NCBI GenBank assembly: GCA_045541135.1
Contig: JAZQIO010000006.1
Coordinates: 11,512-75,511 of the forward strand
Direction of reading: 5' to 3'
Length of the DNA: 64,000 nucleotides
Source of the DNA: Clostridia bacterium
Lineage (GTDB): Bacteria > Bacillota > Clostridia > Monoglobales > Firm-18
In this document: piece after piece, positions 1 to 64,000 of the stretch
How the letters are laid out: every line of letters starts with the position of its first letter
How positions within the stretch are numbered: the stretch's first letter is position 1
Program-made: the position numbers and the translations under genes
Notes under the pieces: generated by a model
Databases searched by the model: none
What the model saw: the letters and a program-made list of their open reading frames with translations, nothing else
Told to the model about the DNA's origin: nothing

Positions 1-1
1 T

Positions 2-109
2 TCAAGTGCCGTTTCTGCACTTAAATGCACAAAAATAGGTGCAAGAGAGGGAGTACCCTCACTTGCAGAAGTAAAAGAATTTTTAAAGGAGCGTGGAATT
101 GATGTTTAA
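2..109 (+). CDS. 3' end of a PfkB-family sugar kinase (window-truncated; IolC/KdgK-like)
   Basis: Open frame from window edge to TAA 107-109. The tail ...KIGAREGVPSLAEVKEFLKERGIDV resembles ribokinase/PfkB C-termini. Overlaps the next start (ATGTTTAA). Confidence 0.45.
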   Translation, partial: SSAVSALKCTKIGAREGVPSLAEVKEFLKERGIDV

Positions 110-887
110 AAGAAGTTGGACTAAAAAATACGGTAAGTCTGAAATTTTTACAAAGGAAGACAGCTATTGCCAGAATGTTGAAATAGATATGGTTAAGCTT
201 GCTGACGGACAAACCAAAACATACAAAGAAGAAGGCAAGGAGTTTGCTTTGGTTATTTTAGGCGGTAAGTGCACAGTTGCCGGCAAAGGCTTTAACTATG
301 AAAACATTGGTGAAAGAGAAACTGTTTTTGACGGTAATGCAACCTGTGTGTATGTTCCAAGAAACACAGAGTTTACAATAACAGGTGTTGGCGAAGTTTC
401 AATTGCAGTAAGCAAGTGCCCGTCTGTTAACGACCACAAGCCTGTACTTATAAAGCCTGAAGATGTTGTTGCCAAGGAACTTGGTAAACCCGGCTGGGAA
501 AGACACGCTATGTTTGTACTTGATGAAAGAGTAGAGGCAGACCAGATTTACATTGGCGAATGCTGGATTGAAGGCGGACAGTGGTCAAGCTATCCTCCAC
601 ACAAGCACGATGATGACAATATGCCAACAGAAGCAAAAACAGAAGAAATTTATTACTATGAATTTGACAAGCCTCAGGGCTTTGGTATTCAGAAGGTTTA
701 CACAATGGAAGGCGACATTGATGAAACCTACACAGTTAAGTCGGGCGATTTTGTGGAAATTCCAAGAGGCTATCACCCATTCCATTCCGCACCCGGTTAC
801 AAAAACTATATGCTTTGGATAATGGCAGGCCCTGTAAGAGGATTTTATATGACCACAGATGAGGAACACGCATGGCTGAACAAATAA
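102..887 (+). CDS. iolB: 5-deoxy-glucuronate isomerase (KduI/IolB cupin family)
   Basis: ORF 93-887. WSSYPPHKHD...EEIYYYEF...GYHP block matches IolB as I recall it. AAGGAG at 86-91 precedes ATG 102. Confidence 0.8.
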   Translation: MFKRSWTKKYGKSEIFTKEDSYCQNVEIDMVKLADGQTKTYKEEGKEFALVILGGKCTVAGKGFNYENIGERETVFDGNATCVYVPRNTEFTITGVGEVSIAVSKCPSVNDHKPVLIKPEDVVAKELGKPGWERHAMFVLDERVEADQIYIGECWIEGGQWSSYPPHKHDDDNMPTEAKTEEIYYYEFDKPQGFGIQKVYTMEGDIDETYTVKSGDFVEIPRGYHPFHSAPGYKNYMLWIMAGPVRGFYMTTDEEHAWLNK

Positions 888-1726
888 TACTTAAAAACAA
901 TGACATTAAGGTTACAATTTCTGCACTTGGTGCAGAAATTGTAAGCGTTTTAAAAGACGGTAAGGAAAAAATGTGGTGTGCAGACCCCGACGTATGGGGG
1001 ATGTGTGCCCCCATAATGTTCCCTGTATGCGGTGGACTTAAGGACGACAAATTTATTTTTGAGGGTAAGGAATACACACTTGGCAAACACGGCTTTGCAC
1101 GTTTTATGGAATTTGAAGTAGAAAGTGCAGAGGAAGAAAAGGCTGTATTTTTGCTTCGTTCTAATGAGGAAACCCTAAAACAGTATCCCTTTGACTTTGA
1201 ATTTCGTGTTGCTTACACAATAAGCGGTGGGGATATTAAGGTTGAATACATAACCAAAAATGCAGGTAGCGGGGATATGTACTTTTCCGCAGGTGCTCAC
1301 GAAGGCTATGCCTGCCCCGGCGGTATTGAAAACTACAGCATAATTTTTGAAGAAGAGGAAGACCTTGTAAGCAATGTTTTAGAGGGTAATATTCTTGGCT
1401 ACAACACAGTAAATGTGGGTAGCGGTACAAGGGAATTAAAGCTTAAAGACGAATTTTTCAAGGTTGACGCACTTGTGTTTTTAAACTTAAAATCCAAAAA
1501 GGTATGGCTTAAAAATAATGTAAACGGCGAAAGTCATTCCGTAGAATTTAAGGGTGCACCTTATCTTTTACTGTGGACAAAATACAAGGCGGAATACATT
1601 TGCATAGAGCCTTGGTTTGGTATTTCGGACTTTACTGACAGTAATATGGATTTTGCCAATAAAAAAGGTATTACAAAACTTGTACCCGGTGAAGTTTGTA
1701 TAAATACACACACAATTTCTTTTTGA
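872..1726 (+). CDS. aldose 1-epimerase (galactose mutarotase-like, LacX-type) family protein
   Basis: 284-aa ORF overlapping the iolB stop. FPVCGG, GKHGFAR and EPW motifs are typical of the family. Confidence 0.7.
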   Translation: MAEQIILKNNDIKVTISALGAEIVSVLKDGKEKMWCADPDVWGMCAPIMFPVCGGLKDDKFIFEGKEYTLGKHGFARFMEFEVESAEEEKAVFLLRSNEETLKQYPFDFEFRVAYTISGGDIKVEYITKNAGSGDMYFSAGAHEGYACPGGIENYSIIFEEEEDLVSNVLEGNILGYNTVNVGSGTRELKLKDEFFKVDALVFLNLKSKKVWLKNNVNGESHSVEFKGAPYLLLWTKYKAEYICIEPWFGISDFTDSNMDFANKKGITKLVPGEVCINTHTISF

Positions 1727-2060
1727 GGGAATGTAAAAAAAGTCCAGACCGCAAAAAGAGGATAAAAATAAGAAATTCAAGTTATTTGTAATTTGCAAAA
1801 CATCTTAATTTGGTTGAAAAATCTCATTTTATTCGATTTTTCCTATTTTTCAAATCTTTTTGCTACGAACAAACTTCACCTCTACAGTCGATTTCAACTG
1901 CTCAACGACGTCGCAAGCGACTTGTTTTGCAGGAAATCTTTGTATGGGTGCTGTTCGCAAAATCGAAGATTTTGACAGCACCGCATCTCGTATACACATA
2001 CAGCTTCGGGTAACCCCTGCGGGTTCAGTTTGTCCATTCTGAACATTTTTTCCTATTCCC
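1727..2060. repeat. Intergenic repeat type 2, copy A (334 bp), imperfect terminal inverted repeats, hairpin-rich
   Basis: Starts right after stop TGA 1724-1726. Left end GGGAATGTAAAAAAAGTCCAGA; rc of right end GGGAATAGGAAAAAATGTTCAGA. Shares ends and core blocks with 13706-13937 and the core with 10460-10527. Confidence 0.6.
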
Positions 2061-2118
2061 AAAGTGAATGGATGTAAAAAAGTAAGCTTACATCTTATGC
2101 TATTTAAGGAGAAATACT

Positions 2119-2766
2119 ATGCTTGGAAATTTAAAAAAATTAAATCCCGATATTAAAATTTACAGTATTCACGATGATGAATTTAAAAAATACGGTGCTG
2201 TTATAGATTTTGATGCATCGGATATGGTTAAGGTGTGCGGTGAGCTTGGTTTGCCTGATGAAGGAACAAGTTATACGGCATCGGTTACAGAACTTGAAAA
2301 TCTTGAGTGTTCGGATTTTTTACGTAAAAGACTTTTTGGCGGCTTGGATGCCCAGGTGGGCTTATGCTGTGGACATAGTAGTTTTTTGAACGGTCTTGAA
2401 TACCACAACAGCTCGGAAATTAATGTAGCGGCTACACCTTTGGTTTTAATACTGGGACTGCGTTATGAAATGGAAGGCAGTGAATATAACAGCGAAAATG
2501 TAAAGGTTTTTTATCTTGAAAAAGGTGATGTTGTAGAGATTTTTGCTACATCTATGCACTTTTGCCCATGTCAGGTAGATGACAGTGGCTTTTCATGTGT
2601 GGTGGTGCTTCCAAAGGGTACAAATACGGACCTTGAGGAAAAGTATGATGATAAATTGCTATTCAGAAAAAACAAGTGGATTATATGCCACGATAAAAAC
2701 GAAGGCTTAATTGAACGCGGTGTTTACCCCGGTATACACGGTGTTAATTATGAGATTAGGTATTGA
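2119..2766 (+). CDS. DUF4867-like cupin-fold protein (function unknown)
   Basis: 215-aa ORF with AAGGAGA SD 6 nt upstream. Resembles DUF4867/ureidoglycolate-lyase-fold proteins from memory; not searched. Confidence 0.5.
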   Translation: MLGNLKKLNPDIKIYSIHDDEFKKYGAVIDFDASDMVKVCGELGLPDEGTSYTASVTELENLECSDFLRKRLFGGLDAQVGLCCGHSSFLNGLEYHNSSEINVAATPLVLILGLRYEMEGSEYNSENVKVFYLEKGDVVEIFATSMHFCPCQVDDSGFSCVVVLPKGTNTDLEEKYDDKLLFRKNKWIICHDKNEGLIERGVYPGIHGVNYEIRY

Positions 2767-2767
2767 T

Positions 2768-4240
2768 ATGAAATATTTACTTGGAATTGATTTTGGCGGC
2801 GGTGCCTCAAAGGCTACACTTTTAAGTGTAGAGGGTAAAATTGTTGCCACAAATACAACTGAATATCCTACAAATTATCCAAAGCCCGGCTATGCAGAGC
2901 AAAATCCTGACCATTGGGTGGAGGCTACCTGCGAAAATATTAAGGGTGTGCTTTCAAAAAGCGGTGTTATGCCAGAAGATATTTGTGCATTATCCCTTGA
3001 TGCGGCTACGCATACTGCGGTAATTATGGACGAAAACTTTAATGTTATACGCCCCGCTATTTACTGGACAGATACCAGAAGCACAAAGGAAGTAGCGTAT
3101 TTAAAAGAAAATTACGGAGACGTAATTGAAAAGCAGGTGCTACATAAGGCGGACACAATATGGTCACTGCCCGAGCTTATGTGGATTAAAAATAACGAGC
3201 CCGAAAACTGGGGAAGGGTAAAAAAGATTTTGTTTGCAAAGGACTATGTACGCCATTGCCTTACAGGTGACTATGTTACCGATTTTATTGAGGCAGAAGG
3301 CAGTATGATGTTTGACATCAATACAATGCAGTGGAGCAGAGAGCTTTGTGACATTTTGGAAATTGATGTTAATATGATGCCGAAAATTGTAAAGCCTACT
3401 GATATTGTTGGTAAAATTACGGCAGAGGCAGCTGCTCTTACAGGTCTTTTAGAGGGTACACCGGTGCTTTGCGGAACAACGGATACAGTTATGGAGGTTT
3501 TTGCTTCCGGTGCTGTTACAAAGGGAGCAATGACTTTAAAGCTTGCAACAGCAGGCAGAATTTGTGTGGTTACGGATAAACCGTATCCAGACATTAATCT
3601 TATTAACTATTCCCACGTTATAGACGGTTTATTTTACCCGGGTACGGCTACAAAGTCCTGTGCCGCATCTTACAGATGGTACCGTGACACCTTTGGCGGT
3701 GACTATGCCGAGCTTGATAAATTGGCAGAGGGTGTTGCAATAGGATCAGATGGACTTGTGTTCCACCCATATTTAAACGGTGAGCTTACACCTTATGCTA
3801 ACCCGAATTTGTGTGCAGATTTTGTAGGTGTGCGTTCTTCACACACAAAGGCACATTTTACAAGAGCGGTTTTAGAAGGTGTTGCAATGTCTATGCTGGA
3901 TTGCAAAACTGCACTTGATAATCTTAATATTCCGCACAGTGACAGCGCTGTTATAATAGGCGGTGGCGGTAAAAGTCCACTTTGGCGACAGATGATTTCC
4001 GACGCTTTGGGCATTAAGCTTGTGGAAATGAAATATGCAGATTCCTCACTTGGCAGTGCTATGCTTGCAGGTATTGCAGTAGGTGTTTTTGAAAGCCCTG
4101 AAGTGGCTGTGGCTACTTGCAATGCAGTAGTTTCCGAAACACTTCCAAACAGTGAAAATACAAAGGAATATGCAAAATTATTTAAAAAATATAAAGCAGT
4201 TCAAAAGGCATTAGAGCCTATATATAACGGAGAATTTTAA
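2768..4240 (+). CDS. FGGY-family carbohydrate kinase (xylulokinase-like)
   Basis: MKYLLGIDFGGGASK actin-fold N-terminus and IIGGGGKSPLW C-terminal motif. Start moved from ORF start 2711 to ATG 2768. Confidence 0.85.
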   Translation: MKYLLGIDFGGGASKATLLSVEGKIVATNTTEYPTNYPKPGYAEQNPDHWVEATCENIKGVLSKSGVMPEDICALSLDAATHTAVIMDENFNVIRPAIYWTDTRSTKEVAYLKENYGDVIEKQVLHKADTIWSLPELMWIKNNEPENWGRVKKILFAKDYVRHCLTGDYVTDFIEAEGSMMFDINTMQWSRELCDILEIDVNMMPKIVKPTDIVGKITAEAAALTGLLEGTPVLCGTTDTVMEVFASGAVTKGAMTLKLATAGRICVVTDKPYPDINLINYSHVIDGLFYPGTATKSCAASYRWYRDTFGGDYAELDKLAEGVAIGSDGLVFHPYLNGELTPYANPNLCADFVGVRSSHTKAHFTRAVLEGVAMSMLDCKTALDNLNIPHSDSAVIIGGGGKSPLWRQMISDALGIKLVEMKYADSSLGSAMLAGIAVGVFESPEVAVATCNAVVSETLPNSENTKEYAKLFKKYKAVQKALEPIYNGEF

Positions 4241-5592
4241 TGAAAATTATAGTTTGTGTAAAGGTAATAAAGGGAGAAATTAACCCATTTGACGAATCCG
4301 CATTGGAATGTGCACTTACCCTTTCCAATGACGTTACGGTTTTGTCAATGGGTCCGAAATCCTGCGAGGATGCATTAAAGCCACTTACACGCCTTGGTGC
4401 TAAGGTGGTGCTTATAAGTGACGGTGTATTTGCAGGGTCTGATACCCTTGCTACGTCGTACATACTTTCTACTGCAATTAAAAATATGGAATACGACCTT
4501 ATTTTATGCGGCAGACAAAGTATAGACGGTGATACTGCACAGGTAGGGCCAATGCTTTCGCAGATGCTTGGATGCTTACTTGTTACCAATGCACTTTCCG
4601 TTGAAGTTAAAGAAAATGAAGTTTTTACAAAAACACGTATGGGTGATGAAACAGTAAAAACACCTGCACTAATAACTTTAGAGCGTGGGTACATTTTACG
4701 CTTTCCAAGCATTTTTTCAAAGGTTGGGGAAGTTAAGATTATTGACAATTCCTCACTTAACTGCGATTTGTCAAGGTGCGGTCTTTCAGGCTCACCTACA
4801 AAGGTTTTACAGTCCTTTGAAAATGAACGTGGAAAAAGAAAGTGTAAATTTATAACAATGGCAGAACTTTTGCCTCTTGTTGAAAAGCTTAAAGGTGAAA
4901 ATGTAAAAAGTGAAAAAAGTACATACAGCGGTGTTAAGTTAAAAGCTGTGTGGGCTGTTGGCGAAAGGGTACTTGAAAAGGCAAGGGAAATAGCGGAAAA
5001 GGTTGTTTTAATTGATGAAATGACTCCCGAAGAAATTGCACAAAAGGCTATGAAGGAAAAGCCCGATGTTGTACTTTGGAATGCAGACTTGTGGGGCAGA
5101 AAAAATGCACCTGTTGTGGCGGCAATGCTGAGTACGGGACTTTGTGCCGACTGTACACACCTTGAAACCGACGGAGAAACACTCTTTATGTACCGTCCTG
5201 CACAGGGGGGTAACATTACCGCAAAAATAAAGTGTACTGCAAAGCCACAGATGGCAACTGTACGCACAAAATCCGAAAGCTCGGACATTATTGTTTCAGG
5301 CGGCAAGGGTGTTGGAGACAGTATAGATAAACTGCACGACCTTGCAAAAAAGCTTGATGCACAGCTTGGCGCATCACGGGGACTTGTGGATTTAAACGGT
5401 GCACCCTACGAGCATCAGGTTGGTTTAACAGGTAAAACCGTAAGCCCTAAAATTTACATTGCAGTCGGTATTTCAGGTGCTATACACCATACCGTTGCAA
5501 TAGAGGGTGCAGGAACGGTTATTGCCATAAATCCCGATAAGGATGCAAGGATTTTTGAGTATGCTGACTATGGCATAATAGATAGAATATAA
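4240..5592 (+). CDS. Fused electron-transfer flavoprotein (EtfB-like N-half + EtfA FAD-binding C-half)
   Basis: N-half: MKIIVCVK, GRQSIDGDTAQVGP, GLSGSPTKV (EtfB). C-half: PKIYIAVGISGAIHH, AINPDKDARIF (EtfA). ATG overlaps the kinase stop (TAATG). Confidence 0.8.
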   Translation: MKIIVCVKVIKGEINPFDESALECALTLSNDVTVLSMGPKSCEDALKPLTRLGAKVVLISDGVFAGSDTLATSYILSTAIKNMEYDLILCGRQSIDGDTAQVGPMLSQMLGCLLVTNALSVEVKENEVFTKTRMGDETVKTPALITLERGYILRFPSIFSKVGEVKIIDNSSLNCDLSRCGLSGSPTKVLQSFENERGKRKCKFITMAELLPLVEKLKGENVKSEKSTYSGVKLKAVWAVGERVLEKAREIAEKVVLIDEMTPEEIAQKAMKEKPDVVLWNADLWGRKNAPVVAAMLSTGLCADCTHLETDGETLFMYRPAQGGNITAKIKCTAKPQMATVRTKSESSDIIVSGGKGVGDSIDKLHDLAKKLDAQLGASRGLVDLNGAPYEHQVGLTGKTVSPKIYIAVGISGAIHHTVAIEGAGTVIAINPDKDARIFEYADYGIIDRI

Positions 5593-5625
5593 TGAATAAT
5601 TAATAATTAATAATGAATAATTATG
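5593..5625. repeat. AATGAATAAT-type short tandem motif directly after a stop codon
   Basis: tgaataattaataattaataatgaataatt. The same motif recurs at 10716-10744 (rc) and 13668-13702, each at a gene 3' end. Confidence 0.5.
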
Positions 5626-5628
5626 GTG

Positions 5629-5657
5629 GAAATCCGCTTTTGGCGGATTTCTTTTTG
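5629..5657 (+). terminator. Rho-independent terminator of the DUF4867-kinase-ETF unit
   Basis: 9-bp stem GAAATCCGC/GCGGATTTC, 5-nt loop, then TTTTT. Confidence 0.7.
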
Positions 5658-5690
5658 TTTGCAATTATCAATTTACCCATTATCAATTAA

Positions 5691-5722
5691 AAAGACCTGT
5701 AAAAATTTTTTACAGGTCTTTA
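5691..5722. terminator. Bidirectional terminator (perfect 16-bp palindrome)
   Basis: AAAGACCTGTAAAAAA/TTTTTTACAGGTCTTT, lying between convergent units (ETF + strand, GH88 - strand). Confidence 0.65.
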
Positions 5723-5801
5723 TTAAAGTGCTTTTACAATTTATAAATCTCTTTAACTTCTTATCTTTTTATTTCTTTTTTTTACATTCCCATAAAATTT
5801 C

Positions 5802-6944
5802 TTACCAGATAAGGAAGTCCATACCCTTTAGCTTACAAAGTGCTTCTACAAAGAAGAAGTCACCGTAAATAATCGGAATGTGCAAGCCTCTGCCCTGATT
5901 TTTTTCGTTAGGATAACGTTCTGAACCCATAAGCACAAGTGCATCTTCGTCATCTGAATAGTTGCAGAAGTGTTCGTCTGTTGCCTTTAGAATGTTTATT
6001 GCTGCTTCCGTATATCTTTTTGCTTCAGCTTCATCTACATATTTTGCAATTTCAAGCAAACCGCAGGCTGTACATACACCTGCTGTGCTGTCATAGTATA
6101 CAGGTTCTGCAGGAGCTGTAAAGTCTACAACTGCTTTATAATCTGTTTTTTCAACATTTTTAATAAAGTAGTCTGCTGTTTTAATTGCAGCATCAAGATA
6201 ATCCTTTTTACCTGTGTGTATGTATGAAAGTATTGTGCCGTATACTGCCCATGCAAGACCTCTTGACCAGCAGGAGCCTACAGCATAGCCCTGACCTGCA
6301 TGAGTCTTTATAACTTCCGGCTTTTCCAGGCTGTGCTCTACAATGTGGTTTACGGAACCGTCCTCACGGATGTGGTCACGAATTGCCATATCACAATGTG
6401 CCATAGCAATTCTCTTTAGTCTGTCTATATTCTTTTCCTTTGATGCCCAGTAAAGAAGAGGAATGTTCATAAGGCAGTCTATTATAGACCATTCTTCGTC
6501 ATGATTCCATGCGCTTATGAATTTGCCGTCTATGTTATAACGGGAACCAAGAACGTGTGCTGCATACATATTGCGAAGGAATGACTTTCGATCCCCTGTA
6601 ATACGGTATGATGCACCTGCTGTTAAGTGGTACATAAAGCCAACATCGTGGTGAAGACCGTCATATTTTTCAAAAGCTGTGTCTAAAAGCTCTTCACTTC
6701 TCTTAGCAGTCTTTTTGAATTCTTCGTTTTCTGTAGCAAGATACATAAGCCACATCATACCGCCCCAGAAGCCGTTTGTCCACCAGCAGGGACGTGTTTC
6801 GTGGCAGTTATCGTGAACGCCGTTTACTGTTGTGTAGGGCAGCTTGTCACGGCTTTTTACCGCAACCTTTGCAAGCTTACTTTCAACCTTTGCCCATGTT
6901 TCGTCAAGCCATTGCTTGTTTTCGTTTATAACGTTTTTATCCAT
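5802..6944 (-). CDS. Glycoside hydrolase family 88 (unsaturated glucuronyl hydrolase-like)
   Basis: 380-aa ORF. WWTNGFWGGMMW and CWSRGLAWA blocks are characteristic of GH88/UGL. Confidence 0.8.
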   Translation of the reverse strand: MDKNVINENKQWLDETWAKVESKLAKVAVKSRDKLPYTTVNGVHDNCHETRPCWWTNGFWGGMMWLMYLATENEEFKKTAKRSEELLDTAFEKYDGLHHDVGFMYHLTAGASYRITGDRKSFLRNMYAAHVLGSRYNIDGKFISAWNHDEEWSIIDCLMNIPLLYWASKEKNIDRLKRIAMAHCDMAIRDHIREDGSVNHIVEHSLEKPEVIKTHAGQGYAVGSCWSRGLAWAVYGTILSYIHTGKKDYLDAAIKTADYFIKNVEKTDYKAVVDFTAPAEPVYYDSTAGVCTACGLLEIAKYVDEAEAKRYTEAAINILKATDEHFCNYSDDEDALVLMGSERYPNEKNQGRGLHIPIIYGDFFFVEALCKLKGMDFLIW

Positions 6945-6974
6945 TTTAATTTAGCTCCTTTTTTTATTTTAGAG

Positions 6975-8651
6975 TTATCTTATTTCACATGTTTCAACAA
7001 AGTCCATATCGTCAAATTCCTGGTTTTCACCGCACATTGCCCAGATAAAGGAATATGCCTTTGTACCAACGCCTGAATGAATTGACCAGCTTGGTGAGAT
7101 TACAGCTTCTTCATTGTGCATTACAATATGTCTTGTTTCTGTAGGTTCACCCATCATATGGAATACTGCATCATTTTCACCCATATCAAGATACAGATAA
7201 ACTTCCATTCTTCTGTCGTGTGTATGTGTTGGCATTGTGTTCCAGTTTGAGCCGGGTTCTAACTGTGTAAGACCCATTGTAAGCTGACAGCTTTTAATTA
7301 CATCCGGATGAATGTATTGGTTAATTACACGCTTGTTGCAGTCTTCAACTGAACCAAGTGGCACCTTTTTAGCCTTTTCAATATCTATTTTAACAATTGG
7401 GTATGATGCATGTGCAGGGCATGATGATACATAGAATTTTGCAGGGTTTTCAGGGTCAATGCTCTTAAATGAAACTTCCTTGTTGCCCATACCTATGTAA
7501 ATACCGTCACGTGGGTTCATTTCATATTCTGTGCCGTCAATTGTTATAACACCCTTGCCACCTATGTTGATACAGCCCATTTCACGTCTTTCCAAAAAGT
7601 ATTCGCTTGCAAGCTCCTTGCCGCCTTCTAGTGAAAGTGATCTTGCAACAGGCATAAGACCTGCTGTTATAATTCTGTCAATATGGCTGTAAACCATTCT
7701 GATGTTATCCTTTGTGAAAAGCTTGCTGATGTGGAATTCTTCTCTTAGTCTTTCTGTTGTGTAGTGTTTTACGTCTCTTGGGTTTGAAGCGCATCTGATT
7801 TCCATTTTACTTAAATCCTCCTTAATATATTTTCCGTATACTTCAATTTGTGTAAGTGCCGCAAATGAAAGTATTTCGGTTGCCTGAATAAAGTTTTTCA
7901 GGCGTATGTATTTTGTTGTTTTTTTGTTTACAGTAATTTCCTGACCCTTTGAATTTTCGGGGTTAAGGTCGGTGTTATCCATTGTAAATTCTCCGTGTAT
8001 TACTTCGCCGTCGGAAAATTCAATGTCAATATTTTTCCAGTATGAATCGTGTGGAAGGCCCGTTCTTTCTTCATGCTTAAAGTCTGCACGTAGGTAGAAA
8101 ACAAGCTTTTCAACCTCAACATCACAGCCAAAGTCAAGTACATATTCAAGGTCATCTCTTGCACCGCCTGCCCATGAATGGTATGGGTATTTGCCGTGAC
8201 CCTGGTTATTTATAACACCGTCTATTGCGTTACGTTCGTAAAAAGTCGGGTTTTCACGGGTAACAAAGTTTGCGGTTGAATGTGGATAGCCCCTTGTTTT
8301 TCCCTTAAGGTCGTGGGAATTAAGGGCAATGTTACGGTATGCGTAAATTTCTTCTTCACTTGGTTCACGTACGGATATAACCTGAACTTCTTTTGAAAAA
8401 GCATCGGGATTATATGCTGCCGCCAGTACCTTTGGTGATGGGACTGTAAATTCATAGTTACGGTCAGGTACATAAAGTATGCTTTCAGCAAGTGTTTCGT
8501 CAAACTTTACGGCAATATAGTCGCAACCGTCAAGAAGTACCTTTATTTTATCACCCTCCAAAAGAGTGCCTTTGTATTCGGCTTTTATGCTTTCGCCCTT
8601 TTGGGTAAGCTTTACTTCCTTATCGTTTCCGATAATTTTTAAAGTTAGCAT
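6975..8651 (-). CDS. kduI: In-frame fusion: 282-aa discoidin/F5-8-C-like domain + 276-aa 5-dehydro-4-deoxy-D-glucuronate isomerase (KduI)
   Basis: Continuous 558-aa ORF. The C-terminal 276 aa (ATG 7805) match full-length KduI (MPTHTHDRRMEVY, SPSWSIHSG). GGAGGTGA SD before ATG 8651, and a second SD, AAGGAGGA 7816-7823, before ATG 7805. Confidence 0.75.
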   Translation of the reverse strand: MLTLKIIGNDKEVKLTQKGESIKAEYKGTLLEGDKIKVLLDGCDYIAVKFDETLAESILYVPDRNYEFTVPSPKVLAAAYNPDAFSKEVQVISVREPSEEEIYAYRNIALNSHDLKGKTRGYPHSTANFVTRENPTFYERNAIDGVINNQGHGKYPYHSWAGGARDDLEYVLDFGCDVEVEKLVFYLRADFKHEERTGLPHDSYWKNIDIEFSDGEVIHGEFTMDNTDLNPENSKGQEITVNKKTTKYIRLKNFIQATEILSFAALTQIEVYGKYIKEDLSKMEIRCASNPRDVKHYTTERLREEFHISKLFTKDNIRMVYSHIDRIITAGLMPVARSLSLEGGKELASEYFLERREMGCINIGGKGVITIDGTEYEMNPRDGIYIGMGNKEVSFKSIDPENPAKFYVSSCPAHASYPIVKIDIEKAKKVPLGSVEDCNKRVINQYIHPDVIKSCQLTMGLTQLEPGSNWNTMPTHTHDRRMEVYLYLDMGENDAVFHMMGEPTETRHIVMHNEEAVISPSWSIHSGVGTKAYSFIWAMCGENQEFDDMDFVETCEIR

Positions 8652-8673
8652 TAATTCACCTCCTATTGTTATA

Positions 8674-8701
8674 ATTATATAATAACATATTATTTTTGCA
8701 A
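8674..8701 (-). promoter_or_regulatory. Candidate sigma-A promoter for the discoidin::kduI-GH88 unit
   Basis: TTGCAA, 16 nt, TATAAT on the minus strand, about 25 nt upstream of the SD. Confidence 0.4.
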
Positions 8702-8727
8702 GTTTATTGCGTTTTGGAGTAATTTTC

Positions 8728-8756
8728 TTGCAATTTCGACCACGATGTGTTATATT
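8728..8756 (+). promoter_or_regulatory. Candidate sigma-A promoter for the AraC regulator
   Basis: TTGCAA, 17 nt, TATATT; divergent from the previous promoter. Confidence 0.4.
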
Positions 8757-8775
8757 TGTGTGGGAGGGATGAAAA

Positions 8776-9630
8776 ATGAAATGTTTTTTTGAAACTTGTT
8801 CAGATGCTGTAGCTTATACTATGGAAGAAAAAAGCTTTGGTATTTTTTATTCTGAAAAGAGAAATCCGAACCCGTTTGTGCACATTCACGAATGCTGTGA
8901 GGTATTCTTTTGCCTTGATGGGGGAAGAAGCTTTCTTATAGATGACAAGGTTTACGATATTTCCGACGGTGATTTGTTTATTATAAATCAGTTTGAGGCA
9001 CACAAGGTTGTTCCATCGGATAAAAGCAATTTTACAAGATATATTCTGCACATTCATCCGTCGTTTATATATTCAAATTCTTACGGTGACGTTAATCTGG
9101 CAGACTGCTTTTATTCCTCGGAGAAGATGACTAAAATTTCACTTACAGAAGAAGAAAAGAAAAAGATGAAATCTTTTTTTGAGGCACTTGACGTTGAACA
9201 TTCCTATGGGGATGAGCTTTATAAAAGAATTGGTGTTACGGAAATTTTGCTTGAAATAAACAGGATGTTTACAGAGCACACCCAAAGCACTTCTTCAAAT
9301 TTCAGCCACAAGACAATTCAGCTTGCGGTTGATTACATAAATAAAAATTTTGCCCTTCCGATTAATATTGAAGATGTTGCACAAAAAAGCTTTGTTTCAC
9401 CAACTCAGCTTTCAAGACTTTTTAAGCGTTATTGCGGTACTACCGTTACAAAATATATTACAAGTAAACGCATAACAGAGGCTAAAAAGCTTTTAGCAAA
9501 CGGTAAAAGCGTTACGGAAGCGGCATTTATGTGCGGCTTTAACGACTATGCCAGCTTTATACGCACCTTTAAAAAGGGCGTAGGTGTTCCACCGGGGAAA
9601 TATAAGGGGAATTTTTTCAGTGCCAAATAA
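8776..9630 (+). CDS. AraC-family transcriptional regulator (cupin sensor + HTH)
   Basis: N-terminal cupin (HIHECCEVFF) and C-terminal AraC HTH (SPTQLSRLFKRY..., FNDYASFIRTFKK). GGGAGGG SD 7 nt before the ATG. Confidence 0.8.
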   Translation: MKCFFETCSDAVAYTMEEKSFGIFYSEKRNPNPFVHIHECCEVFFCLDGGRSFLIDDKVYDISDGDLFIINQFEAHKVVPSDKSNFTRYILHIHPSFIYSNSYGDVNLADCFYSSEKMTKISLTEEEKKKMKSFFEALDVEHSYGDELYKRIGVTEILLEINRMFTEHTQSTSSNFSHKTIQLAVDYINKNFALPINIEDVAQKSFVSPTQLSRLFKRYCGTTVTKYITSKRITEAKKLLANGKSVTEAAFMCGFNDYASFIRTFKKGVGVPPGKYKGNFFSAK

Positions 9631-9725
9631 ACTTTTGCATATTGAAATATATTTTATGTTGTGTTAGAATAACTGTAATGACTTTATATAGGAAAATAAT
9701 TGATTTTAAATTGGAGGAAGATAAA

Positions 9726-10325
9726 ATGTATATTATAAAAAAAACAGAAAACAGAAAGCTTTCAATGTTTGACAAGGCGTGGGACAACGCAAATGTTGCA
9801 GAGGTTAACTGCATAAACTGGAGTGAATTTCACTATGCACCAAATACCACTGCAAAAATTCTTTACAATGACTACGGCATTTATGTACAGATGCAGACAG
9901 ATGAAGAGGAAATTCTTGCAAAGCGCACAAAGCAGAATGATGATGTTTCTAATGACAGCTGTATGGAATTTTTCTTCCGTCCCAATGAAAATGACCCACA
10001 CTACTTAAACTTTGAATTTAATCCTTTCGGTACTATGTATTTTGGCTACCGTACCGACAGATATAATTATATAAATCCCGATGTAAAAAACAGCTTTTTT
10101 GAAGTAGAAACTTTTGTTGATGAGGGTATATGGATTTTGCAGTACTTTGTGCCATTCACCCTTATTGACAGCCTTGCAGGCGGACATACAAAGAAAATGT
10201 ACGGTAACCTTTTTAAGGTTGGTGTGGAAACTGCCATAGAACATTATGTTACATATGCACCAATAAATACAGAAGAACCTGATTTTCACAGGCCTGAGTG
10301 TTTTGTTGAATTCATTCTTGAGTAA
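9726..10325 (+). CDS. Carbohydrate-binding family 9-like (DOMON-like) protein, no signal peptide
   Basis: DSCMEFFFRP...YLNFEFNPFG block is typical of CBM9-like proteins. Start set to ATG 9726 after GGAGGAAG; the ORF opens at 9642. Confidence 0.6.
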   Translation: MYIIKKTENRKLSMFDKAWDNANVAEVNCINWSEFHYAPNTTAKILYNDYGIYVQMQTDEEEILAKRTKQNDDVSNDSCMEFFFRPNENDPHYLNFEFNPFGTMYFGYRTDRYNYINPDVKNSFFEVETFVDEGIWILQYFVPFTLIDSLAGGHTKKMYGNLFKVGVETAIEHYVTYAPINTEEPDFHRPECFVEFILE

Positions 10326-10575
10326 GGCTAAGATTTTGGCGACGAACGTTCAAAGGCAATGAAAAGGTAAATGAAGATAGTGATAATTTTTATTTGTAAT
10401 TATAGTTGTTTGGTAGGAATCCGTAGAAACACGGATTCCTTTTTTGCCTTTGAACTATAAACAAACTTCACCCTTGACGTACCATTGTACGCCTTCGGGT
10501 AACCCTACGGTTCAGTTTGTTCATTCTTCATCCAAAATCCCTACGCCTTTTAAGGCTGTGATTTTGGCGATGAAC
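10323..10575. repeat. Composite repeat region B: 25-bp direct repeats flanking a 12-bp inverted repeat, a terminator hairpin and the type-2 core
   Basis: DR TAAGGCTAAGATTTTGGCGACGAAC (10323-10347, begins with the stop TAA) vs TAAGGCTGTGATTTTGGCGATGAAC (10551-10575). IR GTTCAAAGGCAA 10348-10359 / TTGCCTTTGAAC 10444-10455. Core 10460-10527. Confidence 0.55.
10414..10446 (+). terminator. Rho-independent terminator (hairpin B1)
   Basis: AGGAATCCG / CGGATTCCT 9-bp stem followed by TTTTTT. Confidence 0.6.
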
Positions 10576-10617
10576 CTTTATAGTTGATAGTAGATAGTTG
10601 ATAGTGGATAGTTATGG

Positions 10618-10643
10618 AGGGAACGCAATGCGTTCCTTCTTTT
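10618..10643 (+). terminator. Terminator-like hairpin B2 preceded by GATAGTN tandem repeats
   Basis: AGGGAACGC aat GCGTTCCTT stem, then CTTTT. Upstream lies tagttgatagtagatagttgatagtggatagtta. Confidence 0.45.
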
Positions 10644-10680
10644 AAATTGAAAATTATGGATGATAAACTTCGTTTATCTT

Positions 10681-10706
10681 TTTAAAAAGAAATGCAAAGC
10701 ATTTCT
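10681..10706 (-). terminator. Rho-independent terminator of the AraC gene at 10745-11542
   Basis: Minus strand: AGAAATGC ttt GCATTTCT followed by TTTTTAAA. Confidence 0.55.
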
Positions 10707-10715
10707 ACCAAAACT

Positions 10716-10744
10716 ATTCATTATTCATTATTCATTATTCACTG
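10716..10744. repeat. AATGAATAAT-type tandem motif (reverse orientation) abutting the AraC stop codon
   Basis: The rc reads cagtgaataatgaataatgaataatgaatag, immediately 3' of the minus-strand gene ending at 10745. Confidence 0.5.
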
Positions 10745-11542
10745 TTAATTTTGCTTTGCAAAATTAAATGCCGTTTCGCCCATATACTTTTTAAACATTT
10801 TGCTGAAGTAGTAAATGTCTTCAATATTAACTTCCTTTGCGGCTTCGGATACGCTGAATTCACCTGTTTTCAGTAGTTCCGAAGCTTTTTTTATTTTAAG
10901 CATATTTTTATATTCTATAGGTGACATACCTGTTATTTTTTTAAACTTTCTGCGAAATGTAGCAGGACTTGTAAAGCACATTTTTGCAATTTCGTCTACA
11001 TTAATTTCGTTCATATAATTATTTTCTATATAGAGTATACCTTTATTTATGGTGGAATCCTTGTTATCCTTTGCAAGCACGTCTGTAAGCAGTCCGTTAT
11101 ATATTTCCCAGAATATTGACTGCCCTTTTATTTTGTAACCAAGCTTGCCCTTTTCAAAAACATCTGCAAGTGATAAAAACAGGTTTAAATATATGCCGTA
11201 TTTGTCATTTGATATTACAAACATACTGTCGGATATAACACAGCCGTCTGCCATTGAAAACATTATGGATATAGCCTTGCCCTTTGGATTTTCCTCCCAT
11301 TTTGAAACATAGGTTGCATCGGGAGGAAGATACAAAATATCCCCTTTTTTGGTTACAAGCTTTGTACCGTCTTCTAAAATAAAGGTCTGCACACCCTCTT
11401 GTATATAAAAAAAGCGCTCTGTAGATAACTGCCCCTTTGTACGTACCGTGGTGCGGTCTACCTTTGATATTATATTACTGTAAAGCTTTGAAAGACAAAG
11501 GTCTTTATCTAAAAGCTTTTTTATGTGCTCGGTATTGTTCAA
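10745..11542 (-). CDS. AraC-family transcriptional regulator
   Basis: C-terminal AraC HTH (SPATFRRKFKKITGMSPIEYK..., IEDIYYFSKMFKKY). TTG start with GGGGTGA SD. Confidence 0.8.
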   Translation of the reverse strand: MNNTEHIKKLLDKDLCLSKLYSNIISKVDRTTVRTKGQLSTERFFYIQEGVQTFILEDGTKLVTKKGDILYLPPDATYVSKWEENPKGKAISIMFSMADGCVISDSMFVISNDKYGIYLNLFLSLADVFEKGKLGYKIKGQSIFWEIYNGLLTDVLAKDNKDSTINKGILYIENNYMNEINVDEIAKMCFTSPATFRRKFKKITGMSPIEYKNMLKIKKASELLKTGEFSVSEAAKEVNIEDIYYFSKMFKKYMGETAFNFAKQN

Positions 11543-11693
11543 TGTATCACCCCTTTGATTATATTTTACAAAGTTTGTTGTTGTTTGTCAAATGAAAATA
11601 GGTTTTTGTGATTATATTATACAAATATATGCTTGATTTATCTATTGAAAACAAAAGGCTTATGGTATAAAATAAAATTATGAGGTGAAGTGT

Positions 11694-12941
11694 ATGAAGG
11701 TTAAAATAGGTATAGTTGGTTTTGGAGAATTTTCACTTAGCCATCTTGATATATTTTTAAGGCATCCCGATGTTGAAACGGTGGTGGGTGCAGAGCTTAA
11801 TACTGAAAGAAGAAATGCGGTTTCAAATGAATACGGCATTAAAATGTATCAAAGCTTTGACCAAATGCTTGAAAATGACAAAGATATAAACAGCGTAGGT
11901 ATTTTTACGCCGAGGCATTTGCACGGACCTATGATTATAAAGGCACTAAAGGCAGGGAAAAACGTGTTTTCCGCAGTGCCTATGGGCTGTACAAGGGAGG
12001 AAATATTTGAAATTTTAGATCTTGTAAAAACTACGGGACTTACCTTTGCAATGGCGGAAACCTGTTATTATTTCCCCTGCGCAGTGTGGGCAAGAAAGGC
12101 TAAAAAAGAGGGTAAATTCGGCGATGTTATGTACGGTGAGGCACAGTATTATCACGACATTACTGAAATGCTCGGTGCCTATGAATCCAAAGCTATTGCA
12201 GGCATACCGCCCATGTTTTACGGTACACATTCTGCTGCAATGCTTATATCTGTATTCGGCGAAAGCCCGAAGGAGGTAAGCTGTTTTGGTATTGAGGATA
12301 AAATCGGCGACGGTATTTACGGCAAGGGTGTAAACCCCTGGGACAATTCATTTTCCAACGAAACTGCTGTTGTACGATTTGAAAGCGGTGCACTTGGAAG
12401 ATTAAATGAATTCCGACGCATTGGTACAACAAGACCCTCAAGCTATATAACAGGCATATACGGTAGTAAAGGGGCTTATGAATGTAGTGGCAATCAACAC
12501 TTTTTTTCACAGGGCAAGGTTTTCGGTCAACAGCCACAGTCTTTTGATGTAAGCGATGAAGTCAATACATACACCTTTGTGGAAAATAAGGAAAATATAA
12601 AAGACGGTGCAGGCAGACTTGACTATAAGTACCACACAGGCTGGTCTGCGGTACATAATACAAAACGCCTTCCAAAATGCCTTGTGGAAATGGCGGAGGA
12701 ATACAGGGCAAAAAATGAGCTTTCACAAATCGGTCACAACGGTTCACATTTCTTTACCATAGACGACTTTGTTAAGGCAGTTGTACAGAATCAAATACCG
12801 CCAATTAACGCATGGAGGTCTGCGGAATATACTTTGGTTGGCATTATTGCACACGAAAGTGCTGAACTGGGCGGAAAAACTTTGGAAATACCAAGTGTGG
12901 GAGACCTTCCCACAGACAAGGAGGTTTTGAATTTTGATTAG
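11694..12941 (+). CDS. Gfo/Idh/MocA-family NAD(P)-dependent oxidoreductase
   Basis: MKVKIGIVGFGEFS Rossmann N-terminus. Start set to ATG 11694 after GAGGTGA. Confidence 0.8.
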   Translation: MKVKIGIVGFGEFSLSHLDIFLRHPDVETVVGAELNTERRNAVSNEYGIKMYQSFDQMLENDKDINSVGIFTPRHLHGPMIIKALKAGKNVFSAVPMGCTREEIFEILDLVKTTGLTFAMAETCYYFPCAVWARKAKKEGKFGDVMYGEAQYYHDITEMLGAYESKAIAGIPPMFYGTHSAAMLISVFGESPKEVSCFGIEDKIGDGIYGKGVNPWDNSFSNETAVVRFESGALGRLNEFRRIGTTRPSSYITGIYGSKGAYECSGNQHFFSQGKVFGQQPQSFDVSDEVNTYTFVENKENIKDGAGRLDYKYHTGWSAVHNTKRLPKCLVEMAEEYRAKNELSQIGHNGSHFFTIDDFVKAVVQNQIPPINAWRSAEYTLVGIIAHESAELGGKTLEIPSVGDLPTDKEVLNFD

Positions 12942-13683
12942 TTGTTGTATAGATATGATGTTTTCATACTGCGATTTTTACGATAGGTTTGAGGAAGTTA
13001 AAAAATGCGGTATAGATACAATAGAATTCTGGAAATGGTCAAATAAAATTATAAGTAAAATTCAAGACAGCGGACTTAATGTTTCTGTTTTTAACCTTGA
13101 CAGTACTGACGAAGAGCTTTCCTACCACCTTTCAAGAGGTATTATAAACGACGGCAGAGTTGATGACTTTTTGCAGGCGTTGGAGGAAAGTATACCTGTT
13201 TACAAGGCTTTGGATGCAAAGGCTATGATAGTGCTTATTGGTGAAAATGCACCCTACAGTGAGGAAAATGTTATAAAGTGCTTAAATGCCGCAAAGCCTA
13301 TGCTTAATGAATACGATGTTAACTTGGTTGTAGAGCCTTTAAATAACATAGACAGAGTGGGTTATTCCATGCCCTACGCAAAGCCCGTTTTTGAAATGTT
13401 AAGAAAGGTAGGAAGCCCTCGTATAAAGATGCTTTACGACATTTATCACCAGAATATGATGGGTGATTTTTCAATGGAGGATATAAGGGAAAACATATAT
13501 ATTATAGGACATTTTCACGTTGCTGATGCACCGGGCAGAAACGAGCCGGGTACAGGCAAGGTGGACTATGTAAGCATTTTAAAAGAAATTAAAAAGCTTG
13601 ATTATAAGGGTTATATTGGTCTTGAATACAAGGCTACTCAAAAAGACCAAGCTACGCTTGGCTTTTTAATGAATAATGAATAG
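12934..13683 (+). CDS. Sugar phosphate isomerase/epimerase (xylose-isomerase-like TIM barrel; hydroxypyruvate isomerase-like)
   Basis: 249-aa ORF; HFHVADAPGRNEPGTG and GLEYK motifs. TTG 12934 lies 9 nt after GAGG. The C-terminal MNNE* is encoded by the AATGAATAAT repeat. Confidence 0.7.
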   Translation: MISCCIDMMFSYCDFYDRFEEVKKCGIDTIEFWKWSNKIISKIQDSGLNVSVFNLDSTDEELSYHLSRGIINDGRVDDFLQALEESIPVYKALDAKAMIVLIGENAPYSEENVIKCLNAAKPMLNEYDVNLVVEPLNNIDRVGYSMPYAKPVFEMLRKVGSPRIKMLYDIYHQNMMGDFSMEDIRENIYIIGHFHVADAPGRNEPGTGKVDYVSILKEIKKLDYKGYIGLEYKATQKDQATLGFLMNNE

Positions 13684-13702
13684 TTAATAATGAATAATGA
13701 AG
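13668..13702. repeat. AATGAATAAT-type tandem motif spanning a stop codon
   Basis: aatgaataatgaatagttaataatgaataatgaa. It supplies the last codons and the stop of the TIM-barrel gene. Confidence 0.5.
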
Positions 13703-13705
13703 GAA

Positions 13706-13937
13706 GGGAATGTAAAAAAAGTCCAGAACGCAAGAAAAAACAAAAAGCAAGATATTATCAATAAAATAATCGAATTAAATTTATGAAAACAAGGTAGAAA
13801 AATCGAAATTGTTCGATTTTTCATAAAATTACTTTTTTCTTGCTATGAACAAACCTCCCCCGAGCCGTACCATCGTACTGTCTCGGGTCACCCCTTCGAT
13901 TCGGTTTGTCCATTCTGAAACATTTTTTCCTATCCCC
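13706..13937. repeat. Intergenic repeat type 2, copy C (232 bp)
   Basis: Left end GGGAATGTAAAAAAAGTCCAGA is identical to copy A; rc of right end is GGGGATAGGAAAAAATGTTTCAGA. Shares the GAACAAACYTCMCC ... GGTTYRGTTTGTCCATTCTGAA core. Confidence 0.6.
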
Positions 13938-13963
13938 TCTAAAACAAAATCAAGGGACTGTAA

Positions 13964-13996
13964 CAAATTTTTACAGTCCATTTTTTATTACACTGA
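13964..13996. terminator. Bidirectional terminator between convergent units
   Basis: GGACTGTAA caaattt TTACAGTCC with T-runs on both strands. Confidence 0.6.
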
Positions 13997-14027
13997 GCAC
14001 CGATGAATAGTGCCCTACTTATAGTGT

Positions 14028-16088
14028 CTAATTTTCATTTATCATATAATTATAAACCATAACAACAGCTTCTGCCCTTGTGATAGGTGTTTTAGGCTTC
14101 AAATAACCGCCGTTTCCGCAAATTACATTCATACCCGTAAGTATTGCAGGGTAGCCTATTTTACCCTCTGAAAGCAAATTTTCGTCTGCATATTCAACCT
14201 TGAATATATTTGAAAGTTTTGCAACCCTATCAAGTCCGTCAAGGCGTACCATATACACAAACGCATCTTCACGCAGTACCTGACCGTCGGGATTTTTTTC
14301 TTCTTCTGTTAATATGCCGTCATATATAAAGTTTTCATAAAGCATATCTTGGGGATATGTAAGATAATCCTGATAATGTATACCTGCCGCAAAAAGTCTT
14401 AGTAAATCATACTGACTGATTGGTGCATCGGGATTGAATTTATCTCCGTCAAAGCCAATTTGTATTTCTGCAAGCTTGTTAATTTTTTCTTCAGCCCAAT
14501 GACCTTTAAGGTCAGAATATTCATAGCTTTTCTGTTCGTGATATATTTCTTCTTTATATTCTTCACCCGTAAAGGCGTCTATCAAAGTACCATATTCCTT
14601 CAATGTAAAACAAGGGATATATTCGCCGCCTGACAATACCCATATACACTTAATAGTAGTAATGTCAAACAAGCATTTAGTAGCCATATTATTTGAAATT
14701 ACGTTTGATGCATCATCAAAAACCTTGTCGTTTTCAAAATCAAGACGGTAACTTATAATTTTATTTGTTTTAACATTAAAGGTTACATTAATACCGTCAT
14801 CAATATATCTTATATCATTTACATAACGGTCAAAATCAAAGGAACATTCATTATTGTAACCGTTAATTTCCTGTTCTCTGCACTGAGCCGATTCCTCCGG
14901 TGCAACAGCTTTCAAAAATTCATCAACCTTTTCAGAGGCATCCTCTTTCTGTTTATCCGTAAGTTCGTTGCTTTCATAATCATACTTACCGCCGGAATAC
15001 AAACTTAAAACTTTACCGCTTTCACCGTCAAAACTTGCAGTAAGATATTTGTAATCATCTTTATTACTTGTTTCATAGCGAAGACTTACTATGTATTTTT
15101 CATCACTTTTTGTTATGTTATATGAAGCAAGTTCCATATCAGAATCGATGCTTACATAAGGAAGACTTTTCAAATACTTCTGTGCCTCATCTTTTGAAAT
15201 CAATCCTTCCACATTTGCAAGCTCTTTAATTTCCTGTTCTGTCAGCATATTTTTATTGGTTTCAACTGCTGCTTCATCTCTTAATATGCCTCCACCGGAA
15301 CCACCGAAAATAATATTTTCGCTTTCATCCTCATACACTCTGTCATAAGGATACACCGCTGAAACAAATCCGTAATCAGCATCCTTACTGCGGTAAACCA
15401 GAACTGTTTTATTTTCATCATCTTCATTGTTGTAGGAATTCGCATCTTTGTATATCAATTCCATTGGAAATACATTTATATAGTGGTGTTCTCCCGTAGC
15501 ATCAGGTGTTTTTGTTGTCCACTTTGCATCATAGTTATAGTTGACATTCATATTTCTTATATACGGTATGTCATCGTAAACTACAATTCGTAAATCCGCA
15601 TAATTATCCTTAACTTCTTTCATTCCGGAATACCGTCTGAAAGTAAGCCTGTATGTATTATTACTTACAAACCAGGATTCGGCGTCAAACTCAAATGCTT
15701 CAGCATCAGCATAAACTTCCGGCAAAGCTCTTTGCAGGAAATTTTCTGCAAATTTTACTATATCTCCTTTGGAAAGTGACGTAAGTTTTTTTTCAGACTT
15801 TAATAAATTGTCATAAAAATAATATCTGTTAATTCTGCCCTGTTCGTCACAGGATACTTCAATATGTGCATTACCATCTTCCTTAGCCCAACTGAATGTA
15901 TAGTTTGTCTTGCCGTTTTCATCATAGGCGTAGGGACTGAATTCCGTATATTCTCCGGGGATATCAACCTTGGATTTTACGTTCAACAATACAGTTTCCA
16001 TGGCCTTTGAGGCATCGTTATCCGCAAACACCGCAGTACATGATAAAACCATAACCGTTACCAATAAAATGCTGATAATTTTTTTCAT
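14028..16088 (-). CDS. Secreted SLH-domain cell-surface protein (large N-terminal region of unknown function)
   Basis: Signal peptide MKKIISILLVTVMVLSCTAVFA. C-terminal SLH-like repeats (DLKGHWAEEKINKLAE..., KPKTPITRAEAVVMVYNY). Confidence 0.65.
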   Translation of the reverse strand: MKKIISILLVTVMVLSCTAVFADNDASKAMETVLLNVKSKVDIPGEYTEFSPYAYDENGKTNYTFSWAKEDGNAHIEVSCDEQGRINRYYFYDNLLKSEKKLTSLSKGDIVKFAENFLQRALPEVYADAEAFEFDAESWFVSNNTYRLTFRRYSGMKEVKDNYADLRIVVYDDIPYIRNMNVNYNYDAKWTTKTPDATGEHHYINVFPMELIYKDANSYNNEDDENKTVLVYRSKDADYGFVSAVYPYDRVYEDESENIIFGGSGGGILRDEAAVETNKNMLTEQEIKELANVEGLISKDEAQKYLKSLPYVSIDSDMELASYNITKSDEKYIVSLRYETSNKDDYKYLTASFDGESGKVLSLYSGGKYDYESNELTDKQKEDASEKVDEFLKAVAPEESAQCREQEINGYNNECSFDFDRYVNDIRYIDDGINVTFNVKTNKIISYRLDFENDKVFDDASNVISNNMATKCLFDITTIKCIWVLSGGEYIPCFTLKEYGTLIDAFTGEEYKEEIYHEQKSYEYSDLKGHWAEEKINKLAEIQIGFDGDKFNPDAPISQYDLLRLFAAGIHYQDYLTYPQDMLYENFIYDGILTEEEKNPDGQVLREDAFVYMVRLDGLDRVAKLSNIFKVEYADENLLSEGKIGYPAILTGMNVICGNGGYLKPKTPITRAEAVVMVYNYMINEN

Positions 16089-16117
16089 TCAGTCCATCTC
16101 CTTTTAATTGTCAATTT

Positions 16118-17113
16118 TTAATTATTAAAATAAGCCGATGATATCACCATATCATATACAGCAGAAGAATTATTTGTTTCGACATTATAAACAATGTAAT
16201 AATCCTCACATTTTACAGCAAAATTCATATAGCCGTCAGATTTAATATTTTTTATTTCTTCGGGAGTTAAAACCTGTTCGTAAAAATTGTAATCACCGTC
16301 TTTGAAAACAGATACCGACATATAATTTCCAATATCATTCTTAAACACTACCTTTAATCTGTTTGTATATTCTATAGCGTTGTAGAAATTAAATTTATCG
16401 GTATACACAACCGGCATAAACTGCGAATAAATGCTATGATTCATAACCTCTGTAATCGTAAGGCTTTTATAAGCGCCAGCTGCACTGCCGCCACCGCTTG
16501 CAGAGCCACCTCCGCCACCGCCACCGGCAGAATATGTTCCTCCGTATTTCTCTTCATCATTAACAGGATCACTTTCTTCCGGTACATTTTCGACATTATC
16601 CGAATCTGCCGGTTCAGACGGAGCAGGTGCAATACGTGTATTTTCCTCCGGATTAAGCATAGCTACCATTGGATAGTCTTCCGTAAATTCGTCCTCCAAT
16701 TCAGGATATGCTTTATTCAATTCTTCTGACAAGCTTTCTTCCGATGTCGTTGGAATTTGTTCAACCGGATGAACATTTTCTGTTTCAGTATTAAGGTTAA
16801 CCTGATTATCGGACAATTTATTTTGTTCATCACTTTTTTGATTAATGTTTACAGCATATGTTGAAGTGCTGTTTCCTTCTGTAGTCTGAGGTGTATGTAC
16901 TACGGGTCCTACATTTTTTCCCAAATTAGAATATACTGCCACAAAAACACCTACTGCCACAACAGCTGCAATTGAAACAAATTTGTATCTGTTTAATCTT
17001 ACTACCTTAACAGGCTTTTCTTTTGCAGCCATAATACCTGCCAAAATTTTTTCTTTTTGTTCTTTTGTAGGAGTTACGGAATCAAAACAGTCTGTTAATT
17101 CTTCAATCCTCAT
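16118..17113 (-). CDS. Putative anti-sigma factor (single-pass membrane protein, Gly-rich linker)
   Basis: Overlaps the sigma gene stop by 11 nt. One TM (FVSIAAVVAVGVFVAVY) and an extracytoplasmic domain. The role is assigned by position only. Confidence 0.5.
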   Translation of the reverse strand: MRIEELTDCFDSVTPTKEQKEKILAGIMAAKEKPVKVVRLNRYKFVSIAAVVAVGVFVAVYSNLGKNVGPVVHTPQTTEGNSTSTYAVNINQKSDEQNKLSDNQVNLNTETENVHPVEQIPTTSEESLSEELNKAYPELEDEFTEDYPMVAMLNPEENTRIAPAPSEPADSDNVENVPEESDPVNDEEKYGGTYSAGGGGGGGSASGGGSAAGAYKSLTITEVMNHSIYSQFMPVVYTDKFNFYNAIEYTNRLKVVFKNDIGNYMSVSVFKDGDYNFYEQVLTPEEIKNIKSDGYMNFAVKCEDYYIVYNVETNNSSAVYDMVISSAYFNN

Positions 17114-17603
17114 AACTATCCTCCTCCAGTAATATTTTTAATTTTTCTCTACCCTTCGCCATATATGTACGAATTGTAGAGTGCTTTGTATTTAACATTT
17201 CAGAAATCTCGGATGTGGAATATCCTTCGTAATAGTAAAGATATATTGGCATACGGTATTTTTCATCCAATGAAAACACCTTTTCCAACAAGTCTTTTTT
17301 GCTGTCATCATCTACATACGACTGTTCGGGAGCGTCTTCAATATTATCTCTTTTTGCCCTGAACCAATGCTTCAGCATATTTTTACACTCATTTTGAGCG
17401 GTGACAATAAACCACGCCTTTAAATGTTCTTCGCTTTCAAACTCTTTATTGTCATTCATGTACTTTATAAAGACATTTTGAGTCGCATCTTCTGTTTCAG
17501 ATACATTTTTAAGCATCATAAAGCAAACCCTGTAGACTGTATCCACATATTTTTCGTAAACCCGAGTAATTTCTTCGTCCGTACGTAACGCAGAATTACC
17601 CAA
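17103..17603 (-). CDS. ECF-type sigma-70 family RNA polymerase sigma factor
   Basis: Region 2 (DATQNVFIKY) and region 4 (YYEGYSTSEISEMLNTKHSTIRTYMAKGREKL). The ORF opens at 17633, but GGAGGTGA, 5 nt, then TTG at 17603 is the better start. Confidence 0.75.
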   Translation of the reverse strand: MGNSALRTDEEITRVYEKYVDTVYRVCFMMLKNVSETEDATQNVFIKYMNDNKEFESEEHLKAWFIVTAQNECKNMLKHWFRAKRDNIEDAPEQSYVDDDSKKDLLEKVFSLDEKYRMPIYLYYYEGYSTSEISEMLNTKHSTIRTYMAKGREKLKILLEEDSYED

Positions 17604-17721
17604 ATAAGTCACCTCCAAAAATGCCCTTTTCATTAGTAATACAATTCAAAAGGGCAAAATGTTGTACTTTTCCAAAAATATTTTATCATATATAAAAGTA
17701 ATTGGCAATATAACAGTAAAA

Positions 17722-17768
17722 ATTGGAAAAGGGGGTGTCGCAAAATTAAATTATTTTGCGACACCCCT
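17722..17768 (-). terminator. Rho-independent terminator of the Cys-rich protein gene
   Basis: Minus strand: GGGGTGTCGCAAAAT...ATTTTGCGACACCCC long stem followed by a T-rich tract. Confidence 0.65.
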
Positions 17769-17776
17769 TGTATATG

Positions 17777-18580
17777 CTATTTACAACAACAATCGTTATC
17801 TTCAAATTCACCACGCTGTGGTGGGAAGAATTCGTCCATAGGGAATTTCAATGAGTTAAACAATTCACACGGATTCTGTTCTGTTGCGGCAGGGCATTCC
17901 TTTGTTGGAATACAAAAATCTATTGCCGGAATCAAAAGCTGAACATTACGTTCAATTTTGACAATTGTAAATATACCTAAAGTTACCAAAATTTTACGTT
18001 CGTTTGAAGGAACAACCAGTTCTTGATTAAAGCAACCGCAAATCGAATCAGGAATACTTGAAACATCACAGCAGCAACAACAGCACTTATCATTGGAATC
18101 AACAATTCTTGCCGACAAGGCTATTGGCTGAACAACCTCTACTACTGCTTTTGGAAGATTGTTTTTCTTCCACATTACAGGCATCTGATTACCCGGATTA
18201 TATGCTGAAGAAAAAGCTTTTGAATTACCCTCAGAGCCAAAAAGAATAACCTTTTTATCATAAGTTGCAAGACCTTCAACCTGTGTAGGCTGACCAATGC
18301 CGCGGAATACATCCAAAACAACTTTGAAAAAATATTTTATATCCACTGTAAAAAAGCCTTTGTTAAACGGAACGGGTTCTAAATCCGTAAATACCCATAT
18401 TACTTCTGCACTTTTAACTTTTACGTTAATTGCCTGGTCTACAATACACTGCCCCTCTGCGGTTAATATAACCTGCAAATCTTCAAGACAATCTTTTTCT
18501 CTGCAGGAATCATACACCTGATCTGTATGAATACATACACCATCTTTAAAATCGCAGTTAGGTCTTTGAACATCATTCAT
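17777..18580 (-). CDS. Cysteine-rich hypothetical protein (19 Cys; CCCCCC run; C-terminal CCCK)
   Basis: 267-aa ORF with GGGAGGT SD and its own terminator. No TM or signal peptide is evident. I do not recognise the family. Confidence 0.6.
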   Translation of the reverse strand: MNDVQRPNCDFKDGVCIHTDQVYDSCREKDCLEDLQVILTAEGQCIVDQAINVKVKSAEVIWVFTDLEPVPFNKGFFTVDIKYFFKVVLDVFRGIGQPTQVEGLATYDKKVILFGSEGNSKAFSSAYNPGNQMPVMWKKNNLPKAVVEVVQPIALSARIVDSNDKCCCCCCDVSSIPDSICGCFNQELVVPSNERKILVTLGIFTIVKIERNVQLLIPAIDFCIPTKECPAATEQNPCELFNSLKFPMDEFFPPQRGEFEDNDCCCK

Positions 18581-18678
18581 AAAACATTAACCTCCCATAT
18601 AAGTATTGAACTTTAATTTTTAGGCTCAATACATAATATGAAAAAAAAAGAAAATTGCCACAATGATATTAAAACACA

Positions 18679-18708
18679 GCAAAAACCGCTGATATAAACT
18701 ATCAGCGG
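18679..18708 (-). terminator. Rho-independent terminator of rpmB
   Basis: CCGCTGATA / TATCAGCGG 9-bp stem followed by TTTTT on the minus strand. Confidence 0.65.
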
Positions 18709-18742
18709 TAATATGTGTCAGTATTAATATTTAACATCAATA

Positions 18743-18976
18743 TTATTCAGCAGCAACTATTGCCTCTGCTGCAACAGGAGCAGCACTACCGTAGTTACGT
18801 TCTACCTTACCTGAACGCAAGCAACGTGTACATACGTAAACTTTCTTGTGCTCGCCATTAACGATGGCTCTAACTCTTTTGATGTTTGGCTTCCACATTC
18901 TATTGCTTCTTCTGTGTGAATGGCTGACTTTTATACCAAAAGCAACGCCTTTACCACATACTTCACACTTTGCCAT
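18743..18976 (-). CDS. rpmB: 50S ribosomal protein L28 (Zn-ribbon C+ form, Ala-rich C-terminal tail)
   Basis: MAKCEVCGKG...VYVCTRCLRSGKVER. AAGGAGGTG SD 6 nt before ATG 18976; the ORF opens at 18985. Confidence 0.9.
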   Translation of the reverse strand: MAKCEVCGKGVAFGIKVSHSHRRSNRMWKPNIKRVRAIVNGEHKKVYVCTRCLRSGKVERNYGSAAPVAAEAIVAAE

Positions 18977-19046
18977 GCTTCGCACCTCCTTATATAATCA
19001 CAAAACAATCAACACAAATTTTTATAAATTTTATACAGCGTCTTAT

Positions 19047-19075
19047 ATTATACCAAATTTTTTTCAACAATGCAA
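19047..19075 (-). promoter_or_regulatory. Candidate sigma-A promoter for rpmB
   Basis: Minus strand: TTGCAT, 17 nt, TATAAT. Confidence 0.55.
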
Positions 19076-19080
19076 GTACT

Positions 19081-19617
19081 TTATTGAATTTTTTTTGCGC
19101 GAATTGAAAAAAATTTGAAAACATACGAAATAAATGCTACCAGACATACTAAAACTATTATAATAGCAATAATATATTTCACATTTTCACTGAGGAATTG
19201 TCCAAACAATGTTAAAAGAACAACTGCAACATAAAAAACCAAGGTAGCAAACTTACCAAATAAATTTGATGGAATCATACCATCTTTTTTCTGATAAAGC
19301 ATTATTCCGCCTATAAGCAGGAATAAATCCTTCAAGAACAAGAATGCTGCCAAAAACCACATTACAGCATAACCCTTTACAGCAAGACAAATTACTGCTA
19401 TAAGTTGAGTAAACTTATCTGCCAACGGGTCTAATATTTTTCCCAAGTTTGTTTTCATATTAAATTTTCTTGCAATGTATCCGTCAAAATAGTCAGTAAT
19501 ACCTGATATAACAAGCAATATTCCCGCTATAAGGAAATTATCTTTTACGACAATATAGTATGTAAAAAAAGGTATTAATACTAATCTGAATATGGATAAT
19601 ATATTTGGAATACTCAA
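19081..19617 (-). CDS. pgsA: CDP-alcohol phosphatidyltransferase (PgsA-like)
   Basis: DYFDGYIARKFNMKTNLGKILDPLAD fits the D-x2-DG-x2-AR...G-x3-D-x3-D motif. Multi-TM protein. Confidence 0.8.
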   Translation of the reverse strand: MSIPNILSIFRLVLIPFFTYYIVVKDNFLIAGILLVISGITDYFDGYIARKFNMKTNLGKILDPLADKFTQLIAVICLAVKGYAVMWFLAAFLFLKDLFLLIGGIMLYQKKDGMIPSNLFGKFATLVFYVAVVLLTLFGQFLSENVKYIIAIIIVLVCLVAFISYVFKFFSIRAKKIQ

Positions 19618-19629
19618 ATCGGCACTTCC

Positions 19630-20604
19630 TTATATTGATAGTATTTTTGAAAGATCGACCAAATCTTCTCTTGTTTTATTTTCCATTGACAAGGCTTCAA
19701 ATATGTCAACATCATAAATTTCACTGTTTTTAACGCCAATTACTCTGTTACCGATACCTTCTTTTAAAAGCTGTACAGCACGTACACCCATTTCACTGGC
19801 ACGTACACGGTCTAAAACAGTAGGGCTTCCTCCTCTTTGCAGATAACCGAGAATAGTTGTTCGTGTTTCAATTCCCGTTTCTTCATGAATTTTCTTTTCA
19901 AGCTCGGTAACATCTGTATTAACACCTTCTGCAAGAATGATTATGAAATGCTTTTTATTTCTGTTTCTGCCCTGTTCAATAGGTTTTATAATATCATTTT
20001 CAAAATCTATTTCTTTTTCAGGTATAAGTATAGCTTCTGCACCGGATGCAATACCAACATTAAGTGCAATATTACCTGAATTTCTGCCCATAACCTTAAT
20101 AATATTACAACGGCTGTGACTGCTGGCAGTGTCTCTTATTTTGTCAACCGCTTCCATAGCAGTATTTATAGCAGTATCAAACCCGATTGTATATTCGGTA
20201 TAAGGAATATCGTTATCAATTGTACCGGGAATGCCAATTGTAGGCAAGCCATTTTCGCACAAATCTTTAGCTCCACGGAAAGATCCGTCACCGCCTATAA
20301 CAACAAGACCATCTATACCAAAGTAACGCGCTTCATTAATTCCGCGTTTTACCCCTTCTATTTCTTTAAATTCTTTACTTCTTGCAGTCTTGAGAATTGT
20401 ACCGCCACGCTGCATTGTTTCCGAAACAAAACGCGCGTCCATTTCAAAAATATCACCATGAAGTAACCCTTCATATCCGTTTTTAATACCCATAACACGG
20501 ATACCGTAATATTTTGAAGCACGTACAACCGCACGTATTGCCGCATTCATACCCGGTGCGTCACCACCACTTGTTAAAACGCCTATACAATGTACCTTAG
20601 ACAT
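19630..20604 (-). CDS. pfkA: ATP-dependent 6-phosphofructokinase
   Basis: IGVLTSGGDAPGMNAAIR, GGDGS, PGTIDND motifs. Start set at ATG 20604 (MSKVH) after GGAGG. Confidence 0.9.
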   Translation of the reverse strand: MSKVHCIGVLTSGGDAPGMNAAIRAVVRASKYYGIRVMGIKNGYEGLLHGDIFEMDARFVSETMQRGGTILKTARSKEFKEIEGVKRGINEARYFGIDGLVVIGGDGSFRGAKDLCENGLPTIGIPGTIDNDIPYTEYTIGFDTAINTAMEAVDKIRDTASSHSRCNIIKVMGRNSGNIALNVGIASGAEAILIPEKEIDFENDIIKPIEQGRNRNKKHFIIILAEGVNTDVTELEKKIHEETGIETRTTILGYLQRGGSPTVLDRVRASEMGVRAVQLLKEGIGNRVIGVKNSEIYDVDIFEALSMENKTREDLVDLSKILSI

Positions 20605-20624
20605 ACAAAAACCTCCAATCCACA

Positions 20625-20807
20625 TTAAAAAGTCAAATCAATCAAAACATTATGCGCCTGTTCAACTTCTGTAGAAGGAACAAGAATATCAAATTTGTTT
20701 TCACTTGCGGCACATATAATTTTCACCAAAATACTTACACCGCGTAACGCATTACTTAAATTATCAATAATTTCTTTATCTTGCGCTGTATATACAACAG
20801 TCCACAT
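20625..20807 (-). CDS. Small hypothetical protein (60 aa)
   Basis: GGCGGAGGT SD precedes ATG 20807 (MWTVVY...). Possibly DUF2007-like; weak recognition. Confidence 0.4.
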   Translation of the reverse strand: MWTVVYTAQDKEIIDNLSNALRGVSILVKIICAASENKFDILVPSTEVEQAHNVLIDLTF

Positions 20808-20930
20808 ATAACCTCCGCCTGGCAGAAAGTAACGCAAATTACTTCCCCTCCAATATAATAGCTTATCTATTTTATTTTACTACAAAATTCAACAAAAATC
20901 AATAGTTATTTTAAGATTAAAGCAAGTATA

Positions 20931-23900
20931 TTATTTTAAAACAATACAGCACTCGTCACCAAGATTCTTTTTAAGGTGTCTTTCAAGGGCAGGTGATGGC
21001 TGTATCCAATATTCCTCACTTGCAGCATAATACTTGTTTTCAGCCTCCATATAGATAAATACCGGAACATTACCTGAATATAATTTAAGCAATTCCTTTA
21101 CTGTTTCCGTCTTTTTTTCTTTGCCTTTTGGTATTTTTATATACGCTTTACTTTTTGATGACATTTTAAGCTCAGCTATATTATCTGCCAGAACTTTCAC
21201 TTTTCCCTCTTCGTCACCATCTACCTTACCGCTTATACAAACCTTGCTTCCCTCTGTAACCAACGTTTCAAAAGCGCTGTATTTATTCGGAAATACGACA
21301 ATCTCCATACTACCGTACAAATCTTCAAGCTGAACAAATGCCATACGCGAATTATTTTTTGTAACCTTAGTATTAACAGAAGTGATAATACCGCAAATTT
21401 TAACAATATCTCCATCCTTTACTTTTCCGCAGTTACTTCCGCCAAAGGAATTTATAATTTCGGCAATGTTATTTGTTGAGATTTTCTCCATAACATCAGC
21501 GTATTCATCCAAAGGATGACCTGACAAATATACTCCCATTGCCTCTTTTTCAAGACGCAGTGTATATTCCTTTGAAAAAGGTTGAATGTTAGGTAAGTCA
21601 TCATTTAATTCTGCCGAACCGAGAAAGGATACCTGTCCTGAAAAATTAGACCTTGCCGAGTCTGATGCTTCATCTACGGTTTTTTCAAATATTGCAAGAT
21701 ACTGGGAGCGTGCACCCTTGCCGACATTATCAAAAGCCCCCGCTTTAATTAAAAATTCCAAAGCTCTTTTGTTTATGCCGTCTTCACTGTTATTTATGCA
21801 GAACTCCTTTAAAGAATTATATCCACCATAACGGTTTTTAATAATATTTGACACAAAATTTCTTCCAACATTTTTTATTGCAGCAAGCCCATATCTTATG
21901 CAGTTTCCTTCCGGTATAAAGTCTGCATAACTTTTATTTACATCCACCGGCAAAATCTTTATTCCCATTTTTGGCAATTGTGCAATATATTCATTAAGCT
22001 TATCTGTATTACCCATTTGCGATGACATTAATGCCGCCATAAATTCAACTTTATGAAATGTTTTCAGGTATGCTGTCTGATAAGCTACTATCGCATACGC
22101 TGCAGCATGAGATTTATTAAAAGCATATTTGCCAAAGTCTGCCATATCATTGAAAATTGATTCTGCAACATCTTCAGGCACACCGTTTTTGACAGCACCG
22201 CAAACTTCACCGTCACCATAAATAAAAGCATTCTTTTCCTTTAAAATAACCTCGGGTTTCTTTTTACCCATAGCTTTTCTGAGCACATCTGCACGACCTA
22301 AAGAATAGCCTGCCATAATCTGCACTATTTGCATAACCTGTTCCTGATACACAATACAACCGTAAGTAGATTCCAAAATAGGTTGCAGCATTGGATGCTT
22401 ATAAGTTATTTTGTTGTGATTATTTTTACTTTCAATATATTTAGGTATAGAATCCGCAGGCCCCGGTCTGTAAAGAGCAATTCCGGCTATGATATCTTCC
22501 ATGCATGATGGCTTAAGCTCACGCATGAAATTCTTCATTCCTGCACTTTCAAGCTGAAATACACCGTCAGTATTACCTGAAGCTATAAGAGCATATACCT
22601 CTTTTTTATTCATATCAATTTTATTGATATCCAGTTCTTCACCCTTACACAATTTTATATTATTTATCGTATTTTTAATAACAGTAAGGTTACGAAGACC
22701 CAAAAAGTCCATTTTAAGCAAACCAAGTTCTTCCAAAGTGGTCATAACATACTGGGTAACAGGCTGTTCATCAGAAAGTGCCAAAGGAACATAATCACTT
22801 ACTTCCCTTCCCGTTATAACAACACCTGCCGCATGTGTGGAGGCATGACGGGGCAAGCCCTCAAGCTCTTTAGCTATGTCAATCATTTCCTTGATCTTAG
22901 GGTTGGAATTGTATTTATCCCGCAGACGCTGATTTTCTTCAAGAGCTTTATTTATAGTTTGTCCCGGTGATGCGGGAATCATTTTTGCAATAACGTCTAC
23001 ATCTGCATACGGAACGCTTATAACTCTGCCAACATCACGTATAACAGATCGTGCAGACAAAGTACCAAAGGTTATAATTTGTGCAACATTTTTATTTCCG
23101 TATTTTTCACGGACGTAGTTTATAACCTCGCCACGTCTTTCAATACAAAAGTCCATATCAATATCCGGCATTGTAATACGTGCAGGATTTAAAAATCTTT
23201 CGAAAATAAGGTTGTATTTTATAGGATCGACGGTAGTTATATCCAGACAATACGAAACAAGACTTCCTGCCGCACTTCCTCTACCGGGACCGACATATAT
23301 ACCGTTTTCTTTGGCATATTTTACAAAATCCCATACAATAAGGAAATAATCAGTAAAGCCCATATCATTTATAACATTGACTTCATATTTTAAACGCTCT
23401 ATGTGCTCATTATAATTTTCATACCGTTTTTTCAAACCGTCAAAGCAGATTCTTTTCAGATAATCAAAATGGTCAACTCCGTTAGGCAATTTGAACTCAG
23501 GCAAATGGTAGTTGCCGAATTCAAGTTCCACATTACATATATCCGCAATCTTAACGGTATTTTCAATTGCTTTGGGAAGTGTTTTGAAAAGCTCTGCCAT
23601 TTCCTCCGATGATTTTAAGTACATCTCATCTGTTTCAAACTTCAGTCTGTCGGTTTCCGATTCCTTTTTACCGGTCTGGATACACATAAGAATATCCTGA
23701 TATCTTGCATCCTTTTTGCTTACATAGTGTACGTCGTTGGTTGCAACTATTTCTACACCATACTCTCTTGCAAAATTCACAAGCTGTGCATTCACCTGCA
23801 TTTCCTCAGGAATACCGTGATTTTGCATTTCGAGAAAAAAGTTTTCTTTACCGAAAATACTTATATATTCACGAACAAGAAGTTTTGCATTTTCAATATC

Positions 23901-24350
23901 ATTACTAAGAATTGCCTGAGGTATTTCACCTGCAATACACGCAGAAAGGCATATTAACCCATCACTGTACCTTCTTAAAGTATTTTTGTCAATTCGAGGT
24001 TTTACATAAAAACCGTCTACATGAGAAATACTTACAAGCTTAACAAGATTTTGGTAGCCCACATTGTTTTTAGCAAGCAAAATTACGTGAAAGCGTTTTG
24101 AGTCATATGAGTATTCTTTTTCATACAAAGTACGCTCGGCAATATACATTTCGCAACCAATAATTGGCTTTATACCCTGCTTTTTTGCTTCCTTGTAAAA
24201 ATCAACCACACCGTACATTACACCGTGGTCCGTAATGGCAAGGGCAGACTGGTTGTGTTTTTTTGCTTCTTCTACAAGCTTTTCAATTCTGCATGCACCG
24301 TCTAAAAGACTATACGCAGTATGTGTATGAAGATGTACAAAATCCGACAT
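20931..24350 (-). CDS. dnaE: DNA polymerase III alpha subunit
   Basis: 1139 aa with PHP domain HLHTHTAYSLLDG, polymerase core and a C-terminal OB fold. Confidence 0.95.
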   Translation of the reverse strand: MSDFVHLHTHTAYSLLDGACRIEKLVEEAKKHNQSALAITDHGVMYGVVDFYKEAKKQGIKPIIGCEMYIAERTLYEKEYSYDSKRFHVILLAKNNVGYQNLVKLVSISHVDGFYVKPRIDKNTLRRYSDGLICLSACIAGEIPQAILSNDIENAKLLVREYISIFGKENFFLEMQNHGIPEEMQVNAQLVNFAREYGVEIVATNDVHYVSKKDARYQDILMCIQTGKKESETDRLKFETDEMYLKSSEEMAELFKTLPKAIENTVKIADICNVELEFGNYHLPEFKLPNGVDHFDYLKRICFDGLKKRYENYNEHIERLKYEVNVINDMGFTDYFLIVWDFVKYAKENGIYVGPGRGSAAGSLVSYCLDITTVDPIKYNLIFERFLNPARITMPDIDMDFCIERRGEVINYVREKYGNKNVAQIITFGTLSARSVIRDVGRVISVPYADVDVIAKMIPASPGQTINKALEENQRLRDKYNSNPKIKEMIDIAKELEGLPRHASTHAAGVVITGREVSDYVPLALSDEQPVTQYVMTTLEELGLLKMDFLGLRNLTVIKNTINNIKLCKGEELDINKIDMNKKEVYALIASGNTDGVFQLESAGMKNFMRELKPSCMEDIIAGIALYRPGPADSIPKYIESKNNHNKITYKHPMLQPILESTYGCIVYQEQVMQIVQIMAGYSLGRADVLRKAMGKKKPEVILKEKNAFIYGDGEVCGAVKNGVPEDVAESIFNDMADFGKYAFNKSHAAAYAIVAYQTAYLKTFHKVEFMAALMSSQMGNTDKLNEYIAQLPKMGIKILPVDVNKSYADFIPEGNCIRYGLAAIKNVGRNFVSNIIKNRYGGYNSLKEFCINNSEDGINKRALEFLIKAGAFDNVGKGARSQYLAIFEKTVDEASDSARSNFSGQVSFLGSAELNDDLPNIQPFSKEYTLRLEKEAMGVYLSGHPLDEYADVMEKISTNNIAEIINSFGGSNCGKVKDGDIVKICGIITSVNTKVTKNNSRMAFVQLEDLYGSMEIVVFPNKYSAFETLVTEGSKVCISGKVDGDEEGKVKVLADNIAELKMSSKSKAYIKIPKGKEKKTETVKELLKLYSGNVPVFIYMEAENKYYAASEEYWIQPSPALERHLKKNLGDECCIVLK

Positions 24351-24368
24351 ACTACCCCTCCTTTTTTA

Positions 24369-25244
24369 TTATTCAAATTCTGCAAGCTGTAAAAGTTTTC
24401 TCATTCTGTGGTTTACACCCGACTTTGATATACCAAGCCTTTCCGCCATTTCCGAAAGTGGCATATCAAGACTTTCCATTCTTAATTTTGCCACCTCTGC
24501 AAGCTCCGGCGAAAGACTTTGCCAACCGTGCTCTAAAACTACTTTTTTTATGGCATTTTGCTGACGCATAGCTGTTTGAAAAACCTTTGTAGCATTTGCC
24601 GCCTCAAAATTTGCTTTTCTGTTTACGGAATTTCTCATATCACGTTCTATAACAACATTAACAAATTCCATCATTTTACTGTATGCACCCATTGAAGCAA
24701 GCAAATTTTCTATCTGTTGGCTTTCCTTTATGTAGAAAACATTATTTCCGTATCTTTTTATAACCTTAGGATATAACTCGAAATATTCAAAAACCTGACG
24801 TAGGTCTTTTTCAAGAGAGTGAAGATTAGAAACAAGCTCCACATGGTATCCTTTTGCAGGGTCTATCATACTTCCTCCACCCAAAAAAGCACCCCTTAAA
24901 ATTGACGATTTACAGCACTCGTTACGTACAATTTCACGGTCTATTCTCATTGGTACACCGGAAAGCTTCATATCCCTTAAAATCTTTATTACGTCAGTTC
25001 CTTCAAGTGTGGCATAATACACTCCGGCATCTGTAACATCTACATTTATTTTGATATTATATAAAAAGTTTATAAGGTCATAAAAACGCTGGGCAACTAT
25101 GGCATTTTCCGTACGAAGTTTAATTTCATTGTTTTTTATCGAAGCACCGTAGCACACCATTCCCACAAGCTCGGCACGGGCACAGCAAACCTCGGTAATA
25201 TCTATATTACAAACTTCTCCCTTTACTTCTGATGCAAAAGACAT
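24369..25244 (-). CDS. whiA: DNA-binding protein WhiA
   Basis: MSFASEVKGE start, LAGLIDADG-like middle region, C-terminal HTH (LSEMAERLGISKSGVNHRMRKL). AGGAGG SD before ATG 25244. Confidence 0.85.
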   Translation of the reverse strand: MSFASEVKGEVCNIDITEVCCARAELVGMVCYGASIKNNEIKLRTENAIVAQRFYDLINFLYNIKINVDVTDAGVYYATLEGTDVIKILRDMKLSGVPMRIDREIVRNECCKSSILRGAFLGGGSMIDPAKGYHVELVSNLHSLEKDLRQVFEYFELYPKVIKRYGNNVFYIKESQQIENLLASMGAYSKMMEFVNVVIERDMRNSVNRKANFEAANATKVFQTAMRQQNAIKKVVLEHGWQSLSPELAEVAKLRMESLDMPLSEMAERLGISKSGVNHRMRKLLQLAEFE

Positions 25245-25300
25245 ATCCACACCTCCTTATAAATTTATATCATTAGCTTGTATAATGTCTTTCTGATGTA

Positions 25301-26581
25301 TTATATATGGCCGCCATCAATCTCTGCAGTATTTTTACCGTGAATCACAACCGTTTTATCCTCAGGAACATATTCATCAGGAAAATGAACCATAACATCT
25401 GCTTTTTCAAGCTTTGACTGCAACGCAGAGATATTTACATCAGCAACATTTGTCTTATCCTCAATTGCCATACAAGCCGTCTTTGCAGCTGCCTGACCTG
25501 TAATAATTGCAGGAGGAATAACACGAAGAAGATCCCATCCATAGCCTACACCGGAAGCACTTCTGCCTGCAGTCAGCATGTTTGGATAATCCTTTCTTGT
25601 TATACATCTTAAAGGAACTTCAAACAAGTGGTCTCTGTGTTCAAAATCATTTATCGCACAAATTGAATCATCAAAATGCTTGTATGCATCTGAAACCTTC
25701 AAGGCATAGTCACCATTAAGTCTGCATGTTGTTCTGAACTGAGGCATGAAGGGAAGATGTGTAATATCACGACTGAATCTGTCTGTCTCCTTTAATTTTT
25801 CAAGTACAAGATGCTGATTTCTTATTAGATAATCTGTAACTTCTTCAACTGTAAGCCCTGACCATTTTGGAACGTCATCAGGCTGATTATCTCCGAACAG
25901 ATTTATACCGCCACCTGAAATACCGGTAAAGGCACGATAAATATTTTTCTCCTTAACAGCCTTTTCACAGGATGCAAGAGTAATCATTTTTGCACTATAT
26001 GTAAAAAAGTTTTCTCCTGTAACAACAGGCACACCTCCACGACGCAAAACATCACAATCTCCCGTTACATCTATGAGCATTTTGCAGGCATAATATTCTG
26101 TACCTGACTTACTTTCCGTAATAACGCCCTTACATACATTACCATCCATAACCGGCTCACAAGCTATGCAGTCAAAAAGAATATCCGCACCTGACTTGGT
26201 TATTTCTTCTGTAAGTTGAAGTGCAAAAATATGGGGAGAAAATCGTTGAATATATCTTATATTCGTAGGCTCTTTCGGCTCTCCATTTTTCCATTCCTCC
26301 GGTATTGTATCGTATCCATATTCTGCACTTAGTCTTGCCCATTTTTCACACAAACCAAAAATTATTTGTTTACCGCGTCCATTACACATTGGAACAAACA
26401 GATTAATTAATCCCAAGGTTGCAAGTCCACCAAGAATATTAGACTTTTCTATAATAAGCACCGAATGTCCATCATTTGCTGCAGTAACTGCAGCAGCAAC
26501 TCCTGCTACACCACCACCGCACACAATAACATCGTACTGTCTTTTTACATTTAATTTTTTTGTAATTGTAATGCTATCCAT
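25301..26581 (-). CDS. FAD-dependent oxidoreductase (FAD_oxidored-type)
   Basis: YDVIVCGGGVAGVAAA dinucleotide-binding motif. AAGGAGAT SD 7 nt before ATG 26581. The ORF runs on upstream to 26956 through a gene remnant. Confidence 0.75.
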   Translation of the reverse strand: MDSITITKKLNVKRQYDVIVCGGGVAGVAAAVTAANDGHSVLIIEKSNILGGLATLGLINLFVPMCNGRGKQIIFGLCEKWARLSAEYGYDTIPEEWKNGEPKEPTNIRYIQRFSPHIFALQLTEEITKSGADILFDCIACEPVMDGNVCKGVITESKSGTEYYACKMLIDVTGDCDVLRRGGVPVVTGENFFTYSAKMITLASCEKAVKEKNIYRAFTGISGGGINLFGDNQPDDVPKWSGLTVEEVTDYLIRNQHLVLEKLKETDRFSRDITHLPFMPQFRTTCRLNGDYALKVSDAYKHFDDSICAINDFEHRDHLFEVPLRCITRKDYPNMLTAGRSASGVGYGWDLLRVIPPAIITGQAAAKTACMAIEDKTNVADVNISALQSKLEKADVMVHFPDEYVPEDKTVVIHGKNTAEIDGGHI

Positions 26582-27003
26582 TGTAAATATCTCCTTTTTG
26601 ATTGATTTATACTTACACTGAACAGAAACATTCAGCTTTTCAGGTGTGGAATCTAAAAAGCCCACAAGTCTTTTTGCCATTGCAAGCTTATACTGTTCAG
26701 GGTCTGTATTGTCCGCAGAAATCTTGACACCCTTTTTCTCCTTTACAGTTTCAATAATGTGTCTTGCTTCTGCAATTTTTTCTTTTTCTACTGTTCTTCT
26801 TACTATTTCATCGCACACATCCGTTTTTGGATGAAGTCCGTCAATTGACAAAATTGCAACCTTTTTTCCGCTTTCTTCAATTACAACAGCTCTTGCATAA
26901 AGGCGGTCAAGTACGCACAGCCTCTGCAAATGCTGAAATATCCAGGAACACCACAACCTAACAGAGTTGTTATTTCTTTTTCATAAAATCCGAATTTAAA
27001 CAT
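26582..27003 (-). pseudogene. Frameshifted/truncated remnant of an upstream gene
   Basis: ATG 27003 gives MFKFGFYEKEITTLLGCGVPGYFSICRGCAYLTAFMQELL*. The sequence continues in another frame as ...VLDRLYARAVVIEESGKKVAILSIDGL..., then runs in-frame into the oxidoreductase. Confidence 0.45.
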
Positions 27004-27084
27004 TAAACTCTTACACTTCAATAAAATATTACAATCTAAATATAACACAAAACAAGTTTAAAATCAACAAAAAAGAAACTCCGT

Positions 27085-27912
27085 TTATTCGAAGTTTCTT
27101 ATATCAAGTATTCTTAATGCATTTTTGTGTGTAATCATATCCATTTCTTCCTGTGCAAGGTCAAGCTTTTTAAGTTCCTCCAAAGGACTTGACTGACTTT
27201 TCCAGGGTGAATCGCTACCATACAAAATTTTTTCTGCACCATGGTTTCTTATAATACGCAAAAATTGTTCTTTTTCAATGTGACTACAAGCATAGGAAAT
27301 ATCAAAATACATTTCACTGCCCACAAGGTATTTTTCAACATCGTCCCACATTTCAAAGCTTCCAAGATGTGCAGCTATAATATACTTACCGCTTACATAG
27401 TCCAAAAGTCTTTTAAGTCTTTCGGGATTACAAAGCTCTGATGTAGGTACGCCAATATCCACACCTGCATGGAACATTGTATAAAGTCCAAGCTCATCTG
27501 CCTTTTTTACAATTCTTATTACCTCAGGGCTGTCTACATACACATTCTGATACTGAGGGTGAATTTTAACACCTATAAAGCCTTGCCTTGCAAGGTCAGT
27601 TATTACTTCCTCCCAGTCATCCTGCATAGGATGCAGTGAACCGAAGGAAATTATATTCCCTCCTGTTATTTCCTTTGCATAGGAGTTTATGGTAGGTGTC
27701 TGCTTTGGCTTTGTTGCAATGGGCATAACAACACTTATATCAACACCGTTTTCTGCCATCGACTGCCGTAGGCTTTCAACAGTTCCCTCTGTATATGCAG
27801 GTACACTTTCCCCCCGTACATTATATACATTTGCCTTTAGTGCATCCAAGGTTTTTGCCGCAATTTGTGGCGGAAAAACATGGGTATGAAAATCTATTAT
27901 CATTTTTCTCAC
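27085..27912 (-). CDS. Amidohydrolase-family (TIM-barrel metal-dependent hydrolase) protein
   Basis: IIDFHTHVFP N-terminal metal motif; 275 aa. Confidence 0.7.
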   Translation of the reverse strand: MRKMIIDFHTHVFPPQIAAKTLDALKANVYNVRGESVPAYTEGTVESLRQSMAENGVDISVVMPIATKPKQTPTINSYAKEITGGNIISFGSLHPMQDDWEEVITDLARQGFIGVKIHPQYQNVYVDSPEVIRIVKKADELGLYTMFHAGVDIGVPTSELCNPERLKRLLDYVSGKYIIAAHLGSFEMWDDVEKYLVGSEMYFDISYACSHIEKEQFLRIIRNHGAEKILYGSDSPWKSQSSPLEELKKLDLAQEEMDMITHKNALRILDIRNFE

Positions 27913-27918
27913 CGTTTA

Positions 27919-28461
27919 TTATTTCAAGTACTTTCTTACATTTGTGTCGTATGCATCTATACAGTTCTGTATAACTTTAAGAGCTTCCTCTCTGCCACAT
28001 ATTTCATCAACAACAGTTACCTTTTCCTCAAGCATCTTATACACTTCAAAGAAGTGCTTGATTTCGTCAAACTGATGCTTTGGAAGCTCAGAAATATCAT
28101 TATACATATTAAGTGACGGGTCTGTATATGGGATTGCAATAATCTTTTCGTCAGTTTCGTTATCATCCGTCATTTTAAGAACACCGATTGGATAACAGTC
28201 TACAATTGTTAAAATATCAAGTTCTTCCTGACACAATACCAAAACATCAAGTGGGTCTCCGTCATCGGAAAGTGTAAGCGGAATAAAGCCGTAGTTTTGC
28301 GGATAATGTGTGGATGTAAACAAAATTCTGTCAAGTCGTATAAGTCCTGTTTTCTTATCAAGTTCATATTTTTTGTGACATTTTTTCGGAATTTCTATAA
28401 GACTTACAAATTTTTCGGGTGTTACTCTTTCTTTTTCAAAATCATGCCATGGATTCATCAT
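27919..28461 (-). CDS. ppa: Inorganic pyrophosphatase (family I)
   Basis: YPQNYGFIP...DGDPLDVLVL signature. Confidence 0.9.
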   Translation of the reverse strand: MMNPWHDFEKERVTPEKFVSLIEIPKKCHKKYELDKKTGLIRLDRILFTSTHYPQNYGFIPLTLSDDGDPLDVLVLCQEELDILTIVDCYPIGVLKMTDDNETDEKIIAIPYTDPSLNMYNDISELPKHQFDEIKHFFEVYKMLEEKVTVVDEICGREEALKVIQNCIDAYDTNVRKYLK

Positions 28462-28480
28462 ATTTCCTCCTAAAGTTTAA

Positions 28481-28516
28481 AATGGACAAAATGGGCTGTC
28501 GTTTTCCGACAGCCCT
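28481..28516 (-). terminator. Rho-independent terminator of pnp
   Basis: GGGCTGTCG / CGACAGCCC stem followed by ATTTTGTCCATTT on the minus strand. Confidence 0.6.
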
Positions 28517-28540
28517 GATTGTTAAATTCTTATAGCAAAA

Positions 28541-30625
28541 TTACTCTGCATCCTTTTTAGATAAATTAATTCTTCCCTTATCGTCGATTTCGATAACCTT
28601 AACCTTAATTTCATCGCCTACGTTAACAACATCTTCCACCTTTTCAACGCGTTCCTGTGCAAGCTTTGAAATGTGTACAAGACCTTCCTTACCGGGCAAT
28701 ATTTCAACAAAGGCACCAAACTGCATAATTCTTGTTACTGTACCAACGTAAACTTCACCGGGTTCAGGTTCCTTTACGATACCTGTAATGATATCCTTTG
28801 CAGCCTGAAGTGAAGGACCGTCAACTGACATAATAAGAACTCTGCCGTCGTCGTCAATGTCTATCTTCACACCCGTATCAGCAATAATCTTCTGGATTGT
28901 CTTACCGCCACTACCAATAACGTCTCTGATTTTTTCAGGATCGATGTACATTGTTTCTACTCTTGGAGCATATGCTGAAAGTTCTGCTCTTGGGCTTTCG
29001 ATAGCCTTAAGCAATACTTCGTCAATAATCTTGATACGTGCAGCCTTTGTCTTAGCGAAAGCTTCACGGATAATTGCAGGAGTAAGACCGTCAATCTTAA
29101 GGTCCATCTGAATTGCTGTGATACCGTCTTTTGTACCTGCTACCTTAAAGTCCATATCGCCGTGGAAGTCTTCAAGACCCTGAATGTCAAGCATTGTCAT
29201 AAAGCTGTCGCCTTCGTCAATAAGACCAACAGAGATACCTGCAACAGGAGCCTTAATAGGCACACCTGCATCCATAAGAGCCAATGTGCTTCCGCAAACT
29301 GAAGCCTGTGATGTTGAACCGTTTGAAGAAAGAACTTCCGAAACCAAACGAATAGCATATGGGAATTCTTCTTCTGTAGGAATTACAGGTTCCAAAGCAC
29401 GTTCTGCCAAAGCACCGTGACCAACTTCACGTCTTCCCGGACCTCTTGATGGCTTTGTTTCACCAACAGAGTATGATGGGAAGTTGTAGTGGTGGATATA
29501 TCTCTTATTCTGTTCAGCTTCATCAAGACCGTCAAGTTTCTGTGCATCACCAAGAGCACCCAGGGTTGCAACTGTAAGAACCTGAGTCTGACCTCTTGTA
29601 AACATACCTGAACCGTGAACTCGTGGAAGCAAACCAACTTCTGCACTTAGAGGACGGATATCATCAATACCACGGCCGTCTACACGCTTGTGTTCATCCT
29701 TAAGCCAGCTTCTTACGATGTTTTTCTGCATCTTATAAAGAACTTCACCAATTTCAGTGTCGTAGTTTTCATACTTTTCAGCAAGTTCTGCTTCAAGTTT
29801 TTCTTCAACTATCAACATTCTTGCATCACGGATTTTCTTGTCATCTGTGTCAAGAGCGTTTTTAATATCGTCAATAGCAATTCTTTCAACATCGTCATAC
29901 AAATCGTGGTTGATATCGAAAGCTTCATATTTAATCTTTTCCTTCTTACCTACTGCATCTGCAATTTCGTCAACAAAGTCACAAAGCTTCTTGATTTCTT
30001 CATGAGCAAGCATAATTGCGTCATAAACAACATCATCAGGAACTTCTTTAGCACCTGCTTCAATCATACAAACCTTCTGGCGTGTACCTGAAACAGTCAT
30101 ATTAAGCTGACTTACTTCTCTCTGCTCTGCAGTTGGGTTGATAACAAATTCACCGTCAACAATACCAACAAATACGCTTGCAACAGGACCGTTGAAAGGA
30201 ATGTCGGAAATTGCAATAGCAATAGCTGTACCCATCATAGCGCCGAATTCAGGAAGGTTGTCCTGTTCAACACTCAAAACTGTGGAAACGATAGATACGT
30301 CATTTCTAAGGTCTTTAGGGAACAAAGGTCTGATTGGTCTGTCAATAACACGGCTTGTAAGAATAGCCTTGTCTGAAGGCTTGCCTTCTCTCTTTGTAAA
30401 ACCGCCGGGGATTTTACCTACCGAATAAAGTTTTTCTTCGTAGTCAACAGATAGAGGGAAAAAGTCAACACCCTCACGAGGCTTGTCCGAAGCTGTTACA
30501 TTTGTCATAACAACTGTGTCACCGTATCTTACAATACATGAGCCATTGGAAAGCTGTGCCATTTTACCTGTTTCTACAACAAGTTTTCTACCTGCAACGG
30601 TAGTTTCAAACTGTCTGAATGCCAT
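28541..30625 (-). CDS. pnp: Polyribonucleotide nucleotidyltransferase (PNPase)
   Basis: 694 aa: two RNase PH domains, then KH and S1 ([33 protein letters not shown]). Confidence 0.95.
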
Positions 30626-30666
30626 TTTAAATTACCTCCAATTTTATTTATTTTACGAGGCATCAT

Positions 30667-30716
30667 TTAGCACTTAGTTATACATACTCATACGAATACA
30701 TATAATTAACTGCTAA
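30667..30716 (-). promoter_or_regulatory. Long imperfect hairpin in the pnp 5' leader (candidate RNase III/autoregulation site)
   Basis: 16-position stem TTAGCAGTTAATTATA / TATAACTAAGTGCTAA (14 of 16 paired by hand), between the rpsO terminator and the pnp SD. Confidence 0.35.
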
Positions 30717-30740
30717 CCTCCGCCTCTTTGTTAATTAGTT

Positions 30741-30781
30741 TTAAAAGCAATCAAACGAGTGATACAACAAAGTATCACCCG
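30741..30781 (-). terminator. Rho-independent terminator of rpsO
   Basis: Minus strand: CGGGTGATAC tttgtt GTATCACTCG, then TTTGATTGCTTTT. The single mismatch is a G-U pair only on the minus strand. Confidence 0.55.
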
Positions 30782-30793
30782 TTTTCATTTTAA

Positions 30794-31057
30794 CTATTTT
30801 CTCAAGTTACATTTAGCAACGATTGCTCTGTATCTTTCGATATCTTTTTTCATAAGATAGTTCAAAAGACCACGTCTCTGACCAACCATTTTCAAAAGAC
30901 CTCTTCTTGAGTGATGGTCCTTCTTGTTAATCTTAAGATGTTCGTTAAGATGGTTGATTCTTTCTGTAAGTATAGCGATCTGAACTTCAGGAGAACCTGT
31001 GTCAGTCTCATGCAATTTGTACTTTGCAATAATTTCCTGCTTTACTTCCTTCATCAT
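30794..31057 (-). CDS. rpsO: 30S ribosomal protein S15
   Basis: 87 aa: [42 protein letters not shown]. Confidence 0.9.
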
Positions 31058-31163
31058 AGTGCTTTCACCTCCACTTAAATTTTACGCTTAACCCGAGCAT
31101 CAGTTGTGTGGAACATTATCCTGAAACCCAGCATTAGCCTCATATATTATACTACACAATTTT

Positions 31164-32063
31164 TCATTTGTAAAGATATTTTTTAAAAATTTCCAAACTT
31201 TTATTTTTGTCAGCTTTTAATTGGTTTTTAAGTTCCTCTTTTGAACTAAAACCAACTACGTTTCTTAGCTTTTCCAAAAAGCAAACGGAAATATTTTTGC
31301 CGTATAAATCTCCTTCAAAATCAAAAATGTTTGTTTCCAACAATATTTTGTTATCCTTAAAGGTAGGCTTGCCTCCGTAATTTGTTACTGAAGGATATAT
31401 TTTTCCTTCATATTCCGTAACGGTAGCATATACACCTTCTGAAGGCATTATACGGTTTTCATCTACACAAATATTGGCAGTGGGAAAACCCATTGTTCTG
31501 CCTATTGCGTTACCGTGAACCACCGTACCGGATATACAAAAATCCCGTCCAAGCATTTTCCTTGCAATTTCAAAGTTATTTTCTTCTATATAACCACGTA
31601 TTTTTGTGCTGCTTACAATTTCACTTCCAAGGTAGACGGGCTCTACTACATCAATAATGATATCATTTTCAATACAATAGTCCTTTAAAAAATGTGTGTT
31701 GCCCTCTCTTCCTTTTCCAAAACGAAAATTAAAGCCAACGGTTACATAATTTGCTTCCTTAATAAAACTGTTAAGAAAATCTGTTGCAGATGTATTTTTA
31801 AAATCTGTATCAAACTTTTGAATATAAAGATAATCCACACCAAGACCTTCGAATATTTTAATACGTTTTTCCCAATCGTTAATATATTTTGCACCCGATG
31901 GTAACATATCAAAAGTATATATACAGGATTTACAGTTGTTATCGTTAGAATAATTTACGATATTTTCAATTAATTTTCTGTGCCCCATATGAATTCCGTC
32001 AAATGCACCAAGTGCAATTGCCATACCTTTTGGGAGCATTTCGCTACTTTTCAATATTTTCAT
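31164..32063 (-). CDS. ribF: Bifunctional riboflavin kinase / FMN adenylyltransferase
   Basis: GAFDGIHMGH N-terminus and a C-terminal riboflavin kinase domain (GFPTANI). Confidence 0.9.
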   Translation of the reverse strand: MKILKSSEMLPKGMAIALGAFDGIHMGHRKLIENIVNYSNDNNCKSCIYTFDMLPSGAKYINDWEKRIKIFEGLGVDYLYIQKFDTDFKNTSATDFLNSFIKEANYVTVGFNFRFGKGREGNTHFLKDYCIENDIIIDVVEPVYLGSEIVSSTKIRGYIEENNFEIARKMLGRDFCISGTVVHGNAIGRTMGFPTANICVDENRIMPSEGVYATVTEYEGKIYPSVTNYGGKPTFKDNKILLETNIFDFEGDLYGKNISVCFLEKLRNVVGFSSKEELKNQLKADKNKSLEIFKKYLYK

Positions 32064-32926
32064 TGTTGTTCACCAACGCAAAACATTATTTCTACCTTCA
32101 GCATTCCGTCCTCCATTTTAGAAAGACTAAGAAGTCTGCCATCACTGTCATACAATTTGTAATAAGCACCCTCAATACCATCATAAGGTATAGCATTACC
32201 GTTTAAAACCTTGCTTAAAATACTGTTGTCAACAATTATTTTCTCACCATCAAACAAATCAACAGCCAAAGTCACGTATTTTCCGTAATTTTCAGGTGTT
32301 AAGTCTTCAAGCTTTACAGAATCACGAATTTTGAATATGGAGCTTTGAGTGCGTACAAGACTCGTCATAACTGCACCACAGCCCAATTTTTCACCAATAT
32401 CATTACCAAGAGTACGAATATATGTTCCCTTTGAGCATTTTACATCTATTGTAAAGCTATTTTCCTTTACATCAAGAACGTTTATTTCATATATTTCTAC
32501 AGTGCGTGATTTACGCTCCACTTCTATTCCTTTACGGGCAAGGTCGCATAATTTTCTGCCATCCACCTTGATTGCAGAATACATAGGAGGAATTTGTTCT
32601 ATTGTACCAACAAAGCTTTTGATGCTATCAACAATTTGCTGTTTGGTGACATTTACGGGACGTTCCTCTAATACTGTACCGCTTATATCAAGAGTATCTG
32701 TTATAATTCCCAATTTAAAAGTGGCAGTATAGCGTTTATCAGAAAAAGTAAGCATATCTGCAACCTTTGTTCCTCTGTTAATGCAAACCGGCAAAACACC
32801 TTCTGCATCAGGGTCTAAAGTTCCCGTATGTCCTACTTTTTTAGTACCTGCAATTCTGCGAACTTTATTTACTACATCATGAGAGGTCATACCAACAGGT
32901 TTATAAATATTTATTATACCATCCAC
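32060..32926 (-). CDS. truB: tRNA pseudouridine(55) synthase
   Basis: GHTGTLDPDAEGVLPV catalytic Asp motif; PMYSAIK. Confidence 0.9.
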   Translation of the reverse strand: MDGIINIYKPVGMTSHDVVNKVRRIAGTKKVGHTGTLDPDAEGVLPVCINRGTKVADMLTFSDKRYTATFKLGIITDTLDISGTVLEERPVNVTKQQIVDSIKSFVGTIEQIPPMYSAIKVDGRKLCDLARKGIEVERKSRTVEIYEINVLDVKENSFTIDVKCSKGTYIRTLGNDIGEKLGCGAVMTSLVRTQSSIFKIRDSVKLEDLTPENYGKYVTLAVDLFDGEKIIVDNSILSKVLNGNAIPYDGIEGAYYKLYDSDGRLLSLSKMEDGMLKVEIMFCVGEQQ

Positions 32927-33891
32927 TATCTGATTCTGACCTCCAGTTTTATTCTTCTTTCAGCCTCACTGACCAATTTTTGTTTAACCTCTTCAAGAGT
33001 TCCTTTTACAGTACAGCCCGCTGCTCTTTCATGTCCACCACCACCATACTGTCTTGCCAGATTTGCCGCATCCACAAGCTGCGAACGAATACTTACCTTA
33101 ACGGAACCGTCTCCCATTTCACGAAAGCTCATAGAAACAATTGCCGTTTCCAAGGAACGTGGAATGTTAACGAAACTGCCTACATCGTCATCGTTTGCAT
33201 CAAACTGCTTTATCTGCTTATCTGTTATAGATACAGTTGAAATTTTATCATTATAAAATGTTTCAAGTGAATTGTATGCCAGCTTCATAAGTTCAAGTCT
33301 CTTTTTACTGTTCATTTCAAAAAGATAACCGCATATAAAAGCATTGTTAATTCCGTATTCCAATAACTGTGCGGCAATACTATGTGTGTGTGGTTTAGTA
33401 TTTGAATATGCAAAACCGCCCGTATCTGACACAATTGCAATATAAATATTATTTACAATTTGTGTTGTAAGGGGAATATTCATAAACTGTGCAAGTTCAT
33501 ATATAATTTCCCCTGTCGCCGCAGCTATAGGATTTACAAAATTGTATGTTGCATATTTGTCATTAGTAATATGATGATCAAGATTAACTGTTAATTCACA
33601 GGCATCAAATGCACTTACCCTTGTGCCCATACGCTGTTTATCTGCACAGTCTACAGAAATTACAAGGTCAGGTGTAAATGCATCGTTTTTACAGCTTACA
33701 CCGTCTAAAATTTTCAGTATTCTGTGCTCACAATCTTTTTCATCCAAAATAACATCTGCTTTTTTGCCAAGCTCCTGCAACATAAGCTTAAGAGCATAGC
33801 TTGAACCAAGACAGTCACCATCTGCATTGTAGTGAGGGATAATGAGAATATTGTTACTGCGTTTTATCGCATTGCTTATATCTGTAAACAA
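32926..33891 (-). CDS. nrnA: DHH/DHHA1 phosphoesterase (NrnA-like oligoribonuclease/pAp phosphatase)
   Basis: DGDCLGS, NLDHHITN and GGGGHERAAG motifs. Confidence 0.75.
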   Translation of the reverse strand: MFTDISNAIKRSNNILIIPHYNADGDCLGSSYALKLMLQELGKKADVILDEKDCEHRILKILDGVSCKNDAFTPDLVISVDCADKQRMGTRVSAFDACELTVNLDHHITNDKYATYNFVNPIAAATGEIIYELAQFMNIPLTTQIVNNIYIAIVSDTGGFAYSNTKPHTHSIAAQLLEYGINNAFICGYLFEMNSKKRLELMKLAYNSLETFYNDKISTVSITDKQIKQFDANDDDVGSFVNIPRSLETAIVSMSFREMGDGSVKVSIRSQLVDAANLARQYGGGGHERAAGCTVKGTLEEVKQKLVSEAERRIKLEVRIR

Positions 33892-33910
33892 AAAATCATC
33901 CCTTTCACGA

Positions 33911-34252
33911 TTATTTATTTATATCATTTAAAAGCTTGTTGATATGTGCACCGTGCTCTATAGAATTATCAAGTGTAAACAATATTTCCGGTGTATAGCG
34001 AAGACCAAGTCTGTGAGCAAGCTCCTTACGTACAAAGCCTGCTGCATTTTTTAGTCCTTCAATTGCATCCTTCTGTGCGTTTTCATCACCAAAAACACTG
34101 ATATACGCCTTGCACCAGCGAAGGTCTTTTGTTATATCAACAGCTACCACACTGCAAAGACCCTTAGTAACCCTTGGGTCTTTGAGTTCCCGTATAATTG
34201 AACTTATTTCTTTGCGTGCTTCTTCATTAATTCTGTCTATTCTGTTTGCCAT
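33911..34252 (-). CDS. rbfA: Ribosome-binding factor A
   Basis: MANRIDRINEE... Start set to ATG 34252 after AGGAGAA. The ORF's upstream 16 codons lie inside the repeat element. Confidence 0.85.
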   Translation of the reverse strand: MANRIDRINEEARKEISSIIRELKDPRVTKGLCSVVAVDITKDLRWCKAYISVFGDENAQKDAIEGLKNAAGFVRKELAHRLGLRYTPEILFTLDNSIEHGAHINKLLNDINK

Positions 34253-34264
34253 AAGCAATTCTCC

Positions 34265-34540
34265 TAGCCGAAAGAGAATAATCCGAACCTCGATTTTCAA
34301 AGGTGAATTTCCGCTTTCGTTTTGTTAAAATACTCGGCAATCCATCAAGGATTACCTGCGTTTTTGCCTTACGCAACCAAAAATTCTCTCTTTGAAAATT
34401 CCATGACCTTAAACAGATGGAATTTCGAGCAGATTTTGGTGCGGAAGATGAAGCAAGGCTGACGCCTTGCGAAGATGACAAGCCTGAAGATACCGAAATT
34501 ACGCTGTTTAAGGCGGGTTCGGGTTACTATCTTTCGGCTA
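34265..34540. mobile_element. MITE-like non-coding element type 1, copy 1 (276 bp, ~25-bp TIRs)
   Basis: TIRs TAGCCGAAAGAGAATAATCCGAACC vs rc TAGCCGAAAGATAGTAACCCGAACC. Second copy at 54176-54450 (17 substitutions + 1 indel by hand). TA on both flanks; no conserved ORF. Confidence 0.65.
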
Positions 34541-36787
34541 TCTTGGGATTTCTTCCATTACGAAGCATTCGATAACATCGCCTTCTTTAATGTCATTGAA
34601 TCTTTCGATACCGATACCGCATTCGTAACCTGTAGGAACTTCCTTTGCATCGTCTTTAAATCTCTTAAGTGAATTCATTGTACCTTCGTGTACAACAATA
34701 CCGTCACGTACAATACGAACTTCACAGTTTCTGACAATTTTACCATCTGTTACATAGCAACCGCCGATTGTACCAACGCCTGAAATCTTATATGTCTGAC
34801 GGATTTCTGCATGACCGATAACATTTTCTTTGAATGTAGGCTCAAGCATACCCTTCATAGCGGCTTCGATTTCTTCGATAGCCTGATAAATTACTCTGTA
34901 AAGTCTTACTTCAACATTCTGACGTTCTGCAGATTCCATAGTAGCCGCAGAAGGTCTTACATTAAATCCGACAATAATAGCATTTGAAGCAGAAGCAAGC
35001 ATAATATCAGATTCACTGATTGTACCTGCGGCACCGTGAATAACATTAATTCTTACTTCATCATTTGAAAGCTTAACCAAAGACTGTTTGATTGCTTCAA
35101 CAGAACCCATAACGTCTGCCTTAATGATAATGTTAAGGTCTTTAATCTGACCCTGTTCAATCTGAGTAAACAAAGCATCAAGAGAAACAACTGTCTGTGT
35201 CGACTTGTTGTATTCATCCTTAATTTTCTGCTTTCTCTGTTCTACAACCATACGGGCTTTTCTTTCATCAGTTACGGCATAGAATAAGTCACCGCCTTCG
35301 GGAACTTCAGAAAGGCCAAGAATTTCAACAGGCATACTTGGACCTGCAGATTTTATTCTCTTACCGCCGTCATCAACCATAGCACGTACTTTACCTACTG
35401 CTGTACCTGCTACAACTATATCGCCAACATTAAGTGTACCATTCTGTACCAAAACTGTAGATACAGGACCTCTGCCCTTATCAAGTTTAGCTTCGATAAC
35501 TGTACCCTTAGCCATTCTGTCAGGATTAGCCTTAAGTTCCTTCATATCCGCAACCAAAAGTACCATTTCAAGCAATGTGTCAATATTGTCACCACGTAGA
35601 GCAGAGATCGGAACAACAATTGTGTCACCGCCCCATTCTTCAGGAACAAGACCGTGTTCTGTAAGCTGCTGCTTAACAAGATCAGGATTTGCAGTTTCTT
35701 TATCAATTTTATTGATAGCAACAATAATTGTTACACCTGCAGCTTTAGCATGGTTAATAGCTTCAATAGTCTGAGGCATAATACCGTCATCAGCCGCAAC
35801 AACAAGTATTGCAACGTCAGTAACCATAGCACCGCGAAGACGCATAGCTGTGAACGCTTCATGTCCCGGTGTATCAAGGAAAGTAATATCTCTGTCATTA
35901 ATATGAACTCTGTAAGCACCGATATGCTGTGTAATACCGCCTGCTTCTGTATCTATAACGTGAGTACGTCTGATATAGTCAAGAGTTTTTGTCTTACCGT
36001 GGTCAACGTGACCCATGATAACAACAACCGGTGGACGTGGTTGCAAGCTTTCTTCAGGGTCTTCAACGTCATTGAACAAAATATCTTCGTCTGTAACAAT
36101 AACTTCTTTTTCTACTGTTGCGTTAAATTCAGAAGCAATAAGTGATGCAGTATCAAAGTCAATAAGCTGACTTACAGATGCCATAACACCAATCATCATC
36201 AGACATTTTACAACTTCATTTGCAGGTTTGCCCAATTTTTCGGCAAATTCACCTACAGCAATTTCGTCACCCATATATACTACAACATTTTCGGCAACTT
36301 CTTCTTTTTCCTTCTTTTCCTTAACAAGCTTTTCGTTTTTATTTTCCATCTTATTGCTTGTTTTATTCTTTTTGATTTTCTGCTTTTTATCAGTTTTATT
36401 TGTATCAATATTTTGAGGAACAAGTTCTTCCATTTTTTCAGTATCAAACTTTTCAAGATCAACACTTACAGTTCTTGTGTCAACATATCTTGATTTTTTC
36501 TGAATAGGAGCATCGTCTATAATTTCCTCAACATTTTCAACTACGTCTTCTTTTTTCGCCTTTTTTGTTTCCTTTTTGGACTCAGCATTCTTTTTATCAA
36601 AACCGAAATCTTCTACCTGATATTTTTGTGTATAGTGTTCAAAAACTATATCAAGCTCATTTGCTTCAATAGAACTTTGTGCACTTTTAGCCTTACTTCC
36701 AAAAGTTTGCAACAGTTCTAACATTTCATTTTTATCAACGCCCAAATCTTTAGCTAAGGCACTTATTTTAATTTTAACAGCTGCCAT
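34538..36787 (-). CDS. infB: Translation initiation factor IF-2
   Basis: 749 aa; GTPase domain GHVDHGKT / DTPGH / NKID. The stop TAG 34538-34540 is the terminal TAG of the repeat element. Confidence 0.95.
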
Positions 36788-37109
36788 TTTCAGCCACCTC
36801 CGTCAAATTTTTGTACTTTTCTTTTAAGGACTTTGCAAATCCCTCATCAGTTATTGCAACGGCCACACAGTTACTTACTCCTATAGCCTTTCCGTTATCA
36901 TCACAATTACCGTAGAAAAAGTAATCTGTTTCATAAGACATACATTTGTCCGTTATGCGTTTTTTGGTTCCTTCAGAAGCATCATTTGATATAATAACAA
37001 GATATGCTTCAAATCCTCTTATTTTGGCAATTACCGCTTCAGTTCCGCTAATTGCCTTGCCTGCACGCTTTGCAAGTCCGAGCATTCCGTATATTTTACT
37101 GTTTATCAA
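36774..37109 (-). CDS. ylxQ: L7Ae-family RNA-binding protein (YlxQ-like)
   Basis: GLAKRAGK...G block, and the conserved position between ylxR and infB. Confidence 0.7.
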
Positions 37110-37386
37110 TATTTATGCACTCCTCATATATTCTGACAGGAACATAAGTTTTAAGTCCTCTTTCCAAGCCTCTTGATTTTTGTGCTTTTTCAATGCATGC
37201 TACACTTTTGCATATATAAGACCCTCTACCAGGTTTGTTACCCTTAATATCGACATCAACAATCCCATCTTTTAGGGTAACCCTGATCATATCTGACATA
37301 GGTTTTATTTCTCTGCACGCAACACACATTCTCTGAGGAATATATTTGCCGTCTACATATATTTTTTTATGCTTCATCCTCTTCAT
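37096..37386 (-). CDS. ylxR: YlxR/RnpM-family protein (DUF448)
   Basis: RMCVACRE...GRGSYIC motif. Overlaps the nusA 3' end; the true start may lie further in. Confidence 0.75.
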   Translation of the reverse strand: MKRMKHKKIYVDGKYIPQRMCVACREIKPMSDMIRVTLKDGIVDVDIKGNKPGRGSYICKSVACIEKAQKSRGLERGLKTYVPVRIYEECINIDKQ

Positions 37387-38413
37387 CGCCTTCAGCTTTA
37401 ATAATATCTATCTTCCAACCTGTAAGTTTAGCGGCAAGTCTTACATTCTGACCTTCCTTACCGATTGCAAGTGAAAGCTGGCTTGGTGAAACTGTAATTG
37501 TGCAGATTTTTTCTTCCTCGTTTACTTCATAACTCAAAACTTTTGTAGGAGCTAAAGCTGCTGATACAAATTCACCCGGATTTTCACTGTATTTGATAAT
37601 ATCAATTTTTTCACCCATAAGTTCATCGACAATTGCCTGAACTCTGGCACCCTTAGGACCTACACAAGCACCGATAGGATCAACATTAGGATCACTTGCC
37701 CAAACGGCAATTTTAGATCTTGAACCCGCTTCTCTGGACACGCCCTTTATTTCAACAATACCGCTTGCAATTTCAGGAACTTCAAGTTCAAAAAGTTTTT
37801 TTACCAAACCGCTGTGAGTTCTTGAAATAACAACCTGAGGTCCTTTTGTTGCACGCTGTACATCCACAACGAAAAGTTTAAGTCTCTGTCCGGGTGTGTA
37901 ATCCTCTGTTTCAACCTGTTCCTGAGCCATAAGCATCGCATCGGAATTACCTACGCGAAGCATAACGCTCTTTTTCTCAACTCTTTGAACAATACCTGTT
38001 ACAACGTCATTAACCTTATCGGCAAACTGATTGTAGAACATGCCTCTTTCAGCTTCTCTGATTCGCTGTGTTACAACCTGTCTTGCAGTCTGTGCGGCAA
38101 TACGGCCGAATGTACGCGGTGCTGTAGGAAATTCCACAACATCTCCAACCTGATATTTAGGGTCAATTTTTGTTGCTTCATCAAGTGAAATCTGAACATC
38201 AGCATCCTCAACTTCTTCAACAACTGTCTTTTTAAGAAAAACGCTCATACCTCCGCTTGTTCTGTTGATTTCAACACGAACATCCTGATTAGCACCGTAG
38301 TTTCTCTTATATGCAGAAACCAAAGCAGTTTCAAGTGCATCAATAAGAATGTCGCGGCTTATGCCTTTTTCTTTTTCAAATTCTTCCAATAAAGTAATAA
38401 AATCTTCACTCAT
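37367..38413 (-). CDS. nusA: Transcription termination/antitermination factor NusA
   Basis: 348 aa with N-terminal domain, S1 and two KH domains (GACVGPKGARVQ). Confidence 0.95.
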   Translation of the reverse strand: MSEDFITLLEEFEKEKGISRDILIDALETALVSAYKRNYGANQDVRVEINRTSGGMSVFLKKTVVEEVEDADVQISLDEATKIDPKYQVGDVVEFPTAPRTFGRIAAQTARQVVTQRIREAERGMFYNQFADKVNDVVTGIVQRVEKKSVMLRVGNSDAMLMAQEQVETEDYTPGQRLKLFVVDVQRATKGPQVVISRTHSGLVKKLFELEVPEIASGIVEIKGVSREAGSRSKIAVWASDPNVDPIGACVGPKGARVQAIVDELMGEKIDIIKYSENPGEFVSAALAPTKVLSYEVNEEEKICTITVSPSQLSLAIGKEGQNVRLAAKLTGWKIDIIKAEGDEEDEA

Positions 38414-38436
38414 TTTTTCTAAAATCCTCCTATTTA

Positions 38437-38898
38437 TTAAAACTCAAACATTATATTAGCTTTTGCAATATTTTTCTTTTCAATTTCTATCTGAGAAATG
38501 CCGGTGCTGATAATTATTTTTCCGCCTTCGGCACAAACAAGCTCTCCTTCCGCTTCTTTCATACCTTCAACTTCTCTGTAAAGTTTTACCTTTACTTTTT
38601 CTCCGACAGCATTTTCAAAATGTTCATCCTGACGAAGGACTCTTTCGATACCGGGTGAAGACACCTCCAAAAAATAGTTAGTGGAAATACAGTCCTTTTC
38701 ATCAAGAAGTGTACTAAGTGCACGACTAATTGTTTCACAATCATCAATGTCAACCCCGCTGTCGCGTGAAACAAATAGTCTTAAAAACCAATGCGGTCCT
38801 TCTTTTACATATTCTACATCGTAAATCTCATACCCTTCACCTTCAACAACAGGCAAAGCAATGTCATAGGTGAGTTTTTCAATTTTAGATAAAACCAA
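38437..38898 (-). CDS. rimP: Ribosome maturation factor RimP
   Basis: LEVSSPGIERVL motif; TTG start with GGGAGG SD. Confidence 0.85.
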   Translation of the reverse strand: MVLSKIEKLTYDIALPVVEGEGYEIYDVEYVKEGPHWFLRLFVSRDSGVDIDDCETISRALSTLLDEKDCISTNYFLEVSSPGIERVLRQDEHFENAVGEKVKVKLYREVEGMKEAEGELVCAEGGKIIISTGISQIEIEKKNIAKANIMFEF

Positions 38899-38930
38899 TA
38901 CTTAAACCTCCCTTCAAAGAGTCTTAACAA

Positions 38931-38958
38931 TAAACAAAGAGTGGGAAAACCCACTCCT
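38931..38958 (-). promoter_or_regulatory. Terminator-like hairpin in the rimP-nusA-infB leader (candidate attenuator)
   Basis: Minus strand: GGAGTGGG tttt CCCACTCT followed by the interrupted T-tract TTGTTTATTG. Lies between the candidate promoter and the rimP SD. Confidence 0.4.
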
Positions 38959-38988
38959 TGTCAACCAACTATTTACCTTACTTGGTAC

Positions 38989-39017
38989 ATTTTAACACAC
39001 TTTTTAAATAAAATCAA
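38989..39017 (-). promoter_or_regulatory. Candidate sigma-A promoter of the rimP-nusA-infB operon
   Basis: Minus strand: TTGATT, 17 nt (ending in TGT), TAAAAT, i.e. an extended -10. Confidence 0.5.
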
Positions 39018-39066
39018 GTGTTTTCTTATTATTTAATATATAATGTTGTTTTTTTATTTAATTTCA

Positions 39067-39095
39067 TTGACTAATTTGTATATTTATAGTAAAAT
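39067..39095 (+). promoter_or_regulatory. Candidate sigma-A promoter of the HAD-ltaS-valS-folC operon
   Basis: TTGACT, 17 nt, TAAAAT. Confidence 0.5.
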
Positions 39096-39133
39096 ATTAT
39101 GATGTAGAATTGCAAATTCAAGGAGGTATACAC

Positions 39134-39790
39134 ATGAATACATTTATATTTGATTTTGACGGAACTCTGGTAAACTCATTACCCTCCATCACTTATTTTG
39201 CAAACAATGCTTTAAACAAATACGGGCTCCCTTCTATTCCGAAAGAAAGATACAAAATGCTTGTAGGAAACGGAGCTGTTAACCTTACAAAGAGAATGCT
39301 TAATGAGGTAGGAGCTGATCCTTCTATGTTCGATGATGTATATCGTGAATATTACGATACATACGACCAAAACTTCTCATATCTTACAGAACCGTATGAC
39401 GGCATAATTGATATGCTTAAGGAGCTAAAAAAAGCAGGATGCAAAACTGCAATAGTTTCCAATAAGCCGGATGTTACAACAAAGAAAATCTGCAATGAGC
39501 TTTTCGGTGATCTAATAGACATATGCAGAGGACAAGTTGAAGGTTGTCCGATAAAACCTGATCCAACAGCTGTTTTGGAAGTAATTGAACAGTTGGGAGC
39601 AGAAAAAGATAATTGTGTATACTTCGGTGATACAATAACAGATATGGAAACCGGAAAAAATGCCGGGCTATACACCGTAGGTGTTCTTTGGGGATTTCGT
39701 GATGTTGACGAATTAAAACGCGGAAATCCTCAGAAAATTGTATCTCACCCGTCGGAAATTACGGAATTTTTCAAGGAGAAAGCACAATGA
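39134..39790 (+). CDS. HAD-superfamily hydrolase (phosphoglycolate phosphatase-like)
   Basis: FIFDFDGTLVNS motif I, SNK motif, GDTITDM motif. AAGGAGGT SD before ATG 39134. Confidence 0.75.
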   Translation: MNTFIFDFDGTLVNSLPSITYFANNALNKYGLPSIPKERYKMLVGNGAVNLTKRMLNEVGADPSMFDDVYREYYDTYDQNFSYLTEPYDGIIDMLKELKKAGCKTAIVSNKPDVTTKKICNELFGDLIDICRGQVEGCPIKPDPTAVLEVIEQLGAEKDNCVYFGDTITDMETGKNAGLYTVGVLWGFRDVDELKRGNPQKIVSHPSEITEFFKEKAQ

Positions 39791-41730
39791 AAAGTATCAA
39801 GAATTTTTTTGAAAAAATTGTGTGTAATACAAAATCGCTTGTATCAAAATTCAGGAAGAAAACCTCACCCTTAACATCATTTTTATACAAACACCTTGAT
39901 GATGACGGGATGGGAAGTGTCCGACATTCGCTTAAAGTACTTTTAGTATTTTCGGCTGTTATGACATTATTTCAGTTTATTGTTCAAAGTCTGAATCTTC
40001 TTCAGTTTGGCGGTACCATATTTTTGAATTTTCTCCCGATTTTTCTTGCGTGCTGTTTTTTATACTTCACTATCGGGAAAATCTCGTGGGTGTTCTCAAT
40101 ATGTGTTACTTTTTTATCGGTATTACTTACAATTAACCATTACAAAATCCGTTTCAGAGACGAACCTCTTACTTCTACGGATTTTACGCTCGGAAAAGAG
40201 GCAGGCAACATTGTACAGGGTTATGACCTGACACCGGATATAACAGTTTTCTTCATAGTTCTGATATTTGTCATAACCATTATGCTGTCAATATTCAAAA
40301 CCAGAAATAAACGTCCGGGTCTTAAAGTTTCAATTATAGGTACATTGCTTACCGTTGCCGTGGCATACCTGCTTTATTCAAGTGTATATACAAATACAGG
40401 AATATACGAATCCTTTTATTCCAATGTTGGCATATACAGAAAAACCGAAATAGTTGAAGCAAAAGGACTTGTCTATTCATTGCTTAATGATATAAACGAG
40501 ATGAAATATGAAGCACCTGAAGGATATTCAGAAAAAAAAGCACTCGATATTATTAACAGATATCCTGAACCTAAGATGCCTGAAGATGCTCCTAATGTTA
40601 TTGCAGTAATGTGTGAAGCATACACCGATGTACAGACTTGGGAGAATGTCAGTTTCACAAACGAAAACCCTTACGAATATTTCAATTACTTAAAAACCAA
40701 AGGTTGTTACGGAAAAATATTTGTGCCGGGCTTTGGCGGTGCAACCGCAGTAACTGAATTTGAATTTCTTACAGGGGATAACACCTCTGCAATAAGTTCA
40801 TCACTTCCCACTGCATACAATACGATTATAACAAACAACGTTTTTTCAATTGCAAGAATTTTTAAGGATATGGGATACCATGCAAGTGCAATACATCCGG
40901 GTGAGCCATGGTTTTACAACAGGCAAAACGTATACCCAAGAATGGGATTTGACACCTTTGCCTCATTGACTGACTTGACAGGTGAAGTTGAAAAAGTAAG
41001 TGGAACCTATGCAAAAGATTACATAACTGCCGATATGATTATTAATGATTATAACAATCATCTTCAAAATAATCCTGAAAAAGGCTACTTTAATTTTACC
41101 GTTACAATACAAAATCACGGTCCGTATCCGGAAAACACATTATACTACGGTACAGAATACATACCGAAAGAAGCTGCCGATCTTACCGACAGTGAATATT
41201 ACATCATAAACAATTATCTTGGAGGAATAAAAGATTCCGATAAGTTTATGAAAACAATGTACGAATATATAAATACAATAGACAAACCTACAGTGTTTAT
41301 CATTTTCGGTGACCATCTTCCGTACCTTGATACAGAAGAAAATATATATGCAAAGCTTGGTCTCGAAATCAAAGACAATTCATATATGTCATATATAAAC
41401 AGACACAGTACCGATTATCTCATAATAGGTAACGATGCTTATTTAAATAACTACACACCGGCAATAAACGGTAATCAGGAAACTTTGATTTCTTCTGACT
41501 ATCTTTCATTAAAGCTCTTCGACTATATGAATATGCCAAAGCATCCATTCTTTGCATTCAAGGAAGAAATGTTAAGCTATGCTCCTGTACTCAGCGTATC
41601 TCATAATGGTTCATCTGCCGGATTCGATGAACAGTTACCTTCGGAATTTGATAGTTTATATAAAGAATTGAAAATATTACAATACTACTACCTGAGAGAT
41701 TACAAAAATACGTTAATCTCAGCAAAATAA
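39787..41730 (+). CDS. LTA synthase-family protein (N-terminal TM bundle + sulfatase domain)
   Basis: 647 aa with about 5 N-terminal TM helices and an extracellular sulfatase-like domain (TEFEFLTG, FGDHLP). Confidence 0.7.
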   Translation: MKSIKNFFEKIVCNTKSLVSKFRKKTSPLTSFLYKHLDDDGMGSVRHSLKVLLVFSAVMTLFQFIVQSLNLLQFGGTIFLNFLPIFLACCFLYFTIGKISWVFSICVTFLSVLLTINHYKIRFRDEPLTSTDFTLGKEAGNIVQGYDLTPDITVFFIVLIFVITIMLSIFKTRNKRPGLKVSIIGTLLTVAVAYLLYSSVYTNTGIYESFYSNVGIYRKTEIVEAKGLVYSLLNDINEMKYEAPEGYSEKKALDIINRYPEPKMPEDAPNVIAVMCEAYTDVQTWENVSFTNENPYEYFNYLKTKGCYGKIFVPGFGGATAVTEFEFLTGDNTSAISSSLPTAYNTIITNNVFSIARIFKDMGYHASAIHPGEPWFYNRQNVYPRMGFDTFASLTDLTGEVEKVSGTYAKDYITADMIINDYNNHLQNNPEKGYFNFTVTIQNHGPYPENTLYYGTEYIPKEAADLTDSEYYIINNYLGGIKDSDKFMKTMYEYINTIDKPTVFIIFGDHLPYLDTEENIYAKLGLEIKDNSYMSYINRHSTDYLIIGNDAYLNNYTPAINGNQETLISSDYLSLKLFDYMNMPKHPFFAFKEEMLSYAPVLSVSHNGSSAGFDEQLPSEFDSLYKELKILQYYYLRDYKNTLISAK

Positions 41731-41751
41731 AGTGATTAAAGGAGAAAACCA

Positions 41752-44367
41752 ATGAAAAACTTAGAAACAAAATACGATCCGAAAAAAGTTGAGGACAGAC
41801 TGTATGCCGAATGGGTTGAAAAAGGCTATTTCCACGCAAAACCTAATCCTGACAAAAAGCCTTTTACAATAGTTATACCTCCTCCAAACGTTACAGGAAA
41901 ACTACACATGGGTCACGCCCTTGACGAAACATTACAGGATATTCTTATCCGTTACCACAGAATGAAGGGCGAAGAAGCTTTGTGGCTTCCGGGTACTGAT
42001 CACGCAGGTATTGCTACACAGATTAAAGTTGAAGAAGTTTTGCGTAAGGAAGAAGGCTTAACAAGATACGACCTTGGACGTGAAAAGTTCTTAGAGAGAG
42101 TATGGGAATGGAAGCACCAGTACGGAAGTAACATTATAAACCAGCTTAAAAAATTAGGTAGCTCCTGTGACTGGGACAGAGAACGCTTTACAATGGACGA
42201 AAAATGTTCAAAAGCGGTACGTGAAGTATTCGTTAACCTTTACAACAAAGGTCTTATCTATCAGGGAAACCGTATTATAAACTGGTGTCCGCATTGTACT
42301 ACTGCTCTTTCCGATGCTGAAGTTGAATATGCTGACCAGCCGGGACATTTCTGGCACATTAAATACCCTGTTGTAGGATCAGAAGGAGAATACGTTATAG
42401 TTGCCACAACACGTCCTGAAACAATGATGGGCGACACAGCTGTTGCAGTTAATCCTGAAGATGAAAGATATGCACATCTTGTTGGCAAAACACTTATGCT
42501 TCCTCTTGTTAACAGAGAAATTCCTGTTATTGCAGACGAATATGTTGACAAGGAATTTGGTACAGGTTGTGTTAAAATCACACCTGCACATGACCCTAAC
42601 GACTTTGAAGTTGGTCTTCGTCACAATCTTGAACAGATTAAGGTTATGAACGATGATGCAACAATAAATGCCAACGGTGGCAAGTACGAAGGTATGGACA
42701 GATACACAGCAAGAAAAGCTGTTGTTGCTGACCTTGAAGCACTTGGACTACTTCACAAAATTGAAGACCATTCTCACAACGTTGGTCAGTGCTACCGTTG
42801 CGGTACAACTGTTGAACCCATGACATCAAAACAGTGGTTTGTTAAAATGGAACCTCTTGCAGAGCCTGCATTGGATGTTGTTAAAAACGGTACTACAAAG
42901 TTTGTTCCCGAAAGATTCACAAAAACATATACAAACTGGATGGAAAATGTACACGACTGGTGTATTTCACGTCAGCTATGGTGGGGTCACAGAATCCCTG
43001 CATTCTACTGTGATGCATGCGGTGAAACTACTGTTTCCAAAACTGATATTGATGTATGTCCTAAGTGCGGCGGTAAGGTTCATCAGGACAATGACGTGCT
43101 TGATACATGGTTCTCATCAGCACTATGGCCATTTGCTACACTTGGCTGGCCTGACAAGACAGAAGAACTTGATTATTTCTACCCAACAAGTGTGTTGGTA
43201 ACAGGCTATGATATTATCTTCTTCTGGGTTGCAAGAATGATATTCAGCGGTGTTGAACATATGGGCAAGAGTCCTTTTGATACCGTTCTTATTCACGGTA
43301 TTGTACGTGACAGCCAGGGCAGAAAGATGAGTAAGTCATTGGGTAACGGTATTGACCCACTTGAAGTTATAGACAAATACGGTGCAGATGCGCTAAGATT
43401 TACTCTTGCTACAGGTAACTCTCCGGGTAATGATATGAGATTCTATGACGAAAGAGTAGAAGCAAGCAGAAACTTCGCAAACAAAATCTGGAATGCTTCT
43501 CGTTTTGTGCTTATGAATGCTGACGAAAATGCAAGTGATGTATTGCCTGCAAACCTTGAGCTTGAAGATAAGTGGATTTTATCAAAGCTTAACAAGTTGA
43601 TTGAAAGAGTTACAGACAACCTTGACAAATACGAGCTTGGTATTGCAGTACAGAACCTTTATGACTTTATATGGGATGAATTCTGCGACTGGTACATTGA
43701 GCTTGTAAAGCCAAGACTTGGCACAGACAAAAACCCACAGAATGTTCTTATTTATGTACTCTCAAACATTCTTAAGCTTTTACATCCGTTTATGCCGTTT
43801 ATTACAGAAGAAATATATAGCTATTTGCCTGTAACAGACAAAAAGAGCATTATGATTTCTGACTGGAGCGTTGCCAAAGACGAGCTTAACTTCTCTATTG
43901 AAGAAGAAAAGCTTGAAACAATCAAGGAAGCAATCAAGGGCGTAAGAAACATGCGCTCTGAAATGGATGTTCCTCCTTCAAAGAAGGCTAAGCTTGTAAT
44001 TGTAACAGATGATGTTGATTTATTCAAGCTTGGTGAAGCTTTCTACTTAAAGCTTGCAGGTGCAAGTGAAGTTGTTGTTTCAAATGACAAATCTGAAGTT
44101 CCTGAAAATGCGATTTCAGTAGTTGTTAACAAGGCTGAAATCTTTATGCCTCAGGATGATTTGGTAGACAAAGCAAAGGAAATTGAAAGACTTAATGCAG
44201 AAAAGAAACGTCTTGAAGCAGAAATCAAGCGTGTGGAAGCCAAGCTTTCAAATGAATCCTTCGTTGCAAAGGCACCTCAGGCAGTAGTTGATAAAGAAAA
44301 AGAAAAGGGCGAAATGTACCGCGAAATGTTAAACAAGGTACTGGAAGGACTTGAAAAACTTAAATGA
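41752..44367 (+). CDS. valS: Valine--tRNA ligase
   Basis: 871 aa; [14 protein letters not shown] (HIGH) and KMSKS motifs; C-terminal coiled coil. Confidence 0.95.
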
Positions 44368-45602
44368 ACTACGAAGAATCATTAGATTATATTCACAGCA
44401 GAAACAAATTTGGCATCAAGCTTGGCCTTGATGCCACAGCAAATCTGCTTGACAAAATAGGCAATCCTCATAACAAACTAAAGTTTGTGCATATTGCAGG
44501 CACTAACGGAAAGGGCTCAACCACCTCCTACATTCACGATATTTTAATGACAAAGGGATTTAAGGTTGGTAAGTTTATTTCCCCATACGTTCATTCTTTT
44601 ACAGAGCGTATACAAATAAACAACCGTGAAATTTCCGAAGCCGACCTGGCAGAGTGCACAACCATTGTAAAAGATGCTATTGAAAAACACAATCTTACTC
44701 CTACTGAATTTGAAGTTGTAACAGCAATAGGACTTTTATACTTTTACCGTCAGAATTGCGACTACGTTGCCTTGGAAGTTGGTATGGGCGGAAGATTTGA
44801 TGCTACAAATGTTATACCTGCACCATTGGTTTCTGTTATTACAAGCATAAGTATTGACCACACTGAATATTTAGGTAATACAATAGCTGATATTGCTTTT
44901 GAAAAATGCGGTATTATAAAAAACGGTTCTAAAACCGTAGCTTATGCAGATAATCCCGAAGATGCGGACAAGGTGATTATAAAAACCGCTTGTGAGAAAA
45001 ATGTTCCTCTTACAATACCTGATAAAAAGAATATTAAGATTTTAAGTCAGAATATTGATGGAACAGAATTTGAATACAAATGCCAAAAATATCATATAAA
45101 TATGCTTGGAATACACCAGGTGTATAATGCAGTAAATGCAATTGAAGCGGCAAAGCTGCTTGGTATTGAGGAAGAATTTATAAAAAAAGGCCTTGATATT
45201 ACAAAATTTCGAGGAAGGCTGGAAATAGTAAGCAAAGACCCTGTCATAATTGAAGATGGTGCTCATAACTATTCCGGTGTTTTGACATTGTGCGATGCGC
45301 TAAAAACGCATTTCAGTGACAAAAAAATAATAGTAGTAATGGCTATGTTAAAGGACAAGGAATACGAAAAATGCGTAGAAACTCTTGCTCCCGAAGTAGA
45401 TGTATTCATTGCCACACAAGCAAATAATCCACGCAGAGCAACTGCTGAAGAACTTGCAGGTGTAGCATCAAAATACATCAAAAAAGTATATTATAATAAA
45501 GATATAAACGAAGCACTTAATATGGCAAAAAGCATCTGTGATAAAGAAAGTATAATATGTGTATGTGGTTCTTTATATCTTCTTGGAGATGTAAAAGTTT
45601 AA
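44364..45602 (+). CDS. folC: Bifunctional folylpolyglutamate synthase / dihydrofolate synthase
   Basis: [12 protein letters not shown]-loop; Mur-ligase architecture. Confidence 0.85.
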
Positions 45603-45620
45603 TATGAAAGGGATACTCAA

Positions 45621-46925
45621 ATGAAAATTAAAAAATTCCTACCTGTAATAACAACAGCTGTGCTTTCAGTGTTGTTGGTTATTTATGCTTTTTTTACTGT
45701 GAATTTTCCCGAAGTCAAAAAACCTCTATCACTTTTTGAAAAGCTCGGTATATACTCATACGGTTCGGACTACGGAATAATTAACAATACTTTTTCATCA
45801 AACGGAACCCATGAGGCTTTTGTCAGCACATTAAAAACAACAGCCGACAATTTTGTTTTCAGCGGCGTTTTACCGTTTGTAATACTTGCTGTTTTATTCA
45901 TTACAGCAATTGTTATTATATCAGCAGTTTCAATGAAAACAGAATACAAATGGACTGCTTATTTATGTGCAGTTTTGTTACCGATTATGTTTTGCGATTT
46001 TACTAATCTTGCATTTTTCAAAACACTGTTCATTAATCCGTTGATAATTGTTCTTCTGCTTTTGATTTGTGCAGTATTTTTAGTATTTTACTACAGGAAA
46101 TCCGTTGGCATACCGGGAATTATAACAATATTCATTGTAACTTTGTTGTACTGTTGCCTTGGTGTTGTACAAGCTTTTACCGCAATAATTCTTGGTTTAC
46201 TTATTACAAGACTTTATAAGTTATGCCGTAATAAACTTTCAAAAATTATTGCAATTGTTTTGGGCGTTATTGTTATTTTGCAAAGCTTCTTTGTTATATT
46301 TACTTATAAACCCGTTGACTATAAACAAAATATATACAATGCGGTATTTTTTGGTGTAGCAAAATACGACAGTGTTGCAAAGCTGGGTCTTGACCCTAAG
46401 CTTGATGACTTCAAAGAAGTATATTACGGTATGAAGGAAAATGTTGATGAATACGACCTTGAAAACACTTTTTATAACAAAATATCATATACAGATATTG
46501 CAAAGTATTATATTACTCATCCTGTAAATGCTTGTAAAGTCATAAATTATCAGGCATCACTTTCATCGATGCATGAATTCGATTTTGGATTTTCGCCTTA
46601 CAACTTTTTAAAAACAAGAATACCGATGAATCTTCTTATAGTGCTGGTAATTACCGTTGTATACATTCTTATTACAAACATATTAGGGAAAAAATACAGT
46701 AATTTAAAAGCAGTCGGAGAATTTTTTGCAGGCACATCTGTTATGTGGTTAATATCACTTATTATAGGTTCACTTTATTACGGAAACTGTGACATGGCAA
46801 TGAATATGATAAATTTCAACATCCTATATGACATTGTTTTATTATCTGCACTTATTGCAGGAATAAGGGTAATAATGCACAGACAAGATGAAAAGAAAGA
46901 AGAATTCGGTATCACACACGAGTAA
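45621..46925 (+). CDS. Polytopic membrane protein of unknown function
   Basis: 434-aa ORF with about 9-10 hydrophobic segments. GGGATAC weak SD. No family recognised. Confidence 0.5.
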   Translation: MKIKKFLPVITTAVLSVLLVIYAFFTVNFPEVKKPLSLFEKLGIYSYGSDYGIINNTFSSNGTHEAFVSTLKTTADNFVFSGVLPFVILAVLFITAIVIISAVSMKTEYKWTAYLCAVLLPIMFCDFTNLAFFKTLFINPLIIVLLLLICAVFLVFYYRKSVGIPGIITIFIVTLLYCCLGVVQAFTAIILGLLITRLYKLCRNKLSKIIAIVLGVIVILQSFFVIFTYKPVDYKQNIYNAVFFGVAKYDSVAKLGLDPKLDDFKEVYYGMKENVDEYDLENTFYNKISYTDIAKYYITHPVNACKVINYQASLSSMHEFDFGFSPYNFLKTRIPMNLLIVLVITVVYILITNILGKKYSNLKAVGEFFAGTSVMWLISLIIGSLYYGNCDMAMNMINFNILYDIVLLSALIAGIRVIMHRQDEKKEEFGITHE

Positions 46926-46935
46926 GGAATAAATT

Positions 46936-47709
46936 ATGAGATTTTTGATAATTGGTGACATTGTTGGTAATCCGGGAGTGGATTACTTACGAAAAAACCT
47001 TAATTCTATTAAAAAAATAAATAAAATTGATTTTGTAATTGCAAACGGCGAAAATTCCACTCCGGTTGGAAAGGGCATAAACAAAGCCATTGCACAAACA
47101 CTTTACAACTGCGGCACAGACGTTATTACTATGGGAAACCACTCTTTTAACAACTATGAGGTAAACAAGCTGTTTGACGAAGATTTTCCGATTATACGTC
47201 CTGCAAATCTTCCACCTGAAACTGCGGGTGAAGGTTATATAATAACAGACTTATTCGGCATAAAAATTGCAATAATTAATCTGCTTGGCAGAGTATATAT
47301 GGAATGTGTAGACTGTCCCTTCAGAAAAGCAGACAGCATAATAGACAAAATCAAGGATGATGCTGATATTATTATCGTTGACTTCCATGCAGAAGCAACA
47401 AGCGAAAAGCTTGCAATGGGTTTTTATCTTGACGGCAAAGTTTCGGCTGTATTCGGTACTCATACACACGTACAGACTTCAGACGAAAAAATATTAAAAG
47501 GCGGAACAGCTTATATTTCTGACGTAGGTATGACCGGTTGCCACGACAGTATTCTGGGCGTTAAAAAAGATATTATATTAAAAAGATTTTTAACTGCTAT
47601 GCCACAAAAGCATGAAATTGAAGAGGGCACAGCCACCTTAAATGGTGTTATAATAGATATAGACGAATCAACCGGAAAGGCTGTCTCAATAGAAAGAATA
47701 CAGATATAA
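46936..47709 (+). CDS. ymdB: YmdB-family metallophosphoesterase (TIGR00282-like)
   Basis: MRFLIIGDIVGNPG, GNHSF, DFHAEATSEK, GTHTHVQT motifs. Confidence 0.85.
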   Translation: MRFLIIGDIVGNPGVDYLRKNLNSIKKINKIDFVIANGENSTPVGKGINKAIAQTLYNCGTDVITMGNHSFNNYEVNKLFDEDFPIIRPANLPPETAGEGYIITDLFGIKIAIINLLGRVYMECVDCPFRKADSIIDKIKDDADIIIVDFHAEATSEKLAMGFYLDGKVSAVFGTHTHVQTSDEKILKGGTAYISDVGMTGCHDSILGVKKDIILKRFLTAMPQKHEIEEGTATLNGVIIDIDESTGKAVSIERIQI

Positions 47710-47720
47710 AAATGGAATAC

Positions 47721-47760
47721 AAATAAAGAATGGAGCTTTTTAAAGCTCCATTCTTTATTT
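47721..47760. terminator. Bidirectional terminator between convergent genes
   Basis: AAATAAAGAATGGAGCTTT / AAAGCTCCATTCTTTATTT 19-bp palindrome. Confidence 0.6.
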
Positions 47761-48379
47761 ATTCATTTGTTTCAGCATTCGTAGTTTCTTCTTCCGCTTC
47801 AACTTCTTCTGGCTCTTCTTTAATTTTTTCTTCTGCAATTTCTCCAATAACTTCAGTGGCAGGTTTCTTTGCCGTTGCAACAAATACAAGCTGAACAACA
47901 AACAAAACAAGATGCAACATCATTATACAGTTTGCAATTTTCTGAACAACAGAAACGGCAACAGGGTTATGCACAAGACCAAAAAAGAAATAAACTGAAT
48001 CGGCATTTCCGCTGTCGGGATACAAAACATATGTCAGAACATATGTAGCGACAAAAAGCAAATTGCATACTTTAAGCTTGAGAGAATTTTCCCAAAAATT
48101 TGCTGCAACAATATTCACTGTAAAAAATACAGCAGCGTGAATAAAAGGCACAAGGAAAAGTGTCATAATAAACCTTAACCATCCTATGTTAAGAAGCCAC
48201 GAAGCCGCAACTATACCCACAGAACAAAGTGACATTATTATAACAGCCTTTTTATCCTGACATTTAGTGTTTTTAATTTTAAGTATACAAAGTACAAGAC
48301 TCCATAAAAAAATTATACAGCATAAAGCAAAAATACCTATTGCAGCATAACCAATAAGCTTAACAGGAATGTTACCCAT
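47759..48379 (-). CDS. Membrane protein of unknown function with acidic C-terminal tail
   Basis: Start set to ATG 48379 (MGNIPVKL) after AAAGGTGGT. About 6 TM segments and an EEKIKEEPEEVEAEEETT tail. The ORF opens at 48529. Confidence 0.5.
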   Translation of the reverse strand: MGNIPVKLIGYAAIGIFALCCIIFLWSLVLCILKIKNTKCQDKKAVIIMSLCSVGIVAASWLLNIGWLRFIMTLFLVPFIHAAVFFTVNIVAANFWENSLKLKVCNLLFVATYVLTYVLYPDSGNADSVYFFFGLVHNPVAVSVVQKIANCIMMLHLVLFVVQLVFVATAKKPATEVIGEIAEEKIKEEPEEVEAEEETTNAETNE

Positions 48380-48517
48380 TACAATACCACCTTTTACAAT
48401 TGTTAAAAATAGTATAACATTTATATAAATAAATTTCAATAACTTTATACAAATATACAAAAAACCAAAATTCCCAACCGAAAAACAAAGAAAAACAACA
48501 AAAACCAAAAATAATGC

Positions 48518-48546
48518 TTGCATTCCCACGAAATCTATAGTATAAT
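48518..48546 (+). promoter_or_regulatory. Candidate sigma-A promoter of fba
   Basis: TTGCAT, 17 nt, TATAAT. Confidence 0.55.
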
Positions 48547-48586
48547 AGAGTAGAAATATGTTATGTTAATCAGGAGGAAATGCATA

Positions 48587-49534
48587 ATGTTAGTAAATAT
48601 GAATGAAGTTTTGAGACCTGCAAAAAAAGGACAATACGCAGTAGGTCTTTTTAATGCAGTTAATTTAGAGCTTGCAAGAGGTATTATAAATGCCGCTGAA
48701 AGCACACGTTCACCTGTTATTATGGGTACAGCGGAGGTTTTACTTCCATACGGACCTTTAGAAGAAGTTTCATACTATCTTCTTCCTATGGCTAAAAAGG
48801 CTTCCGTTCCTGTTGTTGTACACTTAGATCACGGTCTTTCGTACGATACTTGTATAAAAGCACTTGAACTTGGCTTCAGTTCTATTATGTACGACTGTTC
48901 AACAGATTCCTACGATGATAATGTACGTAAGGTTAAGGAAATGGCAGATATTGCACATTCTTACGGTGCAACAATTGAAGGTGAGCTTGGTCACGTAGGT
49001 GATAATGAAGGCTCTGCAGAGGGCAGCAGCCATCTTGCAGACCCATCAAAATATTTTACAGATCCTAAGCTTGCAAAAGACTTTGTTGAAAAAACAGGAG
49101 TTGATGCACTTGCAATTGCAGTGGGCAATGCACATGGTGCATACAAGCTTCCTCCCAAGCTTGATTTTGAAAGAATACGCACTATCGCCAAAACAGTTGA
49201 TGTACCACTTGTACTTCATGGTGGGTCAGGTCTTACAGATGACGATTTCAGAAAAGCAATAAAAGACGGTATCAGCAAGGTAAATATTTTTACAGATATT
49301 AACGTAGCGGCTGTTAAGGCTGAATTTGAAAAATTCTCAAGTATGGATAAAGGTCTTATAGACCTTATACCTGCGGCTGTTGAAGCTGTAAAGCAGGAAA
49401 CTGCAAAAAAAATGAAGTTGTTTTCAAGTGACGGTAAAGCCGGCAATCCTGCACCGGCATTTGATTCATCGGAAATTGAAAAGATTACAAAGCTTGTTAC
49501 AGCAGAGGTATTGAAGTATTTAGGGAATTCATAA
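48587..49534 (+). CDS. fba: Class II fructose-bisphosphate aldolase
   Basis: VVVHLDHG, GELGHVG, LVLHGGSG motifs. AGGAGGA SD before ATG 48587. Roughly 30 extra C-terminal residues beyond the short-type enzymes I recall. Confidence 0.9.
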   Translation: MLVNMNEVLRPAKKGQYAVGLFNAVNLELARGIINAAESTRSPVIMGTAEVLLPYGPLEEVSYYLLPMAKKASVPVVVHLDHGLSYDTCIKALELGFSSIMYDCSTDSYDDNVRKVKEMADIAHSYGATIEGELGHVGDNEGSAEGSSHLADPSKYFTDPKLAKDFVEKTGVDALAIAVGNAHGAYKLPPKLDFERIRTIAKTVDVPLVLHGGSGLTDDDFRKAIKDGISKVNIFTDINVAAVKAEFEKFSSMDKGLIDLIPAAVEAVKQETAKKMKLFSSDGKAGNPAPAFDSSEIEKITKLVTAEVLKYLGNS

Positions 49535-49627
49535 TAATCTGTAGATAAGTGATATTCTGAAATAATATAAGGCATTGACAAAGGACAGCAACTTGAGTCG
49601 CTGTCCTTCGCCTTGCTCAACATTAAC

Positions 49628-49675
49628 AAAGCCGCCCATTCAATTATATATTGAACAGGCGGTTTAAACATTTTT
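49628..49675. terminator. Terminator hairpin between convergent fba and spoVM
   Basis: AAAGCCGCC ... GGCGGTTT stem with an inner AT-rich extension, followed by AAACATTTTT on the plus strand. Confidence 0.4.
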
Positions 49676-49728
49676 GTATGTCTGCAAAGTACTGAATATT
49701 TTATTGTAACTGCTATTTTACTATGTAA

Positions 49729-49800
49729 TCAATTCATCTTAAGAATTTTTTTAAAGAACCCTCTGAACATCTTAGGCATTTTGAACACAACAATTTTCAT
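49729..49800 (-). CDS. spoVM: Stage V sporulation protein M (23-aa amphipathic peptide)
   Basis: AAGGAGGT, 6 nt, ATG. MKIVVFKMPKMFRGFFKKILKMN resembles B. subtilis SpoVM MKFYTIKLPKFLGGIVRAMLGSFRKD. Lies downstream of thiN, as in B. subtilis. Below the ORF-track length cutoff. Confidence 0.7.
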   Translation of the reverse strand: MKIVVFKMPKMFRGFFKKILKMN

Positions 49801-49812
49801 TAAAAGACCTCC

Positions 49813-49974
49813 TTAAAATTTACGGCGTTTAGGTTTGAAAATTATACCAACCAATGCTATAATAAGTACCGACTGCACTACCACCAAAAACCATGCAGGC
49901 AGTGCCAGGGCAAGTAACACCCCAAGGCTGAATGCTGCAATAATACAGGCAATAACCATACACGAAAAAATCAA
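49813..49974 (-). CDS. Small hydrophobic protein (about 53 aa, two TM segments, KPKRRKF tail)
   Basis: GAGGAGGGG SD followed by TTG 49974 (or ATG 49959). (M)IFSCMVIACIIAAFSLGVLLALALPAWFLVVVQSVLIIALVGIIFKPKRRKF. Not in the ORF track. Confidence 0.4.
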   Translation of the reverse strand: MIFSCMVIACIIAAFSLGVLLALALPAWFLVVVQSVLIIALVGIIFKPKRRKF

Positions 49975-50020
49975 AGGCACCCCTCCTCTACTATACTATA
50001 TGAGATGGGTGCCTTTTGTG

Positions 50021-50656
50021 TTACTCCTGTGTACAGATTACGTACAAAAGTCCGGATTCTATTCTTACTTTTGCTGTGTTGTTGTAAAATTCATTGCTTA
50101 TACCAAGGCTGCTGCTCTTTAAAAGGTCACGGCCGTTAAGCTCGTACTTTAAGCCCAATGTGTATACTCCCGTTACTTTTTCAGTGCAGGGAATAAGTGA
50201 AACATAATCAAACTTTTCACGCGGTATTTCCACTTCCTTATCAACAAGGTAAATCCTGGACTTTCCGTTTAAAATAAGTGCATCCACACCTTTTTCCATA
50301 GCATATTTAAGCGCACACATTGCACCCAATGTATGGTCTATTCTTCCGCCCAGTGCTCCCAATATAAATACTGTGTCGCAACCTTGCTCCAATGCATAAT
50401 CAACACATATTTCAAGGTCAGTCTTATCCTTTTCCGCAGGATACTTAATTGTAGGAATTTCCTTAGGTACATTAACCTTAACTGAATCAAAATCACCAAT
50501 TATAATGTGCGGTACTATTCCTGTAAAATAAAGTGAATCATAACCGCCGTCAGCACAGATTATAAGGTCGTCGTCCTTTGGAACAATTCTTTTATAAAGT
50601 TTTATGTCATCGGCAGTATATTCACCTGCCGCATATATAAAAGCTCTCCTGCTCAT
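50021..50656 (-). CDS. thiN: Thiamine diphosphokinase
   Basis: 211 aa; IIGDFDS and GGRIDH motifs. Confidence 0.8.
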   Translation of the reverse strand: MSRRAFIYAAGEYTADDIKLYKRIVPKDDDLIICADGGYDSLYFTGIVPHIIIGDFDSVKVNVPKEIPTIKYPAEKDKTDLEICVDYALEQGCDTVFILGALGGRIDHTLGAMCALKYAMEKGVDALILNGKSRIYLVDKEVEIPREKFDYVSLIPCTEKVTGVYTLGLKYELNGRDLLKSSSLGISNEFYNNTAKVRIESGLLYVICTQE

Positions 50657-51312
50657 TTTACCTGTCCTCCCACTGCACTTTCACGCAGTTTTTCTGTTGC
50701 TGCAGCAATGTCATCATATTTAAAAATACCTGAGCCACTCACGATAACATCCGCACCTTCTTTTGTAAGAATATGTACATTTTCAGCAACAATACCGCCG
50801 TCTACTTCAAGCATTTTATCACCAATCATACTGCGTATAACGGAAATATTTTTAATTGCATCCTCAACCATACTCTGTCCGCCAAAGCCGGGGAATACAG
50901 TCATTTGAAGTACCATATCTGTATATTCCAGGTACGGTCTTAATTTTTCCGGGTCTGTGTCCGGGTTAAGTGCGAGACCTGAAATTTTTCCCATTTCCTT
51001 AATCTTTTTAAGGCATCCCAAAATATCGTCGTCAACTTCCACGTGAATGGTTACAATATCTGCACCGGCATTTATAAAAGGCTCTATATATTTGCTTGGC
51101 TTTTCAATCATAAGATGAACATCCAACGGAATATCCGTAACCTTTTTAAGTCCCTTTACAATGAATACACCAAAGCCTAAATTAGGCACAAAGTGACCGT
51201 CCATTACATCAATGTGAAAATAGTCTGTAACAGACTCCAACTTTTTTACATCTCTTTCCATGTTACCTACATCAACTGATAAAAGTGATGGTGATATTTT
51301 TATTTTTCCCAT
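50653..51312 (-). CDS. rpe: Ribulose-phosphate 3-epimerase
   Basis: HIDVMDGHFVPN, DVHLM, FPGFGGQ motifs. Confidence 0.9.
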   Translation of the reverse strand: MGKIKISPSLLSVDVGNMERDVKKLESVTDYFHIDVMDGHFVPNLGFGVFIVKGLKKVTDIPLDVHLMIEKPSKYIEPFINAGADIVTIHVEVDDDILGCLKKIKEMGKISGLALNPDTDPEKLRPYLEYTDMVLQMTVFPGFGGQSMVEDAIKNISVIRSMIGDKMLEVDGGIVAENVHILTKEGADVIVSGSGIFKYDDIAAATEKLRESAVGGQVK

Positions 51313-52172
51313 GTCTTAATCTCCTTTAACGCTTCATAAATCTGTTTATAACTTTCAAATCTGCTTGTTGAAATTTCACCTTTTTCTACTGCTTCTGAAA
51401 CAGCACAATCACGTGACTTTGTGCCGAAGTGATTGCAGTCTGCAAAACGGCATTTACCATCTAAAGCTGAAATTTCATTAAAATATTTTTTTACATCGTT
51501 TGCCTCGATATCTGTGATCTCCAGTATGCTGAAACCGGGTGTATCCATAACATAAGTTCCCGGCACGGGTTCGAAAAGTTCAACGTGACGAGTGGTGTGC
51601 TTGCCACGTTCAATTTTACTTACATCACCTACATCAAGTGAAAGTCCGAAACGGTTTAAAAGGCTTGATTTGCCAACACCGCTGTTACCTGCAAAGGCAG
51701 TAATTTTGCCCTTTATTTTTCCCTTAAGTTCGTCTACTCCGTAATTTGTCTTTGCACAGACGGACACAACCTTGTAGCCTGCCTTTTCATACACAGACTT
51801 TATTTCATCAGGTGATTCAAGGTCTGTTTTATTAACTGCAATCAAAACCTCTATGCCCTTACTTTCAGCACTTAAAATAAGCTTATCAATCATAAAAAAG
51901 TCGGGCTGTGGTTTTGTTGCCGCAATAACAATAACAATACATTCAATGTTTGCAACGGGAGGTCTTATAAGGATGTTTTTACGTTCCTCAATTTCCTCAA
52001 CAGCACCCTCCATTGTATTTTCATTTACAATAGTGATTTTTACTCTGTCACCTACTGTAGGTTTAATACCTTGCTTACGAAATTTTCCTCTCGCACGGCA
52101 CTCTGCAACACCCATTTCAGTAGATACATAGTAAAAACCGCCAATTCCTTTAACTATAACTCCATTTGTCAT
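51300..52172 (-). CDS. rsgA: Ribosome small-subunit-dependent GTPase A
   Basis: AVNKTDL, GNSGVGKSSLLN and the C-terminal Zn motif CRFADCNH. Confidence 0.9.
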   Translation of the reverse strand: MTNGVIVKGIGGFYYVSTEMGVAECRARGKFRKQGIKPTVGDRVKITIVNENTMEGAVEEIEERKNILIRPPVANIECIVIVIAATKPQPDFFMIDKLILSAESKGIEVLIAVNKTDLESPDEIKSVYEKAGYKVVSVCAKTNYGVDELKGKIKGKITAFAGNSGVGKSSLLNRFGLSLDVGDVSKIERGKHTTRHVELFEPVPGTYVMDTPGFSILEITDIEANDVKKYFNEISALDGKCRFADCNHFGTKSRDCAVSEAVEKGEISTSRFESYKQIYEALKEIKTWEK

Positions 52173-52174
52173 AA

Positions 52175-54163
52175 TCAGTTCCAGGTTTCCTCCAATGTCA
52201 TTGAAAGTTCGCCGTCAAAATACACATCAATGTAACTCACATTCGAAGAAGACGGCTTTGCAACATTAAATGAGAATGAAAACTCATCCTTGCTGTGTTT
52301 TTTGTAATAAATCTGAGACCCATCCTGATTTACCTTAACCAAAACAGTATCCCTGTCCTGAGGAAGATTTATTGTAATATTTTTCATCTGTGCTGCTTCT
52401 TCTGCCTTTTTAAGTGTTAAATGAATAACAGCACCCTCTGCAACTACATTGCCTTCATATACTGCTTTTTTTCCACCTACGGAATCTTCATCTTCAACAA
52501 ACATACCTGTTACAACATAATGGTCAGGTGCACCGGCTGGGTCAGTACCACCAAGGTCAAGACCGTTATTTTTCAGCCATTCCTTAGCATCCTTAAGCTT
52601 TAATTCTGTAATATTTTCCATTTTAACGCCCTTGATACCCAAATACACGGTTATTTCATCATTTTTTTCCACCATAGTATCTGCCTTGGGCTCTGTTTTT
52701 AAAACCTTGCCGATACTTTCTGTTTCGGTAACCGGCTCTTTTACAACATTGACGGTAAAGTCATAATCCTTTTCATAATTTTTAAGCTCTTTTTCATATT
52801 CCTTTTCCGTCATACTTACAAGATCAGGCATCATAAAGCTGTCAAAAGGAACTGCAACTCTTATGGTTATGGTATGTTTAGCCTTTATAGTATCTCCGGG
52901 CTTAGGATCCTGAGATAAAACAACACCTTCTTTTTGGTCGCTCTTTTCTTCAACAACTTCAATTTTAAAGTTACCGCCGTTTTCCATATCGTATTTTTCA
53001 ATAACAGCCTTGTAATCCATACCCATAAGATTAGGAGTTTCCAGAGTTTTGGTTGTACAACCGGAAAAACCGCCACCTAAAAGTCCCCACAATACAAGCC
53101 ACATAGCAAGGACAATAACCGCAAAGGATGATATAATCGCCAAAGCAACTGCTGTTTTTGTACCCTTTTCGGCAGGCTTTTTATTTTTATCGGTTGTTCT
53201 TCTTCCGTCGGTATGTACAGGTCTGCGTGCTGTACTACCCGCTTCACTATCAGGCTTATGATTAGGCTTAGGCTCGGGCTTTACAGGTTCCATTTTAATT
53301 GTATCACCATAATTAACGGGAACGTCCGGAATAATATGCTCGGATGGCTTTTGCATCGCCTTATTTAAGTCTGCAAGCATTTCTTCGGCAGACTGATACC
53401 GTAAGCTTTGTTCCTTGCTCATAGCCTTTAAAATAATTGCCTCTACAGAAAGTGGAACGGAAATATTAAATTCCTTAGGGCTTACAGGTTTTTCCTGCAT
53501 ATGCTTAATTGCAATTGCAATAGGGCTTTCTCCGTTAAAGGGAAGTATTCCTGTTATAAGCTCGTACATAACAATGCCCAAAGAGTACAGGTCACTTTTT
53601 GCATCGGTATATCCGCCTCTTGCCTGCTCCGGTGAAAAATAATGTACAGAGCCCATTGTACTTTCGCCCATATTTGTGGTTTCGTTTGTAGCCGCACGTG
53701 CTATACCAAAGTCCGTAACCTTAAGCACACCGTCATTTGTAAGAATAATGTTCTGGGGCTTTATGTCACGGTGAATAATACCGTTTTTATGTGCACGGTC
53801 AAGTGCAGAACAAATCTGTATTGCATATTCAACAGTTTCCTGCCATGAAAGCATACCGTTTGCATCAATATATTCTTTTAAAGTCTGACCCTCAACATAT
53901 TCCATAACGATGTAATGAATGTCACCGTCGTGACCAACATCATAAACATTAACAATATTAGGGCTTGAAATTGTTGCGGCAACCTGAGCTTCCTTGTTGA
54001 ATCTTTCTAAAAATTCCTTATCATTTACAAATTCGCTTTTTAAAATTTTAACTGCAACATTTCTGTTAAGCAAACGGCAATGTGCAAGGTAAACATTTGC
54101 CATACCTCCGCTGCCTATTTCTTTTAATAATTCATATCTGTTTCCCAAAATCATACCAATCAT
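52175..54163 (-). CDS. pknB: Ser/Thr protein kinase with PASTA repeats (PrkC/PknB)
   Basis: GSGGMANVY...VAVK, HRDIKPQNIL, DFGIA; one TM, then PASTA-like repeats. Start set to ATG 54163 after GGGAGGT. The ORF's upstream 16 codons lie in the repeat element. Confidence 0.9.
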   Translation of the reverse strand: MIGMILGNRYELLKEIGSGGMANVYLAHCRLLNRNVAVKILKSEFVNDKEFLERFNKEAQVAATISSPNIVNVYDVGHDGDIHYIVMEYVEGQTLKEYIDANGMLSWQETVEYAIQICSALDRAHKNGIIHRDIKPQNIILTNDGVLKVTDFGIARAATNETTNMGESTMGSVHYFSPEQARGGYTDAKSDLYSLGIVMYELITGILPFNGESPIAIAIKHMQEKPVSPKEFNISVPLSVEAIILKAMSKEQSLRYQSAEEMLADLNKAMQKPSEHIIPDVPVNYGDTIKMEPVKPEPKPNHKPDSEAGSTARRPVHTDGRRTTDKNKKPAEKGTKTAVALAIISSFAVIVLAMWLVLWGLLGGGFSGCTTKTLETPNLMGMDYKAVIEKYDMENGGNFKIEVVEEKSDQKEGVVLSQDPKPGDTIKAKHTITIRVAVPFDSFMMPDLVSMTEKEYEKELKNYEKDYDFTVNVVKEPVTETESIGKVLKTEPKADTMVEKNDEITVYLGIKGVKMENITELKLKDAKEWLKNNGLDLGGTDPAGAPDHYVVTGMFVEDEDSVGGKKAVYEGNVVAEGAVIHLTLKKAEEAAQMKNITINLPQDRDTVLVKVNQDGSQIYYKKHSKDEFSFSFNVAKPSSSNVSYIDVYFDGELSMTLEETWN

Positions 54164-54175
54164 AATCAAACCTCC

Positions 54176-54450
54176 CAGCCGAAAGATAATAATCCGAACC
54201 TCGATTTTCAAAGGTGAATTTTCGCTTTCGTTTTGTTAAAATACTCGGCAATCCGTCAGGATTACCTGCGTTTTTGCCTTACGCAACCAAAAATTTTCTC
54301 TTTAAAAATTCCTTGACCTTAAACAGATGGAATTTTGAGCAGATTATGGTGCGGAAGATGATGCAAGGCTGACACCTTGCAAAGATGACAAGCCTAAAGA
54401 TGTCGAAATTACGCTGTTTAAGGCGGATTCAGGTTACTATCTTTCGGCTA
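54176..54450. mobile_element. MITE-like non-coding element type 1, copy 2 (275 bp)
   Basis: Collinear with 34265-34540 along its full length. TIR left CAGCCGAAAGATAATAATCCGAACC, right rc TAGCCGAAAGATAGTAACCTGAATC. Lies between the stp stop and the pknB SD. Confidence 0.65.
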
Positions 54451-55134
54451 CGCCTTTATGATAACTGCGGTAATGTTATCCTTACCACCGCATTGGTTTG
54501 CCGCATCTATAAGCTTTTCAACAATTTCACTTACCTTGGTATTTGCAAGTATATCCGCAATTTCATTTTCTTCAACGTAAGAGCTTAATCCGTCACTGCA
54601 TATAAGTATGTAATCATTTTCCATAAGCTCATGTGTAACACAGTCCACAAGAATATTTTTTTCCGTACCAACCGCACGTGTAATAAGGTTACGTTGAGGG
54701 TGATACTTCGCCTGTTCCTCTGTAATTGTACCGCTGTCTATAAGTTGTTGCACAATAGAATGATCTTTAGTAATCTGTTTTAGGATACCACCGCTGTAAA
54801 GGTAAGCTCTGCTGTCGCCAACATATGCTATGTTTGCTGTAGATCCAAGTATTTCACAAAGTACAACAGTTGTACCCATACCCGAAAGACCGGGGGTTTC
54901 AACAGCCATTTTGTATACCAGGGCGTTGGCATTTATAATTGATTCTTTAAGCCCCACTCCCTGAAGCATAGACTTTTTGATTTCCTCTACTGTCACAGAG
55001 CTTGCGGTTTCACCGCCATTATGACCACCCATACCATCTGCAACAACCGCCCATTTTGCGGATTTGTCAATATAAAAGTTGTCCTGATTTGTCGCTCGTA
55101 CCAGACCAATGTCTGTAGCACCATACATTTTCAT
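54448..55134 (-). CDS. stp: PP2C-family Ser/Thr phosphatase (Stp/PrpC)
   Basis: ADGMGGHNGGE and CSDGLS motifs. The stop TAG 54448-54450 is the terminal TAG of the repeat element. Confidence 0.9.
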   Translation of the reverse strand: MKMYGATDIGLVRATNQDNFYIDKSAKWAVVADGMGGHNGGETASSVTVEEIKKSMLQGVGLKESIINANALVYKMAVETPGLSGMGTTVVLCEILGSTANIAYVGDSRAYLYSGGILKQITKDHSIVQQLIDSGTITEEQAKYHPQRNLITRAVGTEKNILVDCVTHELMENDYILICSDGLSSYVEENEIADILANTKVSEIVEKLIDAANQCGGKDNITAVIIKA

Positions 55135-55141
55135 ATAGCAT

Positions 55142-56170
55142 TTACCTCTCTGTACTGTGTTTTCGCCTTAACTGACCGCAGGATGCGGAAATGTCGCTTC
55201 CAAGTTCACGTCTTACCGTAACGGTTAACCCTCCGTTTTCAAGATATTGCTTAAAAGCCTTAACCCTTTCGGGAGTACTTTTTTTAAGTCCACTTTCTTT
55301 AACAAAATTTGCAGGAATAAGATTTATGTGACTAAGCATACCCTTAGTTATTTTCATAAGTAGATCTGCATGTTTTTTTGTATCGTTAAGCTGATTTATT
55401 AAAATATATTCAAAAGATATTCGTCTTCCCGTAACGCTTTGATAATCCCTGCAGGCTTTAATAAGATCTTCAACCTTATACTTTTTGTTTACGGGCATAA
55501 TTTTATCTCTTGTTTCGTTATCGGGTGCATGAAGTGATACAGAAAGTGTTATGGGTATATTCTCCTCTGCAAGTGTGTTTATTTTATCCACAAGCCCGCA
55601 GGTTGAAAGAGAAATGTGTCTGTAGCCTATACACATACCGTTTTCATCATTTACATTTTTCAAAAAGTTAAGAACGTTGTCGTAATTATCAAGCGGCTCA
55701 CCAATGCCCATTAAAACAATGTTTGAAATTCGTGTACCAAGGTTGCGTTGTACCGTAGCAACCTGTCCCAAAATTTCTCCTGCCGTAAGGTTTCTGCTTT
55801 TGCCTCCTATGGTAGAAGCACAAAATTTACAACCCATATTACATCCAACCTGTGTAGAAATGCAAACGGTTATACCATGCTTGTAAAACATAGCAACGGT
55901 TTCTATAATATTACCGTCATCAAGCTCCATAAGAAACTTTTTGGTTTCATCAAGCTTGGAATCAAACCTCTGCCATACTTCAACATTGCAAATATTAAAA
56001 TTTTCTTTAATTTTTTCCTTGGTTTTAGCGGATATATCCGTCATTTCTTCAAGCCTTGTAACACCTCGTGAAAACCATTTAAAAATCTGTTTTGCACGGA
56101 ATTTGGGCTCACCTATTCCAACAAGTGCATCCTGTAGCTCATCCAAGGTAAGATCGTTAAGATTTATCAT
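55142..56170 (-). CDS. rlmN: 23S rRNA/tRNA (adenine-C2)-methyltransferase RlmN (radical SAM)
   Basis: CISTQVGCNMGCKFC radical-SAM cluster motif; C-terminal CGQL. Confidence 0.9.
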   Translation of the reverse strand: MINLNDLTLDELQDALVGIGEPKFRAKQIFKWFSRGVTRLEEMTDISAKTKEKIKENFNICNVEVWQRFDSKLDETKKFLMELDDGNIIETVAMFYKHGITVCISTQVGCNMGCKFCASTIGGKSRNLTAGEILGQVATVQRNLGTRISNIVLMGIGEPLDNYDNVLNFLKNVNDENGMCIGYRHISLSTCGLVDKINTLAEENIPITLSVSLHAPDNETRDKIMPVNKKYKVEDLIKACRDYQSVTGRRISFEYILINQLNDTKKHADLLMKITKGMLSHINLIPANFVKESGLKKSTPERVKAFKQYLENGGLTVTVRRELGSDISASCGQLRRKHSTER

Positions 56171-57044
56171 TTTTACCCTCTCTGTTTTCAGTTGTTATTT
56201 TTATATCCACACCATTACATTCCACGGTAATATCTCCGTGAATATCCGTACGGTAAATTTTTGTTTTCCTTAACCGTTCAAGTATTTCTTCGTGAGGATG
56301 ACCGTAACTGTTATCTTCACCCACTTCTATTATTGCATATTCCGGATTTACTTTTTCAATAAATTTCTCTGTAGAACTTGTGGAGCTTCCGTGGTGTCCC
56401 ACCTTCAGAACATCAGCACTTAAATCCATACCGTTTTTAAGCATTTCCTTTTCGGATACCGCCTCGGCATCTCCGGTGAACAAAAACGAGCGCTCCCCGT
56501 ATGTAAGTCTTAAAACCGCGGAGTAGTCATTTGTTTCTTCGTAGCTTACACTGTTTGGTGCAACAAACATCATATTTATATTTTCTTCATCAATTACTTT
56601 AACTCCTGCTTTTGCTTTAACAACCTTTACATTTTTATCTTCAATACTGTCAAGCATATCATTAAAGATATCCGTATTTGAAGAAGCATCCGGCATATAA
56701 ATACAGCCAATTTCAAAATTATCTATTACGGCATCCATACCGCCAATATGGTCTTCATGAGGATGGGTTGCGACGGCAATATCAAATTTTTCAAAGCCAT
56801 ATTCCTTAAGTTTTTTAACCAATTCCTTTTCCGTATCGTTTTTGCCTGCGTCTATAATTACATTTCTACCATCAGGAAAGCGTATTATCTCACAGTCTGC
56901 CTGCCCTACGTCTACAAACACTACATTAAGCTCATCAATAGGTTCAAGGCTTTTGTTAAAATACGACAAGCGACTGATACAAAAAATTACTGCCGCAATC
57001 ACAAATACAATTATGCCTAAATTTCTTTTAGTGAACAGTTTCAT
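56157..57044 (-). CDS. MBL-fold metallo-hydrolase (ComEC C-terminal-domain-like) with N-terminal TM anchor
   Basis: ATHPHEDHIGG (HxHxDH) motif and VGHHGS. Confidence 0.7.
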   Translation of the reverse strand: MKLFTKRNLGIIVFVIAAVIFCISRLSYFNKSLEPIDELNVVFVDVGQADCEIIRFPDGRNVIIDAGKNDTEKELVKKLKEYGFEKFDIAVATHPHEDHIGGMDAVIDNFEIGCIYMPDASSNTDIFNDMLDSIEDKNVKVVKAKAGVKVIDEENINMMFVAPNSVSYEETNDYSAVLRLTYGERSFLFTGDAEAVSEKEMLKNGMDLSADVLKVGHHGSSTSSTEKFIEKVNPEYAIIEVGEDNSYGHPHEEILERLRKTKIYRTDIHGDITVECNGVDIKITTENREGKNDKS

Positions 57045-57210
57045 CTTTCTCTACAACCTTTATATTGTCAAGCTGACCTCTAAAATTCTTTTTTACAGCT
57101 TCTATATAAATTCTTCTTACCTCTGCCTGTCTTGCCTTTTCCTCTTCCGTAAGACCAACCTCACGTTGCTTTTTAGCAAGTGCATTTATTTCCTTTATAA
57201 CCTTTTCCAT
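57028..57210 (-). CDS. DUF896/UPF0291-family small protein
   Basis: 60 aa; INALAKKQREVGLTEEEKARQAEVRRIYI is typical of YnzC-like proteins. Confidence 0.6.
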   Translation of the reverse strand: MEKVIKEINALAKKQREVGLTEEEKARQAEVRRIYIEAVKKNFRGQLDNIKVVEKDETVH

Positions 57211-57212
57211 AA

Positions 57213-58475
57213 TTACTCCTTTATCATTTTACAGATAAAAAATCCGTCATATTCATCATCAGTCAAAAATGTCTGCATTGAATCTATTCTGAAATTATAT
57301 TTTTCAGCAAATTCTTCTGCAACAAATTCATTTTCATTTTTATTTACGGTACAGGTTGAATATACCAAAGTACCACCTTTTTTTAAGTATTTTTCAGCAT
57401 TTTCAAGTATATTTTTCTGAATACCTGCAATCACATCAAAATCTGTAGTTTCCTTGTTCCATTTTATGTCAGGCTTTTTGCGTATTATACCAAGTCCACT
57501 GCAAGGTACGTCAGCCAGAATTTTATCAGCTTTACCTACAAAATTCTCCATAAGCACAGTACCGTCTTGTACCTTTGCAGTAACATTTTTAATACCAAGC
57601 CTTTTGTAGTTTCCCTCTATAAGCTTAATTTTATGCTCAAACAAATCGAAGGCGTATATCCTTGCCCCGTCACCGCACATTTCAGCCATAGCTGTGGTTT
57701 TACCTCCCGGTGCGGAGCACAAATCCATTATAAATTCGCCATCTTTTGCACATACAGCCTTTGCCGCCATATACGAGCTTAAGCCCTGAGGTGTTATAAG
57801 TCCGCTTGTATATTCCGGTAATTTCGAGATATCCCCAAAACCCGAAATTTTAAGTATATTTTCACACTTTGTTTTTTCAACAGCTATACCTTTTTCATTC
57901 AATGAGTTTACAACATTTTCTGCATTTGTTTTTAAAATATTTACCCTTATGGTAGTAGCAGACACTTTGTTGTTATTTTCAATAATTACCTTTGCATCAT
58001 CACCATATTGTTCAAAAAGCATATCCACAAGCCATTTTGGATGAGAATAGAAAACCTCATAATATTCCCTACCATTCGGATACTCTACATCGCCGCTTCT
58101 GCCAACGTTTCTCAAAACTCCGTTTACAAAACCGCTTGATGCCTGATGTCCGTACCGTTTAGCAAGCTTTACACTTTCATTAACTGCGGCACTAAGTGGT
58201 ATTTTATCAAGAAATATAATCTGATAAACACCCATACGCAGTATATTTATAATCCAGTCGGATATTTTTTTTAGCTTTTGTTTACTGTACTTTGAAATTA
58301 TAAAGTCAAGTCTTGTACGGTTTTTCAAAACACCGTACACAAGCTCCGTTGCAAATCCCCTGTCAACAGCCGTAAGTTCAGATGCCGCCAACTGTTTTTT
58401 TAGTTCAATGCCCGGATATGCACCGTTTTTTTCAACCTCATAAAGCACCTTCAAAGCAAGCTGTCTTGCTGTCAT
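57213..58475 (-). CDS. rsmB: 16S rRNA (cytosine967-C5)-methyltransferase
   Basis: NusB-like N-domain plus a SAM methyltransferase domain (DLCSAPGGKT, DVPCSGLG, YSTCT). Confidence 0.9.
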   Translation of the reverse strand: MTARQLALKVLYEVEKNGAYPGIELKKQLAASELTAVDRGFATELVYGVLKNRTRLDFIISKYSKQKLKKISDWIINILRMGVYQIIFLDKIPLSAAVNESVKLAKRYGHQASSGFVNGVLRNVGRSGDVEYPNGREYYEVFYSHPKWLVDMLFEQYGDDAKVIIENNNKVSATTIRVNILKTNAENVVNSLNEKGIAVEKTKCENILKISGFGDISKLPEYTSGLITPQGLSSYMAAKAVCAKDGEFIMDLCSAPGGKTTAMAEMCGDGARIYAFDLFEHKIKLIEGNYKRLGIKNVTAKVQDGTVLMENFVGKADKILADVPCSGLGIIRKKPDIKWNKETTDFDVIAGIQKNILENAEKYLKKGGTLVYSTCTVNKNENEFVAEEFAEKYNFRIDSMQTFLTDDEYDGFFICKMIKE

Positions 58476-59383
58476 ATAAGCAAATCTCCTACTTTTATTT
58501 TATTACCAAGCAAATAGTCCTTTGCACTCATACGTCTTTTACCTTCGGGCTGTACTTCCGTAAGAATTACAGAGCCGTCACCGCAACCAACGACTATTCC
58601 ACCTGTAAAGTCCAAAACCTTGCCACACTCACCTTTGGCACTTCCAACCTCTGCTGTAAACACTTTTAAAAGCTTACCGTCTGCAGTTGTTCGTGCGGCA
58701 GGAAAGGGATTCATACCCCTTACTAAATTCACAATTTCCTGTGCATTTTTTGTCCAGTCTATAACCGTCATTGACTTATCTATCATAGAAGCATAGCAAG
58801 AAAGTGAATCATCTTGTTTTTCAGGAACAATTTCATCAATTTTTTCAAGTGTTTCAAGCAAAATATCAGGACACATAACAGCCATTTTGTCGTGAAGCTC
58901 GCCGCCTGTCATAGTGTCTGTTATTTCTATTTCCTCTTTAAGGAGCATATCTCCCGTGTCAAGACCCTCATTCATAAGCATAGTTGTTATACCCGTAACC
59001 TTTTCACCATCTACAATACACCATTGTATAGGTGCCGCACCACGGTATTTTGGCAAAAGCGACGCATGGACATTTATGCAACCGTGCTTTGGGTATTCAA
59101 GTACATATTTGGGTAAAATTCTGCCGTATGCAATTACCACTATTACATCGGGATTATACTTTTCAAGTTCAGGTAAAAACGCACCATCTTTAAATTTAGT
59201 TGGTTGCAATACATCTATATTATGTGTCAAGGCAACTTCCTTTACAGGTGACATTGCCATTTTCTGACCTCTGTTTTTTGGTTTATCGGGCTGTGTAACC
59301 ACACAAACCACATTATGCTTTTCAATTAAAGCTTCAAGACATGGTACTGCAATATCAGGCGTACCCATAAACATAACATTCAT
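58472..59383 (-). CDS. fmt: Methionyl-tRNA formyltransferase
   Basis: FMGTPD..., INVHASLLPKYRGAAPI motif. Confidence 0.9.
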   Translation of the reverse strand: MNVMFMGTPDIAVPCLEALIEKHNVVCVVTQPDKPKNRGQKMAMSPVKEVALTHNIDVLQPTKFKDGAFLPELEKYNPDVIVVIAYGRILPKYVLEYPKHGCINVHASLLPKYRGAAPIQWCIVDGEKVTGITTMLMNEGLDTGDMLLKEEIEITDTMTGGELHDKMAVMCPDILLETLEKIDEIVPEKQDDSLSCYASMIDKSMTVIDWTKNAQEIVNLVRGMNPFPAARTTADGKLLKVFTAEVGSAKGECGKVLDFTGGIVVGCGDGSVILTEVQPEGKRRMSAKDYLLGNKIKVGDLLI

Positions 59384-59393
59384 AATTATTCTC

Positions 59394-59855
59394 CTATTTA
59401 TTTTCCGGTTCTACAAATTCAGTTACATGGCTTGAAAACAAAATACCGTCAAGGTGTTCAATCTCGTGGCAGAATGCTCGTGCAAGCAAGCCCTCACCCT
59501 CGTATTCATAAATATCACCTGTTCTGTCGGCGGCACGCACCTTTACTTTGTCAGGGCGTTCAACATACCCCCACTTGCCGGGCAGACTAAGGCAGCCTTC
59601 AAGGTCATTTTGTGTACCCTCGGTGGATACAATTTCAGGATTTATAAGCTCTATAAGTCCATCACCAATATCAATTACCGCAATTCTTTTAAGCACACCA
59701 ACCTGAGGTGCCGCAAGACCAACACCACCGGAATCGTAAAGTGTGTCTATCATATCGTCAAGTAAGGTTATAATTCTGTCGTCTATTTTTTCAACAACTC
59801 TGCACTTTTTGGAAAGTACAGGGTCACCAACCTTTACAATAGTTCTTATTGCCAT
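59394..59855 (-). CDS. def: Peptide deformylase
   Basis: GVGLAAPQVG, EGCLSLPG, HEIEHL motifs. Confidence 0.9.
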   Translation of the reverse strand: MAIRTIVKVGDPVLSKKCRVVEKIDDRIITLLDDMIDTLYDSGGVGLAAPQVGVLKRIAVIDIGDGLIELINPEIVSTEGTQNDLEGCLSLPGKWGYVERPDKVKVRAADRTGDIYEYEGEGLLARAFCHEIEHLDGILFSSHVTEFVEPENK

Positions 59856-59867
59856 TTAATGTTCCTC

Positions 59868-62282
59868 CTAATTCATAGAGTTTGGATTAATGTCTATAAA
59901 AAGCTGATTTTCACTTTTTGCATAATAATCTGCAATTGTGTGAAGTAAATCCAAAAGCTCAGATGCTTTTTTGTGACGCAATATAATACGCCACCTGTAT
60001 TTATTTTTAATTCTGCTGTAAGGTGCAGGTACAGGACCCATAACAGTAAGTCCTCGTAAGCGAAGTCTGTTTGCAATACGTCCAAGCTCGTGTATAACGC
60101 TTTCTTCCTTTTCACCCTGCATCATAAGTAAAACAAAGTCATTAAAGGGTGGATTTTTAAGCATTTCCCTTATTTCAATTTCATTTTCATAAAAGCTTTC
60201 GTAATCGTGATTTTTTGCAAATTCCAAAGCATAGTGTTCAGGCTGGTAAGTCTGTACAATGGCTCTGCCCTCTATGTCACCTCTGCCTGCACGGCCGCAC
60301 ACCTGCGTAATCTGTGCAAATGTACGCTCTGCCGCACGGAAGTCGTCTATATTAAGTGAAATATCTGCCGCAAGCACACCCACCAATGTTACGTTTGGAA
60401 AATCAAGTCCCTTTGTAACCATTTGTGTGCCAAGTAAAATGGGTATTTTTTTACTTTGAAATCTGTTTAAAATAGCCTCGTGTGAATTTTTGCCCGATGT
60501 AGTATCTGCATCCATTCTCACAAATGAATTTTCGCCGAAAAGCTTTGAAATTTCTTCCTCTGCCTTTTCAGTACCACTGCCCATATAGCGTATATGTGTG
60601 CCACCACATATTGGGCATATTTTCGGAATAGCCTGCTCGTAACCGCAGTAGTGACACTTTAAAACATTAGAATTTTTATGATATGTCATTGAAACACTGC
60701 AGTTTCTGCACTTTATAGCCTCACCGCAGTCACGACACATAACAAAGCTGTTAAAGCCTCTGCGATTCAAAAACAAAATTGTCTGCTGGCCGCAGGAAAT
60801 ATTCTTATCTATTTCTTCCAAAAGTCTGCGGCTGAAAACGCTTGTGTTACCGCCTCTAAGCTCTTCACGCATATCCACCGTTTCAATTTCAGGCATAGAC
60901 ATAAAGTTATGTCTGTTTTTCATTTCGTACAGGTTATACATACCTGTCTTTGCCCTGTAATATGTGCTTACTGAAGGAGTTGCAGATGCCATAACAAGCA
61001 TTGCACCCTCATTTTTACAACGGAACATTGCCGCCCTTTTCGCATCATATCTTGGTGAATTGTCAGACTTATAGGTAGTTTCGTGCTCTTCGTCAATTAT
61101 TATTATACCCAAATTTTCAAAGGGAGCAAACACTGCACTTCTTGCACCTATTGCAACAGAAACCTCACCGTTTAGAATTTTATTCCATTCGTCAAACTTT
61201 TCCCCTGCGGAAAGTGCACTGTGCAAAACGCTTACCTTGTCACCAAATCGACCTACAAAACGGTCTACCATCTGCGGAGTAAGTGAAATTTCAGGAACAA
61301 GCACAATGGCTTGTTTACCCATATTTAAATAATATTCAATAATTTGTAAAAATACCTCTGTTTTACCGCTGCCTGTAACGCCTCGTATTAAACTGGGCTT
61401 GGTATCACCCTTTTTGTGGTTATCAATAAGGCTGCCAAGTACCACCTGCTGTTCATCTGTAAGCACCTTTTTTTCGGTTCTTTGATATTTGGATGCTTCA
61501 AAGGTATTGCGGTAAACCTTAAGGTCATAAAATTCTATAATTCCTTTTTGTTCAAGGGCATTAAGTGCCGCATATGACCCTTCGGAAAACATCACAATAT
61601 CAGCCGCCGAAATGTCACCTGTCTGACGCAGTATTTCAAGCATTTTAAATTGCTTCGGTGCTTTTTTATGAAGTGCCGACCAATCCTCGGTATATTCTCC
61701 CATTTCCGTAAGTCGCACCATACGAACAAGCTTGCTTTTTACATTTTGTGCAATGGTATCGTCAAGAGAAATAACACCGCTTTTTTCCAAAGACTTTATT
61801 GCAGTATTAACATTAGACACCCAGGCAACAGCACCGTAGTCAACAGTACCTCCCGCATCAACAAGTATTTCCAAAAGTTTCTTTTTAGATGCGGACTTGC
61901 CACTTAGCTTTTCTATATCTATATCAGTATTAAGGAGAGTTATCCAACGTGTGGTCTTAATTTTTGTGCCTGATGCAACCACTAATCTCAAAGCCTGATA
62001 ATATGTGCATATGCTTGTTTTTTGAATATACTCTGCAAGCTCCAAAAGCTTTGGAGTACAAAGTGGTTTTTCATCAATAACCCTTGTTATTTCCTTTAAT
62101 TTTGTAAAGTTGGATTTATCCGTAAAACCGGTTACAATACCCTCTACGGTTTTATTACCTCTGCCAAAGGGCACAACAACTCTTGCTCCCGGCAAAACAT
62201 TTGTATCATCAGGAACAAGATACGAGAATTTTTTATTCAGTTCTCTGCTGTTATTGGCTATTACAACCTCTGCAATACGCAA
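59868..62282 (-). CDS. priA: Primosomal protein N' (replication restart helicase)
   Basis: 804 aa; GVTGSGKTEV Walker A, DEEH, Cys-rich Zn region (CRDCGEAIKCRNCS...CHYCG...CPICG). Confidence 0.9.
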   Translation of the reverse strand: MRIAEVVIANNSRELNKKFSYLVPDDTNVLPGARVVVPFGRGNKTVEGIVTGFTDKSNFTKLKEITRVIDEKPLCTPKLLELAEYIQKTSICTYYQALRLVVASGTKIKTTRWITLLNTDIDIEKLSGKSASKKKLLEILVDAGGTVDYGAVAWVSNVNTAIKSLEKSGVISLDDTIAQNVKSKLVRMVRLTEMGEYTEDWSALHKKAPKQFKMLEILRQTGDISAADIVMFSEGSYAALNALEQKGIIEFYDLKVYRNTFEASKYQRTEKKVLTDEQQVVLGSLIDNHKKGDTKPSLIRGVTGSGKTEVFLQIIEYYLNMGKQAIVLVPEISLTPQMVDRFVGRFGDKVSVLHSALSAGEKFDEWNKILNGEVSVAIGARSAVFAPFENLGIIIIDEEHETTYKSDNSPRYDAKRAAMFRCKNEGAMLVMASATPSVSTYYRAKTGMYNLYEMKNRHNFMSMPEIETVDMREELRGGNTSVFSRRLLEEIDKNISCGQQTILFLNRRGFNSFVMCRDCGEAIKCRNCSVSMTYHKNSNVLKCHYCGYEQAIPKICPICGGTHIRYMGSGTEKAEEEISKLFGENSFVRMDADTTSGKNSHEAILNRFQSKKIPILLGTQMVTKGLDFPNVTLVGVLAADISLNIDDFRAAERTFAQITQVCGRAGRGDIEGRAIVQTYQPEHYALEFAKNHDYESFYENEIEIREMLKNPPFNDFVLLMMQGEKEESVIHELGRIANRLRLRGLTVMGPVPAPYSRIKNKYRWRIILRHKKASELLDLLHTIADYYAKSENQLFIDINPNSMN

Positions 62283-62337
62283 AAAATCACCCTATTATAT
62301 TTTATCACCTTTTACAACCTTTTACAAGAGATTTTGA

Positions 62338-62372
62338 CAAAAAAACGGATATGAAAAACATATCCGTTTTTT
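62338..62372. terminator. Bidirectional-looking terminator downstream of the metallophosphoesterase gene, upstream of priA
   Basis: AAAACGGATATG aaaaa CATATCCGTTTT with flanking A/T runs. Confidence 0.65.
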
Positions 62373-62400
62373 AATATATTCATAATTTCCTATAACTGCT

Positions 62401-63717
62401 TTATTTGCTCAGGGTTTTAGCCTTTACAACAAGAGGAGCTTTGCTTTTGTTAAAAAACCAATCTCTTGCATACACCTTAAATATATATTCTGTATCAGGC
62501 TCAAGTCCGCCTATTGCAACAGAATAATAGTCGCTGTAATATTCACAGGAGGCGTCAATGTGATGCTCTGTATTAACAAAGTTTTCCCCAACAAGGTTAC
62601 CATCTGTATCATAAGCTTCAAGAAGGTATGAATGTATGTTGTCTTTAACCTCTGCAGCAGGGAAGAACAGTGTAGCATATGTATCCTTTTTATCTATTCC
62701 CATATACGCAGTTTCTGCAAATTCTGCAGGTACTGATGCCGCCTTTCTGCTATTTACATCGTAAAGCTTTTCACCAATTTTAAAGTGCCAGTCCTTTCCA
62801 CAGGATTTTGTACAAAGTGAAAAGTCCTGATTATTTTTTCTACCCTCTGTAAGTGCTCTCATTTCATCAGTCCAGAAGCTTAAGCGTTCTAAATTCACTT
62901 CATTTCCCGAAACAGTCATATATAAAGCGTGCTTTGTTCTTAAATTATCACCGTTTACAGGACTTCCGTATACGTACCCATAGTTTAAGGTAGAACAGTT
63001 AATTGTTGTAAAATTCGGCACATTCTCTTCACTTGGTTGCCATATTGCAGATTCATCAACAAGCGATGTATGGGTGTGCCCTGTAAATATAACAAGATTT
63101 TCATAGTCACGGGCATTTGCAGGATCTTCCACCTCTTTATTCCCACCCGGAGTTGTACCGTCAAGGTAGTCGTGCTGAATGTAAAATACAGGCTTATCCG
63201 GATTTTCACTGCAGACTTTTTCAATAAAAGGCTCTGCAAGTCTTTCATTACCCCAATGAGCACCTATAAACGTATAACCTCCAACTTCCTTTTTTACAAT
63301 TGGGCTGTATTCTTCACCAAACACATTTTTCCAGTGTTCAAAATCTCCGCCCTTTGATTTTTCCTGAACCTGAACCCTGTTGTCGTGGTTACCGTAAATG
63401 CACATAAGCTCTGTTGTAGTACCTGAAAAAACTTCATCAAAAATAGCCTTTAATTCACCTATTTCTTTTCTGGAAATAACAGTACCACCATCGCGTGTAC
63501 CGTTTTCATAGTCGCAGGCGTTGGACATATCACCGGGCACAAGTATAAGGTCAACTCCGCGGTTTTTAAACCAGCAAAGGGTGTATCTCCACCATTCCTT
63601 TTGTAGTTCTCCGTAATAACCTATTTTTCCTAATTTTCCATAGTACTTAGGATCATTGTGTCCGTTAAAACCAATGTGTACATCACTTATAATTCCTACT
63701 CTTACCTGATTATCCAT
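62401..63717 (-). CDS. Calcineurin-like metallophosphoesterase with C-terminal FN3-like domain
   Basis: GIISDVHIG, VPGDM, GNHDN, TGHTH motifs. The C-terminal ~90 aa are beta-rich (GLEPDTEYIFKVYA). No signal peptide. Confidence 0.7.
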   Translation of the reverse strand: MDNQVRVGIISDVHIGFNGHNDPKYYGKLGKIGYYGELQKEWWRYTLCWFKNRGVDLILVPGDMSNACDYENGTRDGGTVISRKEIGELKAIFDEVFSGTTTELMCIYGNHDNRVQVQEKSKGGDFEHWKNVFGEEYSPIVKKEVGGYTFIGAHWGNERLAEPFIEKVCSENPDKPVFYIQHDYLDGTTPGGNKEVEDPANARDYENLVIFTGHTHTSLVDESAIWQPSEENVPNFTTINCSTLNYGYVYGSPVNGDNLRTKHALYMTVSGNEVNLERLSFWTDEMRALTEGRKNNQDFSLCTKSCGKDWHFKIGEKLYDVNSRKAASVPAEFAETAYMGIDKKDTYATLFFPAAEVKDNIHSYLLEAYDTDGNLVGENFVNTEHHIDASCEYYSDYYSVAIGGLEPDTEYIFKVYARDWFFNKSKAPLVVKAKTLSK

Positions 63718-63804
63718 ATTTTTATACCGTCCCTTTCAGTATTAATTACATATCCATGTTTGCGTCCTATGCAGTAATGCCTTTTAACATTCTATCACAC
63801 CAAA

Positions 63805-63836
63805 TAAAAAAGCACAAGCCAAAAACGGCTCGTACT
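63805..63836 (-). terminator. Rho-independent terminator of the gene entering from the right window edge
   Basis: Minus strand: GTACGAGCC gttttt GGCTTGTGC (two G-U pairs), then TTTTTT. Confidence 0.5.
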
Positions 63837-63896
63837 TTAATAAATTTATTTGAATTCAGGTCTTAGCATAACGGGTGATTCTCCAAACTTATCCAA

Positions 63897-64000
63897 TTAT
63901 TCAACATTATTTATATAAAATTCCTCAATTATTACTCCGGTGACATAGGTATATACTTCACCGCATTCAAAGTAGAAAACGGTTAATTCCGGGAACATAT
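63897..64000 (-). CDS. 3' end of an unidentified gene (window-truncated) or a 33-aa ORF
   Basis: Open frame ...MFPELTVFYFECGEVYTYVTGVIIEEFYINNVE* ending at TAA (63897-63899). It cannot be extended beyond the window. Confidence 0.25.
   Translation of the reverse strand, partial: MFPELTVFYFECGEVYTYVTGVIIEEFYINNVE

Follow-up and report, generated by a model that had tools for sequence, protein, structure and literature searches.

A structured intergenic repeat family of gut Clostridia with a conserved three-way-junction core

Copy A and its relatives in the window

In the window, by which we mean the whole 64,000-nt stretch of Clostridia DNA analysed here, copy A of an intergenic repeat begins directly after an aldose 1-epimerase ORF (872-1726), whose terminal TGA is followed by GGGAATG at 1727, as stated in the original prediction (Table 1). 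The boundaries predicted for this copy were confirmed by metagenome depth and loose ends, which break at 1726/1727 and 2060/2061; metagenome contigs also break at the repeat edges at copies A and B, and no empty site was seen for either copy. In related genomes, the epimerase locus carries a short spacer without the element. The left end GGGAATGTAAAAAAAGTCCAGA is repeated exactly at 13706 (2 matches vs 0 expected), and two internal blocks reported as shared, GGTTCAGTTTGTCCATTCTGAA and GAACAAACTTCACC, gave 3 matches against 0 expected and 6 against 0.5 expected, respectively. The imperfect inverted ends do exist and pair with each other as a closing helix, P1, and the two 14-mers noted as mutually complementary proved to be both strands of helix P2, in which G-U pairs improve the pairing on the minus strand. 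Correspondingly, copy A folds at -102.2 kcal/mol as the minus strand and at -92.2 kcal/mol as the plus strand. A further block, described as a hairpin plus T-run, is present as well, but it is the internal hairpin of arm P3 rather than the end of the element. A strict terminator scan of copy A found no terminator.

Copy A is indeed longer than other copies. Only 4 nt (CGCT) connect position 1883 with position 1990 in the family members seen in DNA metagenomes, and thus the insert corresponds to 1884-1989. Homologues of this insert occur in L173 and L138, with 79-82% identity over 61 nt and compensatory changes, and there they sit at the P3/P1 junction, unlike in copy A. The insert of copy A is a second, separate small structured module, unrelated to its host element and lodged within hairpin P2b.

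In the window, a covariance model of the core detected three copies and no more, each of them on the minus strand, with scores of 83.8, 66.8 and 39.6 bits and E-values of 1e-8 to 1e-20. Copy B shows 97.9% identity to L015, a different locus in MAG JAZQAN01. A scan with a 1139-aa protein, intended to gauge host divergence, gave distant relatives alone among the matches listed, so this identity is not to be taken as evidence of horizontal transfer. Copy C, which had been taken for a partial copy, is a complete element with its own arms, different in sequence yet complementary. It is missing in one strain of metagenome X1, where the joint 10324->10553 indicates the loss of exactly one 228-bp unit, leaving a one-repeat "solo" allele. 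Beside copy C lies a partial second unit, composed of a direct repeat (10551-10583, family D19), variable sequence and a hairpin (10620-10636). Copy C has an orthologous copy in L076, and the same arrangement with the partial unit is found at that orthologous locus. In addition, a decayed copy ends 10 nt from the stop codon of the gene at 5802-6944(-).

Table 1 Features of the repeat family in the window
Feature	Position	Strand	Remarks
Copy A, whole element	1727-2060	minus	334 nt, of which about 228 nt lie outside the nested insert
P1 5' arm GGGAAUAGGAAAAAAUGUUCAGA	2038-2060	minus	pairs with 1727-1748
P2 5' strand GGACAAACUGAACC	2022-2035	minus	helix P2
P2a mini-hairpin GGGGUUACCC	2008-2017	minus	GGG/CCC nearly invariant in the family
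P2b hairpin	1990-2004	minus	3' side truncated by the insert; 3' strand AGCG replaced
Nested 106-nt structured module	1884-1989	minus	two extra hairpins; skipped by other copies
P2 3' strand GGUGAAGUUUGUUCGU	1865-1880	minus	contains the conserved tandem G-A/A-G
P3 5' strand AGCAAAAAG	1856-1863	minus	covariation of helix P3
P3 internal hairpin GAAAAAUC...GAUUUUUC	1816-1842	minus	terminator-like, mainly for plus-strand transcription
P3 variable AT-rich interior	1759-1815	minus	orthologous copies diverge freely here
P3 3' strand CUUUUUGC	1751-1758	minus	helix P3
P1 3' arm UCUGGACUUUUUUUACAUUCCC	1727-1748	minus	adjoins the epimerase stop codon
Companion T-like hairpin GGATGTAAAAAAGTAAGCTTACATC	2070-2094	none	9 nt past the 5' arm; imperfect in copy A
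Copy B	13706-13937	minus	complete, without insert
T palindrome of copy B GGGACTGTAACAAATTTTTACAGTCC	13954-13979	none	3' half matches the 3' arm of copy B
Copy C	10326-10547	minus	complete; different subfamily, arms GGCGUAGGGAUUUUGGAUGAAGA / UUCGUCGCCAAAAUCUUAGCC
Partial second unit beside copy C	10551-10636	minus	direct repeat of the 3' arm and P3 3' strand
Decayed copy	5694-5791	plus	T-like palindrome 5694-5718 and 3'-arm remnant 5768-5791

Structure and covariation across the family

More than 118 loci were matched, every one of them from gut Clostridia MAGs, and 141 copies were delimited in about 60 species-level gut Clostridia MAGs (different assembly prefixes, counted by eye in the locus list). 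Rfam 15 gave 0 matches at the gathering threshold across the whole window, and E-value scans of copies A and B against Rfam gave only sub-threshold matches consistent with chance. No family member was found in phage, plasmid and viral-contig collections, and no earlier description of the repeat family was found in the literature. The family is uncatalogued and absent from Rfam 15.

On the minus strand, the element consists of the closing helix P1, a conserved three-way-junction core (P2) and the variable arm P3, which contains a terminator-like hairpin; a typical element measures about 230-250 nt. The core comprises helix P2 with a tandem G-A, mini-hairpin P2a, hairpin P2b and an optional hairpin, P2x. 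Covariation is heavy: pairing is kept in 96.7% of the cells, and compensatory changes occur in 20 of 39 pairs, compared with 7-10 in slid controls. Among 131 distinct cores, pairing reaches 97.1% of the cells, with compensatory changes in 18 of 28 pairs. Helix P2 is 99.1% paired in these 131 sequences with compensatory changes in 8 of its 14 pairs, helix P3 is 99.2% paired with such changes in 8 of 9 pairs, and 6 of the 7 pairs of hairpin P2b covary. Moreover, G-U outnumbers A-C by 69 to 10 on the minus strand, whose folds are the more stable. The P1 arms pair at -18.9 kcal/mol within one copy and at -12.0 kcal/mol between different copies. Indeed, the sequences of P1 and P3 vary by subfamily with their complementarity kept, whereas P2 is nearly invariant, apart from variants such as L007b in which the P2a loop is exchanged for a longer one. 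The internal hairpin of P3 was found in 105 copies, preceded by an A-tract in 40% and followed by a T-tract in 12%. Beyond the 3' end, the next 6 nt are 62% T (31 hand-delimited copies).

These data establish a structured, covarying family. Of the two readings offered in the original prediction, that of structured RNA with a domain that varies is supported as regards structure; the folded molecule may be either RNA or single-stranded DNA. The strong conservation of the three-armed core suggests that it has a binding partner or an activity. Chance AT-rich intergenic similarity, with which only the AT-rich interior of P3 would agree, has a negligible probability given exact 22-mers against 0 expected, E-values of 1e-8 to 1e-20 and 141 covarying copies.

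Genomic placement, companion repeats and transcription signals

The repeat is strongly biased towards gene ends. Among the 141 copies delimited, the neighbours are convergent in 59 cases, tandem-antisense in 40, tandem-sense in 15 and divergent in 0. In 96 of 114 cases (84% of those with an oncoming gene on the 3' side), the 3' end lies within -19 to +25 nt of the stop codon of the oncoming gene, where a T-rich tract follows it. A co-directional upstream gene is present for 65% of copies and absent for 35%. The placement is not that of a riboswitch or leader, which would have a constant 5' UTR position at functionally related genes: a co-directional gene follows just 15 of the 114 copies, and the neighbours have no relation to one another. 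No orientation bias was seen relative to the majority gene direction (69:63), which is a mere proxy for replication direction; GC skew tracks gene direction and is uninformative on the replication strand.

Several positions are occupied in more than one species. The same position at the argG locus is occupied in 4 species, an ileS-like locus is likewise common to different species, and at the locus of a CBM9 gene the window and JAZQAN01 have a copy in common in which P3 is fully compensated. At the secA locus, occupied in 2 species (84% amino-acid identity), the 5' arm and P2 are 98% identical and the P3 domain 78%. The P2 core is ~98% conserved at orthologous sites.

A sequence matching the element's own 3' arm was found upstream of 44 of 135 copies, compared with 1 of 135 in controls. 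It takes the form either of a perfect palindrome, T, lying 8-20 nt ahead of the 5' arm, or of a 25-67 nt direct repeat that duplicates the 3' part of the element itself; conversely, of the 26 strict T-like palindromes, 18 precede an element by no more than 40 nt. Tandem arrays with mosaic P2 occur in L020 and L076, and head-to-tail joints of units were seen in metagenomes. The flanks of 31 hand-delimited copies showed no consistent target-site duplication. Neither a transposase nor a longer element with the same ends was found in ~1 Mb around the 141 copies, the longest element being 535 nt, and no Y1 HUH (RAYT) gene recurred within the 8-kb loci. When 800 neighbouring ORFs were clustered for a partner gene, only AraC paralogues and orthologous housekeeping genes recurred. 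5'-truncated copies are not in excess (2 orphan 3' ends vs 5 orphan 5' ends).

As for transcription, a sigma-70 promoter was predicted upstream of 1 of 138 copies and of 6 of 138 shuffled controls, and the spacing of sigma-H-like motifs and of TTTACA motifs embedded in the T palindrome did not fit by eye. An independent sRNA gene would agree with the terminator-like 3' end, yet no promoter of sigma-70 type was found for one. Metatranscriptome contigs contain family members, at low depth, unstranded and with DNA carry-over possible. In L076 and L013, a gene or tRNA starts 8-9 nt beyond the 3' end of the element, so the element strand must be transcribed there.

Possible nature of the element and likeness to known systems

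The explanation to which we lean, at close to an even chance, is a REP/REPIN-like structured extragenic element that is handled by a protein through its single-stranded form; in its behaviour the family resembles REP/REPIN-type elements more than a transposase-bound MITE or a stand-alone sRNA gene. Under such a scheme, the element would be copied and deleted at the DNA level via the folded single strand, and a trans-encoded protein, most likely a HUH/Y1-type enzyme or a site-specific recombinase, would recognise both the P2 core and the P1 helix. The point at which units are joined would be marked by the 3'-arm match that T or the direct repeat contains. The host would tolerate or retain an element that may supply termination signals in both directions and would never disrupt promoters.

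Like REPs and REPINs, the copies are short, non-coding, hairpin-forming extragenic repeats in high number that are located at the 3' ends of genes, also where two genes converge (0 of 114 divergent), occur in single, arrayed and remnant forms and persist vertically at orthologous sites. REPINs are described as non-autonomous hairpin repeats that are inherited vertically, persist for long and are served by a RAYT (REP-associated tyrosine transposase) present in single copy (PMC3116915, PMC3337134, 10.1101/2022.05.22.493013). A REPIN is made of two short inverted REPs around a spacer, whereas in this family the ends vary and the conserved part is a three-way junction of 70 nt in the interior. 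The conserved part of REPINs is the REP itself, and REPs are defined by the conserved terminal tetranucleotide GTAG. In the present family, the REP motif (GTAG-type tetranucleotide and short palindrome) is not the repeated unit, which is the P2 junction, and no conserved REP-type terminal tetranucleotide was noticed in ends read by eye. The companion palindrome of 3'-arm sequence, the Clostridia hosts and the lack of a RAYT in the loci read are further differences. Several observations also count against the REP/REPIN-like reading. No partner enzyme was found in the loci around copies, AraC paralogues being the only recurrent neighbouring family. There is no orientation bias (69:63) of the kind known from some single-strand transposons. 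Plain homologous recombination between repeats, without a dedicated enzyme, could give rise to the arrays and to the solo allele. A function for the host would account for the strong conservation of P2 at orthologous sites no less well than selfishness would, and functional RNAs typically have tandem G-A pairs, conserved nucleotides at junctions and peripheral hairpins that vary.

The main rival is a functional structured RNA, which we consider possible but doubtful: a minus-strand transcript, arising either as read-through of the gene upstream or at a promoter that escaped recognition, would fold into the three-way junction and end at P1 and the U-tract, and the many copies would be duplicates of a useful module. 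Its role could be termination or insulation between converging units, a protein-binding or processing site, or action in trans. Every helix covaries, and the tandem sheared G-A, the conserved junction nucleotides and the optional or expandable P2x and P2b are in line with an RNA, as are the excess of G-U over A-C (69 to 10) and a P1 helix with a T-rich tract resembling an intrinsic terminator. At orthologous loci P2 stays ~98% conserved while neutral parts diverge, 65% of copies have an upstream co-directional gene, and both the metatranscriptome contigs and the required transcription at L076 and L013 agree with this explanation. However, the promoter scan (1/138) fell under the shuffled control, an upstream gene in the same direction is lacking for 35% of copies, the flanking genes have no common theme, and the transcript evidence is of low depth, unstranded and possibly DNA carry-over. 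In addition, palindromes and direct repeats of the own 3' arm, arrays, mosaics and the solo allele are features of the DNA level, and the loops are mostly of 3 nt (GNA, UUA), a size commoner in stable DNA hairpins than in RNA.

Mobility through RNA appears improbable. A SINE-like RNA borrowing a reverse transcriptase could home downstream of terminator-type hairpins in the manner of class C group II introns, which sit just downstream of such hairpins (PMC1702495). The niche fits, a few nucleotides downstream of a hairpin with a U-rich linker; the structure is strand-specific, a defined RNA 3' end would be expected at P1 and the U-tract, and the bases immediately before the insertion point are complementary to the 5' arm, reminiscent of the pairing between exon-binding and intron-binding sites. 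The comparison concerns the insertion niche alone. Group IIC introns are six-domain ribozymes that usually encode a reverse transcriptase; the present element is ~240 nt long, without ribozyme domains, intron-encoded protein or ORF, and its hairpin has sequence in common with the element's own arm. Neither group II ribozyme domains nor RNA of any other retroelement turned up, the neighbourhood of the copies has no recurrent reverse transcriptase gene, no promoter was found, 5'-truncated copies are not in excess (2 vs 5 orphan ends), and copies have been retained vertically over the long term at orthologous sites.

The original prediction had also offered a non-autonomous mobile element with a nested insertion. 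Presence/absence polymorphism, tandem arrays and the nested independent module agree with it; a consistent target-site duplication was not found, nor was an autonomous partner in the ~1 Mb around the copies. The ends do not act as terminal inverted repeats of the transposase-bound type: their sequence varies by subfamily with only complementarity kept, and the conserved part is internal. A classical MITE, cut and pasted by a DDE transposase binding terminal inverted repeats, is very improbable in our judgement. The element's small size, non-coding nature, copy number, imperfect inverted ends, polymorphic presence and nested insertions would suit a MITE, but the ends differ between subfamilies inside one genome while the interior core is conserved, no consistent target-site duplication was seen, no longer same-ended element or transposase lies in the ~1 Mb of flanks, and the G-U strand asymmetry is unexpected for double-stranded binding sites.

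Other known repeats share some of these properties. Pneumococcal BOX elements are modular multi-copy intergenic repeats of Firmicutes whose outer modules close a stem around variable inner modules and whose mobilising enzyme is unidentified (PMC3049150). The present family likewise has paired outer parts, variable internal module content and no identified mobilising enzyme; it differs in its unrelated sequence, in the conserved three-way-junction core that BOX lacks and in its spread across many genera rather than within one species group. ERIC, Bacillus bcr and Neisseria Correia elements are similar structured repeats, and we know of no report of BOX elements at stop codons. Integron attC sites are imperfect palindromes with conserved structure rather than sequence, strand-specific folding and conserved unpaired bases. 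The unit-repeat-unit arrays and the precise loss of one unit recall attC sites and their cassettes, whereas the copies here are dispersed on the chromosome instead of forming one array beside an integrase, no integrase cluster was found and the "cargo" is the conserved part; attC RYYYAAC/GTTRRRY core sites were not noticed in the few junctions inspected by eye. Compared by eye, the core fits neither hammerhead, K-turn, dif/Xer-site nor attC motifs. IS200/IS605-derived PATEs show a replication strand bias and carry sub-terminal hairpins at both ends without terminal complementarity; this origin was rejected, as the element ends here are mutually complementary and the gene-direction proxy (69:63) gives no bias. 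Bidirectional intrinsic terminators resemble the element in the G-C-ended helix, A-rich and T-rich flanks, internal hairpin after an A-tract and gene-end position, although the closing helix of the element, 200 nt in span, surrounds a conserved junction for which a terminator has no need.

REP/REPIN elements are well studied in Proteobacteria and BOX in streptococci; to our knowledge, no comparable work exists for uncultured Clostridia, which dominate ruminant and some human guts. A widespread, strongly structured family that is not in Rfam, with a conserved internal junction and ends that need only pair, is unusual, and this combination implies that there is a specific activity or binding partner to be sought. 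A more speculative and rather unlikely idea is that the P2 junction serves as the handle of an undescribed trans-acting enzyme and the P1 arms as a guide to a docking site, or that P2 is a new catalytic or protein-recruiting RNA. The docking site would be the companion palindrome or direct repeat with the same 3'-arm sequence, specific to each subfamily. If true, this would represent insertion or excision of non-coding DNA directed by structure and base pairing in a clade without a cultured model. The stop-codon placement, companion palindrome and orthologous retention make the mode of copying, a role in termination and the choice between parasite and domesticated element testable. On the practical side, the repeats break metagenome assemblies at repeat edges.

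Copies and strand-specific fold of the repeat

The open reading frame at 872-1726 encodes an aldose 1-epimerase (Pfam) whose TGA stop codon directly abuts GGGAATG, and the sequence here matches the original prediction in the position of this stop, the shared blocks and the element ends. The 22-nt left end of copy A, one of three copies of a folded repeat in the window, has an exact second occurrence at 13706 (2 matches versus 0 expected), its right-hand block GGTTCAGTTTGTCCATTCTGAA has 3 matches versus 0 expected and GAACAAACTTCACC has 6 versus 0.5. Across 1727-2060, word depth in four DNA gut metagenomes reaches up to 100-2600 versus ~7 in the flanks, with loose ends at 1726/1727 and 2060/2061. 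These data indicate that the boundaries proposed from sequence delimit a highly repeated unit. Searching the window with nhmmer and a core covariance model returned three copies only, all on the minus strand (see the table). Copy C, originally placed at 10385-10530 as a partial match, does share the blocks but is a complete element, with arms unlike those of copies A and B in sequence and complementary to each other. In runs X5, X6, X7 and X10, the interior typical of the copy B subfamily (13742-13843) has a depth of ~26-35 versus ~5-6 in single-copy flanks, pointing to some five near-identical copies of this subfamily alone in each genome.

Repeats in the window, followed by the parts of the minus-strand consensus of the folded element in 5' to 3' order
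Feature	Position	Strand	Details
Copy A	1727-2060		
Copy A, core match	1968-2043	minus	39.6 bits
Copy B	13706-13937		
Copy B, core match	13842-13919	minus	66.8 bits
Copy C	10326-10547		
Copy C, core match	10454-10530	minus	83.8 bits
Decayed copy	5694-5791	plus	T-like palindrome GACCTGTAAAAATTTTTTACAGGTC at 5694-5718 and 3'-arm remnant CTTTTTTTTACATTCCC at 5768-5791; gene 5802-6944(-) has its stop codon 10 nt away
AT-rich repeat TAATGAATAATGAATAGTTAATAATGAATAATGAAGG and variants	5576-5626; 10581-10617; 13667-13703		at or beside gene stop codons; 13667-13703 is located between gene 12934-13683, whose final codons and stop it overlaps, and copy B
290-nt repeat	34250-34540; 54161-54450		93% identical to each other
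P1 5' arm	first part	minus	GGGAUAGGAAAAAAUGUUUCAGA
P2 5' strand	after P1 5' arm	minus	A-AUGGACAAACUGAACC
Junction	after P2 5' strand	minus	short, or optional hairpin P2x instead
P2a	after junction/P2x	minus	GGG-UUA-CCC, then GAA
P2b hairpin	after P2a and GAA	minus	then CGAGA
P2 3' strand	after CGAGA	minus	GGUGAAGUUUGUUCAU
P3 5' strand	after P2 3' strand	minus	AGCAAAAAG
P3 interior		minus	A-rich stretch, strong hairpin, 60-100 nt of variable AT-rich sequence
P3 3' strand	after P3 interior	minus	CUUUUUGCG
P1 3' arm	last part	minus	UCUGGACUUUUUUUACAUCCC

The element folds into a closing helix formed by its two ends (P1), a conserved three-way-junction core (P2) and a variable arm (P3), and this fold is conserved and strand-specific. 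For copies A and B, minimum-energy folding gives the same layout as the consensus, with z-scores of -4.3 to -6.3 and lower energies on the minus than on the plus strand (-102.2 versus -92.2 kcal/mol for copy A; -67.1 versus -52.7 kcal/mol for copy B). In an alignment of 27 copies, from which P3 interiors and large P2b inserts were excised, standard pairs fill 96.7% of cells and two-sided changes occur in 20 of 39 pairs, versus 7-10 for slid partners; such changes affect 8/9 pairs in P3, 6/7 in P2b and 4/6 in inner P1. Covariation across copies, the check called for originally, is also evident in a second alignment of 131 distinct natural P2 domains, where 97.1% of cells are paired and 18/28 pairs are compensatory, including 8/14 in P2 and all 4 tested in P2x. 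G-U pairs outnumber A-C mismatches by 69 to 10, a count dominated by a few conserved positions and hence representing few independent events. Mean arm pairing is -18.9 kcal/mol within a copy versus -12.0 kcal/mol between copies. The element ends need pairing only, and the internal junction is the conserved part. An extended P2a loop (L007b, like all L-numbers from other gut Clostridia genomes), one extra hairpin (L013b) and P2b expansions of 70-190 nt (L010, L017, L022) mark places where the fold tolerates change. GC-rich inserts of 50-100 nt, of at least two sequence types (e.g. CCCTCAGTCACTTCGTG.CAGCTCCC.. and CCCTCCACCACCTTCGGTGGTCCCCC...), lie inside the AT-rich P3 interiors of L001, L006, L018 (2555-2805) and L076 (4312-4845), and are probably further small nested repeats.

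Other family members in the same four metagenomes link 1883 to 1990 via CGCT, so that the extra segment of copy A is 1884-1989, a 106-nt stretch folding into two further hairpins. L173 and L138 contain homologues of it, 79-82% identical over 61 nt and differing in a compensatory way, which are located between P3 and the P1 3' arm, versus P2b in copy A. This different position in the host element indicates that the insert is an independent small structured module, bearing out the nested insertion suspected earlier.

Companion sequences, arrays and persistence

A companion sequence matching the 3' arm accompanies many copies: the 60 nt upstream include a significant match to the element's own last 30 nt in 44/135 copies versus 1/135 in controls. 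The matching stretch in common subfamilies forms the 3' half of a perfect palindrome, T, located 8-20 nt ahead of the 5' arm (e.g. GGGACTGTAAAAAA..TTTTTTACAGTCCC, or GGAGCTGTAGCAAAATG..CATTTTGCTACAGCTCC in subfamilies with GCATTTTGCTACAGCC arms). Over 1 Mb there are 26 strict T-like palindromes; 18 are within 40 nt of an element 5' end, and several of the others adjoin a decayed copy or copies missed by the automatic list. In C-type copies, the companion directly upstream is instead a direct repeat, 25-67 nt long, of the element's own 3' part; it reaches ~100 nt in L076, orthologous to the copy C locus.

Arrays, mosaics and precise one-unit loss all occur. Head-to-tail arrays are present in L020 and L076, and 'goes back' joints reveal them in metagenomes too. 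The tandem pair at L076 4312-4845 has near-identical P3 domains and different P2 cores, making the array a mosaic; its second copy ends 9 nt ahead of the next gene's ribosome-binding site and ATG, so transcription of that gene must pass through the element or originate in it. One strain in metagenome X1 has lost exactly the 228-bp unit of copy C, leaving one repeat (joint 10324->10553), and two relatives with the window's epimerase-DUF4867 gene pair have an element-free intergenic region of 13-70 nt.

Copies are also retained for long at orthologous sites: the same position is occupied beside argG in four species, beside secA and an ileS-like gene in two species each, and beside a CBM9 gene in the window and JAZQAN01, another genome with family copies. 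In the secA pair, identity is 83.6% for the protein, 98.1% for 5' arm plus P2 and 78% for the P3 domain. Between copy C and L076 (neighbouring protein 72.5% identical), the variable interior is unrelated and P3 changes from GUUCAAAGG/CCUUUGAAC to UAGUUUAGCUUU/AAAGCUAAAC with pairing kept. Conversely, L015, a JAZQAN01 locus that is not orthologous, shares 97.9% identity with copy B; host divergence is too poorly measured for this to be called horizontal transfer.

Placement at gene 3' ends and distribution

The element is placed strictly at gene 3' ends. Among 141 automatically delimited copies (median length 243 nt), flanking genes are convergent in 59, tandem with the element antisense in 40, tandem with it in sense in 15 and divergent in none. 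The oncoming 3'-side gene has its stop codon -19 to +25 nt from the element 3' end in 96/114 cases; 18 of these gaps measure 0-8 nt among 31 hand-delimited copies, in which T makes up 62% of the six bases past the 3' end. Where the upstream gene is co-directional, the median distance from its end to the 5' arm is 58 nt. An A-tract lies ahead of the internal hairpin in 40% of copies and a T-tract behind it in 12%, so this hairpin looks terminator-like mainly for the oncoming gene. Sigma-70-type promoters were found upstream of 1/138 copies versus 6/138 in shuffles, orientation relative to the majority gene direction is unbiased (69:63), and the adjoining genes have no functional relation to one another. 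At L013 2710-3260, a tRNA gene is located between two inverted copies, each 3' arm 8 nt from a tRNA-gene end.

Confinement to three loci without covariation, considered in the original prediction, does not describe this strongly covarying family: pattern searching of species-representative genomes gave 23 loci in one scan and >118 in a second. Among the matches listed, all are from metagenome-assembled genomes of gut Clostridia (ruminants, deer, yak, Hadza humans) with labels such as Congzhengia, Ructibacterium, Aphodoplasma and Oscillospiraceae, in at least about 60 assemblies as counted by prefix in the locus list. The viral contigs, phages and plasmids searched gave no match. Structured extragenic repeats are known as a kind; for this family, with its architecture and host clade, Rfam has no entry and no prior description was found in the searchable literature.

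Possible nature of the family and neighbouring repeats

We infer which molecule folds and which agent acts on it. Our tentative preference is for a REP/REPIN-like element that a trans-encoded protein, reading P2 and the P1 helix, would act on in the form of folded single-stranded DNA, and that the host may tolerate because it carries termination signals. The missing promoter, an orientation that, the stop-codon rule aside, does not depend on flanking transcription, repeats at the DNA level and the triloop-rich hairpins all argue for a DNA-level reading, and REPINs, non-autonomous hairpin repeats that are long-lived and inherited vertically (PMC3116915, PMC3337134, 10.1101/2022.05.22.493013), provide a precedent. 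The main rival, which we regard as less likely, is a functional RNA, supported by the RNA-like motifs, the terminator-like 3' end and the very strong P2 conservation at orthologous sites. A retro-mobile element, a reading that has its insertion niche in common with class C group II introns (PMC1702495) but lacks the hallmarks of those introns, is improbable; that the family is a classical MITE seems very improbable.

In addition to the REP/REPIN-like candidate, two other repeats were noticed. The AT-rich repeat copy at 13640-13707 has a depth of 500-6500 in three of four DNA metagenome runs and 83-342 in the fourth (flanks ~6), far exceeding that of the structured element. The 290-nt repeat, without a match in an Rfam scan, resembles a conserved minus-strand 5' leader, and its reverse complement was recognized by reading at L076 1-150, directly 5' of the CBM9 orthologue's ribosome-binding site.

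Follow-up and report, generated by a model that had tools for sequence, protein, structure and literature searches.

A probable non-autonomous mobile element, structured and MITE-like, at the infB-rbfA junction of an uncultured Clostridia genome

The Correia elements of Neisseria (CREE/NEMIS) are TA-flanked, non-coding repeats with terminal inverted repeats (TIRs) of ~25 bp, which lie just upstream of genes or within operons and are co-transcribed; each forms a simple hairpin of ~100-155 bp that contains an IHF site as well as outward promoters, and the host is a Proteobacterium. Their TIR stem is cleaved by RNase III (PMC10969869). The ERIC or IRU repeats of enterobacteria and Yersinia (Gammaproteobacteria) are imperfect palindromes of ~127 bp that occur in transcribed intergenic regions and form a single hairpin. 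Their effect on the neighbouring mRNA depends on orientation, via an exposed RNase E site (PMC10969869, PMC3049150). Among Firmicutes, the 107-bp RUP of Streptococcus pneumoniae is a MITE whose presumed mobiliser, IS630-Spn1, is an IS identified by its similar TIRs; the RUP TIRs pair into a duplex, and mobilisation in trans by a transposase has been proposed (PMC3049150). The bcr1 repeat of the Bacillus cereus group, also non-autonomous, measures ~155 bp and is flanked by 5-bp target direct repeats. It is transcribed and adopts a cruciform-like fold, in which compensatory changes maintain two independent stem-loops (PMC3184786). In S. pneumoniae, BOX elements consist of recombining boxA, boxB and boxC modules that vary in number. 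They show tight RNA folding and orientation-dependent effects on neighbouring genes (PMC3049150). REP and REPIN sequences are G+C-rich, hairpin-forming extragenic repeats of ~20-40 nt without an internal transposase, which occur as solo hairpins and doublets and are tied to a single flanked RAYT gene.

Here we analyzed a 276-bp element of a Clostridia bacterium, present in a 64,000-nt stretch of DNA (the window). On balance we regard it as a copy of a non-autonomous, TA-targeting, TIR-bounded mobile element, i.e., a structured MITE-like repeat of an unnamed family in uncultured gut Clostridia, a reading that we hold as probable rather than settled. The copy that we refer to as copy 1 occupies positions 34265-34540 of the minus strand, a count of 276 nt that includes a TA at each end, and interrupts the minus-strand gene order nusA-rnpM-ylxQ-infB-element-rbfA-nrnA-truB-ribF (NCBIfam) in the operon, or “T,” orientation. 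The infB stop codon TAG (34540-34538, minus strand) forms the first three bases of the element, and the rbfA Shine-Dalgarno (SD) sequence begins one base past the last one. This rbfA ribosome-binding site (34250-34264, minus strand), made of GGAG (34264-34261), an 8-nt spacer and ATG (34252-34250), is host sequence that is intact after the insertion. In operon orientation, the 5′ TIR spans 34517-34540 of the minus strand, its first bases being the infB stop, and the 3′ TIR spans 34265-34288 and ends ...CTTTCGGCTA, followed by the rbfA SD. Comparison of the element ends, TAGCCGAAAGAGAATAATCCGAACC and, for the far end, the reverse complement TAGCCGAAAGATAGTAACCCGAACC, gives 22 identities in 25 positions; as written, the far end reads ...GGTTCGGGTTACTATCTTTCGGCTA, and it is its reverse complement that is compared with TAGCCGAAAGAGAATAATCCGAACC. 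The coordinates, the sequence and the gene context all agree with the initial annotation, which had described a 276-bp insert filling the gap between the infB stop and the rbfA SD and bounded by 22/25 TIRs. The local inverted repeats that it had listed in the interior are all present as well, namely GCAAGGC-tgac-GCCTTGC (34453-34470), CCTTAAACAG/CTGTTTAAGG and TTTTCAAAG/CTTTGAAAA. The terminal 11-mer occurs six times in the window, against 0.74 occurrences expected.

A second copy, reported earlier ~20 kb away, was verified at 54176-54450 (minus strand). It is 275 nt long and 93.8% identical to copy 1, with a single 1-nt indel, and it is set between stp1, encoding a PP2C phosphatase, and stk1/PknB, encoding a PASTA kinase (NCBIfam). 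The geometry is that of copy 1, with the stp stop codon TAG at 54450-54448, the stk1/PknB SD GGAGG at 54175-54171 and its ATG at 54163-54161; the 3′ flanking TA has mutated to TG. In both window copies, the last base of the element is directly followed by GGAG(G)-N7/8-ATG of the downstream gene.

The search for further copies in the genome and its relatives, which had been proposed, yielded, among the matches listed, at least 60 copies of full length, most often 276 bp, in ~32 uncultured Clostridia assemblies. With a degenerate TIR pattern, we found at least 117 TIR-bearing stretches in ~32 uncultured Clostridia assemblies from human and ruminant guts, again among the matches listed; the loci examined contain 67 TIR pairs, 60 of which span 271-283 bp (mode 276). 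An exact internal 24-mer gave 22 matches in four Clostridia MAGs. The empty site that the initial annotation had predicted exists: in the closest relatives (L023, L024, L025 and L027-L029, with RbfA identities of 98%, 96%, 94% and 90-82%, respectively), the infB-rbfA junction is empty, holds a single TA and reads ...CCAAGATA(A/G)GGnGG...ATG. L024 has this empty junction, yet its source MAG carries the element elsewhere, and a site that is occupied in L001 is empty in the window, at ~9700. As judged from these filled and empty sites, the element inserted into the TA of the infB stop codon after the split from the nearest sequenced relatives. Most insertion sites differ between three close genomes, which argues that the element has kept moving since their split. 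Since 49 of 54 copies end in TAG...CTA and each empty site contains one TA only, the target appears to be TA, most simply duplicated; a TA at both ends together with a single TA in empty sites fits either a 2-bp duplication or a one-sided, element-owned TA.

These data leave next to nothing in favor of a conserved, non-mobile RNA that would serve specifically rbfA, or the nusA-infB operon, as a leader or attenuator. Such an RNA is suggested by the way in which the strongly structured element fills the whole infB-rbfA gap, and it is refuted by the empty junctions and the copies at unrelated loci: six close relatives lack the element at this junction, dozens of unrelated loci have it, and in one further genome (L026) the junction harbors a different, oppositely oriented sister element. 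The dispersed copies and the filled and empty sites instead bear out the view of a mobile, multi-copy, TIR-bounded non-coding insert.

How an essential operon can accommodate such an insertion is apparent from the element boundaries. Both ends read TA followed by G inward, so that a stop codon TAA or TAG whose TA receives the element is restored in frame as TAG, and the host stop codon overlaps the element boundary (TA+G) in 10 of 55 copies. At infB-rbfA, the insertion is tolerated because the downstream SD-ATG unit is untouched. The tightest junctions of essential operons are thus recurrent landing sites of the family and are not broken by it, since it rebuilds the stop codon and spares the SD.

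We aligned 60 copies over their full length (median pairwise identity 84%) and obtained with RNAalifold a consensus of 78 pairs, 32 of them with double-sided changes, that describes a three-way junction of a terminal helix P0, whose 5′ and 3′ halves are the two TIRs, and two arms, A and B. Arm A is a long imperfect hairpin (34406-34514, minus strand) closed by the covarying CCTTAAACAG/CTGTTTAAGG, with compensatory changes in 6 of 11 closing pairs, and its tip is the hairpin GCAAGGC-GTCA-GCCTTGC (34453-34470, minus strand). In other subfamilies, the same closing helix reads CCTGAAACGG/CCGTTTCAGG, CCTGAAAAGG/CCTTTTCAGG or CCTAAAAACC/GGTTTTTAGG. Arm B, the second long imperfect hairpin (34293-34399, minus strand), contains helix 6, with compensatory changes in 11 of 18 pairs, and in the RNAalifold fold its tip is GGTAATCC...GGATTGCC (34336-34356, minus strand). 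Across the 60 copies, 96.8% of the cells are paired (91.5 ± 0.2% in shuffles), 32 pairs are changed on both sides (15 ± 2.1 in shuffles) and the covariation score is 0.185 (0.088 in shuffles), while in slide controls, where partners were shifted by 1-3 columns, only 30-54% of the cells are paired. For the window copy, the predicted folding energy is -105.8 kcal/mol (z = -6.5 vs. shuffles) on the operon strand and -103.3 kcal/mol (z = -5.5) on the opposite one, and both strands give the same Y shape. The TIRs had been expected to form a stem of ~25 bp in the transcript, and in the predicted operon-strand fold they indeed form a near-continuous terminal helix of ~23 bp. Together, these results show that the DNA or RNA of the element is predicted to fold as a three-way junction, with a ~23-bp helix and two ~110-nt arms. 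The earlier description of the interior as non-palindromic with local repeats was right about the repeats and incomplete otherwise, as the interior consists of two long, covarying, imperfect hairpin arms. Covariation had also been put forward as an argument against mobility, which it is not in this case, since it characterises the mobile family as a whole. Among the pairs common to the predictions for the two strands, G·U (48) and A·C (41) are equally frequent and do not indicate a strand preference; these data favor neither strand as the selected one, and neither RNA nor single-stranded DNA, and an RNA role on the operon strand has no specific support given this strand-neutral covariation.

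We then considered whether the element encodes a protein. Copy 1 contains an 84-aa ORF (34227-34481, minus strand), which is not conserved: as the initial annotation had noted, it is broken in copy 2, and across the family most copies contain stop codons and substitutions lack 3-periodicity. A stretch of arm A also translates, on the plus strand, into a peptide (GAEDEARLTPC...) with some synonymous-looking changes in distant subfamilies, which helix covariation accounts for. A small protein made from either frame is thus very improbable, given that the consensus lacks a start codon and is interrupted by an in-frame TGA, that variability is without 3-periodicity in any window of the alignment, and that the longest stop-free run, with a median of 50-68 codons, runs out of the element. 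A coding element was rejected on the basis of the stops and the missing periodicity. Rfam 15 gave no match in the window at the gathering threshold and chance-level matches only (E ≥ 0.059) at a relaxed threshold (E up to 10), and it gave none for the sister elements described below, in keeping with the unnamed status that had been proposed. A C/D-box snoRNA (E 0.06-0.5) was discarded, as it amounted to GAUGA/CUGA words for which no K-turn could be drawn. The phage, plasmid and viral collections contained no match to the element, and a full-text literature search for the terminal sequence returned unrelated primers only. The element is a MITE by operational definition except for the missing parent, with TA flanks that are consistent with a 2-bp target duplication: it is 276 bp long and non-coding, with no conserved ORF or codon periodicity; it has TIRs (22/25 in the window copy) whose helix is kept across the 60 copies; and it occurs in many dispersed copies with filled and empty orthologous sites.

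The 276-bp element has relatives with other termini. In L026, the different TA-flanked insert at the infB-rbfA junction has arms homologous to A and B, in opposite orientation, and its termini are 28-nt hairpins that resemble a tRNA acceptor/T-arm minihelix. A degenerate arm-A pattern matched another 21 elements in metagenomes; their termini fall into several types, and some elements are chimeras of different types. Approximately 12 of the 60 type-1 copies abut a T-arm-like hairpin, with a TA in common. Mini-elements of ~60 nt (one terminus plus an internal pseudo-end) and TA-flanked hairpins of 28 nt are found as independent insertions, and both stack in tandem before AGGAGG. The T-arm-type elements adjoin SDs in both orientations. 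The tRNA-like flanks were tried as genuine tRNAs; ARAGORN finds none, and these flanks are the termini of sister elements.

We next analyzed the placement of the copies relative to genes. Read in T orientation, 26 of 55 copies have a gene start no more than 80 nt from their 3′ end, compared with 12 of 55 for the 5′ end. In 10 of the 55, the terminal TA is directly followed by (A)GGAG with a start codon 7-9 nt on, an arrangement seen at ~1% of the intergenic TA sites of the same loci (p ~1e-10). All ten of these SD-abutting copies are in T orientation (p = 0.002; ~0.008 without two likely orthologous pairs). The same holds for the ~11 copies at tight junctions, where the upstream gene ends at -3 to +13 nt and the downstream start is at most ~32 nt, and mostly 10-20 nt, away; the six oppositely oriented co-directional copies lie in wider spacers. 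There is no functional theme among the downstream genes (rsmI, dapA, PBP, glgC, mcsA, citrate synthase, divIVA, atpD, degV, rbfA, prkC). Because the final 25 nt before the SD are nearly identical in either orientation, the bias should originate in the interior or in the insertion mechanism. On the opposite strand, the arm-B hairpin is followed by TGCGTTTTTG, a T5 run, which makes a terminator-like signal; it is weak, with a C·A mismatch in the stem in the window's subfamily. The minus strand had been described as free of T-run terminators, and this stands for canonical terminators, while a lenient scan flagged two weak sites combining a hairpin and an interrupted T run. No sigma-70 promoter, outward ones included, is predicted in the element. 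A promoter role for the plus-strand motif TGnTAAAAT was dropped, the motif being lost in the CAKSFQ and JAFVSB subfamilies. As an explanation of the orientation bias, we favor selection against the polar orientation inside operons: at tight junctions, only the T orientation would survive, because the hairpin and T5 run of the opposite strand would be polar. A replication-linked mechanism is an alternative, as GC skew is positive on the T strand of 36 of the 55 copies; among copies without an adjacent gene start, this is so for 14 of 18.

Since there is no canonical terminator in operon orientation, and by analogy with Correia and ERIC (PMC10969869), infB, the element and rbfA are probably transcribed as one unit. 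The terminal helix of such an mRNA would be a plausible substrate for RNase III, and a cut would part the infB and rbfA halves with a hairpin capping each. By the same analogy, translational uncoupling and mRNA stabilisation by the element are plausible, and the net effect on the operon is probably small.

The extent of sequence conservation bears on what is selected. In the genome of the window, JAZQAN (SGB_1291) and CAZNKU, copies are 93-97% identical, both within and between genomes. Upstream of dapA, where the insertion looks common to three species, the element is 97.5% identical between two of these genomes, compared with 66.5% for the third codon positions of dapA, a level of identity that fits in-situ selection or gene conversion better than a neutral passenger. 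In two more distant orthologous pairs, the element is 81% identical vs. 68% for the coding flanks, and 83% vs. 74%, so that it exceeds them in all three pairs. Singleton substitutions, which are private to one copy, number 0.36 per paired column and 0.40 per unpaired column, and they keep the pair only slightly above chance, which places post-insertion selection close to neutral. As these private changes strike paired and unpaired columns about equally, our reading is that selection acts mainly on propagating lineages, over the whole 276 nt and the fold, and that the data can be explained without per-copy selection. Because propagating lineages keep the fold and almost all of the sequence, spread (or tolerance) would depend on the whole structure and not on the TIRs alone. 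In a DDE-type MITE, only the TIRs need keeping, and constraint over the whole length is atypical.

Part of this evidence could also be accounted for by a cis-acting RNA module that is kept in place as an intercistronic signal for processing, stability or translation 5′ of ribosome-binding sites. This explanation is compatible with mobility, and we give it limited weight. The copies lie directly 5′ of SDs in one orientation and have a constant length; the 276 nt and the fold are kept far better than synonymous sites, as at the dapA site, and in all three orthologous pairs better than the coding flanks; the two-arm core stays while the termini are exchanged; and conserved, unpaired, pyrimidine-rich stretches are present on the operon strand. 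However, the closest relatives do without the element at infB-rbfA, the dapA-site copy has decayed in one genome (L167), with two thirds of its length lost, and private mutations do not avoid paired positions. In addition, a common theme of the downstream genes, a strand signal in G·U usage and an Rfam family are all missing, and sister families sit beside SDs in both orientations.

We therefore return to the mobile element and to the machinery that may move it. The TA flanks and the 25-bp TIRs suggest that movement is catalysed in trans by a transposase, for which a DDE enzyme of the IS630/Tc1 type that duplicates TA is the default candidate; TA duplication is a property of the IS630 family. 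A full-length parent IS with the same TIRs, which the initial annotation had suggested looking for, did not emerge from TIR-pair distances or from scans for non-MITE interiors. The loci examined contain no TIR pair at 1-5 kb and gave no parent via unpaired TIRs; TIRs joined to a non-MITE interior gave five matches in one genome for each of 185,579 species, all of them ordinary copies, and none in the metagenome collection. No multi-copy ORF was found in 0.95 Mb of element-bearing DNA, and no IS630-like partner was identified for the TA-flanked copies. Overall, the loci examined and the genomes scanned contain, among the matches listed, no autonomous parent IS with matching TIRs.

The missing DDE parent is one of the observations that would fit another mode of transfer, in which an HUH/Y1 enzyme mobilises single-stranded DNA, as in REPIN-RAYT systems or IS200/IS605-derived PATEs. 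The enzyme would then recognise the hairpin termini and the folded arms, and the flanking TA would be a cleavage or target dinucleotide and not a duplication. Each terminus can self-close, the mini-elements and 28-nt hairpins insert independently, strand-symmetric covariation is expected of DNA-level pairing, and the filled and empty sites suit TA duplication and a one-sided TA alike. The element strand also tracks local GC skew, in the proportions given above, but this bias is weak (65%) and confounded with gene orientation. Against such a mechanism, true 25-bp TIRs that pair mutually, with a TA on both sides, are the classic signature of the DDE/IS630 type. A phmmer search for IS200/IS605 TnpA-like ORFs, a weak test with an IS608 TnpA query, matched none of 3,658 ORFs in 1.3 Mb of the loci examined. 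We consider this route unlikely. Still less probable, in our estimation, is a core-centred reading in which the selected unit is the two-arm core rather than the termini, some of which mimic a tRNA acceptor/T-arm minihelix. It posits an end-swapping superfamily, with a conserved core of ~220 nt, that homes to TA by ribosome-binding sites, the folded RNA serving as an intercistronic processing or insulation signal, or the fold serving as substrate of a non-DDE mobilisation.

Setting the TA-targeting MITE-like repeat beside the described families, the likeness to an operon-internal MITE of the Correia/ERIC/RUP type that the initial annotation had pointed out is borne out: by analogy, the element would work most like Correia, ERIC and RUP, and its architecture resembles that of bcr1. 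By size, target or sequence, it lies outside all four. With Correia elements, it has in common the TA flanks, the ~25-bp TIRs, the non-coding interior and a location just upstream of genes and in operons; it differs in its three-way junction with two covarying arms and its lack of a sigma-70 promoter, and there is no sequence similarity. Co-transcription is established for Correia and proposed by analogy for the 276-bp element, and RNase III cleavage is a Correia feature, whereas the 276-bp element has the predicted ~23-bp helix alone. Like ERIC, it is an imperfect palindrome inserted in intergenic regions that are transcribed, or in its case probably so; unlike that of ERIC, its orientation effect is deduced only from the distribution of copies. 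RUP is likewise a Firmicute MITE with a TIR duplex and a proposed trans-acting transposase, and it differs in having an identified IS with similar TIRs, for which we found no counterpart. The closest analogue for the covarying two-arm architecture is bcr1, another non-autonomous Firmicute repeat; the element is 276 bp long and TA-flanked, with a long TIR helix and an unrelated sequence, so that only the compensatory two-arm fold is common to both. Recombining modules, a tight fold and a putative orientation-dependent effect on neighbouring genes recall BOX, whose modules vary in number, in contrast to a fixed-length core with exchanged termini. Finally, hairpin-forming extragenic units without an internal transposase, with solo hairpins and doublets, recall REP/REPIN, which are without TA flanks and 25-bp TIRs; no Y1 gene was seen for the 276-bp element (with the same weak query).

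The unnamed family extends over uncultured Clostridia of gut and rumen, with ~32 MAG species among the matches listed. In three respects, the family departs from a routine MITE: all 276 nt and the fold are kept at 95-97% identity across species whose synonymous sites have diverged by about one-third, the placement directly 5′ of ribosome-binding sites is strictly in one orientation, and elements whose termini are interchangeable have the core in common. Should mobilisation require the fold, this would point to an unusual transposition substrate, and if the element acts in the mRNA, it would be a portable operon-processing signal. It is a minority possibility that something mechanistically new underlies the constrained core and its exchangeable ends. 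On the practical side, such repeats break MAG assemblies, and matches to the internal 24-mer were often at contig ends. They also mislead ORF callers, as first-start rules extend rbfA and prkC into the element. In the ORF list of the window, the rbfA and kinase ORFs run into the element in this way because the lister takes the first TTG, and their true starts are the SD-preceded ATGs at 34252 and 54163.

Mini-elements of ~60 nt, composed of a single terminus of the 276-bp element and a closing internal pseudo-end (…CTTTCGGCTA), were found in both left-end and right-end types in loci from other Clostridia assemblies or metagenomes (L-numbers; L106 ~4173-4233, L121 1220-1278, L148 1580-1641 and L178 ~7715-7775), and several carry GGAGG-N8-ATG directly on their 3′ side. 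We also found TA-flanked hairpins of 28 nt, e.g., GGCATACGGGGTTCGACTCCCGTGTGCC, with the loop TTCGACT, which resemble a tRNA acceptor/T-arm minihelix; neither ARAGORN nor Rfam called a tRNA at these hairpins. Examples lie in L198 (3470-3497, minus-strand reading), in L026 (5′ of rbfA, at a distance of ~1150 to 870 nt from locus position 1151) and in L208, L215, L216, L223 and L224. They occur as solo copies, as tandem stacks immediately 5′ of AGGAGG-N6-ATG, and as the ends of ~280-nt elements whose two long hairpin arms, A and B, are common to the 276-bp element. Chimeras in L217 and L221 have this T-arm-type terminus on one side and, on the opposite side, either the terminus of the 276-bp element (type-1) or a type-3 terminus. 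Because the two terminus types of the L217 chimera (copy on the minus strand; pattern match on the plus strand at 12696-12728) are fused at a common GTTCG motif (…CATACGGAGTTCGGATTAC…), this arrangement suggests recombination between terminus types.

One site upstream of dapA is filled in three related species (L018 7696-7970, L118 449-723 and L167 1427-~1505). Two of these copies share 97.5% identity, compared with 66.5% at dapA third codon positions, and the third is shortened, with ~197 nt missing.

Within arm A, two direct-repeat stretches lie on either side of the tip hairpin (window 34441-34452 and 34471-34483). Their operon-strand sequence is TCATCTT; read on the plus strand it is GAAGATGA, which is SD-like. 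Distant subfamilies carry GAGGACGA instead, both repeats changing between subfamilies at the same two positions (A/G, T/C); the two are not mutually complementary. The window also holds a 52-nt motif (AGGGAATGTAAAAAAAGTCCAGAMCGCAA...) unrelated to the 276-bp element, with two copies (1726-1777 and 13705-13756; 81% identity), each shortly downstream of a plus-strand gene.

Mechanical ORF calls on the minus strand placed the starts of rbfA (window 33911-34300) and of a PknB-like kinase gene (52175-54211) at TTG codons within the element. The likely true starts are at 34252 and 54163, each an ATG with an SD in front of it, so that automatic annotation may over-extend such genes in carrier genomes.

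Follow-up and report, generated by a model that had tools for sequence, protein, structure and literature searches.

Insertions at the infB–rbfA and stp–pknB junctions of a gut Clostridia bacterium are very probably copies of one TA-duplicating MITE family

Several described bacterial MITEs carry TIRs and duplicate a TA upon insertion, namely RUP (mobilised by IS630-Spn1), Correia/NEMIS and ERIC (PMC2229807, PMC10969869), and in RUP/IS630-Spn1, Correia and ERIC alike the TIRs are accompanied by TSDs and by TA at the termini (PMC2229807). For known repeats, co-transcription, orientation-dependent effects on mRNA, sites just upstream of genes and repeat-encoded stop codons have been documented (PMC2229807, PMC3049150, PMC10969869); the BOX repeat encodes the stop codon in 36 pneumococcal genes (PMC3049150). 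In the present work, we analyzed two insertions, one between infB and rbfA and one between stp and pknB, in a 64,000-nt stretch of DNA from a Clostridia bacterium, referred to below as the window.

Compared with the insertions of the window, ERIC/IRU of the Enterobacteriaceae, especially of Yersinia, is alike in TA duplication, TIRs, co-transcription, RNA hairpins and orientation dependence (PMC2229807, PMC3049150). It has no sequence similarity to our element, is a single hairpin of 127 nt as against ~275 nt with a three-way junction, and resides in Enterobacteriaceae and not in uncultured gut Clostridia; moreover, the main bias found here concerns the downstream SD and not the stop codon. 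De Gregorio et al. reportedly found in 2005 that ERICs overlapping or adjoining stop codons do so preferentially in one orientation. Correia/NEMIS of Neisseria likewise has TIRs of ~24–26 bp, duplicates TA and often lies immediately upstream of genes, and the long dsRNA stems of both Correia and the present element are plausible, predicted substrates of RNase III; the host phylum and the sequence differ, however, and where some Correia subtypes have outward promoters, we saw a weak TTGAAA-17-TATCTT motif in 10/82 right ends that was not enriched in SD-adjacent copies. RUP is also a Firmicutes MITE inserting at TA and is the model of trans-mobilisation by an IS630-family transposase, but it is 107 bp long and its TIRs match a known IS, whereas no partner IS was found for our element in ~1.4 Mb of loci and a metagenome scan. 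The BOX repeat (PMC3049150) supplies the stop of the upstream gene, as does the present element by TA + G = TAG and in the HisG/HisD genes of locus L040; unlike our element, BOX is modular (boxA, boxB, boxC) and not TA-specific. REPINs/RAYT and IS200/IS605-derived PATEs are similarly hairpin-rich, intergenic and non-coding, but they are devoid of end-reaching TIRs and of target duplication, and their conserved GTAG is absent here. The family is apparently an undescribed MITE family of the known TA-duplicating ERIC/Correia/RUP kind. Its mechanism is ordinary, and the sole surprising residue, and the only one that would merit an experiment, is a strong end-specific association with ribosome-binding sites.

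The two window copies are 93% identical over 275–277 nt, and the alignment starts precisely at TAG. Both copies and all four flanking genes lie on the minus strand, and the plus-strand CTA at 34538–34540 and at 54448–54450 is TAG on the gene strand, where it forms the stop codon of a 749-aa IF-2 ORF and of a 228-aa Stp1/PP2C ORF, respectively. The coordinates and the description of both insertions in the first-pass annotation were correct. The flanking ORFs were identified as IF-2 (TIGR00487, 837 bits), RbfA (TIGR00082), an Stp1-type PP2C phosphatase and a PknB/Stk1 PASTA kinase, and a conserved ORF was absent from the element itself. At its other end the similarity stops at ...CTTTCGGCTA/GGAGAATTGCTTATG before rbfA and at ...CTTTCGGCTG/GGAGGTTTGATTATG before pknB (a slash marks a boundary). 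On the minus strand, copy 1 reads ...CCA AGA TAG/CCGAAAGATAGTAACCCGAACC...GGTTCGGATTATTCTCTTTCGGC/TA/GGAGAATTGCTTATGGCA and copy 2 reads ...AAG GCG TAG/CCGAAAGATAGTAACCTGAATC...GGTTCGGATTATTATCTTTCGGC/TG/GGAGGTTTGATTATGATT, so that the flanking dinucleotides are TA/TA at copy 1 and TA/TG at copy 2. The TIRs of ~25 nt (TA-GCCGAAAGAnAnTAAyCCGAACC; end pair TAGCCGAAAGA...TCTTTCGGCTA) lie at the very ends of the element. In the MAG JAZQAN01, copies L006 and L016 match copy 1 with identities of 97.5% and 96.7%, respectively. The features of the two loci are as follows.

34267–34538, minus strand: core of MITE copy 1, 272 nt without the flanking TA, with three hairpins
34539–34540, minus strand: left-hand TA (gene-strand orientation), bases 1–2 of the infB stop; it is the host's copy of the TA that was duplicated, and the empty orthologs have ...CCAAGA TAA/TAG GG... 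here
34538–34540, minus strand: infB stop TAG, formed by the host TA and the first base, G, of the element (ORF 34538–36787, TIGR00487)
34265–34266, minus strand: right-hand TA, second copy of the target duplication, before the rbfA SD; brings back the native TAGGAG context
34513–34540, minus strand: left TIR of copy 1, TAGCCGAAAGATAGTAACCCGAACCCGC
34265–34292, minus strand: right TIR of copy 1, ...CGAGGTTCGGATTATTCTCTTTCGGCTA
34250–34264, minus strand: rbfA SD (GGAG, 34261–34264), spacer and ATG (34250–34252), wholly host
33911–34252, minus strand: rbfA CDS, 113 aa (TIGR00082)
34538–36787, minus strand: infB CDS, 749 aa (TIGR00487)
54178–54448, minus strand: core of MITE copy 2, 271 nt, 93% identical to copy 1
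54448–54450, minus strand: stp stop TAG, formed by the host TA (54449–54450) and the first base, G, of the element
54176–54177, minus strand: right-hand copy of the target duplication, a mutated TA (gene strand TG, plus strand CA); empty site GCG-TA-GGAGG
54161–54175, minus strand: pknB SD (GGAGG, 54171–54175), spacer and ATG (54161–54163), wholly host
54183–54211, minus strand: weak outward sigma-70-like motif TTGAAA-17-TATCTT at the right end of copy 2, a consensus match only (9/12)
54448–55134, minus strand: stp CDS, PP2C Ser/Thr phosphatase, 228 aa
52175–54163, minus strand: pknB/stk1 CDS, PASTA Ser/Thr kinase, 662 aa

In the closest MAGs, the orthologous empty loci carry a single TA exactly at the predicted point, the pattern being AGA-TAA/TAG-GG… at infB–rbfA and GCG-TAGGAGG at stp–pknB. 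The infB–rbfA junction was empty in L128–L134 except L131 and in L139–L141 (RbfA 98–67% identical), with the position of the stop unchanged: L128 (RbfA 98% identical) reads CCAAGA TAA GGTGGTATGTTAAATGGCA, L129 reads TAA GGGGG..., L130 reads CCAAGA TAG GGAGGAGCTTTATTATGGCA, and L132–L134 and L139–L141 read GAGA TAG GAGTAATTTATG. The stp–pknB junction was empty in L208–L210, which read GCGTAGGAGG, specifically AAAGCG TAG GAGGAAGTTTTAATGATTGG in L208 (from the same MAG as L128), GCG TAG GAGGATG in L209 and GCT TAG GAGGTAG in L210. Deleting the element and one TA from the window leaves CCAAGA-TA-GGAGAATTGCTTATG and GCG-TA-GGAGGTTTGATTATG, the architecture of the empty orthologs. The pattern was repeated by a third member of the family, for which the filled loci L108/L058 could be compared with the empty locus L027 (...TTTATA TAG GCGGTGATAATATG). 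At three independent sites, there is a TA at both ends when the site is filled and one TA when it is empty; the TA belongs to the host, with one copy before insertion and two thereafter.

The comparison with empty orthologous sites had been proposed in the first-pass annotation, and the single TA was found where the reconstructed junctions predict it. That the element entered a TAG(G) stop/SD junction at its TA and duplicated this TA was borne out at both loci and by the third family member, and the empty orthologs at both loci also support the regeneration of the TAG stop by the first base, G, of the element. The altered duplicate of copy 2 (CA on the plus strand) turned out to be a mutated TA at 54176–54177, since the empty site is GCG-TA-GGAGG. 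As to the reconstructed junctions, that of infB–rbfA and the stop–SD–start architecture held, but the copy-2 junction, given as GCG TAG GGA GGT..., contained one G too many; the actual removal gives GCG TAG GAG GTT TGA TTA TG, and the empty orthologs read GCGTAGGAGG. Because the first base of the element is G, the left TA always becomes TAG, and because TA is duplicated, the right flank retains its native TA-GGAG context. The stop and the SD are preserved as the mechanical outcome of TA duplication, with no special adaptation; preservation of the signals is a by-product of the insertion chemistry.

Both features are very probably copies of one non-autonomous cut-and-paste DNA transposon (MITE) family that duplicates TA. 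All testable defining features of a MITE were found: terminal TIRs, a TSD revealed by filled/empty comparison, small size (mini forms of 52–62 nt up to ~275 nt), no coding capacity, and multiple copies at unrelated loci. A DDE transposase acting in trans, most likely of the IS630/Tc1-mariner type, would make a 2-bp staggered cut at TA, and repair of this cut would duplicate the TA. At both loci, the TA hit would have been the first two bases of the upstream TAG stop overlapping the SD of the next gene (TAGGAG); the left TA and the G of the element would then re-form TAG, and the right TA would restore TA-GGAG, whereby stop, SD and start would be preserved automatically. The transcript of the element, a predicted closed three-way junction, would leave SD accessibility unchanged, and since the predicted fold is self-contained, the insertion is probably near-neutral inside essential operons. 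The IS630/Tc1-mariner assignment is made solely because of the TA target with its 2-bp TA duplication, as no partner transposase was found. In ~1.4 Mb of fetched loci, no TIR pairs 0.6–3 kb apart enclosed a transposase; the ORFs between candidate TIR pairs encoded HisG/HisD, transporters and a methyltransferase-like gene, and no transposase (solo TIRs were inspected too). When one metagenome was scanned for TIRs that lead into non-MITE sequence, only remnants came up.

The family was retrieved with an interior 28-mer and a degenerate TIR pattern. More than 118 stretches carry the TIR, in ~30 MAGs of uncultured gut Clostridia from human, roe deer, sheep, goat and buffalo, so that the repeat is far beyond chance; one of the element-carrying MAGs is complete (2.65 Mb). 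BLAST against the fetched loci gave 58 full copies of 70–100% identity, and many further copies were truncated at contig ends. After removal of orthologous duplicates, a flanking TA was present at 79/82 right ends and 72/77 left ends, the remainder being single-base variants. There were 159 distinct flank clusters, and apart from TA the flanks of other copies were unrelated; the flank survey suggested in the first-pass annotation upheld the TA flanks but no other resemblance. Mini derivatives of 52–62 nt consist of the termini and part of one arm only, and termini of roughly 11–25 nt suffice. In L037, a mini element abuts a full copy, with one TA common to both.

To judge the association with gene signals, 54 independent full copies were compared with a null of 8379 intergenic TAs (stop-codon TAs included) from the same loci under identical simple ORF and SD rules; the genes behind this null were called crudely from ORFs, and repeats cause breaks in MAG assemblies. 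An SD and start lay within 30 nt of an end in 32/54 copies (59%; null 15.6%, p=3e-13), the TA was that of a stop codon in 11/54 (20%; null 10.2%, p=0.02), and both held, making a stop/SD junction, in 8/54 (15%; null 2.3%, p=3e-5). The enrichment at stop/SD junctions that had been put forward for testing is real, but it is no rule of the family, as many copies have unrelated flanks and no stop. The window copies are typical of an enriched class, and most copies lie elsewhere, for instance in 3' regions, between convergent genes, within the last codons of genes or next to other MITEs. The left TIR gives a stop within five codons in 2/3 frames. In L040, the HisG and HisD ORFs (965–1597 and 1657–2937) continue past the flanking TA, enter the TIR and terminate in ...IAERE*, the element donating C-terminal residues and the stop codon to both.

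A TA followed by A/G and then G (TA-RG) was more frequent at the element (right ends 45%, left ends 26%) than at random intergenic TA sides (6.3%), which suggests an intrinsic target preference, CY-TA-RG, that is met by SD regions (TA-AGGAGG, TA-GGAG). The two ends were not equivalent, however. An SD and start lay beside the right end in 36/82 cases and beside the left end in 10/77 (p=3e-4), and stop-codon TAs numbered 16 at left ends and three at right ends (p=0.002). Given a TA-RG flank, SD adjacency was 57% at right ends, 10% at left ends and 16% in the null, and in tandem-gene contexts 21 copies were co-oriented and 10 opposed (p=0.07). Such end-specific SD adjacency is impossible for a symmetric TA-targeting transposase, so an orientation-dependent factor must act after insertion, which points to selection after insertion as what shapes SD adjacency. 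The strong orientation bias is not predicted by a symmetric TA-targeting transposase and in this respect counts against our main explanation. It had been left open whether the transposase prefers TAGG-like targets or whether only neutral insertions survive; both seem to contribute, and we infer that the distribution of the family reflects a TA-RG target preference together with orientation-dependent purifying selection. Three candidate causes of the bias were tried and rejected. Sequestration of the SD by a flipped element was unsupported, as the SD was predicted to be as accessible with the native element (0.50) as with the flipped one (0.50), and almost as accessible at the empty site (0.48). 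The promoter motif is weak, occurs in 10/82 (12%) of right ends and shows no enrichment in SD-adjacent copies. An antisense terminator does not apply, since only the sense strand has terminator-like hairpins.

That the repeated unit reaches through GGAGnnTTGnTTATG and includes an SD and start codon of its own was raised as a possibility in the first-pass annotation, and 12/15 bases between the element end and ATG are indeed identical across the two loci. This reading was rejected and is extremely unlikely, because ATGGCA (rbfA) and ATGATTGG (pknB) are found with their SDs in orthologs without the element, which have equal SD, spacer and start and share the N-termini ATGGCAAAC... (RbfA) and ATGATTGGTATGATT... 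(PknB), and because beyond TA the flanks of other copies are unrelated. The likeness of the 3' flanks (GGAGnnTTGnTTATG) is that of a generic SD and AT-rich spacer, and native sequences in the empty orthologs are equally alike, e.g., GGAGGAGCTTTATTATG and GGAGGAAGTTTTAATG. It is also possible that an element itself ending in TA inserts beside a TA without duplicating it, with which TA at both ends and a single TA at the empty site are compatible. A related view is that the family is mobilised as a single strand (Y1/HUH, IS200/IS605-PATE or REPIN-like): the hairpins would be recognition structures, insertion would take place beside TA with no true duplication, and the orientation bias would reflect the replication strand, as Firmicutes genes are co-oriented with replication. 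Three long hairpins, conserved by covariation and with a strand-asymmetric wobble pattern, the orientation bias relative to genes, and the failure to find a DDE partner in ~1.4 Mb of loci and a metagenome scan would agree with this. Nevertheless, single-strand mobilisation is very unlikely, since the long conserved TIRs reaching the ends and the symmetric TA flanks are absent from IS200/IS605 elements and REPINs, neither GTAG nor any other tetranucleotide is conserved 5' of the left end, the minis need termini of only roughly 11–25 nt, and the orientation bias is weak away from gene starts. With TIRs and TA duplication present and no conserved base 5' of TA, the element does not fall under the definition of an IS200/IS605 PATE or a REPIN.

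A further explanation, compatible with a MITE origin, is that the element has been exapted as an RNA module and is retained in sense orientation at operon junctions and 5' leaders for a function of the transcript; it could serve as a processing/stability target of RNase III or RNase Y/J, as a 5' protective stem or as a stop-to-SD bridge. Both strands are predicted to fold into an outer stem, made by the TIRs, that closes two long hairpin arms (z-score about -7). Across 52 copies, 97% of cells were paired in 80 predicted pairs, and compensatory double changes were seen in 29/80 pairs against 13.4±1.9 in shuffles (0/500 reached the observed value); slid controls collapsed. The arms covary, and the outer helix 1 (TIRs) is sequence-conserved and 97% paired and varies mostly on one side, as would be expected for a transposase-binding site. 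The covariation speaks for an RNA module, as do the excess of G·U over A·C cells on the sense strand (126 vs 35), the orientation bias (SD right 36/82 vs left 10/77; stop TA left 16 vs right 3), the SD adjacency of TA-RG flanks (57% right, 10% left, 16% null), the metatranscriptome contigs joining the element to its flanking genes, and the precedents of ERIC, whose effect on mRNA depends on orientation, and of Correia, which RNase III cleaves (PMC2229807, PMC10969869). However, the SD is predicted to be equally accessible whether the element is native, flipped or missing, and it is the flipped RNA that is the more stable (-132 vs -127 kcal/mol, p=0.003), so that the energies give no support to a preference for the sense strand. 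Moreover, the G·U excess is explicable by a C-to-T bias on the non-transcribed strand or by the choice of pairs in RNAalifold, and compensatory changes in long DNA palindromes can come from template-switch 'correction' with no selection on RNA. Many copies also lie in convergent or far-from-gene contexts, and the tandem copies divide into 21 co-oriented and 10 opposed (p=0.07). We consider it unlikely that a sense-orientation three-way-junction RNA has been selected as a post-transcriptional module at stop/SD junctions and directly 5' of SDs. If it were so, the module could be a processing/stability element, or a scaffold holding the terminating ribosome beside the downstream SD whereby translational coupling outlives a 275-nt insertion, and both the end-specific SD adjacency and the covariation would be explained.

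Returning to the reading as a TA-duplicating MITE, presence/absence polymorphism between related genomes was found, as the sister MAG CAZNKU01 (RbfA 98% identical) is without both window insertions and has the family elsewhere (L039, L081). Filled sites at both loci were present in contigs from every ruminant gut metagenome examined, and no joint skipping the element was found in contigs of six gut metagenome/metatranscriptome runs; both insertions look fixed within the species. The infB–element and element–rbfA junctions are both spanned by metatranscriptome contigs, in keeping with co-transcription of the element with its flanking genes, although carry-over of DNA is possible. In runs X1–X7, contig depth reached hundreds to thousands over window positions 34184–34447 and 54184–54447 and ~5–10 over the flanking genes; the high depth inside the element indicates that the family is extremely abundant in ruminant gut metagenomes and fragments assemblies.

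The two loci provide a worked example of how a TA-duplicating element that starts with G enters essential operons (nusA-infB-rbfA and stp-pknB) and spares stop, SD and start. An abundant MITE family, with a sibling family and minis, is hereby defined in uncultured human and ruminant gut Clostridia. The family accounts for contig breaks in these MAGs, and annotators should be wary of the 275-nt 'intergenic' gaps in these operons; the insertions are also usable as strain and species markers.

Left minis were located at L024:4233, L035:7600, L043:3486, L066:5300, L076:1580, L111:7775 and L112:577, right minis at L041:1220, L045:2097, L038:654 and L124:537, and TIR-only hairpins at L086:4367–4419 and L092:6413–6473. 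The minis of 52–62 nt end at internal pseudo-termini, and the full element has internal copies of TCTTTCGGC and CGAAAGCG that are similar to its termini. It may thus be that the 275-nt element is composite, or that minis are released from it by use of alternative ends. At L237:569–620 and L239:5217–5270, a lone half-TIR (TAGCCGAAAGAAAGTAATCCGAAC) is fused to GTTTTAAGCGTTCGGATTTTTTATTT, giving a hairpin and T-run that resembles an intrinsic terminator made from a remnant of the element.

A second, related MITE family has the termini (A/G)GCAyrCGGGAGTCGAACC...GGTTCGAnTCCCGyrTGC(C/T), which mimic the T-arm and acceptor end of tRNA. Its forms of ~105 nt and ~276 nt are TA-flanked and have a central GCAAGGCGTCAGCCTTGC hairpin in common with the main family. 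It was seen at L131:861–1136 and at L041 ~7320–7430, and it adjoins ~17 ends of the main element; it occurs in the flanks of L004, L008, L010, L020, L025, L053, L059 and L065, and also of L073, L076, L081, L097, L105, L114, L121 and L123. The idea that the ~17 abutting sequences resembling tRNA 3' ends (GGTTCGAnTCC...) were tRNAs was dropped, as ARAGORN found no tRNA and Rfam no family, and they are the termini of the second MITE. In L131 (MAG JAZSKK01), a copy of this family (AGCACACGGAGATCGAAC...GTGTGCT, ~276 nt, TA-flanked) is inserted at a TA 3 nt beyond the infB stop; the infB–rbfA junction has therefore been hit independently.

Across the window, Rfam 15 gave no match at the gathering score, and only noise on the element at E-values up to 10. 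A conserved non-coding motif occurs in three intergenic copies, 70–90% identical, at window positions 1726–2060, 10440–10560 and 13705–13936; the copies read ...CTTTTTGCTAyGAACAAACyTCmCC...GTACCATTGTAC...TTCGGGTmACCC...GGTTTGTCCATTCTGAA...; these had no Rfam match above noise. Beside them are AT-rich repeats of the TAATGAATAAT type at 5573–5626, 10581–10617, 10715–10762 and 13663–13703.

Follow-up and report, generated by a model that had tools for sequence, protein, structure and literature searches.

The sequence that separates stp from pknB in this uncultured Clostridia contig is a MITE, one of two copies in the window (the whole 64-kb stretch of DNA analysed here). The account that best explains the data, and that taken as a whole we regard as very probable, is that a non-autonomous MITE, mobilised in trans, has inserted at the TA of the stp stop codon, from which a modest shift in the Stp:PknB ratio would follow. 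The class assignment follows from five features together, as the element duplicates TA, is bounded by terminal inverted repeats (TIRs), is non-coding, occurs in many copies, and is polymorphic in its presence and absence. No description of the family was found in the literature, the catalogue of the large MITE survey PMC11602168 lying outside the comparison; on that basis it is a previously undescribed family, present in high copy number in uncultured gut Clostridia.

A blastn comparison of positions 54101–54520 with the window returned a single strong second place at 34250–34540 (92.8% over 291 nt, E = 8e-122), and in a self-comparison of the whole window the pair 34265–34540/54176–54450 is by far the strongest repeat of the 64 kb. 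Globally aligned, the two copies differ by 17 substitutions, 13 of which are transitions, and by one 1-nt gap (93.5% identity over 276 columns). A preliminary description had arrived by hand at 17 substitutions, mostly transitions, and about 93% identity, with one indel (tccatcaagg against tccgtc-agg); software alignment reproduces both the count and the indel, and the similarity does not fall below the manual estimate. The interval 54176–54450 proposed there coincides exactly with the element plus its two flanking dinucleotides. Similarity between the copies stops at the inverted repeats, and the few matches beyond them belong to the ribosome-binding site and the start codon. The flanking genes are unrelated, as had been claimed, with a PP2C phosphatase and a Pkinase+PASTA kinase at copy 2 (stp–pknB) and IF-2 and RbfA at copy 1 (infB–rbfA). 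With similarity ending at the TIRs, neighbours unrelated, and dozens more copies elsewhere, the earlier view that a discrete unit has dispersed, with no segmental duplication, is borne out.

Throughout, "sense" denotes the strand of the operon transcript, here the window's minus strand. The core of the element is 271–272 bp long (271 bp in copy 2), with TIRs of ~24 bp (GCCGAAAGA..). An inverted-repeat search recovered arms matching at 86% over 22 nt and 88% over 25 nt in the two window copies, and the TIR pattern has three matches in the window versus 0.00 expected by chance. The TIRs of copy 2 are GCCGAAAGATAATAATCCGAACC and, as reverse complement, GCCGAAAGATAGTAACCTGAATCC; ungapped, they agree at 20 of 25 positions, compared to 21 of 25 in copy 1, in line with the original estimate of about 20/25 and of greater decay in copy 2. 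Read in the sense direction, copy 2 is arranged as stp...GCG-TA-[GCCGAAAG...CTTTCGGC]-TG-GGAGG-TTTGATT-ATG(pknB), and copy 1 as infB...AAGA-TA-[G...C]-TA-GGAGAATTGCTT-ATG(rbfA). At copy 2 the TA at 54449–54450 and G 54448, the first base of the core, form the stop codon TAG of stp (54448–54450), and at copy 1 the infB stop codon TAG is formed by the TA at 34539–34540 with G 34538. The other TA of copy 1 (34265–34266) abuts the ribosome-binding site of rbfA. At copy 2 the corresponding TA has become TG, which turns the ribosome-binding region into GGGAGG; the pknB Shine-Dalgarno sequence lies directly 3' of the element, and this Shine-Dalgarno, spacer and ATG recur in relatives with an empty site. 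Coordinates are collected in Table 1.

Table 1. Features of the two element copies and of the genes that flank them, in window coordinates
Feature	Position	Strand	Remarks
MITE copy 2 with both flanking dinucleotides	54176..54450	-	Collinear with copy 1; missing from the junction in relatives
Upstream TA of the target-site duplication	54449..54450	-	stp ORF 54448-55134 ends there
Sense-5' terminal inverted repeat, GCCGAAAGATAGTAACCTGAATCC	54425..54448	-	Copy 2
Sense-3' terminal inverted repeat, plus strand GCCGAAAGATAATAATCCGAACCT	54178..54201	-	Copy 2
Downstream target-site duplication, now TG not TA	54176..54177	-	Sequence and empty-site comparison
pknB Shine-Dalgarno GGAGG (54171-54175), 7-nt spacer, ATG (54161-54163)	54161..54175	-	
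Internal conserved hairpin, GGTAATCC-TGA-CGGATTGCC, then GAGTATTTT	54247..54266	-	Compensatory changes in helix 9
Central hairpin, GCAAGG-TGTC-AGCCTTGC	54363..54380	-	Similar segment in sister family B
MITE copy 1, infB/rbfA junction	34265..34540	-	Same operon-relative orientation as copy 2
stp, PP2C Ser/Thr phosphatase, 228 aa, intact	54448..55134	-	Homologues named Stp1/IreP
pknB/prkC, Ser/Thr kinase with Pkinase and PASTA domains, 662 aa, intact	52175..54163	-	
infB (IF-2)	34538..36787	-	Upstream neighbour of copy 1
rbfA	33911..34252	-	Downstream neighbour of copy 1

Other identities for the element were considered and rejected. In a survey of the frames of family copies, no reading frame is open across all of them and no start codon is conserved, which removes a hidden small ORF. 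No covariance model of Rfam 15 matched anywhere in the window at gathering score, and with E-values up to 10 allowed, the region 54100–54520 hit only eukaryotic snoRNA and lncRNA models at chance level (E 0.8–4.6), so that a curated RNA family is rejected as its identity. No promoter hexamers are conserved in the family, copy 2 alone scoring a 9/12 match, and a terminator-like hairpin on the sense strand (54247..54266) is weak and passes a lenient rule only. An internal promoter or terminator was rejected on these weak and non-conserved matches.

The stp–pknB pair lies between rlmN upstream and rsgA downstream, and this order is the usual Firmicute stp–prkC neighbourhood. Relatives for the comparison of this junction were found by collecting Stp homologues and then the contigs encoding them; a metagenome-contig scan with Stp gave one close but incomplete relative (L124) and otherwise distant homologues. 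The element is present between stp and pknB in contigs from four samples (L001, L144, L145 and L146), whose Stp is 99%–100% identical to that of the window, and absent from six others (L147–L152), whose Stp is 84%–89% identical. Occupancy of the junction thus varies, and the element is not carried there by all relatives. The empty junction reads GC(G/T)TAGGAGGTTTGATTATG or a near variant; it contains GC(G/T)TAGGAGG, in which stop codon and ribosome-binding site overlap, with a spacer of 11–12 nt. The assertion that stp and pknB are normally tightly linked therefore holds in these six contigs, where the TAG of stp overlaps the pknB Shine-Dalgarno sequence. Comparison of filled with empty sites shows a single TA in the latter at both window loci.

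The empty sites of relatives give the state before insertion, and from them the TA duplication (the second TA now being TG) and the normal tight linkage can be read. On this sequence comparison the ancestral junction was stp-TAGGAGGTTTGATTATG-pknB, with overlapping stop codon and ribosome-binding site, and it agrees with a TA target in a ~Y-TA-R context. The insertion has pushed pknB 274 bases from stp, so that 285 nt now lie between stop codon and start codon at what was an 11-nt overlap-type junction. By entering at the stop-codon TA the element rebuilt TAG from its own first G, which left Stp unchanged; judged from the same alignments, the stop codon, the pknB ribosome-binding site, its start codon and both reading frames were kept. 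The ribosome-binding region reads TGGGAGG in the filled allele versus TAGGAGG in the empty one. Between L144 and the window the element differs at 2 of 273 positions versus 0.84% overall, i.e., its divergence is close to that of the flanks, which indicates that among the carrier strains the insertion is stably inherited and tolerated.

For the infB–rbfA junction the comparison set consisted of contigs encoding exactly the RbfA of the window. Of these, L002 has the filled site, and L003, L004 and L005 have the empty one, reading ...AAGATAGGGAGGAATTGCTAATG with a 13-nt spacer. These three empty contigs are 99.4%–100% identical to the flanks in the window, so copy 1 is polymorphic within one population. 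The ribosome-binding spacers of filled and empty alleles (GGAGAATTGCTT vs GGGAGGAATTGCTA) differ by 3 changes in 14 nt, compared to ~0.4% in the flanks.

A scan for the TIR pattern across one genome per GTDB species matched at least 118 stretches. The pattern comprises 18 bases, and some chance matches are expected: 12 of the at least 118 stretches listed have no match to the family profile, and seven of these 12 are in non-Clostridia genomes and look like chance matches. The other listed matches are in uncultured gut Clostridia MAGs from humans, roe deer, sheep, goat and buffalo. The family profile, built from 43 full-length copies, found members in at least 34 species-level assemblies and in at least 24 places in one MAG. 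The copy census that the preliminary description had suggested as a check thus yields many dispersed copies, in at least 34 assemblies, beside unrelated genes. Full-length copies (44, of which 43 were aligned, the remaining one being too short) are 241–282 bp long, mostly 270–277 bp, with pairwise identities of 61%–100% (median 83% for the 43 copies) and a TIR consensus of GCCGAAAGAGARTAATCCGAAC in the 43-copy alignment. TA is found on both sides in 36 of the 44, the other eight deviating from this at a single base.

The reconstructed targets approximate C-Y-TA-R-G, roughly symmetric, and TA(A)GGAGG, where a ribosome-binding site comes directly after a stop codon, is frequent among them. Such a target preference, combined with small intergenic space, means that operon junctions get hit. 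The purine run after the target TA may partly reflect adjoining ribosome-binding sites. The family is also modular. Solo hairpin modules of ~57 nt carry the same termini as the full element and are bounded by TA, and a 158-bp form of the element has an internal deletion. The central segment resembles that of a sister family (TIR GGCATCAGAGGATCGAACCCC, ~280 bp), and members of the two families often adjoin with one common TA. Flanks resembling tRNA 3' ends (GGTTCGA..) had raised the possibility of tRNA-adjacent insertion; ARAGORN calls no tRNA at these places, and the sequences are the termini of the sister MITE family.

A transposase gene, or a longer element with these TIRs, was not found in the window and ~0.84 Mb of related draft-MAG fragments. 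There were no TIR pairs 0.7–2.6 kb apart around a transposase ORF in the window and related loci. The multi-copy ORFs among 707 long ORF segments were MurA-like, FtsW, amylase, ClpB and similar proteins, with no transposase among them, and the ORFs beside solo ends (ParB, GidB, RibF, FtsZ and others) likewise included none; these candidates are housekeeping genes. A generic inverted-repeat scan for an autonomous partner returned an amidase locus only. Phage and plasmid collections gave no match at blastn sensitivity, and viral contigs had zero matches to the TIR pattern. The TA duplication with an N-TA-N, CTAG-like target is as in IS630/Tc1-mariner elements, and a transposase of this type is the most likely mobiliser, an assignment we infer from the strict TA duplication and the target profile only.

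Our second reading, which we think rather unlikely, also takes the element to be mobile and treats transposition as merely the means of spread of a co-opted RNA module, whose structured sense strand is useful at operon junctions. As candidate roles, the module might be a site of processing or stabilisation by which the relative expression of the flanking cistrons is set, or it might be an internal attenuator or promoter. Part of what recommends this reading is the fold. Compared to shuffled sequence, the two window copies have fold z-scores of -5.0 and -6.8, and the predicted structure is a Y in which the TIR stem closes two long arms. The consensus structure has 77 pairs, with 97.2% of cells paired in the 43-copy alignment. 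Both-sided changes are seen in 28 pairs, versus 12.4 ± 2.1 in shuffles and 6–16 in slid controls, and the covariation is strong in all internal helices. Mean column conservation is 0.88 in the interior versus 0.92–0.94 in the TIRs (43 copies), i.e., the interior is nearly as conserved as the repeats that bound it. A plain cut-and-paste MITE requires neither a covarying interior nor one almost as conserved as its TIRs.

Covariation of this strength implies either that the structure is under constraint or that it is kept by a mutational process specific to hairpins, and template switching can also give paired hairpin changes without selection, which weakens the case for a co-opted module. The antisense alignment folds at least as well (consensus -74 vs -63 kcal/mol, with equal mean single-sequence energies), so the fold is not assignable to the transcript strand and does not tie the structure to a transcript. 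G-U pairs outnumber A-C pairs (256 vs 40); assigning the structure to a sense RNA from this G-U excess was rejected as circular, as the antisense alignment folds at least as well with G-U pairs of its own. The absence of conserved promoter hexamers in the family also counts against a module of this kind.

Orientation relative to genes provides the other argument for co-option. It was assessed with greedy gene calls and a symmetric test for a Shine-Dalgarno sequence plus start; a crude open-frame count of genes reading into the ends was dropped because it included spurious antisense frames. Where a Shine-Dalgarno sequence lies no more than 3 nt from the flanking TA, copies are sense nine times and antisense once, all at different genes (two-sided binomial p ~0.02), and for gene starts within 20 nt of the element the ratio is 13:1 in favour of sense. 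Among upstream genes whose ends fall within the element (gene calls -3 or -17) there are 8 unique sense cases vs 1 antisense (L052, -13). Since the two TIRs hardly differ, the sense bias cannot be explained by the sequence of the junction itself, and the 9:1 ratio is left unexplained by them. It would come either from selection on an internal asymmetric feature or from a replication-linked insertion bias. The ribosome-binding spacers that differ between filled and empty alleles (3 of 14 nt at infB–rbfA, TA to TG at stp–pknB) can also be read in favour of co-option. Set against these points, co-directional gene contexts overall are just 16 sense to 8 antisense, which by crude gene calls is not significant; antisense copies are tolerated upstream of seven genes, 18–33 nt away, and are hence not an absolute block; and polymorphic presence in a population that is 99.4%–100% identical suggests near-neutrality. 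In its specific form, a mobile, constrained intercistronic module retained almost only in the sense orientation at stop-codon/Shine-Dalgarno junctions, where it re-sets cistron expression, this proposal seems to us improbable. If it were true, the module would tune Stp relative to PknB and IF-2 relative to RbfA by RNA processing, stability or attenuation, and the adjoining ribosome-binding spacer would have been re-tuned after insertion.

The conserved, covarying hairpins, which either strand can form, would also suit a tyrosine/HUH transposase that recognises hairpins and moves the element in single-stranded form, as IS200/IS605 or REP-associated RAYT enzymes would, with the flanking TA a short target or cleavage motif and no duplication involved. 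Solo ~57-nt hairpin modules with the same termini fit this idea, a replication-strand bias could produce the gene-relative orientation bias, and all four loci (4/4) from one complete genome have the same orientation. We nonetheless consider it very unlikely. The ends are inverted repeats of ~24 bp with TA on both sides, neither of which is an IS200/IS605-type feature; the target profile is approximately symmetric about TA, which is what a dimer acting on a double-stranded target would give; and no Y1-transposase gene was seen next to any copy. PATEs derived from IS200/IS605 have sub-terminal hairpins without TIRs and insert 3' of a 4–5-nt target with no target duplication. An identity of this sort was rejected, the ends of our element being mutually inverted repeats with TA on both sides. 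REP/REPIN sequences (RAYT) are palindromes of 20–40 bp that carry a GTAG or CGTC tag and do not duplicate their target (PMC3733652). That identity was rejected as well: the unit is 271 bp, far longer than REP/REPIN units, or a solo module of ~57 bp, the base before TAG varies so that there is no conserved GTAG tag, and TA is duplicated.

A non-mobile origin, as a conserved cis-regulatory RNA (leader or riboswitch) or through local duplication or gene conversion, draws on the shared orientation of both copies and their intercistronic position in conserved operons, and is already refuted by the empty alleles of relatives at both window sites and by more than 40 dispersed copies beside unrelated genes in 34 assemblies, to which the TIRs, the TA duplications and the lack of an Rfam family match may be added.

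A non-autonomous MITE thus being our preferred reading, the family can be set beside known ones. Its architecture matches that of bacterial MITEs as described by Delihas, with TIRs, TA termini, target duplication and a long stem-loop (PMC2229807). The closest analogues, by resemblance, are Correia elements and RUP. The Correia elements of Neisseria (CREE/NEMIS) have 24–26-bp TIRs and duplicated TA termini, are 100–155 bp long, and have no known transposase (PMC2229807, PMC10969869); their TIR stem is an RNase III substrate and they are often co-transcribed with neighbouring genes (PMC2649163, PMC10969869). Shared with them are non-coding content, TIRs of ~24 bp, a duplicated TA, many copies and a TIR stem; a cognate transposase of our family was not found either in the DNA searched. 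The present element differs in its length (271 bp, about twice that of Correia), in a three-way branched interior with covarying arms, and in its Gram-positive gut-anaerobe host. The resemblance is architectural only, with no evident likeness between the TIR consensus and the Neisseria Correia inverted repeat. Correia elements also have an IHF site, end promoters and RNase III cleavage, whereas conserved promoter hexamers were not found in our family. RUP of the pneumococcus is 107 bp long with a TA target and TIRs, and IS630-Spn1 is its proposed mobiliser in trans, which makes it the model for IS630-type mobilisation (PMC2229807). Like our family it is a MITE of a Firmicute, has TIRs and inserts at TA; however, RUP TIRs resemble an IS of the same genome, and no parent IS was found for our family in the DNA searched, nor is a sequence relation to RUP evident. 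RUP is without further structural signature, in contrast to the conserved, covarying interior seen here.

For insertion in a transcribed or operon context, ERIC and Chunjie are precedents. ERIC (IRU) is ~127 bp long with 7-bp TIRs (PMC2229807), and in Yersinia copies at gene 3' ends unmask an RNase E site, altering the level of the ERIC-containing transcript (PMC10969869). Common to both families is that they are small palindromic repeats in transcribed intergenic regions; ours has TIRs of ~24 bp and is unrelated in sequence and host. Chunjie, a MITE of Geobacter uraniireducens, is ~235 bp long with conserved TIRs, direct repeats and many full and partial copies (PMC10969869), and one copy is inserted in an operon, the structure of which was reportedly left undisturbed (Chen et al. 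2008, PMC2516098, cited in PMC10969869). Host and sequence differ from ours; our insertion moreover restores the stop codon on its upstream side and lies directly against the ribosome-binding site on the other, and our family has solo modules and a TA-sharing sister family. Another Firmicute comparison is offered by the bcr1-type repeats of the Bacillus cereus group, which are MITE-like and ~155 bp long. They are reportedly transcribed, with a predicted structure kept by compensatory changes (Okstad, Tourasse and co-workers). They are set apart, by description, by a different target duplication and length and by a lack of sequence similarity. Hence the stp–pknB insertion is a clear and fairly ordinary case of a known phenomenon, and the family goes beyond a routine MITE only in its covarying, conserved interior, its modular and sister-family organisation, and its orientation bias at ribosome-binding sites.

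How such an insertion would act at stp–pknB can be outlined as follows. A DDE transposase encoded elsewhere would bind the inverted repeats and insert the element at a TA in a ~Y-TA-R context; integration was into the stop-codon TA of stp, and the downstream TA later mutated to TG. Transcribed within the operon, the element would fold into a Y closed by a TIR stem of ~25 bp. Ribosomes ending stp would then no longer re-initiate at pknB 11 nt on, and with this termination–reinitiation coupling lost, pknB would be translated by de novo initiation at a site just downstream of a ~25-bp helix. This TIR stem is also a plausible target of a double-strand RNase, as documented for Correia elements. The net effect could plausibly be a modest, strain-specific shift in the Stp:PknB ratio, with neither gene lost.

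In Firmicutes, Stp and PknB make up the principal eukaryote-like Ser/Thr signalling pair, whose balance is usually set by the close linkage of the two genes in one operon. The natural, strain-specific insertion seen here interrupts this linkage and leaves both genes undamaged; together with the matched empty alleles in public metagenomes it offers a natural experiment on how translation of the two genes is coupled in an uncultured lineage of the gut. Copies of the family probably cause contig breaks in these MAGs, and the family, being abundant and polymorphic within populations that are 99.4%–100% identical, could serve as a strain marker.

At ribosome-binding-site junctions, copies of the main MITE family are strongly biased in orientation. 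Among insertions with a Shine-Dalgarno sequence no more than 3 nt from the flanking TA, nine place the element in sense with respect to the operon transcript and one places it antisense; when all co-directional contexts are counted, the ratio drops to 16:8. These counts cover the 44 full-length main-family copies in the window and in the related contigs L006–L123. At the infB-rbfA junction, the ribosome-binding spacer reads TAGGAGAATTGCTTATG in the filled allele (window 34253-34266) versus TAGGGAGGAATTGCTAATG in the empty one (L003:674-686), three differences in 14 nt between alleles whose flanks are 99.4%–100% identical. At the stp-pknB junction, the downstream TA is now TG (window 54176-54177), yielding GGGAGG. 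Spacer differences specific to filled versus empty alleles could reflect re-tuning after insertion, or insertion that is itself mutagenic.

The 271-bp MITE looks like a central segment enclosed by two mini-elements. Solo hairpin modules of ~57 nt correspond to its first or last ~57 nt, most of them with the ends GCCGAAAG...CTTTCGGC plus TA, and an internal-deletion form of 158 bp also occurs. A second, sister family (~280 bp) is likewise TA-flanked and has a different TIR, GGCATCAGAGGATCGAACCCC, and a central segment, GGCTTGTCGTCCTCGAAAGGCGTCAGCC, similar to that of the main family; the two families often adjoin head-to-tail, with one TA common to both. Sister elements are also present in the flanks of L047, L054, L013, L089, L063, and L117. 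Their termini resemble tRNA 3' ends, but ARAGORN called no tRNA there.

Coordinates of MITE-related elements in related contigs and of intergenic gaps longer than 340 bp in the window
Feature	Contig	Positions
Sister MITE	L077	4119-4400
Sister MITE	L105	5986-6268
Sister MITE	L108	5327-5607
Solo module, 5' type	L011	4173-4233
Solo module, 5' type	L064	5239-5300
Solo module, 5' type	L028	7541-7600
Solo module, 5' type	L114	4281-4343
Solo module, 3' type	L031	654-713
Solo module, 3' type	L027	3266-3325
Solo module, 3' type	L113	3312-3372
Main MITE, internal deletion	L017	4246-4404
Intergenic gap	Window	2063-2710
Intergenic gap	Window	10326-10744
Intergenic gap	Window	13684-14027
Intergenic gap	Window	49535-50020

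Neither tRNA genes nor Rfam families at gathering score were found across the 64 kb of the window (1-64000). The source genome probably holds more small repeat families: intergenic repeats pair 13883-13937 with 2006-2060 (56 nt, 87.5%) and, inverted, 10684-10741 with 5593-5656 (64 nt, 81%), and intergenic stretches 10453-10580 and 13827-13945 each have two matches in L012, from a related MAG. Two near-perfect palindromes of ~40 nt between convergent genes (window 47721-47760 and 5687-5726) are probably bidirectional terminators. At L026:4068-6027, in one of the MAGs, an N-acetylmuramoyl-L-alanine amidase gene is flanked by several inverted segments of 15–17 nt and by tandem palindromes, e.g., GACAGATGGGGGACGCACCTTTTTGCAAAGGAACATCCCCCACTGTC; these repeats are of an unrelated type.

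The element at L072:5444-5718, which occupies an unrelated locus in another species-level MAG, JAZQAN, is 97.1% identical to copy 1 (window 34265-34540); copy 2, in the same genome as copy 1, is 92.8% identical to it. The JAZQAN copy is the nearer of the two: either subfamilies are common to several species or the element moves between species.
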